The translations under genes were made by a program, and so were the position numbers. Under the pieces are notes generated by a model, which worked only from the letters and a program-made list of their open reading frames with translations, ran no database searches and was not told the DNA's origin. A DNA stretch of 63,554 bases, counting the filler. It is 3 parts of 3 records of this genome, joined end to end, with 100 filler letters (N's around TTAATTAATTAA, not from the genome) between each part and the next. Parts side by side here need not be neighbours in the genome. Positions count along the whole stretch, not along the records: positions 1 to 31,712 come from SRR22947725_5528; 2 more parts are not named here. One strand, given 5' to 3'. Shown here in pieces: positions 1 through 63,554 of the stretch; within the stretch, counting starts at the first letter, position 1, and every line of letters begins with the position of its first letter.

Positions 1-191
1 CCGGGGAGCCCCAAACACAGCGGAGTGATGCAGGTGTTGGGTTCGATTGCTGCCTCGTCCATCGCCGCCGGATTGGGGGCATTGGAGAACATTTTTGTCT
101 GAGTTGAGAGCTCCACGTGAACTTCGAACCCGATGACGGGTTCGAAGAGCTCGAGTGCTGCGTCAAAATCCATCAGCGCTTCGCTAGCCAT
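1..191 (-). CDS. gatB: Asp-tRNA(Asn)/Glu-tRNA(Gln) amidotransferase subunit B, N-terminal part (runs off the window)
   Basis: Not in the ORF track. Translated by hand from ATG 191: MASEALMDFDAALELFEPVIGFEVHVELSTQTKMFS...CLGLP, carrying the GxEvHvEL GatB motif; directly downstream of gatA. Confidence 0.95.
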   Translation of the reverse strand, partial: MASEALMDFDAALELFEPVIGFEVHVELSTQTKMFSNAPNPAAMDEAAIEPNTCITPLCLGLP

Positions 192-194
192 GGT

Positions 195-1700
195 CTAGAT
201 CACCTCCGGGACACGCTCGGACACGAGATGCCCATCACGTTCTTCAAAAAGCCGTTCACACACGGCACCCACTTCATAAAGCCTGGCGTCCTGATAGCCC
301 GGAGCCATCAGTTGAAGGCCCACAGGCAGGCCGTCCTCGGGGCTCAGCCCCATGGGAATAGACATTCCAGGAATTCCCGCGAGGTTCGCGGGAATCGTGG
401 TGACATCCCCCGCCCACATCGCCAAGGGATCCTCCATTTTTTCCCCCAAAGGAAACGCGGTCGTAGGAGTGGAGGGGGAAAGCAACACATCCACTTTCTC
501 GAAAGATTGGGCGAAGTCGCGTTGAATGAGGGTGCGGATCTTTTGGGCCGACCCGTAATAGGCGTCGTAATAACCCGCAGAGAGCGCATAGGTGCCAAGA
601 ATGATCCGGCGCTTCACTTCATCTCCAAAACCGGCATCCCTGGTGGCAGACATGACGTCCTCCACCGTGGGGGTTCCCTCCGGGGTGACCCGCATTCCAA
701 ATCGAACCGAATCAAACTTTGCCAGGTTGCTGGAGGCCTCGGCGGGAAGAATCAAGTAATAGGCCGCCACCGCGTATTCGCAGTGCGGAACGCTCACTTC
801 TACCACCTCAGCACCCTGAGCAGAAAGAAGCTCAAGAGCCTCGTCAAATCGTTGCCGCACGCCCGGTGCGATTCCCTCGCCGAGCAGCTCTTTCACCACA
901 CCCACTCGAACACCGGCAAGACTTTCCGCGCGGGAGCCCTTGAGTGCGGCCTCGGTCATGCTGGTCCAGGGGGTGGGGATGCTGGTCGAGTCGTGAGGGT
1001 CGTGGCCCGCGATGACATCGTGCACCATGGCAGAGTCCATCACGGTCCGAGAGACCGGGCCCACCTGGTCCAGGGAGGATGCCAACGCAATCACGCCATA
1101 GCGGCTGACACCGCCATAGGTGGGTTTTACGCCCACGGTCCCGGTGAAGGAGGCAGGCTGGCGGATGGAACCACCGGTGTCGCTTCCAATGGCCACCGGA
1201 GCTTGCTTGGCCGCTACCGCGGCCGCAGAGCCACCGCCAGAACCACCGGGCGCGCGCGTGAGGTCCCAGGGGTTGTGGGTCGGGTGATAACCCGAACGCT
1301 CCGTGGAAGAGCCCATCGCAAACTCGTCCATATTTGTTTTTCCCAGCGCCACCATGCCTGCTGTTAGGAGCTTCGACACAACGGTGGCGTCATAGGGGGG
1401 AACCCAGCCTTCAAGAATCCGAGACCCCGCGGTGGTCACCATGTCGCTCGTGCACAACACATCTTTAATGGCAATGGGGATTCCTGCCAGAGGGGACAGT
1501 TTCTCCCCGGCAGCGCGACGGTCATCACTGTCACGGGCAGCTTCCAGCGCGTTGCTCGAGCGGGCGAGAAAGGCCCCGATGTGGCTCTCGGTTGCCTCGA
1601 TTCGGTCCAAGTGAGCTTGCGTAAGCTCAACACTGGATACGGTCCCTTCCGCCAACGCGAGCGAAGCATCTGCCGCGCGCATCGAAATCAGTTCGCTCAC
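195..1700 (-). CDS. gatA: Amidotransferase subunit A
   Basis: Amidase signature [49 protein letters not shown]; sits between gatC and gatB. Confidence 0.97.
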
Positions 1701-1996
1701 TGCTCTTCTCCCAAGATGGCGCTGACTCGAAAGCGTGACCCATCATGGTCGGGGGCGCCAGCCAGAGCTTCCGCTGTGCTCAAGGTGTCGCCAACCGCAT
1801 CTTCACGGAACACATTCCCCAGCGGAATAGGGTGAGAAGTCGGAGGAACATCGTCACCGGCAACCTTTTGCACCGCTTCCACGGCACTGACGATGGCACC
1901 TAGTTCCCCGCTCAAGCGCGTAATTTCATCCTCGCTGAGGGCAATCCGAGCAAGCGAAGCAAGATGGCGTATCGCCTCGGGGGTCATTTCCGACAT
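1697..1996 (-). CDS. gatC: Amidotransferase subunit C
   Basis: Start moved to ATG 1996 (AAGGAG upstream): [20 protein letters not shown]...PTSHP...FRVSAILGE; overlaps the gatA start. Confidence 0.93.
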
Positions 1997-2021
1997 GAAT
2001 CTCCTTGGGTGGACCCCCAGT

Positions 2022-4247
<2,226 letters not shown>

Positions 4248-4280
4248 TTAGGCGAGAGAGCACCAAGACGGGAGGGAGTT

Positions 4281-4883
4281 CTAGATAGCTAAGTCTTGGG
4301 CGATACCTGTCCGAAGCTCCCTGGGTAGGTGCCCCACATCGTTGTGAGAAATCAACACTGGCGGCTTGGCGCTGCGGATCCGAATGATGGTCAATCCTGC
4401 GTTCGCCTGGTTGAGACCAATCCACCGCCACGATTCAGCGCCGAGGGCTTCTCTGATGAACCATGCGATCACAAAGTTGTGGGTGATCAATAGCTCGTGC
4501 CGATCCTCGGGGGATCGAGCGAACCACTCGGCAACAGCATCCGCCATTTGGGCTTCGCCAGCGGCGAGTTCTTCCTCGCTCACCCCGCCAAAGAAGCCTT
4601 CAAAAGCAGCGGGCATGTCCGGGGTGGGCGGCGATGGCACGCAGTCCATCAACAGTGCGCTGGGGAGCGCAGGGGCCATGCCTAGCCGGCTGGTCACAAC
4701 TTCGGATGTTTCCACCGCGCGCTGCAGCGGCGAGGTGTAGGCGGCATCGAAGGCAACGCCTTGGAGGCGTCCTGCTATCAACAGTGCTTGCTCACGGCCC
4801 CTTTCACTCAGAGGACCGTCGGGAAGACCAAATTCAGCATCCACTTGTTCACCGTGGCGCACGAGGTAAAGATAACGAGACAT
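4281..4883 (-). CDS. Histidine phosphatase / phosphoglycerate mutase family protein
   Basis: LVRHGE, SPLQRA and ITHN motifs. Confidence 0.88.
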   Translation of the reverse strand: MSRYLYLVRHGEQVDAEFGLPDGPLSERGREQALLIAGRLQGVAFDAAYTSPLQRAVETSEVVTSRLGMAPALPSALLMDCVPSPPTPDMPAAFEGFFGGVSEEELAAGEAQMADAVAEWFARSPEDRHELLITHNFVIAWFIREALGAESWRWIGLNQANAGLTIIRIRSAKPPVLISHNDVGHLPRELRTGIAQDLAI

Positions 4884-4909
4884 AGGGCCTTTCAGGGCAA
4901 AAGTTAAGA

Positions 4910-6274
4910 CTAGCCGCCAGCGGTGACGCGGGGGTCATGAGCGAGGCTTTCGGCTACGCCCTCCGCCACCGCCCCCACCACGACAGCGGAAAGAGGTTCT
5001 TGAGCGAGTTCTTGGGCCATGGTTTGCACAGACCCACGGTCTACTTCGGAAAGCCTGGCGAGCCCTTCGTCACGGTCGAGAAATTCACCGGTGGTGAGTT
5101 CCGCGCGACCCAACCGAATCATCCGTGCGTCACTGTTTTCCAGCGCCAGGGCAGAGCCTCCGGCGACGTTTCCTTTGGTCCGGGATAGCTCCTCTGCGGT
5201 GATGCCCGATTCAGCAAGTGTGAGCAGCTCCTGCTTCATAACCTGGGCCACCTCGGTGGCGCTTCCTGGCGAGGTCCCCGCAGCCATGCCAAACAGCCCA
5301 GCATCGGCATAGCTAGATCCGAAGGCATAGACCGAATAGGCGAGACCTCGCTTTTCGCGAATCTCCTGAAACAACCGTGAGGACATCCCGCCCCCGAGAA
5401 TTTGTGACATCACGCCAAAGGCATGGCGCCTTTCATCACTGGCCCGTAGACCCGGTGTTGCGAGCGCCACAACCGCCTGCTCGAGTGGGCGCGTGACCGT
5501 GAGGCCGGTGGCTACTGAGGCAAGTGTGGCCGGTTCTTTTGAGCGTCTGGCCGCGGGAGCAGCGTTCTTGGACAAATTCCAACCGGAGGCTTCCAATCCA
5601 GCCAGCACACGGGCCACAACCTGGGCGTGTTTCAGCCCGCCAGCCGCCGTGACAACAAGCTCGTGCGGTTGGTAATAGCGCTGATAGTGGGCCGACACGG
5701 ATTCCCGGGTGGCAGCTTTGATAGTCGCTGGGTTTCCCCCAATGGGACGACCTAACACATGGTCACCCAAGACGGTTTCCATGATGCGTTCGTGAGCGAC
5801 ATCGCTGGGGTCGTCATCGGCCATCGCTAGCTCTTCCAGAATGACTGTTCTCTCGATATCAAACTCGGTTGCGTCCAAAACAGAATCCGCAACCATGTCC
5901 GCCAACACATCAATGGCCATACCCAGGTCATGATCTTGCACCTTGGCGTAGTAGCAGGTGTGCTCTTTGGCGGTCATCGCATTGTGCTCGCCACCAACCT
6001 CATCAAAGGCGATGGCAATATCAAGCGCCGTGCGCTTCGAGGTGCCTTTGAAGAGCAGGTGCTCTAAGAAGTGGGTCGAACCGTAGGCGACCTGGTCTTC
6101 ATCTCTGGAGCCAACAGCAATCCAGAAACCGATGGAGGCCGAGAGAGCGCCGGGTACTTCTTCGGTAAGGATGCGAACACCACTGGGGTGAACCGTTCTC
6201 GAAACCAGAGCGTCTCCGCTGGCGGTGAATTCTAATTCGGGTGTGGTGAGGTCAAACTCGATAGCTGGTGACAT
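4910..6274 (-). CDS. M16 family zinc peptidase
   Basis: Inverted zinc motif HFLEH; GGGMSSRLFQEIREKRGLAY. Confidence 0.93.
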   Translation of the reverse strand: MSPAIEFDLTTPELEFTASGDALVSRTVHPSGVRILTEEVPGALSASIGFWIAVGSRDEDQVAYGSTHFLEHLLFKGTSKRTALDIAIAFDEVGGEHNAMTAKEHTCYYAKVQDHDLGMAIDVLADMVADSVLDATEFDIERTVILEELAMADDDPSDVAHERIMETVLGDHVLGRPIGGNPATIKAATRESVSAHYQRYYQPHELVVTAAGGLKHAQVVARVLAGLEASGWNLSKNAAPAARRSKEPATLASVATGLTVTRPLEQAVVALATPGLRASDERRHAFGVMSQILGGGMSSRLFQEIREKRGLAYSVYAFGSSYADAGLFGMAAGTSPGSATEVAQVMKQELLTLAESGITAEELSRTKGNVAGGSALALENSDARMIRLGRAELTTGEFLDRDEGLARLSEVDRGSVQTMAQELAQEPLSAVVVGAVAEGVAESLAHDPRVTAGG

Positions 6275-6307
6275 GGCGCCCTAACCTTAGCGCTTCCACC
6301 TTGCGGG

Positions 6308-6347
6308 AAAAGGCAGAAGGCCCAGAGCGCATGCTCTGGGCCTTCTG
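6308..6347 (-). terminator. Intrinsic terminator of the rhodopsin gene
   Basis: Perfect 15-bp stem CAGAAGGCCCAGAGC / GCTCTGGGCCTTCTG (6314-6347) with a 4-nt loop, followed by CCTTTT on the minus strand, 17 nt after the stop codon. Confidence 0.85.
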
Positions 6348-6364
6348 GGTTTGGTAAGGAAGGA

Positions 6365-7075
6365 CTATGCCTTGCGTGCTGCCGAAACAGCGACCATACC
6401 GAAACCAACCTTGTTGAGTACGTCGGCAATGACGTACACAATGGCGGCGATTGCAACAGCGTTGCCCACGTCAGCTCCGCTGAGCTTCATGAACTCTTCA
6501 GTTGCTGTACCGATGGGGTAAATAGCCCATCCGAGCATCACGAAGCGTCGCATGATACGCACTGCGCTGGCTGCGTAGTCGGGCATGCCATCGAGCTTGA
6601 TCTGGAACACTGCCCAGACGATGTAGACCCAGGCCGCGCTGGAGATGAGGAAGAAGATCCACGCGGCGGCGGTTCCTTCCGTAGCAACCTCACCGAGGTA
6701 ACCGGTGGCGATCATGATGATGTCCGCAATAACAATGCGGCGCACGAAGCCCTTGCTAGCAGCACCAGCAATTGCGACAATCAGACCGAACTCCACCAAG
6801 AGCAGTGGGGTGGTAAGCAACCAGTCGATGTACCGGAATGGCATAGTTGCGCCGATGGCATCCGAGCTGGCTGCAGTGCGGTCAAAGAAGCCGACAACAT
6901 CGGTCATGACCCAGTACATGATTGCTGCGATGAAGGTAATGATTCCTGCATACGTAGCGGCAATACGGTGCTCGGGCTTCAGGTCGCCTCGCTCAAGAAC
7001 GAAGTAGACCGTACCTGCCGCCATGGCGACAAATCCGAGCATAAAGAAAGCCTGCGTAATAACAAGCAGATCCAT
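6365..7075 (-). CDS. Type-1 microbial rhodopsin with DTE motif (predicted outward proton pump), 236 aa
   Basis: Seven hydrophobic segments; helix C RYIDWLLTTPLLLVEF, helix F GWAIYP, helix G DVLNKVGFG with the retinal-binding Lys. Start placed at ATG 7075, after AGGGAG. Confidence 0.96.
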   Translation of the reverse strand: MDLLVITQAFFMLGFVAMAAGTVYFVLERGDLKPEHRIAATYAGIITFIAAIMYWVMTDVVGFFDRTAASSDAIGATMPFRYIDWLLTTPLLLVEFGLIVAIAGAASKGFVRRIVIADIIMIATGYLGEVATEGTAAAWIFFLISSAAWVYIVWAVFQIKLDGMPDYAASAVRIMRRFVMLGWAIYPIGTATEEFMKLSGADVGNAVAIAAIVYVIADVLNKVGFGMVAVSAARKA

Positions 7076-7187
7076 GATTCTCCCTAACATGTTTCTCAAA
7101 CCCACTCGAGGGGCTAAATGCTCGACGAGTGGCCGGAGAGATTTCTCCTAACCAGATCCCACCCAAGGGCTTTCTCTGGCATGGCTT

Positions 7188-7216
7188 AGGTTACTCCGAG
7201 ATAAGAGTTTTTGCCA
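7188..7216 (-). promoter_or_regulatory. Candidate sigma-70-type promoter of the rhodopsin gene
   Basis: TAACCT (-10, 7193-7188) with TGGCAA 17 nt upstream (7216-7211). Motif match only. Confidence 0.45.
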
Positions 7217-7232
7217 CATCCACACCCCACCA

Positions 7233-7265
7233 TGTCTGAATGCATTCTGAATAGCGATTGAACAG
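7233..7265. repeat. Three phased 11-bp direct repeats upstream of the rhodopsin promoter
   Basis: TGTCTGAATGC ATTCTGAATAG CGATTGAACAG; TGAA starts at 7237, 7248 and 7259. Confidence 0.5.
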
Positions 7266-7373
7266 ATCACTGTCCCTGGTCGCTTCCGGGTAAACTCAAG
7301 CCCGATGGATTGCTAAAAAAATCATTTTGACCACACAGTACGCCGACCCCACAGTGAGAACTCATCCGTAACG

Positions 7374-7416
7374 CACGAACGGCCCAGCCGCCAAAAAGGC
7401 AACCGGACCGTTCGTG
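7374..7416 (-). terminator. 3' hairpin / terminator of pnp
   Basis: 19-bp stem that pairs fully only on the minus strand using G-U pairs (CACGAACGGUCCGGUUGCC / GGCGGCUGGGCCGUUCGUG), 8 nt after the pnp stop; poor U-tract. Confidence 0.75.
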
Positions 7417-7424
7417 TGGAGGTT

Positions 7425-9659
7425 CTACTCTGCTGCCGCTTCGCCTTCTTCAGCAACGACGGGGCTCAACGAGAGCTTTCCGCGGTCATCAATCTTGGAG
7501 ATTTCGACCAAGACTTTCTGTCCCACAGAGAGCACATCTTCGACATCGTCCACTCGCTTGCCACCGGCAAGCTTGCGAACTTCGGAGATGTGCAGCAGTC
7601 CATCTTTACCCGGCACCAAGGAGATGAACGCGCCGAAGGCTGCGATCTTGACGACCGTTCCCAGGTACTGCTCGCCCACCTCGGGGTTGACAGGGTTAGC
7701 GATCGCGTTGACGCGAGCTCGGGCTGCTTCAGCGCTGTCACCATCAACAGCTCCGATGAACACGGTGCCATCATCATCGATCGAGATTTGAGCACCGGTC
7801 TCATCCTGAATCGAGTTGATTGTTTTGCCCTTAGGCCCAATCAACTCACCGATCTTGTCGGCAGGAATCTGAACAGTGATCACGCGAGGCGCGGTTGCTG
7901 CCATCTCATCAGGCGCATCGATCGCTTCGTTCATCACACCGAGGATGTGAAGACGAGCTTCCTTGGCCTGAGTCAAGGCTCCTGCCAACACGCTGGCGGG
8001 AATGCCATCGAGCTTCGTGTCCAACTGAATCGCGGTCACAAAGTCGCTGGTACCAGCAACCTTGAAGTCCATGTCTCCCAGAGCATCTTCTGCACCCAGG
8101 ATGTCGGTCAATGCGGCATAGCGCATTTCACCGTCGACCTGATCGGAGATGAGGCCCATCGCGATACCCGCGACGGGTGCCTTAAGGGGCACACCGGCGT
8201 TGAGCAGCGACAAGGTCGAGGCACACACCGAACCCATCGAGGTGGAACCATTAGAGCTCAATGCTTCCGAGACCTGACGGATCGCGTAGGGGAAGTCTTC
8301 ACGCGAAGGCAACACCGGAACCAACGCCCGCTCCGCCAAGAAACCGTGACCAATTTCACGACGCTTGGGCGTCCCCACACGACCGGTTTCACCGGTGGAG
8401 TAGGGCGGGAAGTTGTAGTGGTGCATGTAGCGCTTGCTCGTGACGGGGTTCAGCGAATCAATCTGCTGTTCCAACTTCAACATGTTCAAGGTGGTGACGC
8501 CCATGATCTGGGTCTCGCCGCGCTGGAACAGGGCAGAACCGTGAACGCGAGGAATGATGTCGACCTCGGCGTCAATGACGCGCAAGTCTGACAATCCACG
8601 GCCATCGATACGGATACCTTCGGCCAGCACGCGGGTGCGCATGACGCGCTTGGTGACCGACTTGTAGGCAGCAGACACCATGGCGTTGGAACCCTCGGGC
8701 AAATCGCCTGAGGTGACCTTCGCCGCAATGGCTTCCTTCACGCTGGACTTCAACTCGTCATCTGCGCTCTGACGTTCCTTCTTGTCGGCGATTTGATAGA
8801 CCGCGGCGAGCTTTGTCGCTGCGAGACCATCAACAGCTGCCAACACCTCGGGGGTGTAGTCAGAGAAGACCGGGTAGTTCTCAATTTCCTTTGCCGACTG
8901 ATCAGCAAGCTTCTGCTGAGCATCGACAAGCTGCATCAAGAAAGGCCTAGCTGCTTCCAGGCCCTGGGCAACAACTTCCTCGTTGGGCTTGGTTGCGCCG
9001 CCCTGGATGAGCTCCCAGCTGACGTCGGTGGCTTCTGCTTCGACCATCATGATGGCAACATCGCGTGAACCATCGGGCATTGTCACCACGCGACCAGCAA
9101 CGACAATGTCGAAGACGGCTTCAGCCAGCTGGCTGTGCTTGGGGAAGGCAACCCACTGGTCACCAATGAGAGCCAAACGCACCGCAGCAATCGGTCCGCT
9201 AAAAGGCAGACCCGAAATCTGGGTGGACGCAGAGGCTGCATTGATAGCGAGAGCGTCATAGAACTCATCGGGTGCCATAGACAACACCGTGATGACAATC
9301 TGGACCTCATTGCGCAAACCGTCGACGAAGGACGGGCGCAATGGCCGGTCAATCAGACGGCAGACGAGAATCGCGTCGGTCGACGGGCGACCTTCACGAC
9401 GGAAGAACGAACCGGGGATTTTTCCCGCAGCATAGGAACGCTCTTCCACGTCAACGGTCAACGGGAAAAAGTCGAAACCTTCTCTGGCGTTTTTTGAAGC
9501 ACTGGTTGCTGAGAGCAACATGGTGTCTTCATCCAGGTATGCGGCGACCGCACCCTGTGCTTGCTGGGCCAAGCGGCCCGTCTCAAAGCGCACGGTGCGC
9601 TTGCCATAAGAGCCGTTATCAAGAACAGCTTCGGCGAATTTAATTTCTGGACCTTCCAT
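7425..9659 (-). CDS. pnp: Polyribonucleotide nucleotidyltransferase (PNPase)
   Basis: [32 protein letters not shown] and S1 domains; likely start at MEGPE (9659). Confidence 0.98.
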
Positions 9660-9771
9660 TAAGGTCACTTCTCCTTTATTTCAGCAAACATCACCGGCAT
9701 GATTGCCGGTAATGGTGGCTCGCCCAAGAAGCAGGCATGAAGATATGCCACACACGAGTGAGGGACTGTGC

Positions 9772-9826
9772 CTGGCCAACAGTAGAAGTGCACTGTCTGT
9801 GACAGTAGACCACCACCGGTGACCAG
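9772..9826 (-). ncRNA. Actino-pnp-like cis-regulatory hairpin in the pnp leader
   Basis: CUGGUC-ACCGGUGGUGGUCU-ACUGUC-ACA-GACAGU-GCACUUCUACUGUU-GGCCAG forms a long irregular hairpin between rpsO and pnp, where the Actino-pnp motif is known to lie. Not confirmed by a covariance-model search. Confidence 0.7.
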
Positions 9827-9910
9827 CTCCTTACCCACCTACTCTGTGGAGAGCCGTATTTGTTTATATGCCCGCTGTGCGGACTCTCCCAGGCTACCGC
9901 CTCAACCCTT

Positions 9911-9945
9911 AAAAAGCGATACCCCCACGCCAGGTGGGGGTATCG
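9911..9945 (-). terminator. Intrinsic terminator of rpsO
   Basis: 12-bp stem CGATACCCCCAC / GTGGGGGTATCG followed by CTTTTT on the minus strand. Confidence 0.88.
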
Positions 9946-9957
9946 GCGGTTCGCAAC

Positions 9958-10227
9958 CTAGCGGCGCAAACCAAGCTTTTCGATTAGAGTCCGGTAGCGC
10001 GAGATATCGATGCTCTGCAAGTAACCCAACAGACGACGCCGCCGACCGACCATCAGCAACAGGCCACGACGCGAGTGGTGGTCGTGCTTGTGCTCCTTGA
10101 GGTGCTCAGTCAACTCGGTGATTCGGTGGGACATCAACGCAATCTGGACCTCAGGAGAACCAGTGTCACCGGGGTGGGTTGCATAGGTCTCGATGATTGT
10201 TGCTTTTGCTGCTTGGGACATAACCAT
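9958..10227 (-). CDS. rpsO: 30S ribosomal protein S15
   Basis: [27 protein letters not shown]; upstream of pnp. Confidence 0.98.
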
Positions 10228-10249
10228 GTCAGCTCTCCTTTTGTCTCGC

Positions 10250-10308
10250 TGCGCGGCGCCACACCGAAATTGGTGGGGCTCTCTTGATCCGCGGCCGTTT
10301 CACGGCAC
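10250..10308 (-). promoter_or_regulatory. Structured rpsO leader (candidate S15-binding autoregulatory RNA)
   Basis: After a TAGAGT -10 box: hairpin GCCGU-GAA-ACGGC, then a CGCGG...CCGCG helix ahead of the AAGGAG site. S15 leaders are established in Actinobacteria. Confidence 0.6.
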
Positions 10309-10514
10309 AAGTGAAGACTCTAGCACCCCAAGTGGAGGAGCGTCCTCGGAGTCTGTTGCCCCACCAAAGGGCTCAGAACCGTTACCAAGGTGTGACCATC
10401 GAAACTCTTGCTAGTGACGTGAGCCTTTGGAACACTGGACACTAGTTACTCGCCGCTCAGAAGCGCCGGAGGCAATAGCCCCGCCACTGGGCGGCGAGGT
10501 TCTTAACCGGCCTG

Positions 10515-11978
10515 TTATTGGTCTTCGTCGACCGGGGGCAAAAGAATGATTCCCGTGGCCAGCGAAAGCCCACTCAGGCGCTGCGGGGACAAGACAGAGT
10601 CCAGCTCTGCTTCATCCATCAAGCCCTGGGCAATAACCAGTTCCCGAACTGTTCCACCGCCGGCAAGCGCTTCGTGCGCAATCGCAGCAGATTTCACATA
10701 CCCGATGTAGGGAGTGAGAGCTGTCACTACCCCCACGCTTTCCTCAACCATCTGGCGCAGGCGATCTTCATTGGCCGTAATCCCATCGATGCAGTTGAGG
10801 CGGAGGGTTTTACACGCATTGGTCAACCAGACCAGGGACTGCATCAGCGATGAGGCGATGATGGGCTCGAAGGCGTTGAGTTGCAATTGCCCCGCCTCGG
10901 AGGCGGCCGTCACCGTGGCATCAGAACCAATAACCGCAAACGCTACCTGGTTCACCACCTCCGGGATGACCGGATTCACCTTGCCCGGCATAATCGAGGA
11001 CCCTGCCTGGCGAGCGGGGAGATTAATCTCACCAAAACCTGCCTGAGGCCCACTGGAAAGCAGTCGAAGATCGTTACAGATTTTTGACAGTTTCACTGCG
11101 GCCCGCTTAAGGGTTCCCGACAGGGTCATAAACACACCGGCGTCACTGGTGGCTTCAATGAGGTCGGGGGCCGTTCGAATATCGAGGCCGGTCAGCTCCG
11201 CAAGGTGGGCACGCACGGCTTCGGGATACCGGGGATCGGCCGTAATGCCCGTGCCGATTGCTGTCGCCCCCAGGTTCACCTCGCACAGAAACGGGATTGT
11301 TTCGTGGATTCGCTCGTGATCTTCCACCAGGGTCGTGGCAAATCCGCCAAACTCTTGCCCCAGCGTCATCGGCACAGCGTCCTGGAGCTGTGTCCGTCCC
11401 ACTTTCAATACGTCGACAAATTCCCGGCTCTTTGCTGCAAAAGACTCCGCAAGAAGCTTGTGTTCGGCATAGAGACGCCCCACACCAAACACCATCCCCA
11501 GCTTGATAGCGCTGGGATACACGTCGTTCGTGCTTTGGGACCGGTTCACATCATCTATCGGGTGCAGGTGCTGGTAATCGCCTTTTTCAAAGCCCATTAT
11601 TTCCAGGCCACGGTTGGCAATGACTTCGTTGGCGCACATATTTGTGGATGTCCCCGCCCCGCCCTGGACTGCACCCAAGACAAACTGCTCGTGGAGTTTC
11701 CCGGCAACAAGCTCTTCGCAGACCTGATCAATAATCTCCGCCTTCTTCGAAGAGAGCACTCCGATGTCTCGGTTTGCTCTCGCCGCTGCCTGCTTCACCC
11801 TTGCGAGACCGCGAATCATGTCTGGATAGTTCGAGATGGCACGCCGGGTAATCGGAAAGTTGTCCAGCGCGCGAGCGGTGTGTATGCCCCAATAGGCCTG
11901 GGCAGGAACTTCAAGCTCTCCCAAGGAGTCTTTTTCCCGCCGCATCGGAGTATCTTCAGGATGGGCACTCTCGTCCAT
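10515..11978 (-). CDS. aspA: Aspartate ammonia-lyase
   Basis: Fumarate-lyase signature GSSIMPGKVNP, QGGAGTSTNM, GRTQLQDAVP, GQLQLNAFEP. Start likely ATG 11978 rather than 12089. Confidence 0.92.
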   Translation of the reverse strand: MDESAHPEDTPMRREKDSLGELEVPAQAYWGIHTARALDNFPITRRAISNYPDMIRGLARVKQAAARANRDIGVLSSKKAEIIDQVCEELVAGKLHEQFVLGAVQGGAGTSTNMCANEVIANRGLEIMGFEKGDYQHLHPIDDVNRSQSTNDVYPSAIKLGMVFGVGRLYAEHKLLAESFAAKSREFVDVLKVGRTQLQDAVPMTLGQEFGGFATTLVEDHERIHETIPFLCEVNLGATAIGTGITADPRYPEAVRAHLAELTGLDIRTAPDLIEATSDAGVFMTLSGTLKRAAVKLSKICNDLRLLSSGPQAGFGEINLPARQAGSSIMPGKVNPVIPEVVNQVAFAVIGSDATVTAASEAGQLQLNAFEPIIASSLMQSLVWLTNACKTLRLNCIDGITANEDRLRQMVEESVGVVTALTPYIGYVKSAAIAHEALAGGGTVRELVIAQGLMDEAELDSVLSPQRLSGLSLATGIILLPPVDEDQ

Positions 11979-12180
11979 CCCCGGTCGATATATTGCGTGT
12001 CCGTCGCCTTCTACCGAGATTGAAGGACCGGGACCTGTGGTCTTCACCACAACACCACCTCTCTGTGGTGGGCGCTGATGCGCCCTCAACCACAGTGTAG
12101 GAGCCCACGCTCACATCGTGGCTCACCCACTGCGCTGTTACGCTATCGACACTTCCCGCTATTGAGAATAGGAACCCGAG

Positions 12181-12438
12181 ATGTCTGAATCCGCCCCCAT
12201 TGATTTCTATGGCGCCAGCTGGTGCGGAGACTGCGTGCGCGCACAAGCCCTGCTCGAGCACTACGGCGTAGCCCTCGAGTATCACGATATTGAAGCGAGC
12301 GATTCTGATAAAGCGAAAGCTATTGAACTTTCCGGTCGGCCCAACATCCCCGTCCTCGCGTTCTCGGATGGAACGGTATTGACCGAACCAAGCAACCCGC
12401 TGTTGAACGAAAAACTGACTGCTTTGGGACTGATCTAA
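12181..12438 (+). CDS. Mycoredoxin/glutaredoxin-like protein
   Basis: WCGDC active site; IPVLAFSDG...LTEPS. Confidence 0.85.
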   Translation: MSESAPIDFYGASWCGDCVRAQALLEHYGVALEYHDIEASDSDKAKAIELSGRPNIPVLAFSDGTVLTEPSNPLLNEKLTALGLI

Positions 12439-12469
12439 CTTAGTCAGCCCACCACCATAGGCTCGGACT

Positions 12470-14125
12470 ATGCACTACCTGGATGACGCTTCATGGGTTA
12501 TCTCCGCGAGTGACCTCACCGCCTTTTCGCACTGCCCCTGGCGGCTTGCGCACACGATAGACGCGAAGCTTGGCAAAGTGGAGCGGGCATCAGACATAGC
12601 CGATCCGATGATGGAGCTTGTCGCCGAATTGGGCCTCGCCCACGAAGCCCGCACCCTGGAGCAACTCACGCTTGCCCTGGACCTCGTAGTAGAGATTCCC
12701 TACAATCAAGCGCCCTACGACTCGGGTGCGCAGGCGTGGCGGAAAGCCATTCAGTCATCGTGTGATGCGACTGTTGTGGCTCTGCATTCCGAGGCTGACG
12801 CGTTGTTTCAAGCCACCTTCTATCAGCCTCAACTCCCCGGGACAGCATTAGCAATCGGGTTTCAAGGATTTGCCGATTTCATTGTCCGCGATGGTGGGTC
12901 GTGGGAAGTGTGGGATACCAAGCTTGCTAGGCGGGCCAAAGATCCTGCCCTTATCCAGCTTGCGGCCTACGCTGACCAGCTTCATCACATGGGAATCTCC
13001 ACCTCCCCCACAGTGAGGCTTATCCTTGGCGATGGCACTGCCAGCATTCACGCCATCGATGACCTGTTACCCGCATTCTTTGCCATCCGCGACGATGTGC
13101 TCGCCCTCATCGAAGACCGATGCCTTGACTCTGAGCCCCTGCCCTGGGGCTCAGAGAAGTATTTCGCCTGCGGTAGCGCCGGTTGCGCCGAGTGCCAGGA
13201 GGCGATTGCTCGTCACGATGACCTCTTCCAGATCGCTGGCCTCCGGAGAGTCCAACGAGACCGCCTGCGGAGCGCCGGTTTTCTGACAATGACACGCCTC
13301 GGCCACGCCACGCAGGACGAGGTCAGAGCAGCGACGCGAGGGATTGGGCGAGAAACCCTGATCGCCCTCCACCGGCAAGCACGACTCCAGGTGCTTACCT
13401 CCGAAGCGAATCCCCCAGCCGTGGCCTGGGAGGTGCTTTCTGCTTCCACCGTGAAAAATATTCCCCCCGCAAGCCGGGGAGACTTGTTCTTTGATTTCGA
13501 GGGTGACCCCACCTATCAAGAGTGGGACCCGCAAGGGCGGCCTGTCACCGACGCCGGAGGCGATGCGGCAGTGAGATTCGGGGTGGAATACCTTTTTGGA
13601 ATATGGGGGGACGCAGTTAACCCTGGGGCTGATAATCCGGATTTTCTGGCGCTCTGGGCGGACAACTTCGAAGAAGAAAAGGCAGTGCTCGAGCAGTTCT
13701 GCGCTCTGGTGTCCACCCGGCGCGAGGCCCACCCCGATATGCGGGTTTACCACTATGCGGCCTACGAGAGAACCAAGCTTCGTCAGTTGCGAACCCGGCA
13801 TAACACCGCTCACGACTGCGTGGAGCGGCTGCTGGGGGAACTATTGGTGGACCTTTACCCCATCGTGACCAAGGCAGTGGCGGTGGGGCTCCCCCGTTAC
13901 GGTCTCAAAGCCTTGGAGGCGATCTACCTCCCTACGGGCACTCGGACCGGCATCGCTGGGGGTGGAGAATCTGTTGTTGCTTTTTATCGCTACCAGCAAC
14001 TGCGTGCCGCAGCAGACGCAACCGGGGCTGCGGAACTCAAAAACAGCATTCTTGGGTATAACGAAATCGACTGCTACTCAACCAAACTTCTGCGGGACTG
14101 GCTGCTCGCCCTGGTAGAGAGCTAA
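12470..14125 (+). CDS. TM0106 family RecB-like nuclease with C-terminal RNase H-like domain
   Basis: ISASDL, GFADFI...VWDTKL, QLAAY (PD-(D/E)xK core); FFDFEGDP, YHYAAYE, YNEIDC. Confidence 0.85.
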   Translation: MHYLDDASWVISASDLTAFSHCPWRLAHTIDAKLGKVERASDIADPMMELVAELGLAHEARTLEQLTLALDLVVEIPYNQAPYDSGAQAWRKAIQSSCDATVVALHSEADALFQATFYQPQLPGTALAIGFQGFADFIVRDGGSWEVWDTKLARRAKDPALIQLAAYADQLHHMGISTSPTVRLILGDGTASIHAIDDLLPAFFAIRDDVLALIEDRCLDSEPLPWGSEKYFACGSAGCAECQEAIARHDDLFQIAGLRRVQRDRLRSAGFLTMTRLGHATQDEVRAATRGIGRETLIALHRQARLQVLTSEANPPAVAWEVLSASTVKNIPPASRGDLFFDFEGDPTYQEWDPQGRPVTDAGGDAAVRFGVEYLFGIWGDAVNPGADNPDFLALWADNFEEEKAVLEQFCALVSTRREAHPDMRVYHYAAYERTKLRQLRTRHNTAHDCVERLLGELLVDLYPIVTKAVAVGLPRYGLKALEAIYLPTGTRTGIAGGGESVVAFYRYQQLRAAADATGAAELKNSILGYNEIDCYSTKLLRDWLLALVES

Positions 14126-15039
14126 ACGAAGCGGATACGGGCCCTGAGTTGCTCCCGCAGCTCAAACATGTCATCGCCTACCAAAGATGCCCTCGCCCCA
14201 AATTCGGACTCCTGCAGAAGGCCAGCAAGCGCTCCTCGCCTGACCAAGGAAACGGGCAAGCCTCTGGCCCGTCCCACCTCCGTCAGTGGTGCGGCCGCGT
14301 CGGAAGGGGGGACCACGTAGGCCAAGGCACTAAAGCGAACACCCAGTGAGCGCTGCAGCTTCTTCACCATGCCCGCCAGCTCTTTGACCGGCTTTTCCCC
14401 CTTGGCTAAGCCCTCGCCAACGATTTCACCCCGAGCCACCTCTACCGGTGCCGCCCAGTCTTCGCTCTGAATAGCCCACAACCGACTAGGGCCGAGGACT
14501 ACATGGTCAATCTTCCAGGCCCCAGTGCTCCGTGAGCCCTCCACCACTACGTCGTGCCACACCTCAAATCCTGGGCCAAGCCCGGCCAGGACGGTGGCAG
14601 TTTCTTCCTCGGCAATTGCCGCGTGAAGAATATGTCTCACGGCAGCGGGCGCTCTCCTCACAATGTCCGGATCAAAGACGTTTTCTACGTGCACCCCTCG
14701 TCCCAGCCATTCTCGAACCTCCATCCCAAAGCGTTCCCGGAACCAACCGCCAGGATGCCCGTGGCTCCTGGCTCCCACCCGTGAGGTGTCAGAGGAGGGT
14801 TTCCTTGTCGAGGCTGTGGCTCTTGGCACTCGAGAAGAACCAGTGGGGCTTTCGGGTGCCAAGGGCAGAGATTCCACCACAACCCATGCTTCTTGGACTG
14901 CCGTGAATTGCTCCAAGCTGCCGCCGCTATCGGGGTGGGCATTCCGGAGCGCCTTCCGGTAGGCACGTTTAAGCTCTTGCGCAGTGGACGTTGCATCAAC
15001 GCCCAACAGGGCATATGCCTCGCGTCGTGAAATCACCAC
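14122..15039 (-). CDS. J-domain protein fused to a NERD-like domain
   Basis: YALLGV...ELKRAYRKALRNAHPD; C-terminal VWHDV...IDHVVLGPS. Confidence 0.82.
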   Translation of the reverse strand: MVISRREAYALLGVDATSTAQELKRAYRKALRNAHPDSGGSLEQFTAVQEAWVVVESLPLAPESPTGSSRVPRATASTRKPSSDTSRVGARSHGHPGGWFRERFGMEVREWLGRGVHVENVFDPDIVRRAPAAVRHILHAAIAEEETATVLAGLGPGFEVWHDVVVEGSRSTGAWKIDHVVLGPSRLWAIQSEDWAAPVEVARGEIVGEGLAKGEKPVKELAGMVKKLQRSLGVRFSALAYVVPPSDAAAPLTEVGRARGLPVSLVRRGALAGLLQESEFGARASLVGDDMFELREQLRARIRFV

Positions 15040-15080
15040 AGCCCCTTGAGATGTTGTTGTTCCATGGTAGGAAATTGCGT

Positions 15081-15569
15081 TTAGTTTCGCCTGAGTGTCT
15101 GGAAGTTCAAATCCGCAGTGTGCACGGTGTTCTCAGGGGTAATTTCGATGGTTGCTTCCAGGTACTCGCCCGCCAACACTCTGGGCAGCCACAGCTGCGC
15201 GTCGGCCCACATCCGCTCCAGGGGAAGCTTCTCCCGTGGCCACCACGCTGGGGCAAGTTCGAGAGAGTTCTTCGGTTCTCCCTGGAATGTGCGGCACACG
15301 AAAGCATGAGAGCGCTGGGAAAGCTCGGGACGCCCGAGGAAGGGGTAGGTGATGGTGGCCAAAGGAACAAGAGATCCCGGCGCCAGTTCTATACCCACTT
15401 CCTCCCACACCTCTCGAAGTGCCGTTTCCACCGGTGACTCGTGCGCTTCTCGCTTTCCACCGGGCCCCACAATTTTTCCGCGCCCAAGCCCCGTGAGTTT
15501 TTCCCCCAGCAACACTTTTTCATCGTGGGCTGGGCCGGACACGATATAGACGACGGACACTTCCAGCAC
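15081..15569 (-). CDS. NUDIX hydrolase (8-oxo-dGTPase-like)
   Basis: Nudix box GGKREAHESPVETALREVWEEVG; MWADAQLWLP. The second GTG (15569) fits a leaderless promoter. Confidence 0.88.
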   Translation of the reverse strand: MLEVSVVYIVSGPAHDEKVLLGEKLTGLGRGKIVGPGGKREAHESPVETALREVWEEVGIELAPGSLVPLATITYPFLGRPELSQRSHAFVCRTFQGEPKNSLELAPAWWPREKLPLERMWADAQLWLPRVLAGEYLEATIEITPENTVHTADLNFQTLRRN

Positions 15570-15620
15570 CACTCCAGGCTAACCGTCGTTGAAGGCTGAT
15601 GGCTTCGGTAGCCTAAGGGT

Positions 15621-16319
15621 GTGCGCGAAACCTTCCTCGAAACCCCTGGCAGCGACCGACCGTCGCGTTTCCGACTGCTGACCTCCGCAGTGAGCATGGT
15701 CGTCGCAGTTGTGGTGGCCATCGCCTGCGGTGTGAAACTTATCGACTATGTGGCGGGAGAGGGTGTGCCGGTTGAGCGCAGCCATGCCTACTTCGCCGCA
15801 CTGGTGGCCATTATTTCTTTCTTTGTCCTATCAATATCTGCACTCACGGGGACACGAGGAACCAGGGATGGCCCGCGAGTTGCCTCGGCCCGGGCGGCCC
15901 TTGCGTTGTATGGGGCGGCCGTGTTGTTGACCCACACGACGCTATTTGCGATTACCCCCATCGTTGTGAGCAGCCCTCCAGAAGCTCAAACCTGGCCTGA
16001 CACGATCATTGAGTTTGTCCTCCCTGGCTACTTGGTTGCAGAGTGGATCCTGAATCCTCTTCGAGCCCGGATCTCGCGTTCAGCACCTTTTATTGCGCTC
16101 CTCTTTCCCGCATCCTGGGTTATTGTCGGCACAATACTGGCGCAAACGACAGGTTGGCGGGTGAACCCAGCACTTGATTTTTGGGGCGCGGAGAACATTC
16201 TGGTTCCGATCGCTTACCTGGTGGCCGTTGGTGTTTCCCTTTTTGTCATCGCCCTTTTCCTTCTGATGGTCAACCGCATTCATTACCGCCTTTTCCCGAA
16301 GAACCTCTTCGAGTCGTAG
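15621..16319 (+). CDS. Integral membrane protein, divergent Pr6Pr / FAR-17a-AIG1-like
   Basis: About six hydrophobic segments; xxxxPxxLxxEW and GWxxxPxLD patterns recall Pr6Pr proteins; TAGCCT 6 nt before the GTG. Confidence 0.6.
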   Translation: MRETFLETPGSDRPSRFRLLTSAVSMVVAVVVAIACGVKLIDYVAGEGVPVERSHAYFAALVAIISFFVLSISALTGTRGTRDGPRVASARAALALYGAAVLLTHTTLFAITPIVVSSPPEAQTWPDTIIEFVLPGYLVAEWILNPLRARISRSAPFIALLFPASWVIVGTILAQTTGWRVNPALDFWGAENILVPIAYLVAVGVSLFVIALFLLMVNRIHYRLFPKNLFES

Positions 16320-16372
16320 TGTCAGTGGTCGCTGGAATGGTGCTAACACCCCAGATTCCGGCCGGAGGACCG

Positions 16373-16573
16373 ATGACCACCCTGTTTTGTGACCCACCTC
16401 CATCTTGTCCAAGGTGTGAAGCCGAGGGCGCACTCCCCCTCATTTTTGGAACGCCCTCTCGCGAGATGCTCATCGCGGAACAATTAGGCCAGATTGCTTT
16501 GGGTGGGCCGATTGACGACGCCAAGAATTTGGAATGGGCGTGCCCAGGCCGTTCGTGCCGGAGCTATTTCTAA
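16373..16573 (+). CDS. Small putative Zn-ribbon protein (66 aa)
   Basis: GGAGG before ATG 16373; CPRC...IFGTP...GQIALGG...WACPGRSC; stop overlaps the convergent helicase stop. Confidence 0.7.
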   Translation: MTTLFCDPPPSCPRCEAEGALPLIFGTPSREMLIAEQLGQIALGGPIDDAKNLEWACPGRSCRSYF

Positions 16574-18708
16574 AGCCCCACGCGCGTCTCAAGTGCCACT
16601 GTGAGCAGTGCGATGAGAGCGCCAACCTGCATTGTCACCTCAACGCCGGCATCCGTTTCTTCCCCATCCAGCGCACGGGCTGCCAGACCGGACTTTTGAT
16701 CGATGAGCTCGGCAATGCGCGCATCCACGGTCTGTGCCGCAACGATGCGCCACGCGGTTACTGGGAGTTCCTGCCCGATGCGGTGAACGCGATCGATGGC
16801 TTGGGTTTGCTCGGCACTCGTCCAGGAAAGTTCAGCCAGGACCACGTTAGAGGCGGCCTGGAGGTTCACTCCCACACCCGCGGCAAGGAGGGAACACACG
16901 ATGACCTGGACAGTGTCATCGTTGGTAAAAGCATCGATGGCGCTCTGGCGTTGCGCAGAGCTCTGGTCGCCTCGAATGGAGGTGGTGGTGATTCCCACCG
17001 AAGCAAAATGAGCTTCTGCGGCGTCAAGAACATCGATGTGTTTGGCAAAGAAGACCACTTTGCCCACGTTACGGGCCAATTGAGCGGTGTAATCCGCTGC
17101 CATGACCGCTTTGGCCTGGCCAATTTTTCGCACCAGGGTAAAGACGTTGTCGCCGGAATCATCCTGCTTGGTCTCGTCAATTTCCGAGGTGGCCACCAGA
17201 CGCACCAGGTCATTGTCGATCTCGTCACTTTCGGCACCACGTGCCTTGATGACCCGGTCATACCTCTCGAGCAAACGGGCGATGAGTGTGCGTTCGGCCT
17301 CGACAATGGAGCGCCCTGCTTCGCCATCGAGTTCGATGGGAATATCTGCGACTCGTCGGGCAGGAATATCTTTAGCGACATCCTGCTTTTTCCGGCGCAC
17401 AATACCCATGGAAATTACGGCTTTGCGGGCTTCGAAAAAGAATCCCGTATCGGCAGGCGTGAGACCCGTTGCCTCAAGCTTTGCCATCAGCTCTCGCATG
17501 GGCTTTTTTTCATCGATCCAACCCAAGAACTGCCAAATCATCCGGAAATCCTCGATCTGGTTAATGAGAGGGGTTCCCGTCAAGGCCACGAGGAGCGGGT
17601 GTCGCAACCGTGCCCGAATGGTCTTCGCAACCGCCTGAACTGCCTTCGAGCGCTGCGAATCCTTGTTTTTGATGAAATGCGCTTCGTCGACGACCATTCC
17701 GCGGAAATCAAACTTGGAGAGCCATCCCACGTGACGGTCAAGAATGTCGTAGTTCACAATGAAGACATCACTAAACGCATTGAGCTCAACACCGTCACCG
17801 TGCACAACGGTGGGGCGCCGGCCGGGCAACCACTGGTTTACCTCGCGCAACCAATTTGTTTTCACGACATTGGGAACAACGACCAACAAGGGAAAAGCTC
17901 CCGCCGTTTCCGCAGCAATCAACGCTTGGGCGGTTTTTCCCAGACCAGGCTCATCGGCGAGCAAGAAACTGCGGTGGCCTTCCCTGGCGCTTTCGACAAA
18001 TTCTGATTGGTGAACCATCAAGTCCAGACCACCAGGGGTGGCCAGTTCACCTGCAGGCGGCAGCGCCATACTGGCAACGCCCCCTCCGGTTCCCTGTTCA
18101 AAAGACCGAAACAGAGGCTCAATGAGCTCCCAGTTCAATAACAGACCTTCGGCAGAAGCCTGTGGCTTCTGATACGCGGCGAAGTCTGGCGACATAAAGG
18201 GGTTTGCCAGCTGCGCTTGGCGCACCGATGCTGGAACAACCTGTTTAGCCACATCGGCAGCGGGAGCTGCTACCTCGTCCACGATCACCAGGTCAGCTGG
18301 TTGAAGAACAGCGCCGGAGGCAACAAGAAAGTCTCGCCTCATTTTCTTTGCCGCGTCCGAGATTTTTGCCTCGGGTGCGAGTAACGCAATGAGAGTGGTG
18401 TCCTTGGCCGCTGTTTTGGCCATGATTCCGGCTAGCCCGTCGAGGCGCTTTAGTGCTTCCTGCTTCTGCGCTGCAGAAGCGGCAGTATCATCTTTGGCTC
18501 TTTGGCGTTCTTCCCGAACCAGTAGTGCGGCAACCTGAAACTTGGTGCGGTTGTGGCCGGCTACTTTTCCGCGCGAAGCCGAGGACTCGACTTCGCGCAC
18601 CGCACGCGCCAAGACGGGAATGATTCCCTCATCATCGAGGGGCTTTTTCCGTCCGCGTTTAGCGCTTGCATTGCGCGAGGAATTTCTAGTGGGGCCTTGG
18701 GGGGCCAT
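16570..18708 (-). CDS. SNF2-family DEAH helicase/ATPase
   Basis: LADEPGLGKT, VDEAH, LTGTP, GVGVNL, QAIDRVHRIGQ; start at ATG 18708 after AAGGAG. Confidence 0.92.
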   Translation of the reverse strand: MAPQGPTRNSSRNASAKRGRKKPLDDEGIIPVLARAVREVESSASRGKVAGHNRTKFQVAALLVREERQRAKDDTAASAAQKQEALKRLDGLAGIMAKTAAKDTTLIALLAPEAKISDAAKKMRRDFLVASGAVLQPADLVIVDEVAAPAADVAKQVVPASVRQAQLANPFMSPDFAAYQKPQASAEGLLLNWELIEPLFRSFEQGTGGGVASMALPPAGELATPGGLDLMVHQSEFVESAREGHRSFLLADEPGLGKTAQALIAAETAGAFPLLVVVPNVVKTNWLREVNQWLPGRRPTVVHGDGVELNAFSDVFIVNYDILDRHVGWLSKFDFRGMVVDEAHFIKNKDSQRSKAVQAVAKTIRARLRHPLLVALTGTPLINQIEDFRMIWQFLGWIDEKKPMRELMAKLEATGLTPADTGFFFEARKAVISMGIVRRKKQDVAKDIPARRVADIPIELDGEAGRSIVEAERTLIARLLERYDRVIKARGAESDEIDNDLVRLVATSEIDETKQDDSGDNVFTLVRKIGQAKAVMAADYTAQLARNVGKVVFFAKHIDVLDAAEAHFASVGITTTSIRGDQSSAQRQSAIDAFTNDDTVQVIVCSLLAAGVGVNLQAASNVVLAELSWTSAEQTQAIDRVHRIGQELPVTAWRIVAAQTVDARIAELIDQKSGLAARALDGEETDAGVEVTMQVGALIALLTVALETRVGL

Positions 18709-18841
18709 TCTTCTCCTTGGGAACCGGGCGAGTGATGGTGTTAATGAGTCACTCATCTCATAAGTCCAGCGCTTCACCTGGAGCGAAGCTGACACACAGA
18801 ATCAGACCTGAACGGGAACCGTCTCAGTGATCGGCATGTCC

Positions 18842-20341
18842 CTAGAGTCTACCCCGGTCTGGGAGTGAGGATGTCCCACCTGTGGAGGAAAGTAATGATG
18901 CCTTTTTCGCCATAGCACTGGCCATTCCGGTGAACACGATTCCGTGAAAGGGCATCACCGCTAGCCAATACAACCTGCCGCCCAGCCCGTGGGGGAAAAA
19001 AATCGCTCTCTGATGCAAAACACTGCCGCCGGAGGGGCCCGGACTGACCGTGAACTCCAGCCAAGCGAGCCCCGGCAATTTCATTTCTGCGCGCAAGCGC
19101 AGGAAACGCCCGCTCTCGATTTCTTCAACTCGCCAAAAATCCAAGGCATCCCCCGTAACGAGCGCGTCGGGGTCGCGACGCCCTCGACGCAGTCCCACGC
19201 CACCCACAAGTTTGTCGAGCCAGCCCCTCGCCGCCCAGGCGACAGGAAGTGAATACCACCCGTTATCCCCACCGATGCTTTCCACCACCCGCCAGAGCTC
19301 TTCCGGGCTCCCCTGTGAAGAAAACTCCTGGGCATCGGTGAACACCGTATGCCCGGCCCATTCAGGGTCAGAGGGCAGCGGGTCCGCGGGGGCACCGATA
19401 ACCGGCGTGTTCCGCCACGAAGTATCAACGTCTCCGGTCCGCATTCGCGCAAGTGCCAACCGGACTGCTCGTCGATACCCGATAAGCCCCTCGGCGGGCG
19501 GGGGGATAACCGCGTCAATGTCATGGTTTTTCATCACCGCATCGTGCAAAAGCGATTCAATAATGGGCACTGCTAGTGCGCGAGGAATCGGCGTCACCAG
19601 ATTGACCCACTGCGAAGCCAACCAAGGAGTAAGTACCGGCAAGGAGGCAATCGCACGCTGCTTGAGCCCAGCTTCGAGGGCATAGCCATTCATCAGCTGC
19701 CCGTACCGGAAAACATCCGGACCTCCAATGTCGAGAGCCCGATTCACTTCTTTCGGGAGCGAAGCGGCGGACACCAGGTAGTGCAGAACATCGCGAATGG
19801 CAATGGGCTGGATAAAGTTCCGCACCCATTTCGGCGCTGGCATGTAGGGCAAGACCTCGGTGAGGTGTCGGATCATCTCGAAGCTGGCTGAACCCGAGCC
19901 GATAATCACCCCTGCCTGCAAGGCAACGGTGGGCACGCCTGAACCCAGAAGGATTTCCCCCACCTCTTTTCGCGAGCCAAGGTGTCTGGACAATGGTCCA
20001 TCCGGATGGAGGCCACCAAGATACACAATCCGTGACACACCGGCAGCCAGCGCTTCGGTGGCGATGACGGTGGCAACTTGACGCTCAAGAGCCTCAAGAT
20101 CCCCGGCAGCGGACATCGAGTGCACGAGGTAGTAGACAACATCCTGACCGGCAACAGCGGCACGAACATTGTCCGGGTGCAATAGGTCACCCTGGACAAT
20201 TTCGACCTGTTCGCGCCAGGGCACATTGTCTAACCGGTGCGGTTCCCGTGCAATCACGCGCACACTGTGACCGGCTTCCAGAAGCTTCGGGACAAGACGT
20301 CCACCTACATACCCCGTTGCGCCGGTGACAAGAACCTTCAT
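18842..20341 (-). CDS. Atypical SDR oxidoreductase with C-terminal DUF2867 (YbjT-like)
   Basis: VTGATGYVG, HLGSR, GSGSASFEM; LDFWRV...LRAEMKLPG. Confidence 0.88.
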   Translation of the reverse strand: MKVLVTGATGYVGGRLVPKLLEAGHSVRVIAREPHRLDNVPWREQVEIVQGDLLHPDNVRAAVAGQDVVYYLVHSMSAAGDLEALERQVATVIATEALAAGVSRIVYLGGLHPDGPLSRHLGSRKEVGEILLGSGVPTVALQAGVIIGSGSASFEMIRHLTEVLPYMPAPKWVRNFIQPIAIRDVLHYLVSAASLPKEVNRALDIGGPDVFRYGQLMNGYALEAGLKQRAIASLPVLTPWLASQWVNLVTPIPRALAVPIIESLLHDAVMKNHDIDAVIPPPAEGLIGYRRAVRLALARMRTGDVDTSWRNTPVIGAPADPLPSDPEWAGHTVFTDAQEFSSQGSPEELWRVVESIGGDNGWYSLPVAWAARGWLDKLVGGVGLRRGRRDPDALVTGDALDFWRVEEIESGRFLRLRAEMKLPGLAWLEFTVSPGPSGGSVLHQRAIFFPHGLGGRLYWLAVMPFHGIVFTGMASAMAKKASLLSSTGGTSSLPDRGRL

Positions 20342-20398
20342 GACTGAACCCTAGAGCCGGTGGCTGGGAAACACATCCCCATTCGCTAGCGTGGGTGG

Positions 20399-21268
20399 AT
20401 GGCCATGGACGATGTTGTTGACTGGTTCACCTCTTCCCACCGACCACTCCCCTGGCGGGACAAAACCACTACCGCGTGGGGTGTTCTCGTCTCCGAAGTT
20501 ATGTTGCAACAGACTCCCGTCGCGAGGGTGACACCGGTGTGGGAAGAATGGTTGCACCGTTGGCCCACGCCCGAAGACTGCGCGAAGGCACCCCTCTCAG
20601 ACGTCATCACTTTGTGGGGGCGCCTCGGGTATCCCAGGAGAGCCAAACGCCTCCACGAAGCAGCCGCTGTGATTGTCAGGGACCACTACGGTGAGCTCCC
20701 GAAGGACCTCTCAGCCTTGCTGGCACTCCCAGGAGTCGGCGACTACACCGCGCGCGCCATCCGCTGTTTTGCCTATGGTATCCCCGACCCGGTCGTGGAT
20801 ACCAACGTTCGCAGGGTTATTGCCCGTCTGGTCGAAGGCGACGGGGAAGCTGGTCCTCCCAGAACCCCAGCGGATCTGCAGCGCGGCCAAACGGCACTCG
20901 ATGAGGTATCCACCACCTCGGACAAAGTCACCTTGGCCAAAGGTCTGATGGAGTTGGGGGCGGTTATCTGCACGGCGCGCGCGCCATCGTGTGAGCGGTG
21001 CCCAGTGGCGTCGTCCTGCGTCTGGAAGGCGCTGGGCTACCCGACCTACTCCGGCGCCAAAGCGACGCCCCAGGCCAAGTACGAAGGAAGCGATCGGCAA
21101 GCTCGAGGCGTGATCCTCCGCGAGCTTCGCGCAAGCGACACCCCGGTTCCGCTGAGTTTCTTGGCGACGCTCATCATTGATAGTGCGCAGTTTTCCCGCG
21201 CGTTAGCGTCCCTGAAGACCGACGGGCTCGCTCGCGAATCCGGTGCTGATTTAGAGCTTCCGGACTAA
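20399..21268 (+). CDS. mutY: A/G-specific adenine glycosylase (short actinobacterial form)
   Basis: SEVMLQQT, LGYPRRA, HhH LPGVGDYTA, VDTNV, [4Fe-4S] motif CTARAPSCERCPVASSC. Confidence 0.93.
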   Translation: MAMDDVVDWFTSSHRPLPWRDKTTTAWGVLVSEVMLQQTPVARVTPVWEEWLHRWPTPEDCAKAPLSDVITLWGRLGYPRRAKRLHEAAAVIVRDHYGELPKDLSALLALPGVGDYTARAIRCFAYGIPDPVVDTNVRRVIARLVEGDGEAGPPRTPADLQRGQTALDEVSTTSDKVTLAKGLMELGAVICTARAPSCERCPVASSCVWKALGYPTYSGAKATPQAKYEGSDRQARGVILRELRASDTPVPLSFLATLIIDSAQFSRALASLKTDGLARESGADLELPD

Positions 21269-22038
21269 GCCTTGTCCCGGCGAATGATTTCGCGCATGCC
21301 CTCAATAGCAACCGGTAGCAGCTTGTCCACGCTGGAGGCATCCCACTCCTCAGGCGTCATCGGCGACTGGTCTGGGTGACCCATGACCATCATCAGCCCA
21401 CCCGCTCTCACCCGAAGGACAGAAGCGACGATATACAGAGCAGCGGCTTCCATCTCGGAGCAAATTGCACCCCCGCCAATCCACGCCGCCCAGCGATCCT
21501 TCAAGGCGTTAGCGATGGGCATGCGCTCCGGGGAGTGCTGGCCGTAAAACGAATCCTTGGATTGCGAGACCCCTACGTGAACATTCTTGTCCATTCCCAC
21601 CGCGGCATCTTTGAGAGCCTGGGTGATCTCGAGGTCCGCTATCGCGGGAAACTCGACCGGCAAATAGTGCAGACCCGTTCCCTCGTCACGAATCGCCCCG
21701 GACACAATGGCAATGTCCCCTGGTTTGATGTGGTGCTGCATGGAACCTGAGGTTCCTACCCGAACAAAAGTATCCGCACCGATTGCGACAAGCTCTTCCA
21801 ACCCAATCGCTGCCGAGGGTCCGCCGATACCGGTGGACATCACCGCTACTTTTTCCCCGTCAAGATAGCCAGACCAGGTCTCGTATTCACGGTGGCTTGC
21901 CACTTTTTGGGGCTCGTCAAAGTAAGAAGCGATCATTTCGCACCGACCGGGGTCCCCCGGGAGGAAGACGTAGCGACCGATATCGCCCTCAGCCAGCTCA
22001 ATGTGGTACTGACGCGGGTTGTCCCTTTTCATCGACAT
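21265..22038 (-). CDS. udp: Uridine phosphorylase
   Basis: QYHI, LPGDPGR, STGIGGPS, RVGTSG, DSFYGQ, EME. Confidence 0.9.
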   Translation of the reverse strand: MSMKRDNPRQYHIELAEGDIGRYVFLPGDPGRCEMIASYFDEPQKVASHREYETWSGYLDGEKVAVMSTGIGGPSAAIGLEELVAIGADTFVRVGTSGSMQHHIKPGDIAIVSGAIRDEGTGLHYLPVEFPAIADLEITQALKDAAVGMDKNVHVGVSQSKDSFYGQHSPERMPIANALKDRWAAWIGGGAICSEMEAAALYIVASVLRVRAGGLMMVMGHPDQSPMTPEEWDASSVDKLLPVAIEGMREIIRRDKA

Positions 22039-22154
22039 AAGTGTCTTCCTTTGTGCTCGAGGCCAATCACGTGGCGTTCGTGACTAACTAGGACGATAGG
22101 GGGAAGGAAAGAAACGAGCAAGCCAGCGCTCATGTGCGCAGAAGAGGCGGGGTA

Positions 22155-22595
22155 CTATTCCCGGCCATCCTCCTCTGCTGGGCTCTTATACGGGTCAGCA
22201 TCCCCGGCATACTCAGCAGTCTTTGCTTGACGTTCCGTCTCAGCGTCGCGCTCGCTCGCTGTGCGCAGTAAATCGGTGATAGCCGAAGCATTCTCGGGGA
22301 TCCCATCCAAAATGAACTCAAGGCTGGGGGTAAGTCGCGCGGTGATGTTCTTCCCCACCTCGGTGCGCAACATTCCCGTAGCAGCCTTCAACGCTCGTTG
22401 ACTATCAAGGCGCTCTTGGTCATCCCCCAAGACGGTGTAAAAGACACTGGCGTGCTGAAGGTCACCTGTCACCTGAACGTCCGTGATGGTGACAAACCCC
22501 AGACGGGGATCTCTCAATCCCCGCTGGAGCCGCTCGGCAAGAATCTGACGGATCAAGTCCGCCATCTTCCGAGCTCTCGGTGAGTTACTACTCAC
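22155..22595 (-). CDS. rbfA: Ribosome-binding factor A
   Basis: [12 protein letters not shown]...TPSLEF; overlaps the infB stop. Confidence 0.96.
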
Positions 22596-25185
22596 GAATC
22601 TTTTCCTTCATTTCGATGGTTTCGATTTCGTCACCAATCTGGATGTCCTTAGTCTTTCCCAGCCCGATACCGCATTCGAAGTCCGTCTTAACCTCGGTGA
22701 CGTCATCTTTGAAGCGACGGAGCGAGTCGATGGCCAGGCCATCGAGGATCACCACGCCATCGCGAATAACCCGAGCTTTGGCGTTTCGAGTGATCGTTCC
22801 CGAACGGACGATGCAACCGGCAATGGTGCCAGCCTTAGAGGACTTGAATACTTCGCGAACCTCAGCAAAACCGGATTGCACTTCTTCGTATTCAGGCTTG
22901 AGCATTCCCTTGAGCGAGCTCTCGATTTCGTCCAGAGCGTTGTAGATCACCGAGTAGAACCGAACATCGACACCTTCACGCTGGGCCCGCTCTCGAGCCT
23001 TCGCGTCGGGTCGGACGTTGAATCCAACAATGACCGCGTTGTCGATCGTGGCGAGGTTGACATCGCTCTCGGTTATCGCACCCACACCGCGGTGAATGAT
23101 GCGCAATTGCACCGATTCGCCGACCTCGATCTTGAGCAACGACTCCTCCAGTGCCTCCACAGCACCGGAAACATCACCCTTGATGATGAGGTTGAGGGAT
23201 TCGATCTTTCCATCCTCCAGCGCCTTGGTGAAGTCCTCAAGGTTGATGCGCTTGCGAGCCCTAGCCAGCAGAGCGTTCCGCTCAGCCGCTTCGCGCTTCT
23301 CCGCGATCTGTCGAGCGGTGCGGTCATCATCGGTCACGATAAAAGTGTCACCCGCGCGAGGAACGCTCGAGAGACCCTGCACCGCAACGGGACGAGAGGG
23401 GTAAGCCTCTTCCACCGGGTCACCGTTTTCGTCCGTCATGGCACGAACACGGCCATACGCGGTTCCCGCCACAATGGCTTCTCCCACCCGAAGGGTGCCC
23501 GACTCGATGAGCACGGTTGCCACAGCGCCACGGCCCTTGTCGAGCTTGGCTTCGATCGCCACACCGCGCGCGGTGCGGTTGGGGTTGGCCCGAAGGTCAA
23601 GCCCTGCGTCAGCAGTCAGAAGAACGGCATCGAGAAGGTCATTAATGCCCTCACCCTTGAGAGCCGACACCTTCACCATTTGGGTGTCCCCACCGTACTC
23701 TTCCGCCACCAAACCAAACTCGGTCAGCTGCTGCAGAATTTTGTCGGGGTTCGCTCCGGGGGTGTCCATCTTGTTGATCGCAACAACAATCGGAACGGCT
23801 GCGGCTTGAGCGTGATTGAGGGCCTCGATGGTTTGAGGCATGATGCCATCGTCTGCAGCAACCACCAGGATGGCGATGTCGGTAACCTGCGCGCCGCGGG
23901 CACGCATCGCGGTGAACGCTTCGTGGCCGGGGGTATCCACAAAAGTGATGGCCCGTTCGATTCCCTCGTGCTCCGTCCACACCTGGTAGGCGCCGATGTG
24001 CTGAGTGATTCCACCAGCTTCCCCTGCTGACACGTTCGCGTTACGAATGGCGTCCAGCAACCTTGTCTTACCGTGGTCAACGTGACCCATTACGGTGACC
24101 ACGGGTGGACGGATCACCAAGTCCTCTTCGTCTTCAACCTCATCAAGGTCGATGTCAAAGCTTTCTAAGAGTTCCTTGTCTTCATCCTCAAGAGACACAA
24201 TGAGGACTTTGTAGCCAAGCTCCGAACCCAAAACTTCGAAGGTCGCCTGATCCAAGGATTCAGTGGCGGTCGCCATTTCTCCCAGCTGGAAAAGCACTGT
24301 TACGAGGTTCCCGGGAGGAACCGGAAAACCGGTCAGCGTCTCGATCTTGTCGGCAAAATCGTTCATCGAAGCGCCTTGGCGCAACCGGATTACGGTCGAA
24401 CCGTCGCCGCGAGGGATAGATACACCGCCGAGGCTGGGTGCCTCGCGCATTTCATACTCTTGCCGCTTCGTCCGCTTCGACTTGCGGGACTTACTCTTAC
24501 CGCCGCCGCGGCCGAAAGCTCCTGCCGTTCCCCCACCGGGGCCGCGACCGCGACCACCTGCGCCAGGACGGGCACCACCAGGTCCGGGACGGGAACCACC
24601 AGGTCCACCGCCGGGTCCGGCGAAACCAGGAGCACCACCGGGGCGACCGGGGGCGCCGGTGCGCTGCTGGAAGGGCGCTCTGGGTGCTCCTTCACGCTCG
24701 GCGGGGCGTCGGGGCGTTGCACCCTGACCTGGCCTGGCAGCTGTGGGGCGACCCATGCCTTGGGCGGAAGCAAAAGGATTATTTCCCGGACGGGGAATGC
24801 CAGGACGAGCCATCCCCTGCGCGGAAGCAAAAGGATTGTTTCCCGGACGAGGAATTCCGGGGCTTGCTGGCTCCTCCGCGCCAGAATCTGGTTCAGCAGG
24901 CTTCTCTGCGGCGGGTGCCGGGGGTGTATCTTCGGCGACCGGAGCCGGAGGTGCCGGCTGCGCGGCAGGCTTGGGAGCAGGCTTCGCCTCTTTTTTCTCC
25001 TCGGGAGAGACAGGCACGACGCCCTCTTCCGCAAAAGCTGCTTTGAGCTTGCGGGCAACCGGAGGCTCTACCGTCGACGAAGGCCCCTTAACAAACTCGC
25101 CAATTTCTTTCAGCTTCTCAAGAGTGCGCTTGGAATCAATTCCCAGTTCTGCAGCAATCTCGTGTACGCGTGGTTTTCCAGCCAC
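22588..25185 (-). CDS. infB: Translation initiation factor IF-2
   Basis: KPRVHE N-terminus, [29 protein letters not shown] 25185 is better spaced from AGGAG than ATG 25188. Confidence 0.98.
24753..24861. repeat. 57-bp period tandem duplication inside infB ([17 protein letters not shown] twice)
   Basis: Two diverged copies at 24753-24804 and 24810-24861, in frame. Confidence 0.85.
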
Positions 25186-25191
25186 CATTCT

Positions 25192-25269
25192 CCTGTCTGG
25201 GCGAACCCAGTCAGGGCGCGCCGCTACCTACATACGAGGCTCATACTGAGCCGTTCATGAGGTTTCCAT
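25192..25269 (-). promoter_or_regulatory. Overlapping mini-ORF chain plus SD-occluding hairpin upstream of infB
   Basis: METS* (25269-25255), MNGSV* (25258-25241), MSLVCR* (25244-25224), M* (25233-25228); hairpin CCUG-A-CUGGG-UUCG-CCCAG-A-CAGG (25215-25192). Confidence 0.6.
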
Positions 25270-25544
25270 TAGCCATTCAGCCTTGTCTTAGCGAGGTCGG
25301 TCGACCTACTGAGGTTTTCCAGGACATTGCAGTCAAGAGTGGGGCCCATTTTCAGTGCCCTACCCCATGCTTTGCGTTGAAGAGAAAGAGTGAGACATTC
25401 CTGGTTGTGGTGCACATAGGCCCCACGACCCGGATGCTTCACCTTCTCATCAACAACCACCTGGTGAGTCACCGCCACACACCGCAGAAGGTTCTCTACT
25501 GAATCTGTGGACTGACACCCCAGGCATCGCCTGATTACTGCCAT
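25269..25544 (-). CDS. ylxR: YlxR/DUF448 family RNA-binding protein
   Basis: RRCLGC...LLRCV...GRGAYVH...C; between nusA and infB. Confidence 0.9.
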   Translation of the reverse strand: MAVIRRCLGCQSTDSVENLLRCVAVTHQVVVDEKVKHPGRGAYVHHNQECLTLSLQRKAWGRALKMGPTLDCNVLENLSRSTDLAKTRLNG

Positions 25545-25588
25545 TGTAGCCCCTTATGCCTTTGGGCCTGCCACCAGGTGACCTGGCG

Positions 25589-26596
25589 TTAGGAATCCAT
25601 CACAGAATCGGGCTGAATATCGATCTTTGCCCCGGTGAGTTTCGCAGCCAATCGAGCGTTTTGTCCCTCTTTCCCGATAGCCAGCGAGAGCTGGTAGTCG
25701 GGGACAAGGGCACGAACTTGGCGGGCTTCTTCATCCAAAACGAAAGCGCTCGTGACCTTGGAAGGACTCAGCGCGTTTGCGACAAACTTTGCGAGATCGT
25801 CGGAGTGGTCGACGATGTCAATTTTTTCTTCGCCCAGTTCTGCTTGAACAGCCCGGACCCGCTGACCCAACTCACCGATGCAAGCACCTTTAGCGTTAAT
25901 ACCTGCCTCCAGAGCCTTCACGGCAATTTTTGTTCGATGTCCCGCTTCGCGGGCAATGGAGGTGATATCGATGAGACCTTTTTGGAGCTCGGGAACTTCG
26001 AGGGTGAAGAGCTTACGAATCAAGCCCGGGTGGGTGCGGCTGACAGTAATCGCGGGGCCTTTGGTGCCCTTTTCCACCTTGGTCACATAGGCGCGGATTC
26101 TCGCGCCATGCTCGTAAGTTTCTCCAGGAACCTGTTCCTCGGGCGGCAAAATAGCCTCCACATCGCCGAGGTTCACATGAATCATCCGAGGGTTGGGGCC
26201 CTGTTGAATCACACCGGAGACGATATCGCCTTCTTTGCCTCGATAGTCACCGAGGATGCGGTCATCTCCGATGTCACGCAGTCGCTGATTGATGACCTGC
26301 TTGGCCGCGTGAGCGGCAATTCTGCCGAAATCATTGGGCGTATCTGCCTCTTCGCCAATTTTCTCACCCTCCTCGTTGAGGATGGGGGTGAACAGCGTGA
26401 CGTGGCCTGTTTTCTTGTCCAGTTCCACGCGTTCTCTGGGCGCGTCAAGGTCGAGACGCTGTCCGCGATTATCGGAGAGGCCCATGTGCTTCTCATAGGC
26501 CACAAGAATGGCCTGTTCGATGATGAGCACGAGGTCATCAAAGGGGATTTCGCGCTCTGACTCCATCAGCTTGAGCACGCTCATATCGATGTCCAT
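25589..26596 (-). CDS. nusA: Transcription termination/antitermination factor NusA
   Basis: FGRIAAHAAKQVI, SRTHP, GACIG, LSLAIGKEGQNARLA; start at MDIDMS (26596). Confidence 0.97.
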   Translation of the reverse strand: MDIDMSVLKLMESEREIPFDDLVLIIEQAILVAYEKHMGLSDNRGQRLDLDAPRERVELDKKTGHVTLFTPILNEEGEKIGEEADTPNDFGRIAAHAAKQVINQRLRDIGDDRILGDYRGKEGDIVSGVIQQGPNPRMIHVNLGDVEAILPPEEQVPGETYEHGARIRAYVTKVEKGTKGPAITVSRTHPGLIRKLFTLEVPELQKGLIDITSIAREAGHRTKIAVKALEAGINAKGACIGELGQRVRAVQAELGEEKIDIVDHSDDLAKFVANALSPSKVTSAFVLDEEARQVRALVPDYQLSLAIGKEGQNARLAAKLTGAKIDIQPDSVMDS

Positions 26597-26694
26597 GAGA
26601 GCCCTCCTGTTTGATTGTGCACCCACACCGTGTGTGCTTTTAGCCAGAGTACAAGGGGTGAGGCTTTTCCTCCACCCAAGCGATGAAACCGGCC

Positions 26695-28452
26695 CTAGGC
26701 GAGGGCGCTCAAGACCTCGGCCACAGGCATCGTGGTGCGCTCTCCGGTCCTTCGGTTCCAGTATTCGACTTCGCCCTCTGCCGCACCCCGGCCCACAATG
26801 ACAATGTGAGGAACACCAAGAATTTCTGCATCGGCAAATTTCACACCCGGGGACAGCTTCGGCCTATCGTCAAAGAGAACCTCTTTGCCTGTCTCCTCGA
26901 GGCGTGCACAAAGATTTTCCGCGACCTCGAACACCACTTCATCTTTCCCGGCAGCGACAACGTGAACACCAAACGGGGCGATAGCCTCTGGCCAGATTAA
27001 ACCTTTTTCGTCGTTGTTGGCTTCGGCAATCACCGCAACTAGGCGGGTGACACCGATGCCGTAGGACCCCATGGTTACCGTGACGAGGGACCCGTTTTCG
27101 TCGAGAACCTTCAGACCCAATGCCTCGGCATACTTGCGACCGAGTTGGAATACATGACCAATCTCCATACCCCTAGCGCTCTCGATAGGGCCGGATCCAT
27201 CGGGCGCCTCGTCGCCATCCATCACCTGGGCAATATCGATGACGCCATCGGCGTGAAAATCCCGACCAAAAACAAGGTCAAACACATGTTTTTCTGGTTC
27301 GTTTGCGCCGGTAACCCAGGCGGATCCTTCGACCACGCGGGGGTCAACATAAAACGACAAACCCGTTCGTGATTCCGAACCTAGCGCCTGGCCTGTGGCG
27401 GACCACGGCCCGATATAGCCCTTAACAAGACCCCTATTTTTGGCGAAATCTTCCTCCGTTGCCTGCTCAATCGCTGCCGGCGCAAAGGCCACTTCGGCGC
27501 GTTTAAGGTCAACATCTCGGTTTCCAGGAATCCCCACAACAACCAGCTCGCGGGATTCATCCGGGTGGGTAAGCGCGAGTACAACGTTCTTCAAAGTGTC
27601 TTTGGCCACCCACTCCCCTGACTCTTTGGGATGCCGGGCGTTAGCCAGCGCCACCAGAGTGTCGATGGTGGGGGTGTTGGGTGAATCAAACACGGTGGGG
27701 GCGCCCTCGGGCACGCTCAACGCGGGAGGAGCGGTGGTCACAAAAGCTTCGACGTTTGCGGCATACCCACCCTGCGTCTTCACGAAAGTGTCTTCGCCAA
27801 TCTCGGTGGGATGAAGGAATTCTTCACTTCGAGACCCACCCATCGCTCCGGCATCAGCTTTGACGATGACGTATTCCAAACCCAGGCGTTGGAAAATCCG
27901 CTCATAAGCGTCGCGCTGTGCCTGGTAGCTCAGCTCTAATCCTTCATCCGTGTAGTCGAAGGAATACGCATCCTTCATCGAAAACTCGCGCCCTCTGAGC
28001 AGTCCCGCCCGCGGCCTCGCTTCATCGCGGTATTTGTCTTGGATTTGATAGATCATCAAAGGAAGGTCTTTATAGCTCGAATAGAGGTCCTTCACCGTCA
28101 AGGTGAACACTTCTTCGTGGGTGGGGGCGAGCAGGTATTCCGCACCTTTTCGGTCCTTCAACCGGAAAATTCCATCGCCGTATTCTTCCCACCGGCCTGT
28201 TGTCTCATACGGCTCTTTGGGCAAGAGAGCAGGAAAGTGAACGTGCTGGGCCCCCGCCGCCTGCATCTCTTCATGCACAATGCGTTCGATATTTTGTCTG
28301 ACTCGCAGACCCATCGGCAGCCAGGCAAAGATCCCGGGGGCTTGGCGACGAATGTAACCAGCCCTCACTAACCACTTGTGGCTGGCGACTTCCGCCTCCG
28401 CCGGATCCTCGCGCAGGGTCCGGACGAAGAGTTTGCTCAGGCGTGTAGGCAC
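26695..28452 (-). CDS. proS: Proline--tRNA ligase (with INS editing domain)
   Basis: [30 protein letters not shown]. Confidence 0.98.
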
Positions 28453-28470
28453 CGCTCTAGACTACCCGCG

Positions 28471-29619
28471 CTAGGCGGTGACGACTTCAGGGGCGCCCGC
28501 GGGCGCATTGGGCATCTCAGCAGCAAGACGATTTGCTTCCTCGATCAGCGTGGCAACAATTTCTGACTCCGGCACCGTCTTGATGACTTCACCTTTGACA
28601 AAAATCTGTCCCTTGCCGTTTCCGCTTGCCACACCAAGATCAGCCTCACGGGCTTCCCCGGGTCCATTCACCACACACCCCATGACGGCCACGCGAAGCG
28701 GAACGGTCATGCCCTCGAGGCCCTTGGTGACATCTTCTGCCAGCGTGTAAACATCCACCTGGGCACGACCACAGCTCGGGCACGAGACGATTTCGAGCTT
28801 GCGCTCGCGCAAGTTGAGGGACTCCAAAATCTTCAGTCCCACCTTCACCTCTTCGGCGGGAGGCGCGGAGAGCGAAACTCTAATGGTGTCGCCGATGCCT
28901 TCGCCCAGCAAAATTCCGAAGGCTACCGAAGACTTGATGGTTCCTTGAAACGCAGGACCCGCTTCGGTGACGCCCAAGTGGAGAGGCCAGTCCCCACGCT
29001 CTGCCAACTGGCGGTAGGCCTTCACCATAACGATGGGGTCATTGTGCTTGACCGAAATTTTGAAGTCGTGGAAGTCGTGTTCCTCAAACAGGCCCGCCTC
29101 CCACACAGCGCTTTCCACCAGTGCTTCGGCGGTGGGTTTGCCATATTTCTGCAAGAGCCTGGGATCGAGTGAACCCGCATTCACTCCAATGCGCAAACTG
29201 ATGCCTGCATCTTTTGCTGCTGCGGCAATCTCGCCTACGCGGTCATCAAACTTTCTAATATTTCCTGGATTAACTCGCACTGCGCCGCACCCTGCGTCTA
29301 TCGCCTGGAAGACATACTTGGGCTGGAAATGGATGTCCGCAATGATCGGGATTTGACTCTTTTTGGCGATAATCGACAGCGCATCGGCGTCATCAGAAGT
29401 GGGGACAGCGACGCGGACGATATCGCAGCCGGTGGCGGTGAGTTCCGCAATTTGTTGGAGAGTGCCATTGATGTCTGTCGTCTGCGTCGTGGTCATGGAC
29501 TGCACACTGACCCTTGCGTCCCCGCCGACCTTTACTTTGCCAACATTGATTTGGCGGGTCTGGCGTCGTGGGGCGAGCGTTTCAGGAACTTTAGGCATTC
29601 CCAGATTGATTGCTGGCAC
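28471..29619 (-). CDS. ispG: 4-hydroxy-3-methylbut-2-en-1-yl diphosphate synthase
   Basis: [41 protein letters not shown]. Confidence 0.98.
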
Positions 29620-29713
29620 TCGGTGGCACCCTTTCCCTTTGACGTCACAAAACTGGAAGACGCGTCTCTATCTTAAGGCCTGGGCTTTTCGATGCCACTC
29701 AGGCTTGGCTGCG

Positions 29714-31042
29714 TCACGAAAAGAGTCGAATGGGGCTCACGATGTCGGCATACATGAGGAGCAGACTCATCCCTCCCAGAATGACGATTACCACAAGCGT
29801 GAGCGGAAGTAGTCGTGAGGCATTAATGGGGCCAGGGTCTGGTTTGCCCCGCAAGTGGTGGTACTTACGTCGGAGAGCATCGACGACACCCACCACAATG
29901 TGGCCACCATCCAAGGGCAGCAGAGGAACAAGGTTGAAGACAAAGAGCGCGACATTCAAGGACGCAAGAATTCCGATCAGGCTCGCAACGCGATCCCGGA
30001 TTGCCAAGGAATCGACTGACGCAATTTCACCGGCAATCCGACCTACCCCGACAACACTGATGGGGCCATCGGGGTCGCGCTCCTCCGGGCCAAAGGCGGC
30101 TTGGGCGGTATCGACCAACCGTTGTGGCAGCGTCGCAATGACCTGACCCACCCCCAGCACGTTGTCCCACACCGCGGGAAGCACCGCGGCGGGTGATTGC
30201 CGCTGGTTTTCAATTGCGGAGCTGATTCCGACGAACCCGACATTTTCCACCAGCGGATTCGAAGCATCATCGAGCAAAATCTCACCCTGATCATTGAAGG
30301 CGTAGCGCTCTGTTAGAAGAGGCGTCAAGCTCAGATCAAGGGGTACCTGGTCCCGAAGGACAGTGATCGACAGCGGCGTACCTGGCGAAAGCCGAATGGA
30401 CTCGGTGAGAGCAAACCACGATTCGACTGGTTCTCCCGAGACCGCGACGATGCGGTCACCGGGAAGAATCCCCGCCACAGCACCCGGTGCGGCCGCGTCG
30501 CCAGGTTGGCATTCGGTCCTGGTTTCCGTTGCCGCCAACACACACTCCGAGACAGAACCCACCTTCAGGCTCAACCCCGGAACGCCAAACCCCACGAGAA
30601 CGAGGGCATATAAGGCGATAGCTACGACCAAATTCATCACCGGGCCACCGAGCATGATGATGATTCGTTGATAGAGGGGCAAACGGTAAAAACTGCGCTC
30701 CTCGATATCGAGGGGCAGGTCCCCGTCGGGTACCGGGCCCTCCCCCGTGACGGTGTCCAAAAAACCTGTGGTGGACACGGCGCTAGCGCTCTCTGATGTA
30801 CCCGGTGAATACATGCCGGCCATGGCCACATAGCCACCCAGCGGAATCGCTTTGATTCCCACCTCCGTCTCGCCTCGCATCCGAGAAAAGAGGGTCGGCC
30901 CGAAACCAATCATGAACTGGGAAATGTACACCCCGAACTTCTTGGCAGGAAAATAGTGACCCCATTCGTGAAGAGCGATGGAGACAATGAGTCCTATCGC
31001 AATCACAAGAACTCCGAGGGCGAAGGCTACGGCTGTTTCCAC
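29714..31042 (-). CDS. rseP: RIP/M50 intramembrane metalloprotease with PDZ domain
   Basis: HEWGH, PLGGYV, GPVMN, NLVPLLPLDGG; dxr-rseP-ispG order. Confidence 0.92.
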   Translation of the reverse strand: METAVAFALGVLVIAIGLIVSIALHEWGHYFPAKKFGVYISQFMIGFGPTLFSRMRGETEVGIKAIPLGGYVAMAGMYSPGTSESASAVSTTGFLDTVTGEGPVPDGDLPLDIEERSFYRLPLYQRIIIMLGGPVMNLVVAIALYALVLVGFGVPGLSLKVGSVSECVLAATETRTECQPGDAAAPGAVAGILPGDRIVAVSGEPVESWFALTESIRLSPGTPLSITVLRDQVPLDLSLTPLLTERYAFNDQGEILLDDASNPLVENVGFVGISSAIENQRQSPAAVLPAVWDNVLGVGQVIATLPQRLVDTAQAAFGPEERDPDGPISVVGVGRIAGEIASVDSLAIRDRVASLIGILASLNVALFVFNLVPLLPLDGGHIVVGVVDALRRKYHHLRGKPDPGPINASRLLPLTLVVIVILGGMSLLLMYADIVSPIRLFS

Positions 31043-31079
31043 GGCGCCACTCTAATCCCCGCTACCGACAGAGCCTTGG

Positions 31080-31712
31080 TCATTGCCGTGAGGAGAATTG
31101 CGCATCGATCTGATCATCAGCGCTTCGACGCGCCCAACTTTCTGCTTCAATGACGCCTTCGAGAGTCATTTCTCCCGGTATGTGGGCCTCGACAACGCGA
31201 GCAATGATGTCGACGATGCCCACAAAGGGCAGCCGTCCTGCGTGAAAGGCTGCTACGGCTTGCTCGTTGGAGGCATTGAACACCGCCGGGTATGTCGCTC
31301 CTGCTTCCCCCACCGCTTTCGCCAGGGCCACCGCGGGGAAGGCCACCTCATCGAGGGGCTCAAACGTCCACTGGTGGGATTGATGCCAATCAATCCCCGG
31401 CGTCACATTCTCCATGCGCCCAGGCCAGCTCAAACCCCACGCAATGGGCAAGCGCATATCCGGCGGAGAGGCTTGCGCGAGGGTGGATCCATCACAAAAC
31501 TCGACCATCGAATGCACCACTGACTGAGGGTGCACGGTCACCTCGATCTGATCAAAGGCAATATCAAACAGCAGGTGTGCCTCGATGACTTCCAGCCCTT
31601 TGTTGACCAGCGTTGCCGAGTTAGTGGTGACCACAAGACCCATGTCCCAGGTGGGATGCGCGAGCGCTTCTTGGGGGGTTACTGCAGCGAGGGACTCCTT
31701 CGAGCGACCCCT
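31080..31712 (-). CDS. dxr: 1-deoxy-D-xylulose-5-phosphate reductoisomerase, 3' part (5' end lost at contig edge)
   Basis: HPTWDMG, NSATLVNKGLEVIEA, HPQSVVHSMV, PDMRLPI, NASNE; frame open to the contig end. Confidence 0.96.
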   Translation of the reverse strand, partial: RGRSKESLAAVTPQEALAHPTWDMGLVVTTNSATLVNKGLEVIEAHLLFDIAFDQIEVTVHPQSVVHSMVEFCDGSTLAQASPPDMRLPIAWGLSWPGRMENVTPGIDWHQSHQWTFEPLDEVAFPAVALAKAVGEAGATYPAVFNASNEQAVAAFHAGRLPFVGIVDIIARVVEAHIPGEMTLEGVIEAESWARRSADDQIDAQFSSRQ

Positions 31713-31812
31713 NNNNNNNNNNNNNNNNNNNNNNNNNNNNNNNNNNNNNNNNNNNNTTAATTAATTAANNNNNNNNNNNNNNNNNNNNNNNNNNNNNNNN
31801 NNNNNNNNNNNN
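31713..31812. other. Artificial contig linker N44-TTAATTAATTAA-N44
   Basis: 12-mer with stops in all six frames at 31757-31768; base composition and gene phylogeny change abruptly across it. Confidence 0.98.
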
Positions 31813-32647
31813 TGTTGGAAAATCGACTCTAATTAATCGAATTTTAGGAGAAGAAAGAGTCATGGCGGTTGATCTACCTGGAACTACTCGAGATTCAATA
31901 TTTATTCCTTTTGAAAGAGATGGTCAGCAATACACTCTGATTGATACAGCGGGTATAAGACGTAAAAGAAGTGTCAGTGAAAAGGTCGAAATTTTTAGTA
32001 TTATCAAAGCTAAAGATGCCATCAATGATTCACATGTTGTTATTTTGGTATTGGATGCCCATGAAGGGGTCACTGAGCAAGATGCAACACTTTTAGGGCT
32101 AATAGCAGACAAAGGAAGGGCCTTACTCATTGTTATCAACAAATGGGATGGCTTAGATGATTATCAAAAAAGTGAAGTAAAAAGAAAGTTAGATATAAAA
32201 CTCTCATTTGTAAATTACGCAACAGTTCATTACATTTCTGCACTCCATGGCTCAGGTGTTGGTAAATTATTTTCACCCATTAAAAGATCTTATGAGAATG
32301 CAGGCGGAAGGTTTCCTACCTCACTTCTAAATCGAATATTAGAACAGGCCAACAACACACATCAACCTCCTCCAGTTGCTGGAAAGAGAATGAGGCTAAA
32401 GTTTGTCAATCAATCTGATGTTTTTCCGCCCACATTGATTTTTCATGGCAATCATGTTCAAAATGTACCAAATAGTTACGAGCGCTTTCTAAAGAATTTT
32501 TTTATTACAGCTCTCAAGTTAACGAATACTCCTATTAAAATTCAATACAAAAGTGGCGACAACCCATTTAAAGATAAAAAAAATATTCTATCTGCACGCC
32601 AAATTCAAAAGAAAAAGCGGCTGATGAAGTTTGTCAAAAAGAAATAA
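31813..32647 (+). CDS. der: Ribosome biogenesis GTPase Der, 3' part
   Basis: (V)GKSTLIN, PGTTRDSI, DTAG, NKWD, ISALHG, C-terminal KH-like domain; truncated at the contig start. Confidence 0.96.
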
Positions 32648-32657
32648 AATTAATTCT

Positions 32658-33896
32658 TTAAAACCTTCGAACTGAAAACTCATGAATTGGAATGGGGGAC
32701 TCCTCCCCTGTGATAATTGACTCCACAATCTCAGCAGTTATGGGAGCTAGTGTAAGGCCTATGTGGCCATGGCCAAAAGCATAAACGACATCATTACCTT
32801 TTCTAGAAGCCGAAATAACAGGCTTACTATCAGGAATTGATGGTCTAAACCCTAACCATGACCTATTTGACTTTCCTAAGTCCGGAAAAAAATTTGATGC
32901 ACCACTCTCGAGATGATTAATTCTATGATTAGAAATCTGAGGACTAACTCCACCTAGCTCTACAGTTCCAGCCACTCTTAATCTCCCTGTCATTGGAGAC
33001 ATATAAAAACCTCCATCAGCAGAACAGCAAGGTCTATTGAGGAGTGGTTCATTCATATCATATTCGACATGGTATCCTCTCTCAACATCTAAAGGTATAT
33101 TGTCTCCCGCTTGTTTTGCAAACTTCTTAGAAAAAGCACCTGCAGATACAACTAGGTGATTTGATAATATTATAGATTTGTCATCTAAAGTTACTTCGAT
33201 ACCAGTCTTTGATCTTTCAACATTCTTAGCAGACTGCCTAATAACATGACATCCTTTATCAATACAAGCATCTAACAATAGCTTCATCATTTTTCCAGGA
33301 TCACTCATATAATTACAGTCTGGAAAATAGGCTGCGCCGCCTTCAGTTAGATTAATATTAGGTTCCAACTTAGTAAGCTCTGAAGGGGTTAGCATTTGTG
33401 CATTCAAGCCTAAAGTTTTTCTATGATTAATATCTTTTTCACCAGCGTCATAGACTGACTTTGACCTATAGATATAGATACTTCCATTACTATTAAGTAG
33501 AGAACTACCATTAATTTGACTTGCCAAATCCTCCCAACGAAGCCTTGCATTAACTAATAAGTTGGCAATCGATTGCGCATTTTTTGCAGCCTGTTTTGGC
33601 ATCGATTGATACAAGAATTTCATTAGCCAAGGAGCAAGTGAGAGAATTTCAGAGCGCTTAATTGCAATTGGGCTATTTTTATTAAATAAAAGTGCAGGCA
33701 ATCTCTTTATTACTTCTGGAGAGCCAACAGGTAGAACTGCATATTCAGCAATAGTGCCAGCATTCCCATATGAAGCTCCGCAACCTGGCTCTTCGCAATC
33801 AATAAGAGTAACTTCCTTTCCTAGGTTAAGCATTCTTAGGGCAACTGAAAGGCCTATAACGCCTCCACCCAAAACTAAAATATCAGTTTTTTTCAT
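32658..33896 (-). CDS. FAD-dependent D-amino acid dehydrogenase (DadA/DAO family)
   Basis: GGGVIG, ASYGNAG, ERGYH, WLGFRP, AFGHGHIGLT. Confidence 0.88.
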   Translation of the reverse strand: MKKTDILVLGGGVIGLSVALRMLNLGKEVTLIDCEEPGCGASYGNAGTIAEYAVLPVGSPEVIKRLPALLFNKNSPIAIKRSEILSLAPWLMKFLYQSMPKQAAKNAQSIANLLVNARLRWEDLASQINGSSLLNSNGSIYIYRSKSVYDAGEKDINHRKTLGLNAQMLTPSELTKLEPNINLTEGGAAYFPDCNYMSDPGKMMKLLLDACIDKGCHVIRQSAKNVERSKTGIEVTLDDKSIILSNHLVVSAGAFSKKFAKQAGDNIPLDVERGYHVEYDMNEPLLNRPCCSADGGFYMSPMTGRLRVAGTVELGGVSPQISNHRINHLESGASNFFPDLGKSNRSWLGFRPSIPDSKPVISASRKGNDVVYAFGHGHIGLTLAPITAEIVESIITGEESPIPIHEFSVRRF

Positions 33897-33933
33897 CTAA
33901 AAAATCCCAATATTAAATAAAAGTGCACAGAAT

Positions 33934-35574
<1,641 letters not shown>

Positions 35575-35647
35575 CTAACAAAGTTTGAAATAGCTATGAT
35601 ACCTAAATTTGTGTAGAATATGGGCACATCCAAACAAACAAATAAAG

Positions 35648-37363
35648 ATGGGTTATAGACAATTTGTAAAGAGGATCTTTCCATACCTCAAAAATCATTT
35701 AGGAAAATTTGCTTTCACATCATTAATGATGGTATTTGCTACTTTATTGGAAGCAGCAATACCTGAAATTACAGGCCAAATAGTTGATACATTATTTTCT
35801 AGTGATCGTGCTAGTAATGCAGCATTTTATTATTCTTTTATGTTGTTTTCAGTCATTGCGATAAGTTCATTATTTTCACTGATTTCTATCAGTGCTAGCT
35901 CTTGGATCTCCAATAAAGTAATTATGGATTTAAGGGTCAATATGTTTAACAAGCTACTTCGACTTCCAAAATCATATTTTGATAAAAATACTTCAGGAGA
36001 AACTCTATCAAAACTTACTTTTGATGTTGAACAAATATCTGCTGCGGCCTCTAATATTTGGCTTCAATTTATCAAATCTTCCTTTTCAGTGATGGTTCTG
36101 ACAGGCTATTTATTTTATAAAAATATCGTTCTAAGTCTTAGCCTATTAATTCTTCTTCCTTTAATTTTCTTAGTTGTAAAACTTTCTACCTCCAGAATTA
36201 GAAGAGGATCAGTCAGAATTCAAGAATCAATGGGGAAAATGACTCACCAGTTAGATGAAAATATTTCTGGAAACGATTTAATCAAAATATATCAAGCTCA
36301 AAACAGTGAAACTAATAAATTTTTTAGTATTATTAACACTATACGTCAACAAAAATTTAAAGTTGATATGGCGGCTGGCCTTAATACCTCTATTGCAAAT
36401 ATCCTTATAGGATTATCGTTAGCGTGTGTTGTTTATTTTTCATCGACATATTTGGCAATGAGCGCAGGTGACTTTCTAGCATACTTTACAGCAATGGGTA
36501 TGCTTGTTAAACCAGCAAAAACACTCATTAATATCAATAAACCTCTTCAGCAGTCAATAGTAGCTGGAAATAGTGTATTTAGCCTGATTGATGAATCCCC
36601 AGAAAGCAATCCAAGCAAGAATCCAATTCATTCAATTTCTGGTGAGATATGTTTTGACAATGTTAGTTTTTCTTATGGCAACAAAAAACCTTCACTAACT
36701 AATATTAATTTAACAATCAAAAAAGGAGAGTCCATTGCCTTAGTTGGATCAACTGGAAGCGGTAAAACTACGATAGTTAATTTATTAACTCGCTTTTATA
36801 ACCCATCATCTGGAAAAATATTAATCGATGGACAAGATATTGTTTCTTATGAGCTAGAGTCTTATAGATCTAATTTCTCATATGTGGATCAAAATGTCCG
36901 TCTTTTTAATGACACCATTAGTGGGAATATCGCCTTTGGTCAAAAAGAGTCAATGTCAATGGATTTAATAAGGAATGCGGCAAAAGTATCTAATTCAATA
37001 GAGTTTATTGAAAAACTAGATAAGAAGTTTGATTCTGATATTGGTGAAGATGGCGTAACTCTATCTGGCGGACAACGTCAAAGACTTTCGATAGCAAGAG
37101 CTATTGCAAAAGATAGCCCTATATTGATTCTTGATGAAGCAACCTCAGCATTAGATTCAGCTACAGAAAAACTTGTTCAGGCTGCTATTAATAATATGCA
37201 ACAAGATAGAACTACTATTATTATTGCACACCGATTAACTACGATACAAAATGCTGATCGAATTATTGTTTTAAAAAATGGAGAAATCATTGAGCAAGGA
37301 ACTCATTCTGAACTTATAAAAAATTCAGGTGAGTATTCAAAGTTGCATCAGCAACAAACTTAA
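35648..37363 (+). CDS. msbA: Lipid A export ABC transporter
   Basis: Transmembrane domain plus GSTGSGKT, LSGGQRQR, ILDEATSALD; start uncertain (ATG 35648). Confidence 0.8.
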   Translation: MGYRQFVKRIFPYLKNHLGKFAFTSLMMVFATLLEAAIPEITGQIVDTLFSSDRASNAAFYYSFMLFSVIAISSLFSLISISASSWISNKVIMDLRVNMFNKLLRLPKSYFDKNTSGETLSKLTFDVEQISAAASNIWLQFIKSSFSVMVLTGYLFYKNIVLSLSLLILLPLIFLVVKLSTSRIRRGSVRIQESMGKMTHQLDENISGNDLIKIYQAQNSETNKFFSIINTIRQQKFKVDMAAGLNTSIANILIGLSLACVVYFSSTYLAMSAGDFLAYFTAMGMLVKPAKTLININKPLQQSIVAGNSVFSLIDESPESNPSKNPIHSISGEICFDNVSFSYGNKKPSLTNINLTIKKGESIALVGSTGSGKTTIVNLLTRFYNPSSGKILIDGQDIVSYELESYRSNFSYVDQNVRLFNDTISGNIAFGQKESMSMDLIRNAAKVSNSIEFIEKLDKKFDSDIGEDGVTLSGGQRQRLSIARAIAKDSPILILDEATSALDSATEKLVQAAINNMQQDRTTIIIAHRLTTIQNADRIIVLKNGEIIEQGTHSELIKNSGEYSKLHQQQT

Positions 37364-37381
37364 ACCTATTTAAAATTAAGT

Positions 37382-37990
37382 CTAGAAGAGTGTCCAGATT
37401 CGATTACTATCGAGTTGTTCTCTGCATTGAGAAAGCTGCGACTTATATGTATTAGACTTATTCTCAACTTTCTTTGCAATAGAGATCAGCCAATCTTTCT
37501 TTTCATAGCTTTTCTTGTTGAATCCACCATGTCCTTCATGGTATGCCAAGTATTGACGATATGCATCTGTTTTACTTATCTTGGACCTCAGGTTAGATTG
37601 ATTAGCATACCATCCAACAAAATCAATTGCGTCAGAAAAATTATCCCTCCTTGCATCTTTTTTTCCAGTTTTGAGCTGGTACCATTCCCATGTAGCTTTT
37701 TTAGCCTGAGTATATCCATAGGAGTCCGTAGGTCTCGCACCTGGGATAAATCCAAAAATTTTATTACGTGGTGGTTTTGCTCTTGAAGCGAAGCGGGACT
37801 CTTGATGGATAATAGCTAATTGCAAATGCATCGGCACCTTCCATTTCTCCTCACTAAGTTTAGCTGCGCGATACCAACTAACCTTTTCATCTAGCAAATT
37901 ACATACATTTGTTACTTCCCTTGCAGGTGTTGATAAGCATCCTGAAATTGTAACTGCAACAAGTAATCCTAATGCTAAAAGTCTTTTCAT
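37382..37990 (-). CDS. Lipoprotein with lytic transglycosylase (SLT-like) domain
   Basis: Lipobox ISGC; IHQESRF catalytic Glu; YGYTQA; YLAYHEG. Confidence 0.82.
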   Translation of the reverse strand: MKRLLALGLLVAVTISGCLSTPAREVTNVCNLLDEKVSWYRAAKLSEEKWKVPMHLQLAIIHQESRFASRAKPPRNKIFGFIPGARPTDSYGYTQAKKATWEWYQLKTGKKDARRDNFSDAIDFVGWYANQSNLRSKISKTDAYRQYLAYHEGHGGFNKKSYEKKDWLISIAKKVENKSNTYKSQLSQCREQLDSNRIWTLF

Positions 37991-38296
37991 CTATCCAAAA
38001 AATACAAAGTAAGCAACAATCAGTTGAAAGGCCAACAAAACTCCGAACATTGCTTTAATGTCATTATCAGTCAATGGCTCAGACTCCTCAACCACTTTTT
38101 CTAATTTAACATCAACTGCAACTAGACCCTTGTCAGAGCTCTCAACTTTAAATTTAACTCTTGTATCACTTCTTAAACGTGATTTATTAAAAACATTTTT
38201 TTGGTGAACAAAGTACTTTTCACCATCATCTCCTGTAATAAATCCGTATCCCTTTGTGCCAAATTGGGCCACTATGCCTGTCATTTTTTTTGCCAT
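37991..38296 (-). CDS. Cold-shock domain protein with C-terminal transmembrane helix
   Basis: RNP1 KGYGFI, RNP2 YFVH, KGLVAVDV, then AMFGVLLAFQLIVAYFVFFG. Confidence 0.88.
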   Translation of the reverse strand: MAKKMTGIVAQFGTKGYGFITGDDGEKYFVHQKNVFNKSRLRSDTRVKFKVESSDKGLVAVDVKLEKVVEESEPLTDNDIKAMFGVLLAFQLIVAYFVFFG

Positions 38297-38952
38297 TACA
38301 CTCTCACTTTTTGCAGTAAATACACTGCCTTTTCAACAAAATCTACACCAAGATTTTGAAACATTGGCTCATTTTCAATATCATTAATACATTCTAGCTC
38401 TCGACATTGAAAAGAACCTCTAAATAATTCATTGACCTCAGGTCTGCTAACTGCAAACGGTGGGCCAGATCTTTGATGCTGAGGATAATTCAAAGTTAAC
38501 AATAAAATCCTAACATCTTCAACTATTATATCATTTAAATGTTTAACGTATTTTTGTCTTAACCCTTCATCTAGAGCGATCAATGAAGCGCGGTCATAAA
38601 CTGCCTTCACCTCCTGCAGATGATTAGCTTCTAAATCAAAATAATTACCGCAATAAATTTTTATTCCATCGCCTTCATAAAGTATGAATCGATCTAAATT
38701 TGATATTGAATAGGATAAGTTGTTTTCTGAAAAAAACTGTTCTGCTGCAATAGAACTCATCTCCACACCAATCACATTTATTTGATTTTCGAGTAGAAGT
38801 AACATGTCTTTAGTTTTTCCACACAAGGGAACAAAAATCGTATCCCTTGGAGAAAGATTAAGTTGATCTAGATACTCAATGAGCTGTCTATTAATTTGGT
38901 CGGCATGCCAACCTATCTTATTGTTTTCCCACCTACTGATCCAGTCAGTCAT
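38296..38952 (-). CDS. tpm: Thiopurine S-methyltransferase
   Basis: WISRWENNKIGWH, FVPLCGK, YDRASLIAL, GPPF. Confidence 0.93.
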   Translation of the reverse strand: MTDWISRWENNKIGWHADQINRQLIEYLDQLNLSPRDTIFVPLCGKTKDMLLLLENQINVIGVEMSSIAAEQFFSENNLSYSISNLDRFILYEGDGIKIYCGNYFDLEANHLQEVKAVYDRASLIALDEGLRQKYVKHLNDIIVEDVRILLLTLNYPQHQRSGPPFAVSRPEVNELFRGSFQCRELECINDIENEPMFQNLGVDFVEKAVYLLQKVRV

Positions 38953-39099
38953 GCTTAATCCTTGTTATAATAAAACCAATCCTTGAGACGCTCAAATAAA
39001 TGCATGATTTAAAATCATTTTAAACCATAAAATATTTTTTACTATTTAAATGCAATCTAACTTCATAAATACAAATTCATTCGACCCTATGAACTTATC

Positions 39100-39771
39100 A
39101 TGACTCAAAGTATTGGTGACTGGTCTGAATATCTTTCTAAAGAGAAAGAAAAGGATTACTTTATCTCGCTTTACTCGTTTCTCAACTCTCGTATCAATAA
39201 TGAAATTTATCCGCCCAGAGGTAAATGGTTCAAGGCCTTTGAATATTCAAGTTATAACTCTACAAAAGTTATTATTCTTGGTCAAGACCCATATCATGGG
39301 AATGGACAGGCGGAAGGGCTTAGTTTTTCGGTCCCAAAAGACAACATCATTCCTCCATCCCTAAGAAATATTTATAAAGAGCTTGAATCAAATAACGTTA
39401 ATTTTGAGAACCCTGGTCATGGTAATCTTATTACTTGGGCTAACCAAGGGGTCTTGCTACTGAATAGTGTGCTAACTGTCGAAAGGCAGTCTCCAGCGGC
39501 TCATGCGAACAAAGGGTGGGAGTTTTTTACTGATCATGTGATTAGCCTTCTCAATGAGAATAAAAATAATTTAGTTTTTATACTCTGGGGCGCCTACGCT
39601 AATAAAAAATCTAAATTGATAGATAGCAGCAAACACCTTATACTCAGTGCTCCGCACCCATCACCCTTTTCTGCACATAAAGGTTTCTTTGGTAGTCAAC
39701 ATTTTTTAAAAACTAATGAATATCTTGAGTCAACAAAGCAAACCCCTATTGACTGGAGAATACCTAAATGA
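39100..39771 (+). CDS. ung: Uracil-DNA glycosylase
   Basis: GQDPYH, PPSL, QGVLLLN, HPSP. Confidence 0.97.
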   Translation: MTQSIGDWSEYLSKEKEKDYFISLYSFLNSRINNEIYPPRGKWFKAFEYSSYNSTKVIILGQDPYHGNGQAEGLSFSVPKDNIIPPSLRNIYKELESNNVNFENPGHGNLITWANQGVLLLNSVLTVERQSPAAHANKGWEFFTDHVISLLNENKNNLVFILWGAYANKKSKLIDSSKHLILSAPHPSPFSAHKGFFGSQHFLKTNEYLESTKQTPIDWRIPK

Positions 39772-40805
39772 AACTAATGGTTGATGATGCAGTTTGGGGG
39801 TTTAATAAGATTTTTTCAGAGTTTGGAGAATTGGTAACTCTTTCAGGTAGAGATATTAATCGGGAGAGTTTGTTAGACTGCGACATCTTAATTGTAAGAT
39901 CAAGAACACAGGTAAATCAAGAACTATTAGAGGGCACAAAAATTTCTTTTGTTGGTTCAACGGTTGCAGGTCTGGATCATATTGATGAAAGTTATTTAGA
40001 TAAAAACAATATAGCTTTCTTCTCTGCACAAGGTTGTAATGCTAACGCAGTTGCTGAGTACGTGATTAGTGCATTAGCAAATCTTGCACATGATTATTGT
40101 TTCAATTTAACTGAAAAGTCGCTCGGAATTATTGGAGTTGGTAATGTAGGTCGAAGACTTGACTTTAAAGCAAGGCAGCTTGGAATGACTACGCTTTTAA
40201 ATGATCCACCACGAGAGGAAAAAGAAGGCGCTGATGGCTTTGTCAGTTTAGAAAATGCTCTTAGTGCAGATATAGTAACCTTTCATACCCCCTTAACAAA
40301 CAATGGGCCTTATTCAACTCATAATCTTCTTGAAAGTCAAAACTTTAATCTCATTACTGAGGATACAATCTTAATAAACGCGGCCAGAGGTGGAATCATT
40401 GATGAAGCCATTTGGGAAACAATCAATACTAAGGCTAATATTATTGATTGTTGGGAGAATGAGCCCAATATTAACAGAACTCTTCAAAAGACAGCGTACT
40501 GGTCTACTCCGCATATTGCTGGGCACTCTATCGATGCCAAGTTTATGGGAAGTTTTATGATCTATAAAGAGTTATGCAAATTCACACAAAAACCAATGAA
40601 TAGTGAAGTTGAAACGCTGATTAATCGTGAATCTATGGTGATTGAAGAAAAAACGCTTCATGCGACTCTAAATTCAATATATTCTTTCAAAGATGATGAT
40701 GAGGTCATTTCGGATATTTCAAAATTTGAAGACTATCGACGAAATTACCCTGAACGCTTGGAATGGCATCACTTTAAAACTCAATTTGACATACCTAGAA
40801 AATAA
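39768..40805 (+). CDS. pdxB: Erythronate-4-phosphate dehydrogenase
   Basis: VRS, GCNANAVAEY, GVGNVG, NDPPR, HTPL, TPHIAGHS. Confidence 0.92.
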   Translation: MKLMVDDAVWGFNKIFSEFGELVTLSGRDINRESLLDCDILIVRSRTQVNQELLEGTKISFVGSTVAGLDHIDESYLDKNNIAFFSAQGCNANAVAEYVISALANLAHDYCFNLTEKSLGIIGVGNVGRRLDFKARQLGMTTLLNDPPREEKEGADGFVSLENALSADIVTFHTPLTNNGPYSTHNLLESQNFNLITEDTILINAARGGIIDEAIWETINTKANIIDCWENEPNINRTLQKTAYWSTPHIAGHSIDAKFMGSFMIYKELCKFTQKPMNSEVETLINRESMVIEEKTLHATLNSIYSFKDDDEVISDISKFEDYRRNYPERLEWHHFKTQFDIPRK

Positions 40806-40812
40806 ATCAATA

Positions 40813-41574
40813 CTAACTCTGCGAAAGCAAATATTTGATAAGCATTGAAATTGAAATAATGACAATTAAGAACCTAATTATTAGTGGATTGGCTTTCAAT
40901 AAGTAATGAGTTCCAAAAAAAGCGCCTATCATTTGCCCTATCATCATTAGAAGGCCAATTAAAAAAGCGATATGGCCAAAACTGAAAAAGACTATGAATC
41001 CAGCAATATTTGATGCAAAATTCAATGGCTTTGCTAGGATTGTTGCTTGGATAATTTCGAGTTTCTTAAGCATTACCCCTGTCATTGCAAAAAAGGAACC
41101 AGCCCCAGGACCAAACATCCCGTCATAAAAACCAACTACTGGAACAGCAAAAAATTCAAACTTTTTATTGGACTTTGAATTACTAACAGTAGATTTAGGT
41201 TTGGGAGAAATAATAAAATATATTGCTATAAAAACGAGAACGATTGGAATTACAAAAGAGAGGAACTGCGTATCAACAAATTGAATGATAACTCCCCCCA
41301 CTATTGAACCTATAAAAGAAGCGAACATTAAACTTTTGACAGAATTCCAATCTAATTTTTTTTTCCTAAACAATAAAAAAGTAGCTATACCAGTGCCCAT
41401 GCTACCCTGAAACTTGTTAGTTCCAAGAACATATATTGGAGGAATGCCGCTTAAGAGAAGCGCAGGAACAGCAAGCAATCCACCGCCGCCAACAAGTGTA
41501 TCTAGAAAGCCCGCCACAACTCCAACAAAAAATAAAAACGTTAGAATTTCAATTGAAAAATTAGCAATATCCAT
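40813..41574 (-). CDS. TauE/SafE (TSUP) family transporter
   Basis: AGFLDTLVGGGG, GTNK, GFYDGMFGPGAG. Confidence 0.9.
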   Translation of the reverse strand: MDIANFSIEILTFLFFVGVVAGFLDTLVGGGGLLAVPALLLSGIPPIYVLGTNKFQGSMGTGIATFLLFRKKKLDWNSVKSLMFASFIGSIVGGVIIQFVDTQFLSFVIPIVLVFIAIYFIISPKPKSTVSNSKSNKKFEFFAVPVVGFYDGMFGPGAGSFFAMTGVMLKKLEIIQATILAKPLNFASNIAGFIVFFSFGHIAFLIGLLMMIGQMIGAFFGTHYLLKANPLIIRFLIVIISISMLIKYLLSQS

Positions 41575-41579
41575 AAAGA

Positions 41580-42371
41580 TTATCTACTTACTAGGGTTGG
41601 AAACCAATCTTCTCTGAGGCGCTCCCCATTTTTTTGATTAATACCTGGAAAACTTGGTGAAGTTCTTCCTGGTCTTTGCTTATAAACTGCATCATCACCC
41701 AACAATCTAAAAGATAAAGTTCTGCTTATTGTATTGGCGATATTTGCATTCGCACCATGAATTGTTTTGAAATTAAAAGCGACGACATCGCCTGGCTCCG
41801 TTTTCCATTCTTTCGTTGTAAATTCCTTAATATCGGGTAGATCCATAAAAGTCTCACTGTCCTCATAGAAACTTTCATTACTAGCCCAGCTTGTTGGACG
41901 TATCTCTTTATTAAGCTGATGGCTCCCCGCTAATAGTTTCAATGAAACACTCTTTTCTCTTGACTCTAATGGGAGCCAAAAACTAACAGTTTGTTGACCT
42001 GAAACGCAGTAATAAGGCATATCTTGATGCCACGGTGTTGGCACCCCAGAGTTTATTTCTTTATAAAAAAAATGGTCATGAAAAAACTGTGCTGATTTAG
42101 ACTTCATCAAGCTTGAAGCAATTAAAGCTAAAGAGGAATTAAATATAAAATCTGAATACTCTGGAATAGCCCTCCAATTACAAAAATCTTCTAGAAATTG
42201 TCCTTTATATTTTTCATGATGATGTGTTAATGCTCTTTCACTTGGGTTCTCAATATGCCTCTCTGCCCCTTTTATTAGAGTTTCAATCCATTCACTAAAA
42301 ACACCTCTAAGAATAACAACTCCATCCTCATTAAAGCTTCGAATATCTGATTGATTAATTAACATTTTCAT
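41580..42371 (-). CDS. Phytanoyl-CoA dioxygenase (PhyH) family Fe(II)/2-oxoglutarate dioxygenase
   Basis: PTPWHQD, SFWLPL, GSH, PGDVVAF...TIHGA...R; start uncertain. Confidence 0.88.
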   Translation of the reverse strand: MKMLINQSDIRSFNEDGVVILRGVFSEWIETLIKGAERHIENPSERALTHHHEKYKGQFLEDFCNWRAIPEYSDFIFNSSLALIASSLMKSKSAQFFHDHFFYKEINSGVPTPWHQDMPYYCVSGQQTVSFWLPLESREKSVSLKLLAGSHQLNKEIRPTSWASNESFYEDSETFMDLPDIKEFTTKEWKTEPGDVVAFNFKTIHGANANIANTISRTLSFRLLGDDAVYKQRPGRTSPSFPGINQKNGERLREDWFPTLVSR

Positions 42372-42531
42372 AATGCTTAAGTTCTTAGTTTTCGTCAATG
42401 CGTTTTAAGTTCTAGTTAATTTATGATTATCCCTAAAGTCTAAATCTGAGAGGATATATTTATATCTATAGTCTTTTTATAAACAAGTTCAAACAACGGT
42501 ATTATTAACATAATTTTTTTCTTGACTACAA

Positions 42532-43227
42532 ATGAAACTTCTTCGAGAAACTTTTACTATTAAAGAAATACCTAAGACATCCTGGAGCTCAGAGGATTCA
42601 TACAACTTAAAACCAAAGCCAACAACCTTTATTTTTTTAGTGTTTGGTTTATTTTTATTTGGACTAGGTGAGAGTCTTTTAATTACAAGCGGTGCTGGAG
42701 TCGGGCCCTATACAGTTCTGGCTCAAGGAATATCTAATCTTACTGATTGGTCGCTAGGTTTTTCTACCTTTGTTATTAGTATATTTGTCTTACTATTATG
42801 GATACCTCTAAAACAAAAACCTGGAATGGGGACAATATTAAATGCCTTTATTATTGCACTAACCATTGAATTTTCTGTTTTTTACCTGCCCTATCCTCAA
42901 ACATACCTGTTACAGTTATTACAAGTTGTAATAGGGGTCTTGATCATTGGCCTAGGCAGCGGATTTTATCTAATCTGTAACTTGGGAGCTGGGCCAAGAG
43001 ATGGCTTAATGATTGGTCTTCAAAAAGTAACCAATATGCGAATATACTCAATTCGAACAATAATTGAGATTAGTGTAGTTGTTATTGGATCCATTTGTCT
43101 TCTTAATAATATTGATAAGCTTCTTGGCGAGGTAGTGGGCCTTGGAACCATGATATTTGCTTTAGGAATTGGACCCTCTGTTGCTTTGGGCATATCTTTT
43201 GTTGGCAGGCTATCAAAACAAACTTAG
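42532..43227 (+). CDS. YczE/YyaS/YitT-type membrane protein
   Basis: GVGPYTVLAQG, GMGTILN, LGAGPRDGLM, GLGT. Confidence 0.85.
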   Translation: MKLLRETFTIKEIPKTSWSSEDSYNLKPKPTTFIFLVFGLFLFGLGESLLITSGAGVGPYTVLAQGISNLTDWSLGFSTFVISIFVLLLWIPLKQKPGMGTILNAFIIALTIEFSVFYLPYPQTYLLQLLQVVIGVLIIGLGSGFYLICNLGAGPRDGLMIGLQKVTNMRIYSIRTIIEISVVVIGSICLLNNIDKLLGEVVGLGTMIFALGIGPSVALGISFVGRLSKQT

Positions 43228-43230
43228 CAT

Positions 43231-44481
43231 CTAAGTTACATAATTTCTTTTTTTAAATTGATCTGAATCCCATTCTCTAGATTCCATTATATTTTTCAAA
43301 CACATGATTGCCTCCCAAATATCCTCAAACCTCATATAGAGAGGTGAAATGCCAAATCTTAAGATATTAGGTTCGCGATAATCGCCAATAACGCCATGTG
43401 ATATTAAGGTCTGCATAATTGGGTATGCGTCATCATGCTTAAATGAGATCTGACTACCCCTCTGATCTGCATTTTTTGGTGATAAAAGCTCAAAACCAAA
43501 CTCAGTACATTCTTGTTGTATCAAAGCAATAAACGCTTCAGATAATTGAATACTTTTTTCACGAACCATTTTCATTGATATTCCATTAAAGATTTCAAGA
43601 CCACTTTCTACTGCCTTATAGGAAAGGATAGGTGGGGTCCCACAAATATATTTTTTAATATCATTTGAAGCATTATATTGATCCTCGAAACCAAAAGGAT
43701 TAGCATGGCCCAACCAGCCAGTTAGAGGCTGTGAAACATGCTCTATAAGATCATGGCTAACATACAAAAATCCAGGTGCACCTGGACCTCCATTTAAATG
43801 CTTATAGGTGCAGCCAACTGCAAAGTCAACATTGTATTTATGTAAATCCATGGGCATTACGCCTACACTATGGCTTAAATCCCAAACAACCAAGGCACCT
43901 TTCCTGTGAGCATGCTCTGTAATTTTTTTCATATCACTGATTCGGCCAGTTTTATAATTGATATGTGAAAGCATCACTACAGCAGTAGAAGAGTCAATAT
44001 ATTTCTCAATATCAGTTTCGCCCTCTTCAATTAAACAGCTTTCAAAATTATTGCCAAACATTTCGTTTACACCTTCCAGGATATAAAGATCAGATGGAAA
44101 ATTGGAAGCCTCACTCACGATTACTTTTCGGCTTTTGTTTAAAATTAAAGCAGATGATAAAACCTTAAACAAGTTCACTGAGGTACTATCAACAACAATA
44201 ACTTCACCAGGATTAGCACCCAGTAGTGGAGCAATTTTATCTCCAAGAGTTTGAGGCATATTAATCCAATTTGCGTTATTCCAACTTCTTATTAACTCTT
44301 CACCCCACTCCTGATAAATTGTTTTCTCTAAGTTTTTAATGGTTCTCTTAGGCAATAATCCCAATGAATTTCCATCAAAATAAATGATATTTTTTGGTAA
44401 ATGAAACTCCTCTCTATATTTTGCTAATGGGTCAATATTATCAAGATTCTGAAAATAATCTAAGTTAAGTTTATTCATCAA
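43231..44481 (-). CDS. kynU: Kynureninase
   Basis: YFDGNSLG, NFPSDLY, WDLSHSVG, GCTYKHLNGGPG, GDYREP. Confidence 0.95.
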   Translation of the reverse strand: MMNKLNLDYFQNLDNIDPLAKYREEFHLPKNIIYFDGNSLGLLPKRTIKNLEKTIYQEWGEELIRSWNNANWINMPQTLGDKIAPLLGANPGEVIVVDSTSVNLFKVLSSALILNKSRKVIVSEASNFPSDLYILEGVNEMFGNNFESCLIEEGETDIEKYIDSSTAVVMLSHINYKTGRISDMKKITEHAHRKGALVVWDLSHSVGVMPMDLHKYNVDFAVGCTYKHLNGGPGAPGFLYVSHDLIEHVSQPLTGWLGHANPFGFEDQYNASNDIKKYICGTPPILSYKAVESGLEIFNGISMKMVREKSIQLSEAFIALIQQECTEFGFELLSPKNADQRGSQISFKHDDAYPIMQTLISHGVIGDYREPNILRFGISPLYMRFEDIWEAIMCLKNIMESREWDSDQFKKRNYVT

Positions 44482-44572
44482 TTCAAAAGTGTTAAAAACA
44501 TCATAAAATTATAATCCAAATAAAAAAATCAAAGGGTCATTCACTTGTTTATAAAAACGATAAAATCAACTC

Positions 44573-45031
44573 ATGGATAAAATTATTGTTCAATCTGAGG
44601 ACTTTGATTTAACGACTGAAGTTGCTCTGGCTAAAGCGAGTAACTCTAACATTGGGGCAATTGTTAGCTTTGTAGGAACTGTCAGAGATCTTGAGTCAAA
44701 AAATCTAAACACAATGACTCTGGAGCATTATCCAGGGATGACTGAAAAATTACTCAAGTCAATCGTTGATAAAGCAAAGAATAAATGGGAGCTCCAAAGC
44801 GTAACCATTATTCATCGAATTGGAAAACTTGATGTAAATGATCAAATTGTACTTGTGATTACTGCCAGTCGGCATCGTCAAGAAGCCTTTGACTCATGTA
44901 ATTTTATTATGGACTTTTTAAAAACTGATGCACCATTCTGGAAAAAAGAATCTACTACAAAATCCGAGAACTGGGTGAAGTCAAGATCGCAGGATGAAGA
45001 GAAGAAAAAACACTGGAAAAATGAGAATTAA
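44573..45031 (+). CDS. moaE: Molybdopterin synthase catalytic subunit
   Basis: FVGTVR, LEHYPGMT, HRIG, LKTDAPFWKKE. Confidence 0.96.
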   Translation: MDKIIVQSEDFDLTTEVALAKASNSNIGAIVSFVGTVRDLESKNLNTMTLEHYPGMTEKLLKSIVDKAKNKWELQSVTIIHRIGKLDVNDQIVLVITASRHRQEAFDSCNFIMDFLKTDAPFWKKESTTKSENWVKSRSQDEEKKKHWKNEN

Positions 45032-45600
45032 AAATCTTCAGGACTATTGAGATTAGTCAAGACTTCTAAATGATTTGAAACATCTACTCTTTTAGTGTTT
45101 TGCTGTCGATACCACAAAGCCATTTTACGACCACCACTGTCTAAAAATTTATCCAAACTAGTGCTAAGGTTCGAGTTCATCAAAGCAAATGTTGCGTGCA
45201 TTATCGACCCATCGTGTGCCACGCAAATATCTGAGTCACTCAAAGACATTGCAGCAATCATATCATCAATTAGCTTTGAATCGATATAGGGACTATCACA
45301 AGGAAGGACTAGTAAATATTTAGTTTCACAGGACTTTAGCGCTTTAGAAATGCCAGCCAAAGGCCCTTGAAAATCTTTTAAATCATCAATAATAACCTCT
45401 CCATAAAGAGAATATTGCTCAGTATTCCTATTAGCACTTATAAAGATATGACTAGCTTTATTTTTAACCACTTCATGAACATATGCAATTAAAGGGGCGC
45501 CATCAAGCTCAATAAGGCCTTTATCCTTTCCGCCCATCCTCGATGCTCTTCCACCAGCTAAGATTACAACTGAAATTTCATTTTTTAATATTTTTTTCAC
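45028..45600 (-). CDS. mobA: Molybdenum cofactor guanylyltransferase
   Basis: ILAGGRASRMGGKDKG, GPLAG, LPCDSP, NLNSPED. Confidence 0.95.
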   Translation of the reverse strand: MKKILKNEISVVILAGGRASRMGGKDKGLIELDGAPLIAYVHEVVKNKASHIFISANRNTEQYSLYGEVIIDDLKDFQGPLAGISKALKSCETKYLLVLPCDSPYIDSKLIDDMIAAMSLSDSDICVAHDGSIMHATFALMNSNLSTSLDKFLDSGGRKMALWYRQQNTKRVDVSNHLEVLTNLNSPEDF

Positions 45601-45694
45601 TTATTAACTGTTCTTTTTTCAAGTTATTTGTAATTAGAAAAATGACTTGCAATTGTATAATACACTCAATAAATAATTATAACGATTCAACGGT

Positions 45695-46957
45695 ATGAAG
45701 AATAAGGCGATCCCACCTGGCTCTGTAATGTTTAGTGATTCACTGATGAGTGCTGATGATGCTTTATCATTTCTGATTGACTCATCTATTCCTTCAAGCC
45801 AAACTGAAGCGGTTTCGTTGGATGATTCTGTTGGTAGGATTTTAGCCAAAGATATTCACTCAACAATCAATGTGCCAGGCTTTGATAATAGTGCGATGGA
45901 TGGTTATACGATTGCGCTAGATGACGATCATGTATCCAAAAAAAACCTTACTTTTAATGTAGTAGACAGGATAACTGCTGGATCAACTGGTAACAAACTT
46001 GAAACAGGCTACGCTGCCAGAATATTTACAGGCGCTCCTATTCCTGAGGGTGCGAATACCGTTATTATGCAGGAGGAATGTCAGCCTTCAGATGATGGGT
46101 CTCAAATTCTTGTAAAGAGATCAATTCAATTGGATGAAAATATTCGTCCAACTGGTAATGATATTCGTCAGGATGATGTGATTTTAATCTCCGGAAAAAA
46201 GATAGAGCCCCAAGATGTTTCTCTTGCAGCATCTGTTGGTGTTGCTGAGATAATCGTTTTTAAAAAAATTAAAGTGGGTGTTTTCTTTACAGGAGATGAA
46301 TTAGTTGAGCCTGGAAAACCCTTGTTACCAGGAAAAATTTACAACTCAAACCGCTATGCGCTTGTTGCATTACTTAATAGAATAGGTTGTGATGTTTTGA
46401 ATCTAGGTAATATAGAAGACAAACTAGATTCGACTTGTGATGCTCTTAAATCACTTTCGAGTCAGTGTGATTTAATTATGACTACTGGCGGGGTTTCAGT
46501 AGGAGAGGAGGACCATGTTAAACCAGCTGTTGAAAAACTTGGTGAGCTTAACCTATGGAAAATTAGAATGAAGCCTGGCAAACCACTTGCATATGGCAAA
46601 GTAAAGCAAATACCATTTATTGGCCTTCCAGGTAACCCTGTATCAAGTTTTGTCACATTTTGTATTTTTGCGTTACCGTTTATAAAGAAAATGCAGGGAA
46701 ACAATCAATTCGCATCTAAAAAATATAAAGTCAAGACAAATTTTAATTGCAATCGAGCTAAACCAAGGCGCGAATATGCTCGAGTTCGTATTGACTATTC
46801 TCATGAAACGCCTTCAGCAAATCTATATCCTAAACAAGGCTCAGATGTAATGAGTTCAGTGGTCTGGGCTGATGGAATTATTGAGATACCTGAAAATACT
46901 ACTTTTGATAGTGGTACCATTCTCGATTATTATCCATTAAGTGAATTAATTCAATGA
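45695..46957 (+). CDS. moeA: Molybdopterin molybdenumtransferase
   Basis: SAMDGY, TGAPIP, TGDEL, TGGVSVG, GLPGNP. Confidence 0.96.
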
Positions 46958-47427
46958 GTAAGCTAACCCACATTAATGAAAATGGTGATGCAGAAATGGT
47001 TGATGTTTCAGAAAAAGATATTACTGCGCGCGAAGCGAAAGCAAGCTCTAGAATTTTGATGAAGCCCGAAACACTTGAATTGATTATTTCAGGTTCTCAT
47101 AAAAAAGGAGATGTTTTATCTGTTGCTAAAATAGCTGGAATTCAAGCTGCAAAAAAATGTTCCGAACTGATCCCGCTTTGCCATCCATTAATGCTCTCTA
47201 AAGTGAGTGTTGAACTCAAACCAAATATTGAAGATAGTTCTGTTGATATTATTGCTATAGCAAAACTTAATGGCAAAACAGGTGTTGAAATGGAAGCCTT
47301 GACTGCAGCAAGTATAGCCGCACTGACGGTCTATGACATGTGTAAAGCAGTTGATCGGTTTATGACAATTGATCATGTCCAACTTCTTGAAAAGAAGGGT
47401 GGAAAATCAGGTCATTGGACTCTTTAG
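46954..47427 (+). CDS. moaC: Cyclic pyranopterin monophosphate synthase
   Basis: [28 protein letters not shown]. Confidence 0.97.
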
Positions 47428-47429
47428 TT

Positions 47430-48425
47430 ATGAATCAGATTATTGATCCATTTAATAGGCGTATTACTTATCTAAGAGTCTCTGTAACAGATCACTGTAA
47501 TTATCGATGTCACTATTGTAGAGACGAAGATCATCAAACGCATACAAAAAAATCTCAGGTTCTTACTTTCGAAGAGATAGCAAAAATTGTTCGCTTGTTT
47601 GCTGAATTAGGCGTAACCAAAGTTAGGCTGACTGGTGGAGAGCCACTGCTTCGAAAAGACATTCTTGATTTAACAAAGATGCTGGGAGAAATACCTGGCC
47701 TCACTGACATTCCGTTATCAACTAATGCTCACCTCTTGCCTGGATTGGCATCAAAACTTAAAAATAATGGCATCAATAGGGCTAATATTTCAATTGACTC
47801 TCTTGATCCAGATCGTTTTAAAGAGATTACAAGAGATGGTGATTTAGACAGAGTAATCAAAGGTATAGACGCTGCAATTTCTGTTGGCATTAAACCCATA
47901 AAGTTAAACATGGTTGTGATGAAAGGTATCAATGATGATGAAATTGAATCAATGACTGAATTTGCAATCAATCGAGGCTTAGATCTAAGATTTATTGAAA
48001 CAATGCCTATTGGACTTGCCGGTATTGAAGCTGTAGACAGACATTACAGCGAAAGAGATATACTTTCCAGAGTGAGGGCTAGTTATGGTGATAAATTATT
48101 ACCTATCCAGTCAAAACAAACTGATGGCCCTGCAAAGGCATTTAAGATTCAAGGAACAGAGACCAGTATTGGAACTATTTCAGCTGTTTCTAATAATTTT
48201 TGTAGTAGCTGCAACCGTGTAAGGTTAACTGCTAAAGGGGAATTGATTTTATGCCTTGGTCAAAAAGACTCGGTCTCTTTAAGAGATGCACTAAGATCGG
48301 GAATGAGTGACTCAAAAATGAAACAGTTAATTCTTGATGCTATCACCAAAAAACCAGAAAAACATTTTTTTGATTCTGTCATTGATAATATTAGTAGTCG
48401 ACAAATGGTGGAGATGGGTGGATGA
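47430..48425 (+). CDS. moaA: GTP 3',8-cyclase (radical SAM)
   Basis: CNYRCHYC, TGGEP, FCSSCNRVRLT...CL, C-terminal GG; start at ATG 47430. Confidence 0.97.
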   Translation: MNQIIDPFNRRITYLRVSVTDHCNYRCHYCRDEDHQTHTKKSQVLTFEEIAKIVRLFAELGVTKVRLTGGEPLLRKDILDLTKMLGEIPGLTDIPLSTNAHLLPGLASKLKNNGINRANISIDSLDPDRFKEITRDGDLDRVIKGIDAAISVGIKPIKLNMVVMKGINDDEIESMTEFAINRGLDLRFIETMPIGLAGIEAVDRHYSERDILSRVRASYGDKLLPIQSKQTDGPAKAFKIQGTETSIGTISAVSNNFCSSCNRVRLTAKGELILCLGQKDSVSLRDALRSGMSDSKMKQLILDAITKKPEKHFFDSVIDNISSRQMVEMGG

Positions 48426-48658
48426 AGATTCTTTACTTTGCCTCTCTTAAAGAAAATTTAAAAACATCTGAAGATGATATTCGTTTTGACTCTCCAGTAA
48501 CTATCCTATTAATTAAAAAAGAATTAATAGATAGGTATGGAGATCAACATTTCCCTAAAAATATTTTATGTTCAGTGAATCATGAAATGGCCTCTGAAAA
48601 CACTCTTGTTAAAGAGGAAGATGAAGTGGCTTTCTTTCCACCTGTGACTGGAGGATAA
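48422..48658 (+). CDS. moaD: Molybdopterin synthase sulfur carrier
   Basis: YFASL...DEVAFFPPVTGG. Confidence 0.95.
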   Translation: MKILYFASLKENLKTSEDDIRFDSPVTILLIKKELIDRYGDQHFPKNILCSVNHEMASENTLVKEEDEVAFFPPVTGG

Positions 48659-48669
48659 ATAAAATAAGT

Positions 48670-49200
48670 ATGCCTACATCAAAAATAAAAATTGGCTTTC
48701 TAACGATTTCAGATAGAGCTGCTAGAGGGATTTATGAAGACATTAGTGGCCCTTCAATGCAAGAATGGATTTCAAAAGCAGTTAAAAGCCCTTATGAAAT
48801 TGTATCTAAAGTAATTGAAGATGAACAGCATCAGATTGAAGGAACACTTATTGAAATGAGTGACGAACTAGGTTGCAATCTAATTCTAACTACTGGTGGA
48901 ACTGGTCCAACAACTCGTGACGTGACTCCAGAAGCTACCGAGGCTGTATGTGAGAGAATCTTTGATGGGTTTGCAGAACAAATGAGAAATGTATCACTTC
49001 GAACAGTCCCCACTGCAATTCTTTCACGTCAGATAGCTGGAACTAGAGGAAACAGTTTGATCATTAATCTTCCAGGAAAGCCAGTGGCTATCGCGGTATG
49101 TCTTGGTGCTGTTTTTTTGGCTGTTCCTAAATGCCTAGAACTTCTGGATGGCTCGATAATTGAAATTGATAAGTCTTTTGTTTCTCAAATATTTGAGTAG
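48670..49200 (+). CDS. mog: Molybdopterin adenylyltransferase
   Basis: TISDRA...YEDISG, TTGGTG, DVTPEAT, AILSRQ, NLPGKP. Confidence 0.93.
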   Translation: MPTSKIKIGFLTISDRAARGIYEDISGPSMQEWISKAVKSPYEIVSKVIEDEQHQIEGTLIEMSDELGCNLILTTGGTGPTTRDVTPEATEAVCERIFDGFAEQMRNVSLRTVPTAILSRQIAGTRGNSLIINLPGKPVAIAVCLGAVFLAVPKCLELLDGSIIEIDKSFVSQIFE

Positions 49201-49215
49201 TCATTCTAATATCTT

Positions 49216-49902
49216 ATGTCTAATGTAAGAGATTTATCACTTGACCTAATAAGAGGTTTAGCCATCATTATGATGATTGCTTTTCACTTTATTTATGATC
49301 TAAACTCTTTTGGCTTTACCCAGATCCCCTTATTTACCCATTGGCTTGGTATTGCTTGGCGCTGCTTAATTGTCTTTCTGTTCTTAAGTGCAGTAGGGAT
49401 TAGTCTAGTTTTAGCGCATGAAGATCATCTAAAATTCAAAAAATTTTTGAAGCGTATATTTTATTTAGGATTGGCAGCCCTTCTAGTTTCTGCTGGAACT
49501 TTTGTAATGTTTCCAGATGGATGGGTTTATTTTGGTATTCTTCATTTGATTTGGACTTCATCATTGATAGCAATATTATTTGTTAATCACCCGAAAACAT
49601 CCCTATTAATTGCTGTAATAATTCTCATTGCTTCCATATTTGACCAGCCAGATTTAAGCTTTATTTCAAATATATTTGGGCCTTACCTGCCAATTGGAAG
49701 TGTAGACTTCTACCCCCTATTTCCATGGCTATCCTTTGTCTTTATAGGGATTTACCTTGGACATTACCCTTATTATAAGACAGTCTTTTCAATGAGATCG
49801 CACTGGATTCAAATGATGGGAAGGCATGCTCTAGTAATCTATCTTTCCCATCAGATAATTTTATTTGGTTTAGTGGCTTCAGTGTTCTTCTTGTTAAACT
49901 GA
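49216..49902 (+). CDS. DUF1624 / HGSNAT-like membrane protein
   Basis: LDLIRGLAIIMM..FH..YD, FGILH, DFYPLFPW, GRHAL.IYLSHQ. Confidence 0.85.
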   Translation: MSNVRDLSLDLIRGLAIIMMIAFHFIYDLNSFGFTQIPLFTHWLGIAWRCLIVFLFLSAVGISLVLAHEDHLKFKKFLKRIFYLGLAALLVSAGTFVMFPDGWVYFGILHLIWTSSLIAILFVNHPKTSLLIAVIILIASIFDQPDLSFISNIFGPYLPIGSVDFYPLFPWLSFVFIGIYLGHYPYYKTVFSMRSHWIQMMGRHALVIYLSHQIILFGLVASVFFLLN

Positions 49903-51207
49903 TAAGCCAAGATTTTTTTTCTTTTTAATTTGAATAGACTTGGTCAGCTTTGAAGAGACTGATACTGGCTGTTGATTTGAATAATCTTCATGATTTTTTG
50001 CCACTAAGTCTAAATCATAAAAGTAATTTACCATGACGCCCCAAGAATCATCCAAAGCATTCTGATTATCGTTTGCATGAGTATGAATATCAAAAAGATA
50101 AGCGCCATTCCCTAGATGAAAATGAGCAACAGGGTTTAAAGCAGCCCCTTTACTGTTCTTCTCTTGACTTAAGTAATGGTGTGTTAATCTGCGCAAAATT
50201 GCCATTCCTGGCGAAGAATTTCCAGCGCATGACTGAATATCTTTAATTGTCTGTTCTGGAATTTCATCAGCACCCGATAAGTTAACTTTTTCTACCCATT
50301 TTCTAAGTCCTGGAACAGGAGATAAAGTCACAAACTGATTAATTTGGTTAAACTCAAGCTGAATTTCTGAAACCACTTGCTTAATCAAGAAGCTGCCAAA
50401 AGAAACCCCTTTTAAGGCTATTTGGCAGTTTGAAATAGAATAAAAAACAGCAGTATTTGCATTTAATGGGTCGATAGGCTTTACAGAGGTATCAAGAATT
50501 GGCGTTATTGAATTAGGCACTTCGTTCATAAGTGCTACTTCAATAAAAATTAGTGGCTCATTCGGCAGGGCAGGATGAAAAAAAGCATACAATCTTCTAT
50601 CTGAGGCGGCCACTCTATTTTGAAGATCTTCCCAGTCAGAAATATCATGAACAGCCTCATACTCCATTATCTTTTCAAGAACCTGTGCACTTGTAGACCA
50701 ATCAATTCGCTCTAATCTCAGAAAACCACGATTAAACCACGACTTGAATAAGTGAACAAAATCAAAGTCAAGAGACCTTAACTCAGGCAACTCCTTAATG
50801 AATGTTAATAGGGAACCCCTCATCTTTAATAAAGCTGGGGTTCCGTTTGGTATCTGGTTAAGCCTTCTAAGAAGTTTTTGACTCTTTGGCTCTATTATTC
50901 TATGTAAGTCTCTCAGTTGACGGTCATCATCAATATCAAGATCACTAATTGCTGATTTAAGTTGGTCACGATCAACACTAAACTCTTTTAATAGTTGAAG
51001 AAAAAAAACTTTCTTTTGTTCATCTGAAAGTTTTTCAAAATCCTCCAATACTAATTTTGCTAAGGAAAAAAGAGTTGACTCGCCTCTCCTGCTTATCAGT
51101 TGATGACAAAGATCAATAATGCCCTCAGGACTTAGTTGTTTTTGGCTTATTCGAACTATTCCAATTCGCTGAATAATTGAATTTAAAAAATTCTGATGTT
51201 GTTTCAT
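49894..51207 (-). CDS. Malonyl-CoA decarboxylase
   Basis: WFNRGFL, YEAVH, EPLIFIEVAL, FYSISN, TLSPVPG, PVAHFHLGNGA, MVNY; start at ATG 51207 after AGGAG. Confidence 0.93.
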   Translation of the reverse strand: MKQHQNFLNSIIQRIGIVRISQKQLSPEGIIDLCHQLISRRGESTLFSLAKLVLEDFEKLSDEQKKVFFLQLLKEFSVDRDQLKSAISDLDIDDDRQLRDLHRIIEPKSQKLLRRLNQIPNGTPALLKMRGSLLTFIKELPELRSLDFDFVHLFKSWFNRGFLRLERIDWSTSAQVLEKIMEYEAVHDISDWEDLQNRVAASDRRLYAFFHPALPNEPLIFIEVALMNEVPNSITPILDTSVKPIDPLNANTAVFYSISNCQIALKGVSFGSFLIKQVVSEIQLEFNQINQFVTLSPVPGLRKWVEKVNLSGADEIPEQTIKDIQSCAGNSSPGMAILRRLTHHYLSQEKNSKGAALNPVAHFHLGNGAYLFDIHTHANDNQNALDDSWGVMVNYFYDLDLVAKNHEDYSNQQPVSVSSKLTKSIQIKKKKNLGLSV

Positions 51208-51251
51208 CTTGCTCCTGAAATTGAGCAACTATTGTAGATTAATTATTGTAA

Positions 51252-51654
51252 TTATTCAATAGCACTAAAACGAAAGACATTGACTGCAATATAATCATTA
51301 TAAGCAGCCCCTGACTGTAGCCAATTCCTGGCCTTGACTGAAGATATTTTTGAGTTCAGCTTATCTTCAAGTTGAAGGAATAAGCCATATTTAAAAATAT
51401 AATCTTCTTCTGTTAACACGCACAATTCGCCATCAGAAACAATAAGGCTTTTCTCTGGCATATCTCCTGGCTCAGCAGTAAATGAAGCCTCACCATTTTC
51501 ATTCATCAAGTCTGATAATTTTGTTTCAAAATATTCTTTACTGAGTGGGCTATGTGTATAGTAATTTGTAAACAAATCTTCAGACTCAATCTCTAAGTAA
51601 CCTCTCAAATCCTCAATAGAGGAAAACCTTTCATCTTCTATCCAAAAGATCACA
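51252..51654 (-). CDS. Hypothetical acidic protein, 5' end truncated by the contig edge
   Basis: 133-codon open frame in AT-rich DNA running to the contig end; no motif recognised. Confidence 0.7.
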
Positions 51655-51754
51655 NNNNNNNNNNNNNNNNNNNNNNNNNNNNNNNNNNNNNNNNNNNNTT
51701 AATTAATTAANNNNNNNNNNNNNNNNNNNNNNNNNNNNNNNNNNNNNNNNNNNN
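51655..51754. other. Artificial contig linker N44-TTAATTAATTAA-N44
   Basis: Same layout as the first linker; 12-mer at 51699-51710. Confidence 0.98.
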
Positions 51755-51755
51755 A

Positions 51756-54365
51756 CCTGATGTTGATAAAATTGATGGATTATCGCCTGTTATTGCAATT
51801 GAACAAAAATCTACAAATAAATCTCCAAGATCTACAGTTGGGACTATTACAGAAATCTATGATTTTTTAAGATTGTTATTTGCTAGAGTTAGTGAAGCAT
51901 ATAGTTACAATACCAATAAAAAAATGATCAGTTATTCTGACGATCAAATAATAGATTTGATTCAAGAAAATTATTTAAATAAAAAAGTTATTCTCTTGTC
52001 TCCAGTTATAAAATCCAGAAAGGGTCATTACAGAGAACTATTTGAACAAATAAGTAAACAAGGCTTCACCCAAGTTAGAATTGATGGGGAAATTGTTGAT
52101 TTAGTAAAAGGGTTAAAACTCGATAGATATAAAATACATGATATAGAGATTGTAATTGATAAATTAAAACTAAACAAAGAAATAAATAATCAAAAAAGAT
52201 TATTGGAAAGTATTAAAACTGCAATGTACCACGGAGAAGGGACTATAATGCTAGTAGACATATTGGATAACTCTATTAGATACTTTAGTAAAAATTTGAT
52301 GTGTGAGGACACTGGATTGTCATACCAAAATCCAGAGCCTAACAACTTCTCATTTAATTCTCCAAAAGGGGCTTGTGAAGCTTGTAATGGAATTGGTACT
52401 AATAACTTAGTTAATATTGATAAAATTATTGTTGACAAAAATAAATCTATTGAAAACGGAGGTATTTCAGTTTTAGAAAACAAGAAGGGATCATGGATTT
52501 ATAAACAAATTGAAACAATTGCTAAAAAACATAAATTTAGTTTAAAAGACCCTATTAAAAACATTCCTAATAAAGCAATAGAAATGATTCTTTACGGAGG
52601 CAAAGATGATTTCATAGTAGAAAGTAAATCTTTAGGTGTTAAAAGGGAATATATTATTGATTTTGAAGGAATTGTAAACTTTATTAAATATCAATTTGAC
52701 AATGCCGAATCGATGTCAATTAAAAGATGGGCTAAAAACTACATGAATAGCGTAAAGTGTGAAAAATGTAATGGTAAAAAATTAAAAAAAGAATCACTTA
52801 ACTTTAAATTAAACGATTTAAATATAGATGATTTAGTAAATAAAGATATTTCTGATCTTTTAGATTGGTTTAATAATTTAGAAAAGCACCTTTCTGAAAA
52901 TCAAATGAAGATTTCAGAAGATATAAATAAAGAAATTAGAACTAGGTTACAGTTTTTAATTGATGTTGGTTTAGATTATTTGACCTTAAGCAGAAGTGCT
53001 AAAACCCTTTCTGGAGGAGAGAGTCAAAGGATAAGGTTAGCTACTCAAATTGGTTCTCAATTAGTTGGGGTTTTATACATTTTAGATGAACCCAGTATTG
53101 GTCTTCACCAACGAGACAACGAAAAGTTAATAAAATCACTTGAGTCCCTTAGAGACATAGGAAATTCTATTATAGTCGTTGAACATGATAAAGATATGAT
53201 GGTTAGTGCAGATCATATAATAGATATTGGACCTTTTGCAGGGAAACATGGAGGAGAGATTATTTCACAAGGAAAATTAAGTGATATTAAAAAAAGTAGC
53301 TCTTTGACAGCCGATTATTTAAATAATATTAAGCAAATAGTCAAACCAAGTAAAAGAAGAAAAGGAAACTCTAAAAAAATCACATTAACTGGATGTACTG
53401 GTAATAATCTAAAAAATGTAAGTCTTTCCATTCCGTTAAACAAAATGATAGGAGTAACTGGTGTTTCAGGAAGTGGAAAGTCATCTCTTATAAATGAAAC
53501 TTTATATCCTATCATGAACAACTATTATTATAATGGATTTAAAGATATACTTCCCTATAAATCAATAAAAGGTCTTGAACATATAGATAAAGTAATCGAC
53601 ATTAATCAATCTCCGATAGGTCGTACACCAAGGAGTAACCCTGCAACTTATACTGGCTTATTTTCTGAAGTTAGAAACCTATTCTCTAAAGTTCCTGAAT
53701 CGTTAATTAGAGGCTATAAGCCTGGAAGATTTAGTTTTAATGTTACTGGCGGTAGATGTGAGAATTGTAAAGGAGGTGGTTTAAAATTGATTGAAATGAA
53801 CTTTTTACCCGATGTATTTGTTGAGTGTGAGGTATGCTTGGGCAAAAGGTTTAACAGAGAGACATTAGACATAAGATATAAAGGTAAATCAATTAGTGAT
53901 GTACTTCAAATGACAATAAATGAAGCAGTAAGCTTTTTTGAACATATCCCAAAAATTTATAAAAAATTAAAAACAATTCAAGACGTCGGATTGGGTTATA
54001 TCAGCTTAGGTCAACAAAGTACTACATTATCTGGTGGAGAAGCCCAAAGAATTAAACTTGCTACTGAATTATCTAAAATTGATACAGGTAATACATTTTA
54101 TATTTTAGACGAACCTACTACCGGATTACATTTTGAAGATATAAGAGTTTTAATGATCGTGTTAAATAAACTTGTTGATAAAGGAAATACCGTTCTAGTG
54201 ATTGAACACAACTTAGATGTAATTAAAATGGTAGACCATATTATCGATATAGGTCCAGAAGGTGGTAACAAAGGTGGTAATATTATTTTTGAAGGAAAAC
54301 CAGAGGATATTGTTAAGAATAATAGTAGTTACACTGGAAAGTTCTTGAAAAAAGAATTAAATTAG
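51756..54365 (+). CDS. uvrA: Excinuclease ABC subunit A (5' truncated)
   Basis: PDVDKIDGLSPVIAIEQK...RSTVGT, LSGGESQR, TGVSGSGKS, PIGRTPRSNP, LSGGEAQR. Confidence 0.98.
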   Translation, partial: PDVDKIDGLSPVIAIEQKSTNKSPRSTVGTITEIYDFLRLLFARVSEAYSYNTNKKMISYSDDQIIDLIQENYLNKKVILLSPVIKSRKGHYRELFEQISKQGFTQVRIDGEIVDLVKGLKLDRYKIHDIEIVIDKLKLNKEINNQKRLLESIKTAMYHGEGTIMLVDILDNSIRYFSKNLMCEDTGLSYQNPEPNNFSFNSPKGACEACNGIGTNNLVNIDKIIVDKNKSIENGGISVLENKKGSWIYKQIETIAKKHKFSLKDPIKNIPNKAIEMILYGGKDDFIVESKSLGVKREYIIDFEGIVNFIKYQFDNAESMSIKRWAKNYMNSVKCEKCNGKKLKKESLNFKLNDLNIDDLVNKDISDLLDWFNNLEKHLSENQMKISEDINKEIRTRLQFLIDVGLDYLTLSRSAKTLSGGESQRIRLATQIGSQLVGVLYILDEPSIGLHQRDNEKLIKSLESLRDIGNSIIVVEHDKDMMVSADHIIDIGPFAGKHGGEIISQGKLSDIKKSSSLTADYLNNIKQIVKPSKRRKGNSKKITLTGCTGNNLKNVSLSIPLNKMIGVTGVSGSGKSSLINETLYPIMNNYYYNGFKDILPYKSIKGLEHIDKVIDINQSPIGRTPRSNPATYTGLFSEVRNLFSKVPESLIRGYKPGRFSFNVTGGRCENCKGGGLKLIEMNFLPDVFVECEVCLGKRFNRETLDIRYKGKSISDVLQMTINEAVSFFEHIPKIYKKLKTIQDVGLGYISLGQQSTTLSGGEAQRIKLATELSKIDTGNTFYILDEPTTGLHFEDIRVLMIVLNKLVDKGNTVLVIEHNLDVIKMVDHIIDIGPEGGNKGGNIIFEGKPEDIVKNNSSYTGKFLKKELN

Positions 54366-54377
54366 AAAAAAAAGACT

Positions 54378-55064
54378 ATGTCAAGATTAAACCCAAAAGG
54401 ATGGAATGAAATAAAAACCAATGACTCATGGGCCATATTTAAGATTATGGGAGAGTTCGTTCAAGGTTTTGAAAAAATGAGTAAAATTGGACCCTGTATA
54501 TCAATATTTGGTTCAGCAAGAACTAAAAAAGATAATGAATATTACAAGTTATCCGTAGAAATTGCTGAAAGTATTGTTAAATCTGGATATGGAGTTATTA
54601 CTGGAGGGGGACCAGGCATTATGGAGGCGGCTAATAAAGGGGCTAAAGAAAATAATGGAAGATCTGTAGGTCTTTGTATTGAATTACCTTTTGAACAGTT
54701 TGATAATGTCTACATAGATGATGATAAAAAAATTGATTTTGATTACTTTTTTGTCAGAAAAGTTGTGTTCATGAAGTATTCACAGGGTTTTGTTGTTATG
54801 CCTGGTGGTTTTGGAACACTAGACGAACTCTTCGAAGCAATAACACTTATACAAACACATAAAATAGAAAAATTTCCAATAATTTTAGTTGGAACTAAGT
54901 TTTGGTCAGGTTTATTAAGTTGGATTAAACAAACACTTCTTAAAGAAACAAATAATATTAGTGAAAAGGATTTAGATTTGATTCATGTGGTTGATACAAA
55001 AGAAGAAGTAATTGAAATATTAGAGCAATTTCATAAAAGTTATGGTCTTAGCCCTAACTTTTAA
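54378..55064 (+). CDS. LOG family (TIGR00730) nucleotide monophosphate nucleosidase-like protein
   Basis: FGSAR, TGGGPGIMEAAN, FFVRK, PGGFGTLDE. Confidence 0.92.
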   Translation: MSRLNPKGWNEIKTNDSWAIFKIMGEFVQGFEKMSKIGPCISIFGSARTKKDNEYYKLSVEIAESIVKSGYGVITGGGPGIMEAANKGAKENNGRSVGLCIELPFEQFDNVYIDDDKKIDFDYFFVRKVVFMKYSQGFVVMPGGFGTLDELFEAITLIQTHKIEKFPIILVGTKFWSGLLSWIKQTLLKETNNISEKDLDLIHVVDTKEEVIEILEQFHKSYGLSPNF

Positions 55065-55075
55065 AAAATTTAATT

Positions 55076-57655
55076 TTGAAAAAAATTCTAACCCCATTAA
55101 TTTCACTATACTCACTCCTACTATTTAGTCAATATGACATAAAAATTATTGCCGAGTTAGATACTATTTCAGATATTTTAAATGTTAATCAGGAGATAGA
55201 AATAATTCAATCAAAGAGTGTAAGTGAAGATTTAATATTCCTTCTTGATTGGAATAATAGTTTTATTTCTAAAGAAACTCCTTTAGCTAAAAGTTTTTCA
55301 GAAGAATACAATAAAGCCTTTCATTTAGCAAAAAATAAAGAACGAGGATTCACTAATATAAAGTCTATCAGAAATGGTAATGGCGATAAATTAAATTTTT
55401 TTCGACTAGAATATAATCAAGATGTTGTAGCTATAAAACTAGATTCATCAAGTTCAATTGTAAAAGTTGAATACAGTGTCAAGATACCAAGCAAAAAATT
55501 TACCGGATATGGATATACTAAATCAAAAGATTATTATTTACAATATTGGCATTTGATCCCATCTTTAAAAATTGACAAATGGACCTTTTACAGTAATAAA
55601 AACTTAAATGATATTCCAAGCTCTAAATATAATATTACAGAACTAGAAATTAAAATTCCTAAAAATTATAAAGTTTCGTCAGAACTAAAACAAAGCAAAA
55701 ATGAATTTATAAAAGATGGATTTAAGTACTCATACTGGCAATCAAATAAACTTCATGATCCAAAAATATATATCGAAAAAGAAAAATCATTTAAAAAATT
55801 AAATGGGTTAAAAAATATATATAGCAACTACTTTAAAAATATTGAAAAAATAGCTGAAGATCAAGTTAAAATAAGTAACGTTAAGATTGTAGATTTCTTA
55901 AAAAATGAATTGGATATAAATTTAAATCATAAAATACTTCTAAGTAAAACAGATTTTAAAGAAAATAAAATATATGATTTAAATATTTTAAATGAAATTT
56001 TAGAAGTATATCCAAATGAATTTATTTATGAATTACAACTACTTAAAATTTTACTTAGTAAATTATTAGATAATTTATTAATTATTAATCCAAGAGAAGA
56101 TTACTGGATAAAGGACGGAATCCAAACCTACATGTTGATTGAATATGTAGAAAAAAAATATCCAAATATTACACTAGCTGGTAATTTATCTAAATTTCCA
56201 GGACTAAAAAGCTTATACGCTTCAAAATTAAAGTACAATGAAAAATACTTTCTTAGCGTCACCCATATGGACAGAATTAATAACTCTCAAAGTTTAGATA
56301 CTCCTAAAGATTCATTATTGAAATTCAATGAAAGAATAGCCAACAAACACAAGTCAGGTTTAATTTTTTATGATATTCTTTCAAAAAACAAAAAAGATGA
56401 TTTTTCTGTGATTATTAAAAATACTTTAAAATCAAAGAATCAAAACTCAGTTTATTATTTTAAAAATGAATTAAAGAAAAGATTTAATTACGATAGATCT
56501 TATATAGATTCTATTTTAAAGCTTAAAACTATAGATCATTTAAATTATTTTGCTAAAAAGAATAAAGAGTCAAATAAATTAAAATCTAAGCCATTTAAAC
56601 TAAAATTAGGTAAAGATATTGAAGATCCTGATTTTAATCATATCTACATCACTCCTATTATAAGTTATGAAAATATATATGATGGAGTAAATATAGGAGC
56701 CCAAATTCATAATAGATCTATTTTTAAAAGGGAATTTAATTATAAATTTAAACCTTTATACAGTGTAAATTCAAAAGAACTTTCTGGATCAGCAATAGTA
56801 TACAAAACAAAAAATATTCGAAATAAAGATCTATTTATGATAAACTATGGTTTGTATGGAAACATTAGTTCTTATGATCAAAATTCATTAGCAAAAATAT
56901 ATACCCCATTTATCAATTTTAACTTTAGAGAAAGTTCAAATCTCAGAGAAAACAAATTAAATTCATTAAATCTTCGGTTTTTAAAAATATCAAATAACGG
57001 GAATACAGATATCACTCCAGAATATCAAATATTTAATTTAAAATATGTAAGTCTAAAATCAGGTGTTATAAATCACAAAAAATGGTTTTTAGATTATCAA
57101 ATTTCCAAAAGCTTTTCTAAAATATCATTCAGCTATGAATTTAGAAAATTATTTAAAAGTAATAGGGAATTAAACATTCGTTTGTTCACTGGGTATTTTA
57201 TATCTAATAAAAATAGTAGCGATGATTACTTTAATTTCTCTTTAGACCGTCCAACTGATTATTTATATGACTATAATTATTATGGAAGATCTGAGAATAA
57301 TGGTTTTTTTAGTCAACAAATAATTATGGCTGAAGGTGGTTTTAAATCAAAATTAACCAACCCTAGTAGTAATAACTTTATATCAACTATTAATATAAGC
57401 TCAACCTTATGGAAAAGCTTATTATTATATGTCGATTTAGGAGTTTTAAACACCAAAACAAATAACTCCTATAGAGTGGTTTATGACTCTGGCTTTAGGT
57501 TTAATATTATAGCTGATTATTTTGAAATATACTTTCCAATTAAATCTAGTAATGGTCTTGAAATTGAAAGACCAAATTATAATGAGAAAATTAGATTTTT
57601 ATTCACTTTTGAACCTGATGTACTCTTAGGGTTATTTAGAAGAAAATGGTACTAA
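55076..57655 (+). CDS. Secreted/outer-membrane M1-aminopeptidase-like protein lacking HEXXH
   Basis: Signal peptide; M1-like N-terminus; YWIKDG where WxxEG is expected; C-terminal half rich in alternating aromatic beta-strand patterns. Confidence 0.6.
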   Translation: MKKILTPLISLYSLLLFSQYDIKIIAELDTISDILNVNQEIEIIQSKSVSEDLIFLLDWNNSFISKETPLAKSFSEEYNKAFHLAKNKERGFTNIKSIRNGNGDKLNFFRLEYNQDVVAIKLDSSSSIVKVEYSVKIPSKKFTGYGYTKSKDYYLQYWHLIPSLKIDKWTFYSNKNLNDIPSSKYNITELEIKIPKNYKVSSELKQSKNEFIKDGFKYSYWQSNKLHDPKIYIEKEKSFKKLNGLKNIYSNYFKNIEKIAEDQVKISNVKIVDFLKNELDINLNHKILLSKTDFKENKIYDLNILNEILEVYPNEFIYELQLLKILLSKLLDNLLIINPREDYWIKDGIQTYMLIEYVEKKYPNITLAGNLSKFPGLKSLYASKLKYNEKYFLSVTHMDRINNSQSLDTPKDSLLKFNERIANKHKSGLIFYDILSKNKKDDFSVIIKNTLKSKNQNSVYYFKNELKKRFNYDRSYIDSILKLKTIDHLNYFAKKNKESNKLKSKPFKLKLGKDIEDPDFNHIYITPIISYENIYDGVNIGAQIHNRSIFKREFNYKFKPLYSVNSKELSGSAIVYKTKNIRNKDLFMINYGLYGNISSYDQNSLAKIYTPFINFNFRESSNLRENKLNSLNLRFLKISNNGNTDITPEYQIFNLKYVSLKSGVINHKKWFLDYQISKSFSKISFSYEFRKLFKSNRELNIRLFTGYFISNKNSSDDYFNFSLDRPTDYLYDYNYYGRSENNGFFSQQIIMAEGGFKSKLTNPSSNNFISTINISSTLWKSLLLYVDLGVLNTKTNNSYRVVYDSGFRFNIIADYFEIYFPIKSSNGLEIERPNYNEKIRFLFTFEPDVLLGLFRRKWY

Positions 57656-57669
57656 GGTTTATTACTGAG

Positions 57670-57701
57670 ATTGCGTAAAAGCTATAGATTAACTACATTT
57701 G
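57670..57701 (+). promoter_or_regulatory. Bacteroidetes-type housekeeping promoter
   Basis: TACATTTG (57694-57701) matches the TAnnTTTG -7 element, with ATTG 20 nt upstream. Confidence 0.7.
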
Positions 57702-57724
57702 CAAATTCTTAATCACCTTAATTA

Positions 57725-60136
57725 ATGATGAAAATTTCCAAAGAAGCTAATCCAGTGTTATCCTACAAAGATTTTGTTGATGAAGTCATTAATGATTATA
57801 AAATTGCTGTCACAAGTAGAGAATGTAGTATTCTTGGAAGAAGAGAAGTTTTAACTGGAAAAGCTAAATTTGGAATTTTTGGAGATGGAAAAGAAGTTCC
57901 TCAACTTGCAATGGCTAAGTCTTTTAAAAATGGTGACTTTAGATCTGGATATTATAGAGATCAGACTTTTATGATGGCTATTGGAAAGTTAACACCTTTG
58001 GAGTTTTTTGCTGGATTATATGCACATACTGACTTAAATTATGATCCAATGAGTGCTGGAAGACAAATGGGTGGACATTTCACTACTCACAGTCTAGATA
58101 ATCAGTATGAGTGGAAAGACTTAACTGCACAAAAAAATTCAAGTTCTGACATATCTCCCACAGCAAGTCAAATGCCTAGATTATTAGGTTTAGCTCAGGC
58201 TTCAAAAATATATAGACATCAAAAAGACTTTGATTCTAAAAAGTTTTCTAAAAATGGTAACGAAATTGCATGGGGAACTATTGGTAACGCTAGTACAAGT
58301 GAAGGTTTATTTTTTGAAACTATTAATGCTGCGGGAGTATTACAAGTTCCTATGATTACAAGTATTTGGGATGATGAATACGGAATATCTGTACATGCTA
58401 AACATCACACAACCAAGGAAAATATTTCTGAAATTCTAAAAGGATTTCAAAAAACAAACACAAAAGATGGATATGAGATAATGGAAGTTAAAGGTTGGGA
58501 CTATGTTAACTTAATTAAAGTTTATGAAAAAGCTGAAAAAACTTGTAGAGAAAATCATATACCTATTTTGATTCATGTTACTGACCTAACTCAACCTTTA
58601 GGTCATTCTACATCTGGATCTCATGAGAGATATAAAGATACTGACCGGTTAGATTGGGAAAAGCGCTTCGATTGCAATTCAAAAATGAGAGAGTGGATAA
58701 TTTCAAATAATATTAGTTCAAATGATGAGTTACTTGAGATTGAAAAAACAATAAAAAAACAAGTAAAAGAAGACAAAGCAAAAGCTTGGAAAGCTATTAT
58801 ATCGATAAACAAAAAAAACAGAGATGAATTATTAAATATAATACAAAGAATAGATAGTGAATTTATTTCTGTTAAAGTAAAAACATTAGTCGATTCATTA
58901 ATAAGCATTACTGATCCTAATAAAAAAGATGTAATATCTACAGCAAGAAAAGTCATGCACAACTTAAATAAAGTTGAGTTTAATACAAAAAAAGAATTAA
59001 TTAACTGGGTAAATTCTAATGATAACATTAATTACTCTGACTACAGTTCGCATCTTTACAGTGAATCAAAATATAGTCCTCTAAATATAAAGGAAGTAAA
59101 ACCAAAATATAACCCTGATTGTAAGGAGGTTGATGCAAGAATTATTTTAAGAAATAATTTTGATAATATATTAGAAACAAATAAAAATGTGATCATATTT
59201 GGAGAAGACATCGGCAAAATTGGTGATGTAAACCAGGGTTTAGAAGGCTTGCAAGATAAATACGGAGAAGTTAGAGTTTCGGACACTGGTATTCGTGAGG
59301 CTACAATAATTGGGCAAGGTATTGGACTTTCATTAAGAGGTTTAAGACCAATTGCTGAAATTCAATACCTAGATTACCTATTATATGCAATTCAAATCAT
59401 GAGTGATGACTTGGCTACACTTCACTACAGAACTAAAGGAAAGCAGAAAGCTCCAATGATTATAAGAACACGAGGACATAGATTAGAAGGGATTTGGCAT
59501 TCAGGGTCTCCTCTTGGTGGAATTGTTAATTTTTTAAGAGGTATCTACGTTTTAGTTCCTAGAAATATGACTAAAGCAGCAGGGTTCTATAATACAATGC
59601 TAGATAGTGATCAGCCTTGCTTATTGATTGAATGTTTAAATGCATACAGAGTCAAGGAAAAAGTACCATCAAACCTCTATGAAATAAGAACACCTGTAGG
59701 TGAAGTTGAAATAATAAATTCTGGAAATGATATTACAGTAGTATCCTATGGGTCTACTATAAACTTAATACAAGAGATAATCCATGAATTATCTGAATTC
59801 AATATCTCTATAGAGCTGATTGATGTACAAACTTTAATACCATTTGATCTCGAAAAGGGAATTTTTAAAAGTGTTTCGAAAACAAATAGATTAATTATAA
59901 TTGATGAAGATGTTCCAGGGGGTGCAACAGGTTTTATTTTAAGTCAATTGATCTCTAAACAAAATATATATAATTTTTTAGACAGCGAACCAAAAATATT
60001 ATGTGCAAAAGATCACAGACCTGCTTACGGAACAGACGGAGATTATTTTTCAAAACCTTCAAAGGAAGACATTTTTGAAAAAATTTATGAGATGATGAAT
60101 GAAGCAGATCCTCAACAATATCCAAAATTAATGTAA
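57725..60136 (+). CDS. 2-oxoacid (probably branched-chain) dehydrogenase E1, fused alpha/beta
   Basis: SGYYRDQ, ThDP-binding GNASTSEG, GHSTSG, FGEDIG, DTGIRE, AEIQY. Confidence 0.9.
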   Translation: MMKISKEANPVLSYKDFVDEVINDYKIAVTSRECSILGRREVLTGKAKFGIFGDGKEVPQLAMAKSFKNGDFRSGYYRDQTFMMAIGKLTPLEFFAGLYAHTDLNYDPMSAGRQMGGHFTTHSLDNQYEWKDLTAQKNSSSDISPTASQMPRLLGLAQASKIYRHQKDFDSKKFSKNGNEIAWGTIGNASTSEGLFFETINAAGVLQVPMITSIWDDEYGISVHAKHHTTKENISEILKGFQKTNTKDGYEIMEVKGWDYVNLIKVYEKAEKTCRENHIPILIHVTDLTQPLGHSTSGSHERYKDTDRLDWEKRFDCNSKMREWIISNNISSNDELLEIEKTIKKQVKEDKAKAWKAIISINKKNRDELLNIIQRIDSEFISVKVKTLVDSLISITDPNKKDVISTARKVMHNLNKVEFNTKKELINWVNSNDNINYSDYSSHLYSESKYSPLNIKEVKPKYNPDCKEVDARIILRNNFDNILETNKNVIIFGEDIGKIGDVNQGLEGLQDKYGEVRVSDTGIREATIIGQGIGLSLRGLRPIAEIQYLDYLLYAIQIMSDDLATLHYRTKGKQKAPMIIRTRGHRLEGIWHSGSPLGGIVNFLRGIYVLVPRNMTKAAGFYNTMLDSDQPCLLIECLNAYRVKEKVPSNLYEIRTPVGEVEIINSGNDITVVSYGSTINLIQEIIHELSEFNISIELIDVQTLIPFDLEKGIFKSVSKTNRLIIIDEDVPGGATGFILSQLISKQNIYNFLDSEPKILCAKDHRPAYGTDGDYFSKPSKEDIFEKIYEMMNEADPQQYPKLM

Positions 60137-61150
60137 TAGCTTAAATATTAATTCTTTAAGGATATCTGAATTAGAAATGTTATTAGCTCCAAGTCCTTTA
60201 GATTTTAAATCAAATTCTCTTAAAATAGATATTTTAGATGAAATACTTTTCATAGAGTAATTTCTTGCAGCTGAAGAATAATCTTTAACAAAATATGGAT
60301 TTACTTTTAATGCAGATGCTATAGACCTTTCTGATTTATCAGAAAGACTATGATATATAAATAGCTTAATAAAAAAATCAAAAACTAAGGAAATAACCAC
60401 AACTAAAGGATTTGACTTAGGATTTTTTGAGAAGTAATCAATAATTTTCATACATTTAAATAAATCCCTTTCTCCAATTGCTTTTCTTAATTCAAATACA
60501 TTAAACTCTTTGGAGATACCGATATATTTTTCAATATCATCCTGAGTAATTGTCTTATTTTTTCCTTTTAAAACTATTAGCTTGTCTAATTCATTTACAA
60601 TTTTATTAATTTCTGTTCCTAATAACTCCGTAATTAAAAAAGAAGATTTTTTATCAATATTAAAATCGAAAGATTTCAAATAAGATAAGATCCAATCTTG
60701 AGCTTGATTTTCATATAATCTTTTGCTTTCAAAAATTAAACCATTCTTTAGAATTGCTTTGTAAATGGCTTTTCTTTTGTCTAAAGACTTGTGTTTAAAA
60801 TTTAAAACTAGGATAGTTGAAGTTAACGGATTGTTTACGTAATTAATTAAATCGTCTAAAGAGTTTCCTTCAGTATCTTTTTTTGATAGATCTTGAGCCT
60901 CTTTAACAATAACCAACTTTCTTTCTGACATCACAGGGTATTGCTTTGATATTGAAATTATATCACTAATTAGTGTGTCTTTTCCGTAGAGTATATTTAA
61001 ATTAAAATCTTTTTCATGATCTTGGAGAGAATTATTTATAATTAATTTTGTCAAATAATCGATATAATATTCTTCTTCACCCATAAATAAATAAACAGGT
61101 GAATAAGTGTTATTTTTTATATCATTTTCTATTTGTTTAATTAAATTCAT
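60128..61150 (-). CDS. holA: DNA polymerase III delta subunit
   Basis: PVYLFMGEEEYYID, YGKD, VIVKEAQ, NELDKL, IGISKEFNVFEL, DLKSKG. Confidence 0.93.
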   Translation of the reverse strand: MNLIKQIENDIKNNTYSPVYLFMGEEEYYIDYLTKLIINNSLQDHEKDFNLNILYGKDTLISDIISISKQYPVMSERKLVIVKEAQDLSKKDTEGNSLDDLINYVNNPLTSTILVLNFKHKSLDKRKAIYKAILKNGLIFESKRLYENQAQDWILSYLKSFDFNIDKKSSFLITELLGTEINKIVNELDKLIVLKGKNKTITQDDIEKYIGISKEFNVFELRKAIGERDLFKCMKIIDYFSKNPKSNPLVVVISLVFDFFIKLFIYHSLSDKSERSIASALKVNPYFVKDYSSAARNYSMKSISSKISILREFDLKSKGLGANNISNSDILKELIFKLLH

Positions 61151-61172
61151 AAAAAAATACGAAATTTGTACT

Positions 61173-61613
61173 ATGTTACAATTAGAGTTTCCAAATTATA
61201 CATTTAAAATCAAAAACAATGGAAATGGTGACTATATTTTTGATGAAATTAGAAAAAAATATATTAAGCTAACTAAAGAAGAATGGGTTAGACAAAATTG
61301 TGTTAAATTTCTTATAAATGAAAAGAATTTTCCTAGTGTTTTAATTAATATTGAAAAAACAATAAAAATAAATAAGCTCAGTAAAAGATATGACATAGTT
61401 GTTTATAAACCAGATGGGGGAATCAAGTTATTGGTAGAATGTAAATCACCTGAAATTAAAATAAATCAAAAGAGTTTTGATCAAATTGCTGTTTATAACA
61501 TGAATTTAAAATCTGAACAATTAATGGTTACAAATGGTTTAGAACATTATTATTGTGAAATTAATTACGAAAATAAATGTTACACTTTTTTAAAGGATAT
61601 TAAAACTAAATGA
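61173..61613 (+). CDS. Stand-alone HsdR N-terminal (HSDR_N_2) nuclease-fold protein
   Basis: IFDEIRKKY...EEWVRQ, YDIVV...VECK, Q...Y, TNG; start at ATG 61173. Confidence 0.88.
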   Translation: MLQLEFPNYTFKIKNNGNGDYIFDEIRKKYIKLTKEEWVRQNCVKFLINEKNFPSVLINIEKTIKINKLSKRYDIVVYKPDGGIKLLVECKSPEIKINQKSFDQIAVYNMNLKSEQLMVTNGLEHYYCEINYENKCYTFLKDIKTK

Positions 61614-62599
61614 AATTAGCTATTGTCATATTAAATTGGAATGGGATAGAACTATTAAAAAAGTTTTTGAAGCCTCTAGTAATATATAATACTGAAAATG
61701 AAATCTATGTAATAGATAATAATTCTAGTGATGATTCAACAGATTATATTAAATCAAATTTTCCTAATATTAAAATCATTGAAAATCCTGAAAACTATGG
61801 TTATGCTAAGGGATACAATAAAGGTTTAAAGAAGATTAATGCTGATATTATATGCTTATTAAATAATGATGTTGAGGTTACCCAAAATTGGATTAATCCC
61901 ATAATGGATGAATTTAAGAATAATTCTACTACTGCTGCCATTCAACCCAAAATATTAAATTACAAAAACAAGGATTATTTTGATTATGCTGGTGCTGCAG
62001 GGGGGTTTATAGATTGCTTAGGTTATCCTTATTGTGATGGGCGTATTTATAATATAATAGAAAAAGATAACAAGCAATATGATTACAATAAAGACATATT
62101 CTGGGCTTCTGGAGCTTGTTTATTTATAAGAAAAGAAGTTTTCATAAATTTAAATGGTTTTGATGAGTCATTTTTCAACCATATGGAAGAGATTGATTTA
62201 TGTTGGAGGATATTAAAAAGTGGATTTAAAATTAAATATGTGTATAAATCCAAAGTATTTCATGTTGGTGGAGCTAGTTTAGAATATAATAATCCAAAAA
62301 AAACATTTTATAATTTCAGAAATAGCCTTTTCACAATTACAAAGAATACAGAAAAAAACCTTTTTGTAAAGCTTTTCTTTAAAATGATAGTTGATGGATT
62401 AATTGGAGTTTACTTTCTGTTAACGTTTAAATTTCTACATCTTTTAGCAATAATCAAAGCGCACTTTGCGTTTTATATGCAAATACCTAGATTGATTAAA
62501 CAAAGACATCAAACAAATCCAAACTTAAAAGGTTTCGAATCTACTTTTTTAATCACAAAGTATTTTAAGTTAAAATTTGTTAAGTTTTTTAGTAATTAA
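61610..62599 (+). CDS. Family 2 glycosyltransferase
   Basis: VILNWNG, DNNSSD, LLNND, WASGAC, MEEIDL. Confidence 0.92.
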   Translation: MKLAIVILNWNGIELLKKFLKPLVIYNTENEIYVIDNNSSDDSTDYIKSNFPNIKIIENPENYGYAKGYNKGLKKINADIICLLNNDVEVTQNWINPIMDEFKNNSTTAAIQPKILNYKNKDYFDYAGAAGGFIDCLGYPYCDGRIYNIIEKDNKQYDYNKDIFWASGACLFIRKEVFINLNGFDESFFNHMEEIDLCWRILKSGFKIKYVYKSKVFHVGGASLEYNNPKKTFYNFRNSLFTITKNTEKNLFVKLFFKMIVDGLIGVYFLLTFKFLHLLAIIKAHFAFYMQIPRLIKQRHQTNPNLKGFESTFLITKYFKLKFVKFFSN

Positions 62600-62653
62600 C
62601 TTTAGCTTTTTTTTACTTTTACATTATTAGTTTAATTTTTTTAAAAATATCAG

Positions 62654-63505
62654 ATGAAAAAACCAATTTTATTAAGTTTATTAACTGTTTTAATTTTAAG
62701 TTCTTGTGTTACCAAAAAAGAATACACATCACTGGAAAATAAACACAGGAAAACTCAGGACTTATTGAACACAGCAACTGTAAAATTAAATGCTTGTATT
62801 GAAGAAAAAGCTTCAGCAGTTGCATTATCAACTGCCTATAAAGATCAAGTTGAAGACTTAAGAAGAACAACACGTGATTTAATGGTCAGTACTAAAGATT
62901 TAACAATATTGACTTCAAAAGGTGCTGATAATTTAGAAAGATCTCTCGAGAGCATGAAAGAAAAAGATTTAAAAATTTCAAGACTTCAAGATGCAGTAAA
63001 TAAAAAAGACAGTGTAACATTAGCTATTGTTACAAGTTTGAAGAAAGAAATTGGTATTAATGATCCAGACATTGAGGTTAATGTTGAAAAAGGAGTTGTA
63101 TTTATATCTCTTTCTGATAAACTTCTATTTAAAAGTGGTAGCTATGTTGTAACAGAAAGAGCTAAAGAAATTCTTGCAAAGGTTGCTACCGTTGTTAATG
63201 CAAAACCAGATTTCGAATGTATGGTTGAGGGTCACACTGATAGCCAATCTTTCCAAAAGGGAGTTTTACTGGACAATTGGGATTTGAGTGTTAAAAGATC
63301 TACATCAATTGTACGTGTTTTAGAGACGTTAGATGTAAATCCTCAAAAATTAATTGCAGCTGGTAGAAGTTACCATGTCCCTCTAGTTGATAACGAAACT
63401 GCAGCAAATCGTTCTATAAACAGAAGAACAAGAATTGTAATTATGCCAAAAATTGATCAGTTTTATGACATGATAGAAAAAGAAATGAAAAATATGACTG
63501 AGTAA
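62654..63505 (+). CDS. OmpA/MotB-domain lipoprotein
   Basis: Lipobox LSSC, coiled coil, LLFKSG, VEGHTD, NWDLSVKR, NRR. Confidence 0.9.
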   Translation: MKKPILLSLLTVLILSSCVTKKEYTSLENKHRKTQDLLNTATVKLNACIEEKASAVALSTAYKDQVEDLRRTTRDLMVSTKDLTILTSKGADNLERSLESMKEKDLKISRLQDAVNKKDSVTLAIVTSLKKEIGINDPDIEVNVEKGVVFISLSDKLLFKSGSYVVTERAKEILAKVATVVNAKPDFECMVEGHTDSQSFQKGVLLDNWDLSVKRSTSIVRVLETLDVNPQKLIAAGRSYHVPLVDNETAANRSINRRTRIVIMPKIDQFYDMIEKEMKNMTE

Positions 63506-63532
63506 TTTTTATTTATAATCAATAAAAAAAAG

Positions 63533-63554
63533 AGGTTTAACAATTGTTAAACCT
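63533..63554. terminator. Intrinsic terminator hairpin, cut by the window end
   Basis: AGGTTTAAC-AATT-GTTAAACCT preceded by an A-tract, after the OmpA gene stop. Confidence 0.7.

Follow-up and report, generated by a model that had tools for sequence, protein, structure and literature searches.

The initiation factor IF2 is an essential and universal translation factor, and studies on the control of its gene, infB, have mostly used E. coli and dealt with transcription and processing of the operon. The locus described here raises the question of what a chain of very short overlapping ORFs, placed between ylxR and infB, might do for IF2 synthesis. The chain lies on the minus strand of the window, the whole stretch of 63,554 nt that was analysed.

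The ylxR-infB junction

A Pfam search of the window returned the gene order NusA, YlxR, IF2, RbfA. The features at the junction are the following:

25269..25544, minus strand: ylxR (DUF448/YlxR, 91 aa), from the ORF list and Pfam PF04296 (E 1.5e-17), with its stop TAA at 25271-25269
25270..25287, minus strand: conserved nucleotide block AGGCTGA...GGCTAA on the 5′ side of ORF1, from alignment A1
25255..25269, minus strand: mini-ORF1, ATG GAA ACC TCA TGA (METS), whose ATG (25269-25267) overlaps the ylxR stop as TAATG
25241..25258, minus strand: mini-ORF2 (MNGSV), with both start and stop inside ATGA overlaps and no Shine-Dalgarno sequence (SD)
25224..25244, minus strand: mini-ORF3 (MSLVCR), also without an SD, whose TAG (25226-25224) is the final stop of the chain
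25228..25233, minus strand: ATG-TAG nested within ORF3
25190..25194, minus strand: SD of infB, AGGAG, with AGGAGA invariant in alignment A1
22588..25185, minus strand: infB (IF2), with its conserved start GTG at 25185-25183

Re-reading of the minus strand reproduced, base for base, the TAATG, ATGA and ATGA start-stop overlaps that had been described from the sequence alone. The nested ATG-TAG, which that description had counted as one of four ATGs each tied to a stop, is present at 25233-25228 but is not conserved, most relatives having TTTG there, and it is therefore taken as chance. The start of infB had to be corrected. In the ORF list it is ATG 25188, but the GTG at 25185 is retained in relatives that have ATT at the ATG position, and GGAG lies 4 nt from the GTG and only 1 nt from the ATG; the start is thus assigned to GTG 25185. 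A search of Rfam gave nothing relevant, the only hits being Mu-gpT-DE at 18.3 bits (gathering score 49) and one microRNA model.

Conservation of the mini-ORF chain

The sample consisted of 104 unique infB upstream regions, 50 from the Microbacteriaceae, 28 from the order and 26 from the class, and a chain was scored where at least three ORFs, each of at most 15 codons, were linked. Chains were present in 100 of the 104 regions (family 50/50, order 26/28, class 24/26), counts that overstate independence since the sampled sequences are related. By the same definition, 411 of 10,400 dinucleotide shuffles of these regions (4.0%), 8 of 2,070 random windows from the same loci (0.4%) and 2 of 104 reverse complements (1.9%) contained a chain. 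The sequence-only reading had suggested as a check whether overlap chains persist across the spacers while their peptides vary, and in the 104 regions they do. The numbers of distinct chain peptides were 20, 12 and 26 in the family and 26, 33 and 46 in order plus class.

Links across the loci were of two types, NTGA (n = 182) and URR-NTG (n = 38), and the start codons were ATG (n = 294), GTG (n = 16) and TTG (n = 10). A second architecture also occurs, with mini-ORFs that run into a TTG start. Throughout the family the start of ORF1 was either ATG or TTG, and in alignment A1 ATGA #1 and TGA #2 were invariant in all 45 family rows. The final stop of the 100 chains was TAG in 39, TAA in 38 and TGA in 23, and the distance from its end to the infB start was 38-46 nt in 84 of the 100 loci. 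Of 157 spacings between adjacent RTGA sequences, 138 were 2 mod 3, at lengths as different as 11, 14, 17, 20, 32 and 35, compared to 84 of 374 in control windows, and in two loci (L049 and L056) ORF3 carried an in-frame 3-nt deletion. Several signs in these alignments thus point to selection on the reading frame of the chain and on its start and stop codons. The pattern ATG-8N-ATGA-10N-ATGA was found once per genome, at infB, in four of the five whole genomes searched; in the fifth, the first start of the chain is TTG.

The conserved nucleotides might also be explained as an RNA word, RAUGAGY, that is repeated three times and recognised by a protein (NusA, YlxR or IF2, for example); the start and stop codons would then be incidental. 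Repeated junction words resembling GAUGAGC could be a binding motif, and conservation does extend beyond ATGA: the second codon was AGC or AGT, and CGA preceded TGA in 40 and 29 of 50 order-plus-class ORFs. The nucleotides are, furthermore, retained whatever the ylxR frame. A binding motif would, however, need neither the 2 mod 3 spacing at several lengths nor first-base changes of the starts to G or T only, and it would not need a final stop varying among all three stop codons or a deletion that stays in frame. On these grounds we consider the RNA word very improbable.

Ribosome entry and reinitiation

An SD/anti-SD pairing of -6 kcal/mol or lower was found for infB in 100 of 100 loci, and SD-like pairing of this strength occurred at 17-21% of random sites, at 0-42% of ORF1 starts and at only 0-4% of ORF2 and ORF3 starts. 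ORF1 of the family has no SD. With stops and starts overlapping by 4 nt (NTGA) or 1 nt (URR-NTG) and with no SD at the starts of ORF2 and ORF3, the chain has two of the properties by which termination-reinitiation coupling is recognised, and since ORF2 and ORF3 lack an SD they would be reachable by reinitiation alone. We infer that ORF1-3 are translated and that ribosomes flow from one to the next by reinitiation.

Among the 93 loci having both a chain and a ylxR match, only 62 have the ylxR stop linked directly to the chain, as it is in the window; in the remaining third or so, the end of ylxR lies 0-300 nt farther upstream or the arrangement is another one. Relative to the same conserved nucleotides, the ylxR stop is found in differing frames. 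The block 5′ of ORF1, of which columns A18, G19, G20, T22, G23 and A24 in alignment A1 are nearly invariant, is retained although ylxR may stop in any of the three frames or farther upstream. Reinitiation is reported in a review to be raised by overexpression of IF2 and lowered by overexpression of IF3 (PMC12548453).

Two competing hairpins before infB

Three hairpins were considered in the spacer of the window:

25200..25222, minus strand: hairpin B, GGCG.GCCC-UGACU-GGGU.CGCC, which begins 1 nt past the last stop of the chain and occurs everywhere the chain does
25192..25215, minus strand: hairpin A, CCUG-A-CUGGG-UUCG-CCCAG-A-CAGG, which masks the SD in the predicted fold and is mutually exclusive with B
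25238..25252, minus strand: possible hairpin GGCUCA-GUA-UGAGCC in the fold around UGA #2 and AUG #3

RNAalifold on the MAFFT alignment A1 returned 12 pairs only and no covariation, the variable hairpin region being misaligned, and single-sequence folds, a covariance model and pair counts were used instead. The hairpin at 25252-25238 is not claimed, as 94.8-96.6% of its cells were paired but double changes numbered 1 and 0, no better than in shuffles.

Of 95 loci, 91 have a hairpin that begins 0-4 nt past the final stop, and in 86 the distance from its end to GGAG is 5-7 nt; the mean dG is -17.3 kcal/mol and the mean z is -2.5. For hairpin B, 84 distinct sequences gave 90.5% pairing and changes on both sides in four of the six pairs; the covariation score was 0.426, compared to 0.223 in shuffles, and none of 500 shuffles scored as high. 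The SD is not inside this hairpin.

Hairpin A was the one described from the sequence alone, and its place 8 nt past the last stop, at 25215-25192 with AGGAG at 25194-25190, agrees with our reading. Its proposed conservation holds in part. Among the folded loci it is present in 42 of 47 from the family and 15 of 24 from the order, with compensatory change including one CCUC/GAGG double change, but in none of 24 from the class. As the structure that accompanies the chain it has to be given up in favour of hairpin B, which is kept wherever the chain is found and does not include the SD.

In the family A and B compete, with predicted energies of -17.0 kcal/mol (E_A) and -16.9 kcal/mol (E_B) and an absolute difference of at most 2 in 26 of 46 loci. 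Two mutually exclusive, conserved helices of similar predicted stability are what characterises a two-state leader. An intrinsic terminator as the output of such a leader was not found by a scan of 25100-25700, nor was a sigma-70-type promoter; hairpin B is followed by the SD and not by a U run.

The same scan result would be in line with another role, in which the mini-ORFs only keep ribosomes on an otherwise untranslated gap of 85 nt and thereby block Rho loading or RNase attack within the operon, while the hairpin would stabilise the mRNA or serve as a processing site. According to a preprint, ORFs of M. tuberculosis often overlap, and those that do not are more prone to Rho-dependent termination (10.1101/2022.06.01.494293). 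Covering of the spacer leaves unexplained why the stop-hairpin and hairpin-SD distances are fixed, why A and B compete and why the pattern is unique to infB in whole genomes, and we regard it as distinctly unlikely.

Predicted effect on the infB site

The 5′ arm of hairpin B comprises nt 2-10 after the last stop, and the anti-SD CCUG begins at nt 9. In the folding model a ribosome at the last stop would have to melt B, and whether A is melted too depends on the reach assumed for the ribosome. With 6 nt masked after the stop the predicted accessibility of the SD fell from 0.57 to 0.51 overall and from 0.55 to 0.41 in the family; with 9-15 nt masked it rose, to 0.64 to 0.76. The claim that a ribosome must reinitiate three times to open the infB site is not supported in this form, as the predicted effect changes sign between the 6-nt and the 9-nt mask, and in the model the effect could even run opposite to the one proposed.

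Such an opposite effect would amount to a negative feedback switch. Hairpin B would keep the anti-SD strand off the SD, ribosomes that get through all three reinitiations would melt the 5′ arm of B, and A would then form and shut infB; the throughput of the chain would rise with IF2, which would in this way restrain its own synthesis. The 5′ arm of B is within reach of the ribosome while CCUG starts only at nt 9, the 6-nt mask lowers the accessibility in the family, A and B are nearly isoenergetic with compensatory changes in both, and the reported rise of reinitiation with IF2 overexpression (PMC12548453) would supply the feedback. Masking of 9 nt or more, however, makes the model predict opening, and A is present in none of the 24 class-level loci that keep the chain and B, so that a negative switch cannot be the ancestral role. 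Overall, we find this switch unlikely.

The reading that we prefer, with slightly better than even confidence, is that the spacer is a cis-acting translational leader of infB, conserved in the class Actinomycetes, in which a relay of mini-ORFs leads to hairpin B and upstream translation is coupled positively to infB. The three ORFs, each of 3-6 codons and linked by AUGA or URR-AUG overlaps, would use the three frames in turn, and the chain would receive ribosomes finishing ylxR whatever the frame in which ylxR stops; ORF1 itself may be a further point of entry in some lineages. Termination-reinitiation would hand the ribosomes on to the last stop, which adjoins hairpin B and could be reached only by melting it. 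As B ends about 6 nt before GGAG, its melting would remodel the ribosome-binding region of infB and free a ribosome near the SD and GUG. In the Microbacteriaceae, including the window, B competes with the SD-masking A at near-equal predicted energy, and the arriving ribosome would thus operate a two-state switch; in the class-level loci the melting of B would be without an obvious target because the SD is unmasked in 24 of 24. RNA-library contigs from three studies, which span ylxR, the spacer and infB, agree with this reading, although such contigs do not prove a single transcript and show neither 5′ ends nor expression level. The sign that we prefer for the effect on infB is positive, upstream translation promoting IF2 synthesis, and the chain looks like an undescribed means of tying the one to the other.

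In a further-reaching version, which we put forward tentatively and hold to be doubtful, the element would act as a homeostat of initiation capacity. Three reinitiations in series would give a steep, roughly cubic read-out of how IF2 with fMet-tRNA balances against IF3 and ribosome recycling, so that the level of IF2 would be set by the initiation activity of the cell throughout the Actinomycetes. A surviving ribosome would either flip B against A, or cross the folded hairpin in a shunt-like manner to the SD and GUG, which are about 15 nt away through space.

Implications

We know of no earlier natural multi-step reinitiation cascade in bacteria, and the infB chain would be the first. A class-wide leader selected for frame offers a handle on how the level of IF2 is set in Actinomycetes, which include industrial and clinically important genera, and makes the sensing of initiation-factor balance by reinitiation directly testable. 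For annotation the locus is a warning, as ylxR ends in varying frames within a conserved non-coding element.

Comparison with known systems

Coupling by the unfolding of a structure that masks a downstream SD is known from rpmI-rplT in the infC operon and from the coat and replicase genes of MS2. In hairpin A, likewise, CAGG of the SD region has CCUG as its pairing partner, and upstream ribosomes would stop nearby. The infB leader differs from these in that its upstream units are mini-ORFs, a competing hairpin B stands between stop and SD, and A is found only in part of the range. Plant pararetroviruses use a ribosome shunt, in which a short ORF ends a few nt before a stable stem and the landing site is just past the stem. 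The infB leader resembles the shunt in geometry only (short ORF, 0-4 nt, stable stem, 5-7 nt, initiation site); the shunt belongs to eukaryotic scanning, a different machinery, and we know of no established ribosome shunt in bacteria.

A literature search found no description of the chain before infB. One of its ORFs is nevertheless on record. Supplementary file 1A of Smith et al. 2022 (PMC9094748) lists, among 370 unannotated ORFs of M. tuberculosis, a putative leaderless ORF at 3147962-3147948. This is the first mini-ORF of the chain; it overlaps the stop of Rv2840c (ylxR) and has GTGA at its end, and the annotated start of infB (3147873) follows after 85-89 nt. The entry rests on a mapped 5′ end on its ATG, a transcript start and not ribosome footprints, and at this entry the paper draws no link to infB, a chain or a hairpin. 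By the procedure given there, Ribo-RET coverage was zeroed 50 nt downstream of leaderless starts, and ORF2 and ORF3 could therefore not be called. The supplements of Shell et al. 2015 (PMC4633059) give a start at 3148151, inside Rv2840c and 278 nt upstream of Rv2839c, and do not list 3147962, which thus comes from the other source cited by Smith et al.

Gene pairs coupled by termination-reinitiation through ATGA or TGATG, as described by Huber et al. 2019 (PMC6728339), have the same overlaps of -4 and -1 nt and a downstream start without its own SD. In contrast to those pairs, the infB chain has three serial steps, ORFs of 3-6 codons whose peptides are not conserved, and an end at a hairpin 38-46 nt short of the gene, with no overlap of its start. 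In ribosome-delivering leader ORFs and the bicistronic design, a tiny ORF likewise carries a ribosome past repressive RNA structure; the passages of the review that treat them (PMC12548453) describe one ORF overlapping or abutting the target start, with no three-frame cascade and none for infB. The mycobacterial MIRU (Supply et al. 1997, as cited in PMC12548453) likewise contain intergenic mini-ORFs with -4 nt overlaps with neighbouring genes. MIRU are, in that citation, dispersed mobile repeats, whereas the infB chain is a single copy per genome in four of five genomes and is vertically conserved across the class.

Organisation of the ylxR-infB spacer

An 83-nt spacer separates ylxR from infB on the minus strand. 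The sequence-only reading had described a ylxR stop overlapping a start (TAATG), two ATGA links joining three mini-ORFs (ORF1 to ORF3) and a hairpin, here hairpin A, running into the AGGAG site of infB, and all of this was borne out by the sequence.

Features of the locus
26626-25589, minus strand, nusA
25544-25269, minus strand, ylxR, whose TAA stop overlaps an ATG as TAATG
83 nt, minus strand, ylxR-infB spacer
25269-25255, minus strand, ORF1 (METS), joined to ORF2 by ATGA
25258-25241, minus strand, ORF2 (MNGSV), joined to ORF3 by ATGA
25244-25224, minus strand, ORF3 (MSLVCR), stop TAG
25222-25200, minus strand, hairpin B
25215-25192, minus strand, hairpin A (CCUG-A-CUGGG-UUCG-CCCAG-A-CAGG), 8 nt past the ORF3 stop, its 3′ arm entering AGGAG
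GTG start at 25185, minus strand, infB, followed by rbfA

infB starts at the GTG of 25185 and not at the ATG of 25188, since relatives read ATT there and the GGAG spacing suits the GTG. The extra in-frame ATG 3 nt upstream (25186-25188) was seen in the window and in its closest relatives, L001, L002 and L003; the remaining relatives carry ATT or a similar non-start. No Rfam family was found at the spacer.

The related-locus search placed the locus in Pontimonas, family Microbacteriaceae, with 99% identity to L001. The window is composite: its GC content ranges over 0.54-0.60 in the first 32 kb or so and over 0.24-0.37 beyond, with the break near 32000. Either the contig is chimeric or joined, or it holds a very large foreign island. 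Searches centred on genome G001 found nothing, G001 and its family being without YlxR and without the motif; they probably match the AT-rich half. Later searches were therefore centred on G142, the genome that carries L001.

Conservation of the mini-ORF chain

The family set comprised the 54 of 79 related loci with both a YlxR match and a match to the IF2 N-terminus, the other 25 being truncated or not actinobacterial. Beyond the family, genomes around G142 were queried with the first 60 residues of IF2; order, class and phylum here denote the groups to which the search assigns G142. The order draw searched 61 genomes (59 matched, 30 loci), the class draw 81 (73 matched, 30 loci, 3 from unpublished genomes discarded) and the phylum draw 101 (77 matched, 23 new loci kept, 4 from unpublished genomes discarded). 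Unpublished genomes enter the search and match tallies only, and their loci are excluded from all claims. Family, order and class together gave 110 regions, 104 of them unique.

With a chain defined as at least three linked ORFs of at most 15 codons each, 100 of the 104 unique regions contained one (family 50/50, order 26/28, class 24/26), compared with 411 of 10,400 dinucleotide shuffles of the same regions (4.0%), 8 of 2,070 random windows from the same loci (0.4%) and 2 of 104 reverse complements (1.9%). The chain is conserved beyond chance. Chain lengths of 1, 2, 3, 4 and 5 occurred in 1, 3, 81, 18 and 1 regions; L094, L137, L147 and one further short chain fell below the criterion. The spacing ATG-8N-ATGA-10N-ATGA occurred once per genome, at infB, in four of five whole genomes searched.

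Within the family the spacer was conserved far more strongly than YlxR (33-80% identity). Invariant in the family spacer alignment (A1, 45 unique rows) were the first ATGA, CTC, the second TGA, AGGAGA and GTGGC. First bases of starts changed to T (L070, L005) or G (L057, L079) and to nothing else, the ORF3 stop column held T followed by AG, GA or AA, and L049 and L056 shared an in-frame deletion of 3 nt. The block around the ylxR stop reads as conserved RNA or DNA and not as YlxR coding sequence, since that stop lies in all three frames, or farther upstream, relative to the same conserved nucleotides. Outside Microbacteriaceae the sequence differed, typically ...GATGGGCACCCGATGAGCACCCAGCGATGAAC..., and the architecture was unchanged.

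In the phylum draw, chain and hairpin occurred together only in L149-L152, loci with a class-like IF2 N-terminus. Eighteen of the other 19 loci were readable; 16 had 0-2 links, and L158 and L172 had three linked ORFs in a different arrangement. These two and L165 (also L159 and L164) belong to a lineage whose IF2 begins LSNPRVYE from a TTG start, and there one or two mini-ORFs with GTGA and TTGA links run straight into the infB start codon, a second architecture in which mini-ORFs overlap that start. The class locus L139 had four links, with the unit ATGACCACACG three times in tandem before the last mini-ORF, which shows that duplicating an 11-nt unit in tandem can lengthen a chain. In many loci (L010, L069, L091 and others) another start overlapped the final stop (TGATGG, TAATGG, TAGTGG), and from it a fourth ORF would run across hairpins B and A and enter infB out of frame; the window (TAGCGG) has no such start.

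Selection on reading frames

There are signs that the reading frames are what selection acts upon in the chain. The links were 182 NTGA and 38 URR-NTG, the starts 294 ATG, 16 GTG and 10 TTG, the internal stops 195 TGA and 25 TAA, and the final stops 39 TAG, 38 TAA and 23 TGA. Neighbouring RTGA motifs lay 2 mod 3 apart in 138 of 157 cases (84 of 374 in control windows), at spacings of 11 nt (n = 28), 14 nt (n = 95), 17, 20, 32 and 35 nt. The peptides were not conserved (12-46 distinct peptides at each position), and junction words were partly so: AGC/AGT as second codon, and CGA ahead of TGA in loci outside the family.

Calling a Shine-Dalgarno (SD) pairing at -6 kcal/mol or stronger, we found one at every infB start, at 42% of order and class ORF1 starts and 0% of those in the family, and at only 0-4% of ORF2 and ORF3 starts, below the 17-21% of random sites. 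Every link is a -1 frame shift and the three ORFs fill the three frames, so that a ribosome entering in any frame would be funnelled to one common last stop, which fits the varying ylxR frame. Of 93 loci, 62 had ylxR linked to the chain, its stop overlapping the ORF1 start in 36 and ylxR sharing a chain stop in 26; in the other 31 it ended 0-300 nt upstream (25) or was otherwise arranged (6).

Transcript evidence

Table 1A ("putative leaderless ORFs") of Smith et al. 2022 (PMC9094748) lists a novel M. tuberculosis minus-strand ORF, 3147962-3147948, which overlaps the Rv2840c stop (3148318-3147959) and ends GTGA; infB is annotated to start at 3147873 in the same coordinates. Such an entry means a mapped transcript 5′ end on the ATG of the first mini-ORF and is not a ribosome footprint; in that study Ribo-RET coverage was zeroed over the 50 nt that follow leaderless starts. 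A supplement of Shell et al. 2015 (PMC4633059) gives another start within Rv2840c, 278 nt ahead of infB.

Metatranscriptome contigs from three studies span ylxR, the spacer and infB without differences in the spacer, which by itself does not prove a transcript or its level. Contigs of four RNA-library runs (three studies) end at 25509, 25523, 25536 and 25520, inside the ylxR 5′ end and within about 30 nt of one another (25509-25536), weakly suggesting that a transcript ends or begins between nusA and ylxR.

Two hairpins ahead of infB

In 84 of 100 loci a stretch of 38-46 nt separated the end of the last stop from the start of infB. Folding of the stop-to-GGAG segment (mean 34 nt) in 95 loci, five being dropped for atypical distance or lack of GGAG, gave a hairpin whose dG averaged -17.3 kcal/mol and whose z averaged -2.5, with z < -2 in 72%. 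It began 0-4 nt past the stop in 91 of 95 (most commonly 1 nt) and ended 5-7 nt ahead of GGAG in 86 of 95. This is hairpin B, which is distinct from hairpin A. A covariance model built on the outermost 6 of its pairs recovered 96 matches; among 84 distinct rows 90.5% of cells were paired, and 4 of 6 pairs had changes on both sides (65 cells). Its covariation score, from an alignment fitted to the structure and so somewhat favourable to it, was 0.426 against 0.223 for shuffles, 0 of 500 reaching it, with slid controls at most 0.107.

Hairpin A, called by the anti-SD CCUG and an inner helix of 4 bp or more, was present in 42/47 family and 15/24 order loci but in 0/24 class loci. Its inner helix showed many compensatory variants (CUGGG/CCCAG, CCGGG/CCCGG, CUCGG/CCGAG, CUUGG/CCAAG), the SD arm itself one CCUC/GAGG change. 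A and B are mutually exclusive through common nucleotides, and their predicted family energies are nearly equal (A -17.0, B -16.9 kcal/mol; difference -0.14, sd 2.56; no more than 2 kcal/mol apart in 26 of 46 loci), so that the window's lineage is predicted to have a bistable region straight after the last stop.

Proposed mechanism

The common, ancestral function is most likely coupling. Reinitiation would pass along ribosomes that come from ylxR or that load at ORF1. A ribosome whose A site is on the last stop would hold the 5′ arm of B (nt 2-10 past the stop) in the mRNA channel, so chain translation would necessarily melt B and free the strand beside the SD. The relay would end about 15 nt from SD-GUG once B refolds, and every arrival would remodel the infB site; in Microbacteriaceae that arrival would decide whether A, which masks the SD, or B, which leaves it free, is formed.

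The sequence-only interpretation is supported in part, but its step in which repeated reinitiation opens the infB site may run in either direction: predicted SD accessibility is 0.57 unmasked, and masking 6 nt lowers it to 0.51 (to 0.41 in the family) while masking 9 nt or 15 nt raises it to 0.64 or 0.76. This change of direction with mask length makes negative feedback, in which arrival at the chain end would lower access to the infB SD, a serious rival; the drop at 6 nt favours it, and it is attractive in that reinitiation goes up when IF2 is overexpressed and down when IF3 is (Yoo and RajBhandary 2008, as cited in PMC12548453). Coupling remains the reading we prefer.

Comparison with known systems

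The literature searched, which covered few subscription journals, describes no mini-ORFs or leader before infB. The available text of a preprint on M. tuberculosis uORFs and NUGA overlaps (10.1101/2022.06.01.494293) and that of a 2025 review of translational coupling (PMC12548453) do not mention infB. Coupling through overlaps, carrier ORFs and the masking of an SD are already known ingredients; what appears to be new is the conserved cascade through three frames that ends at a hairpin in front of infB.
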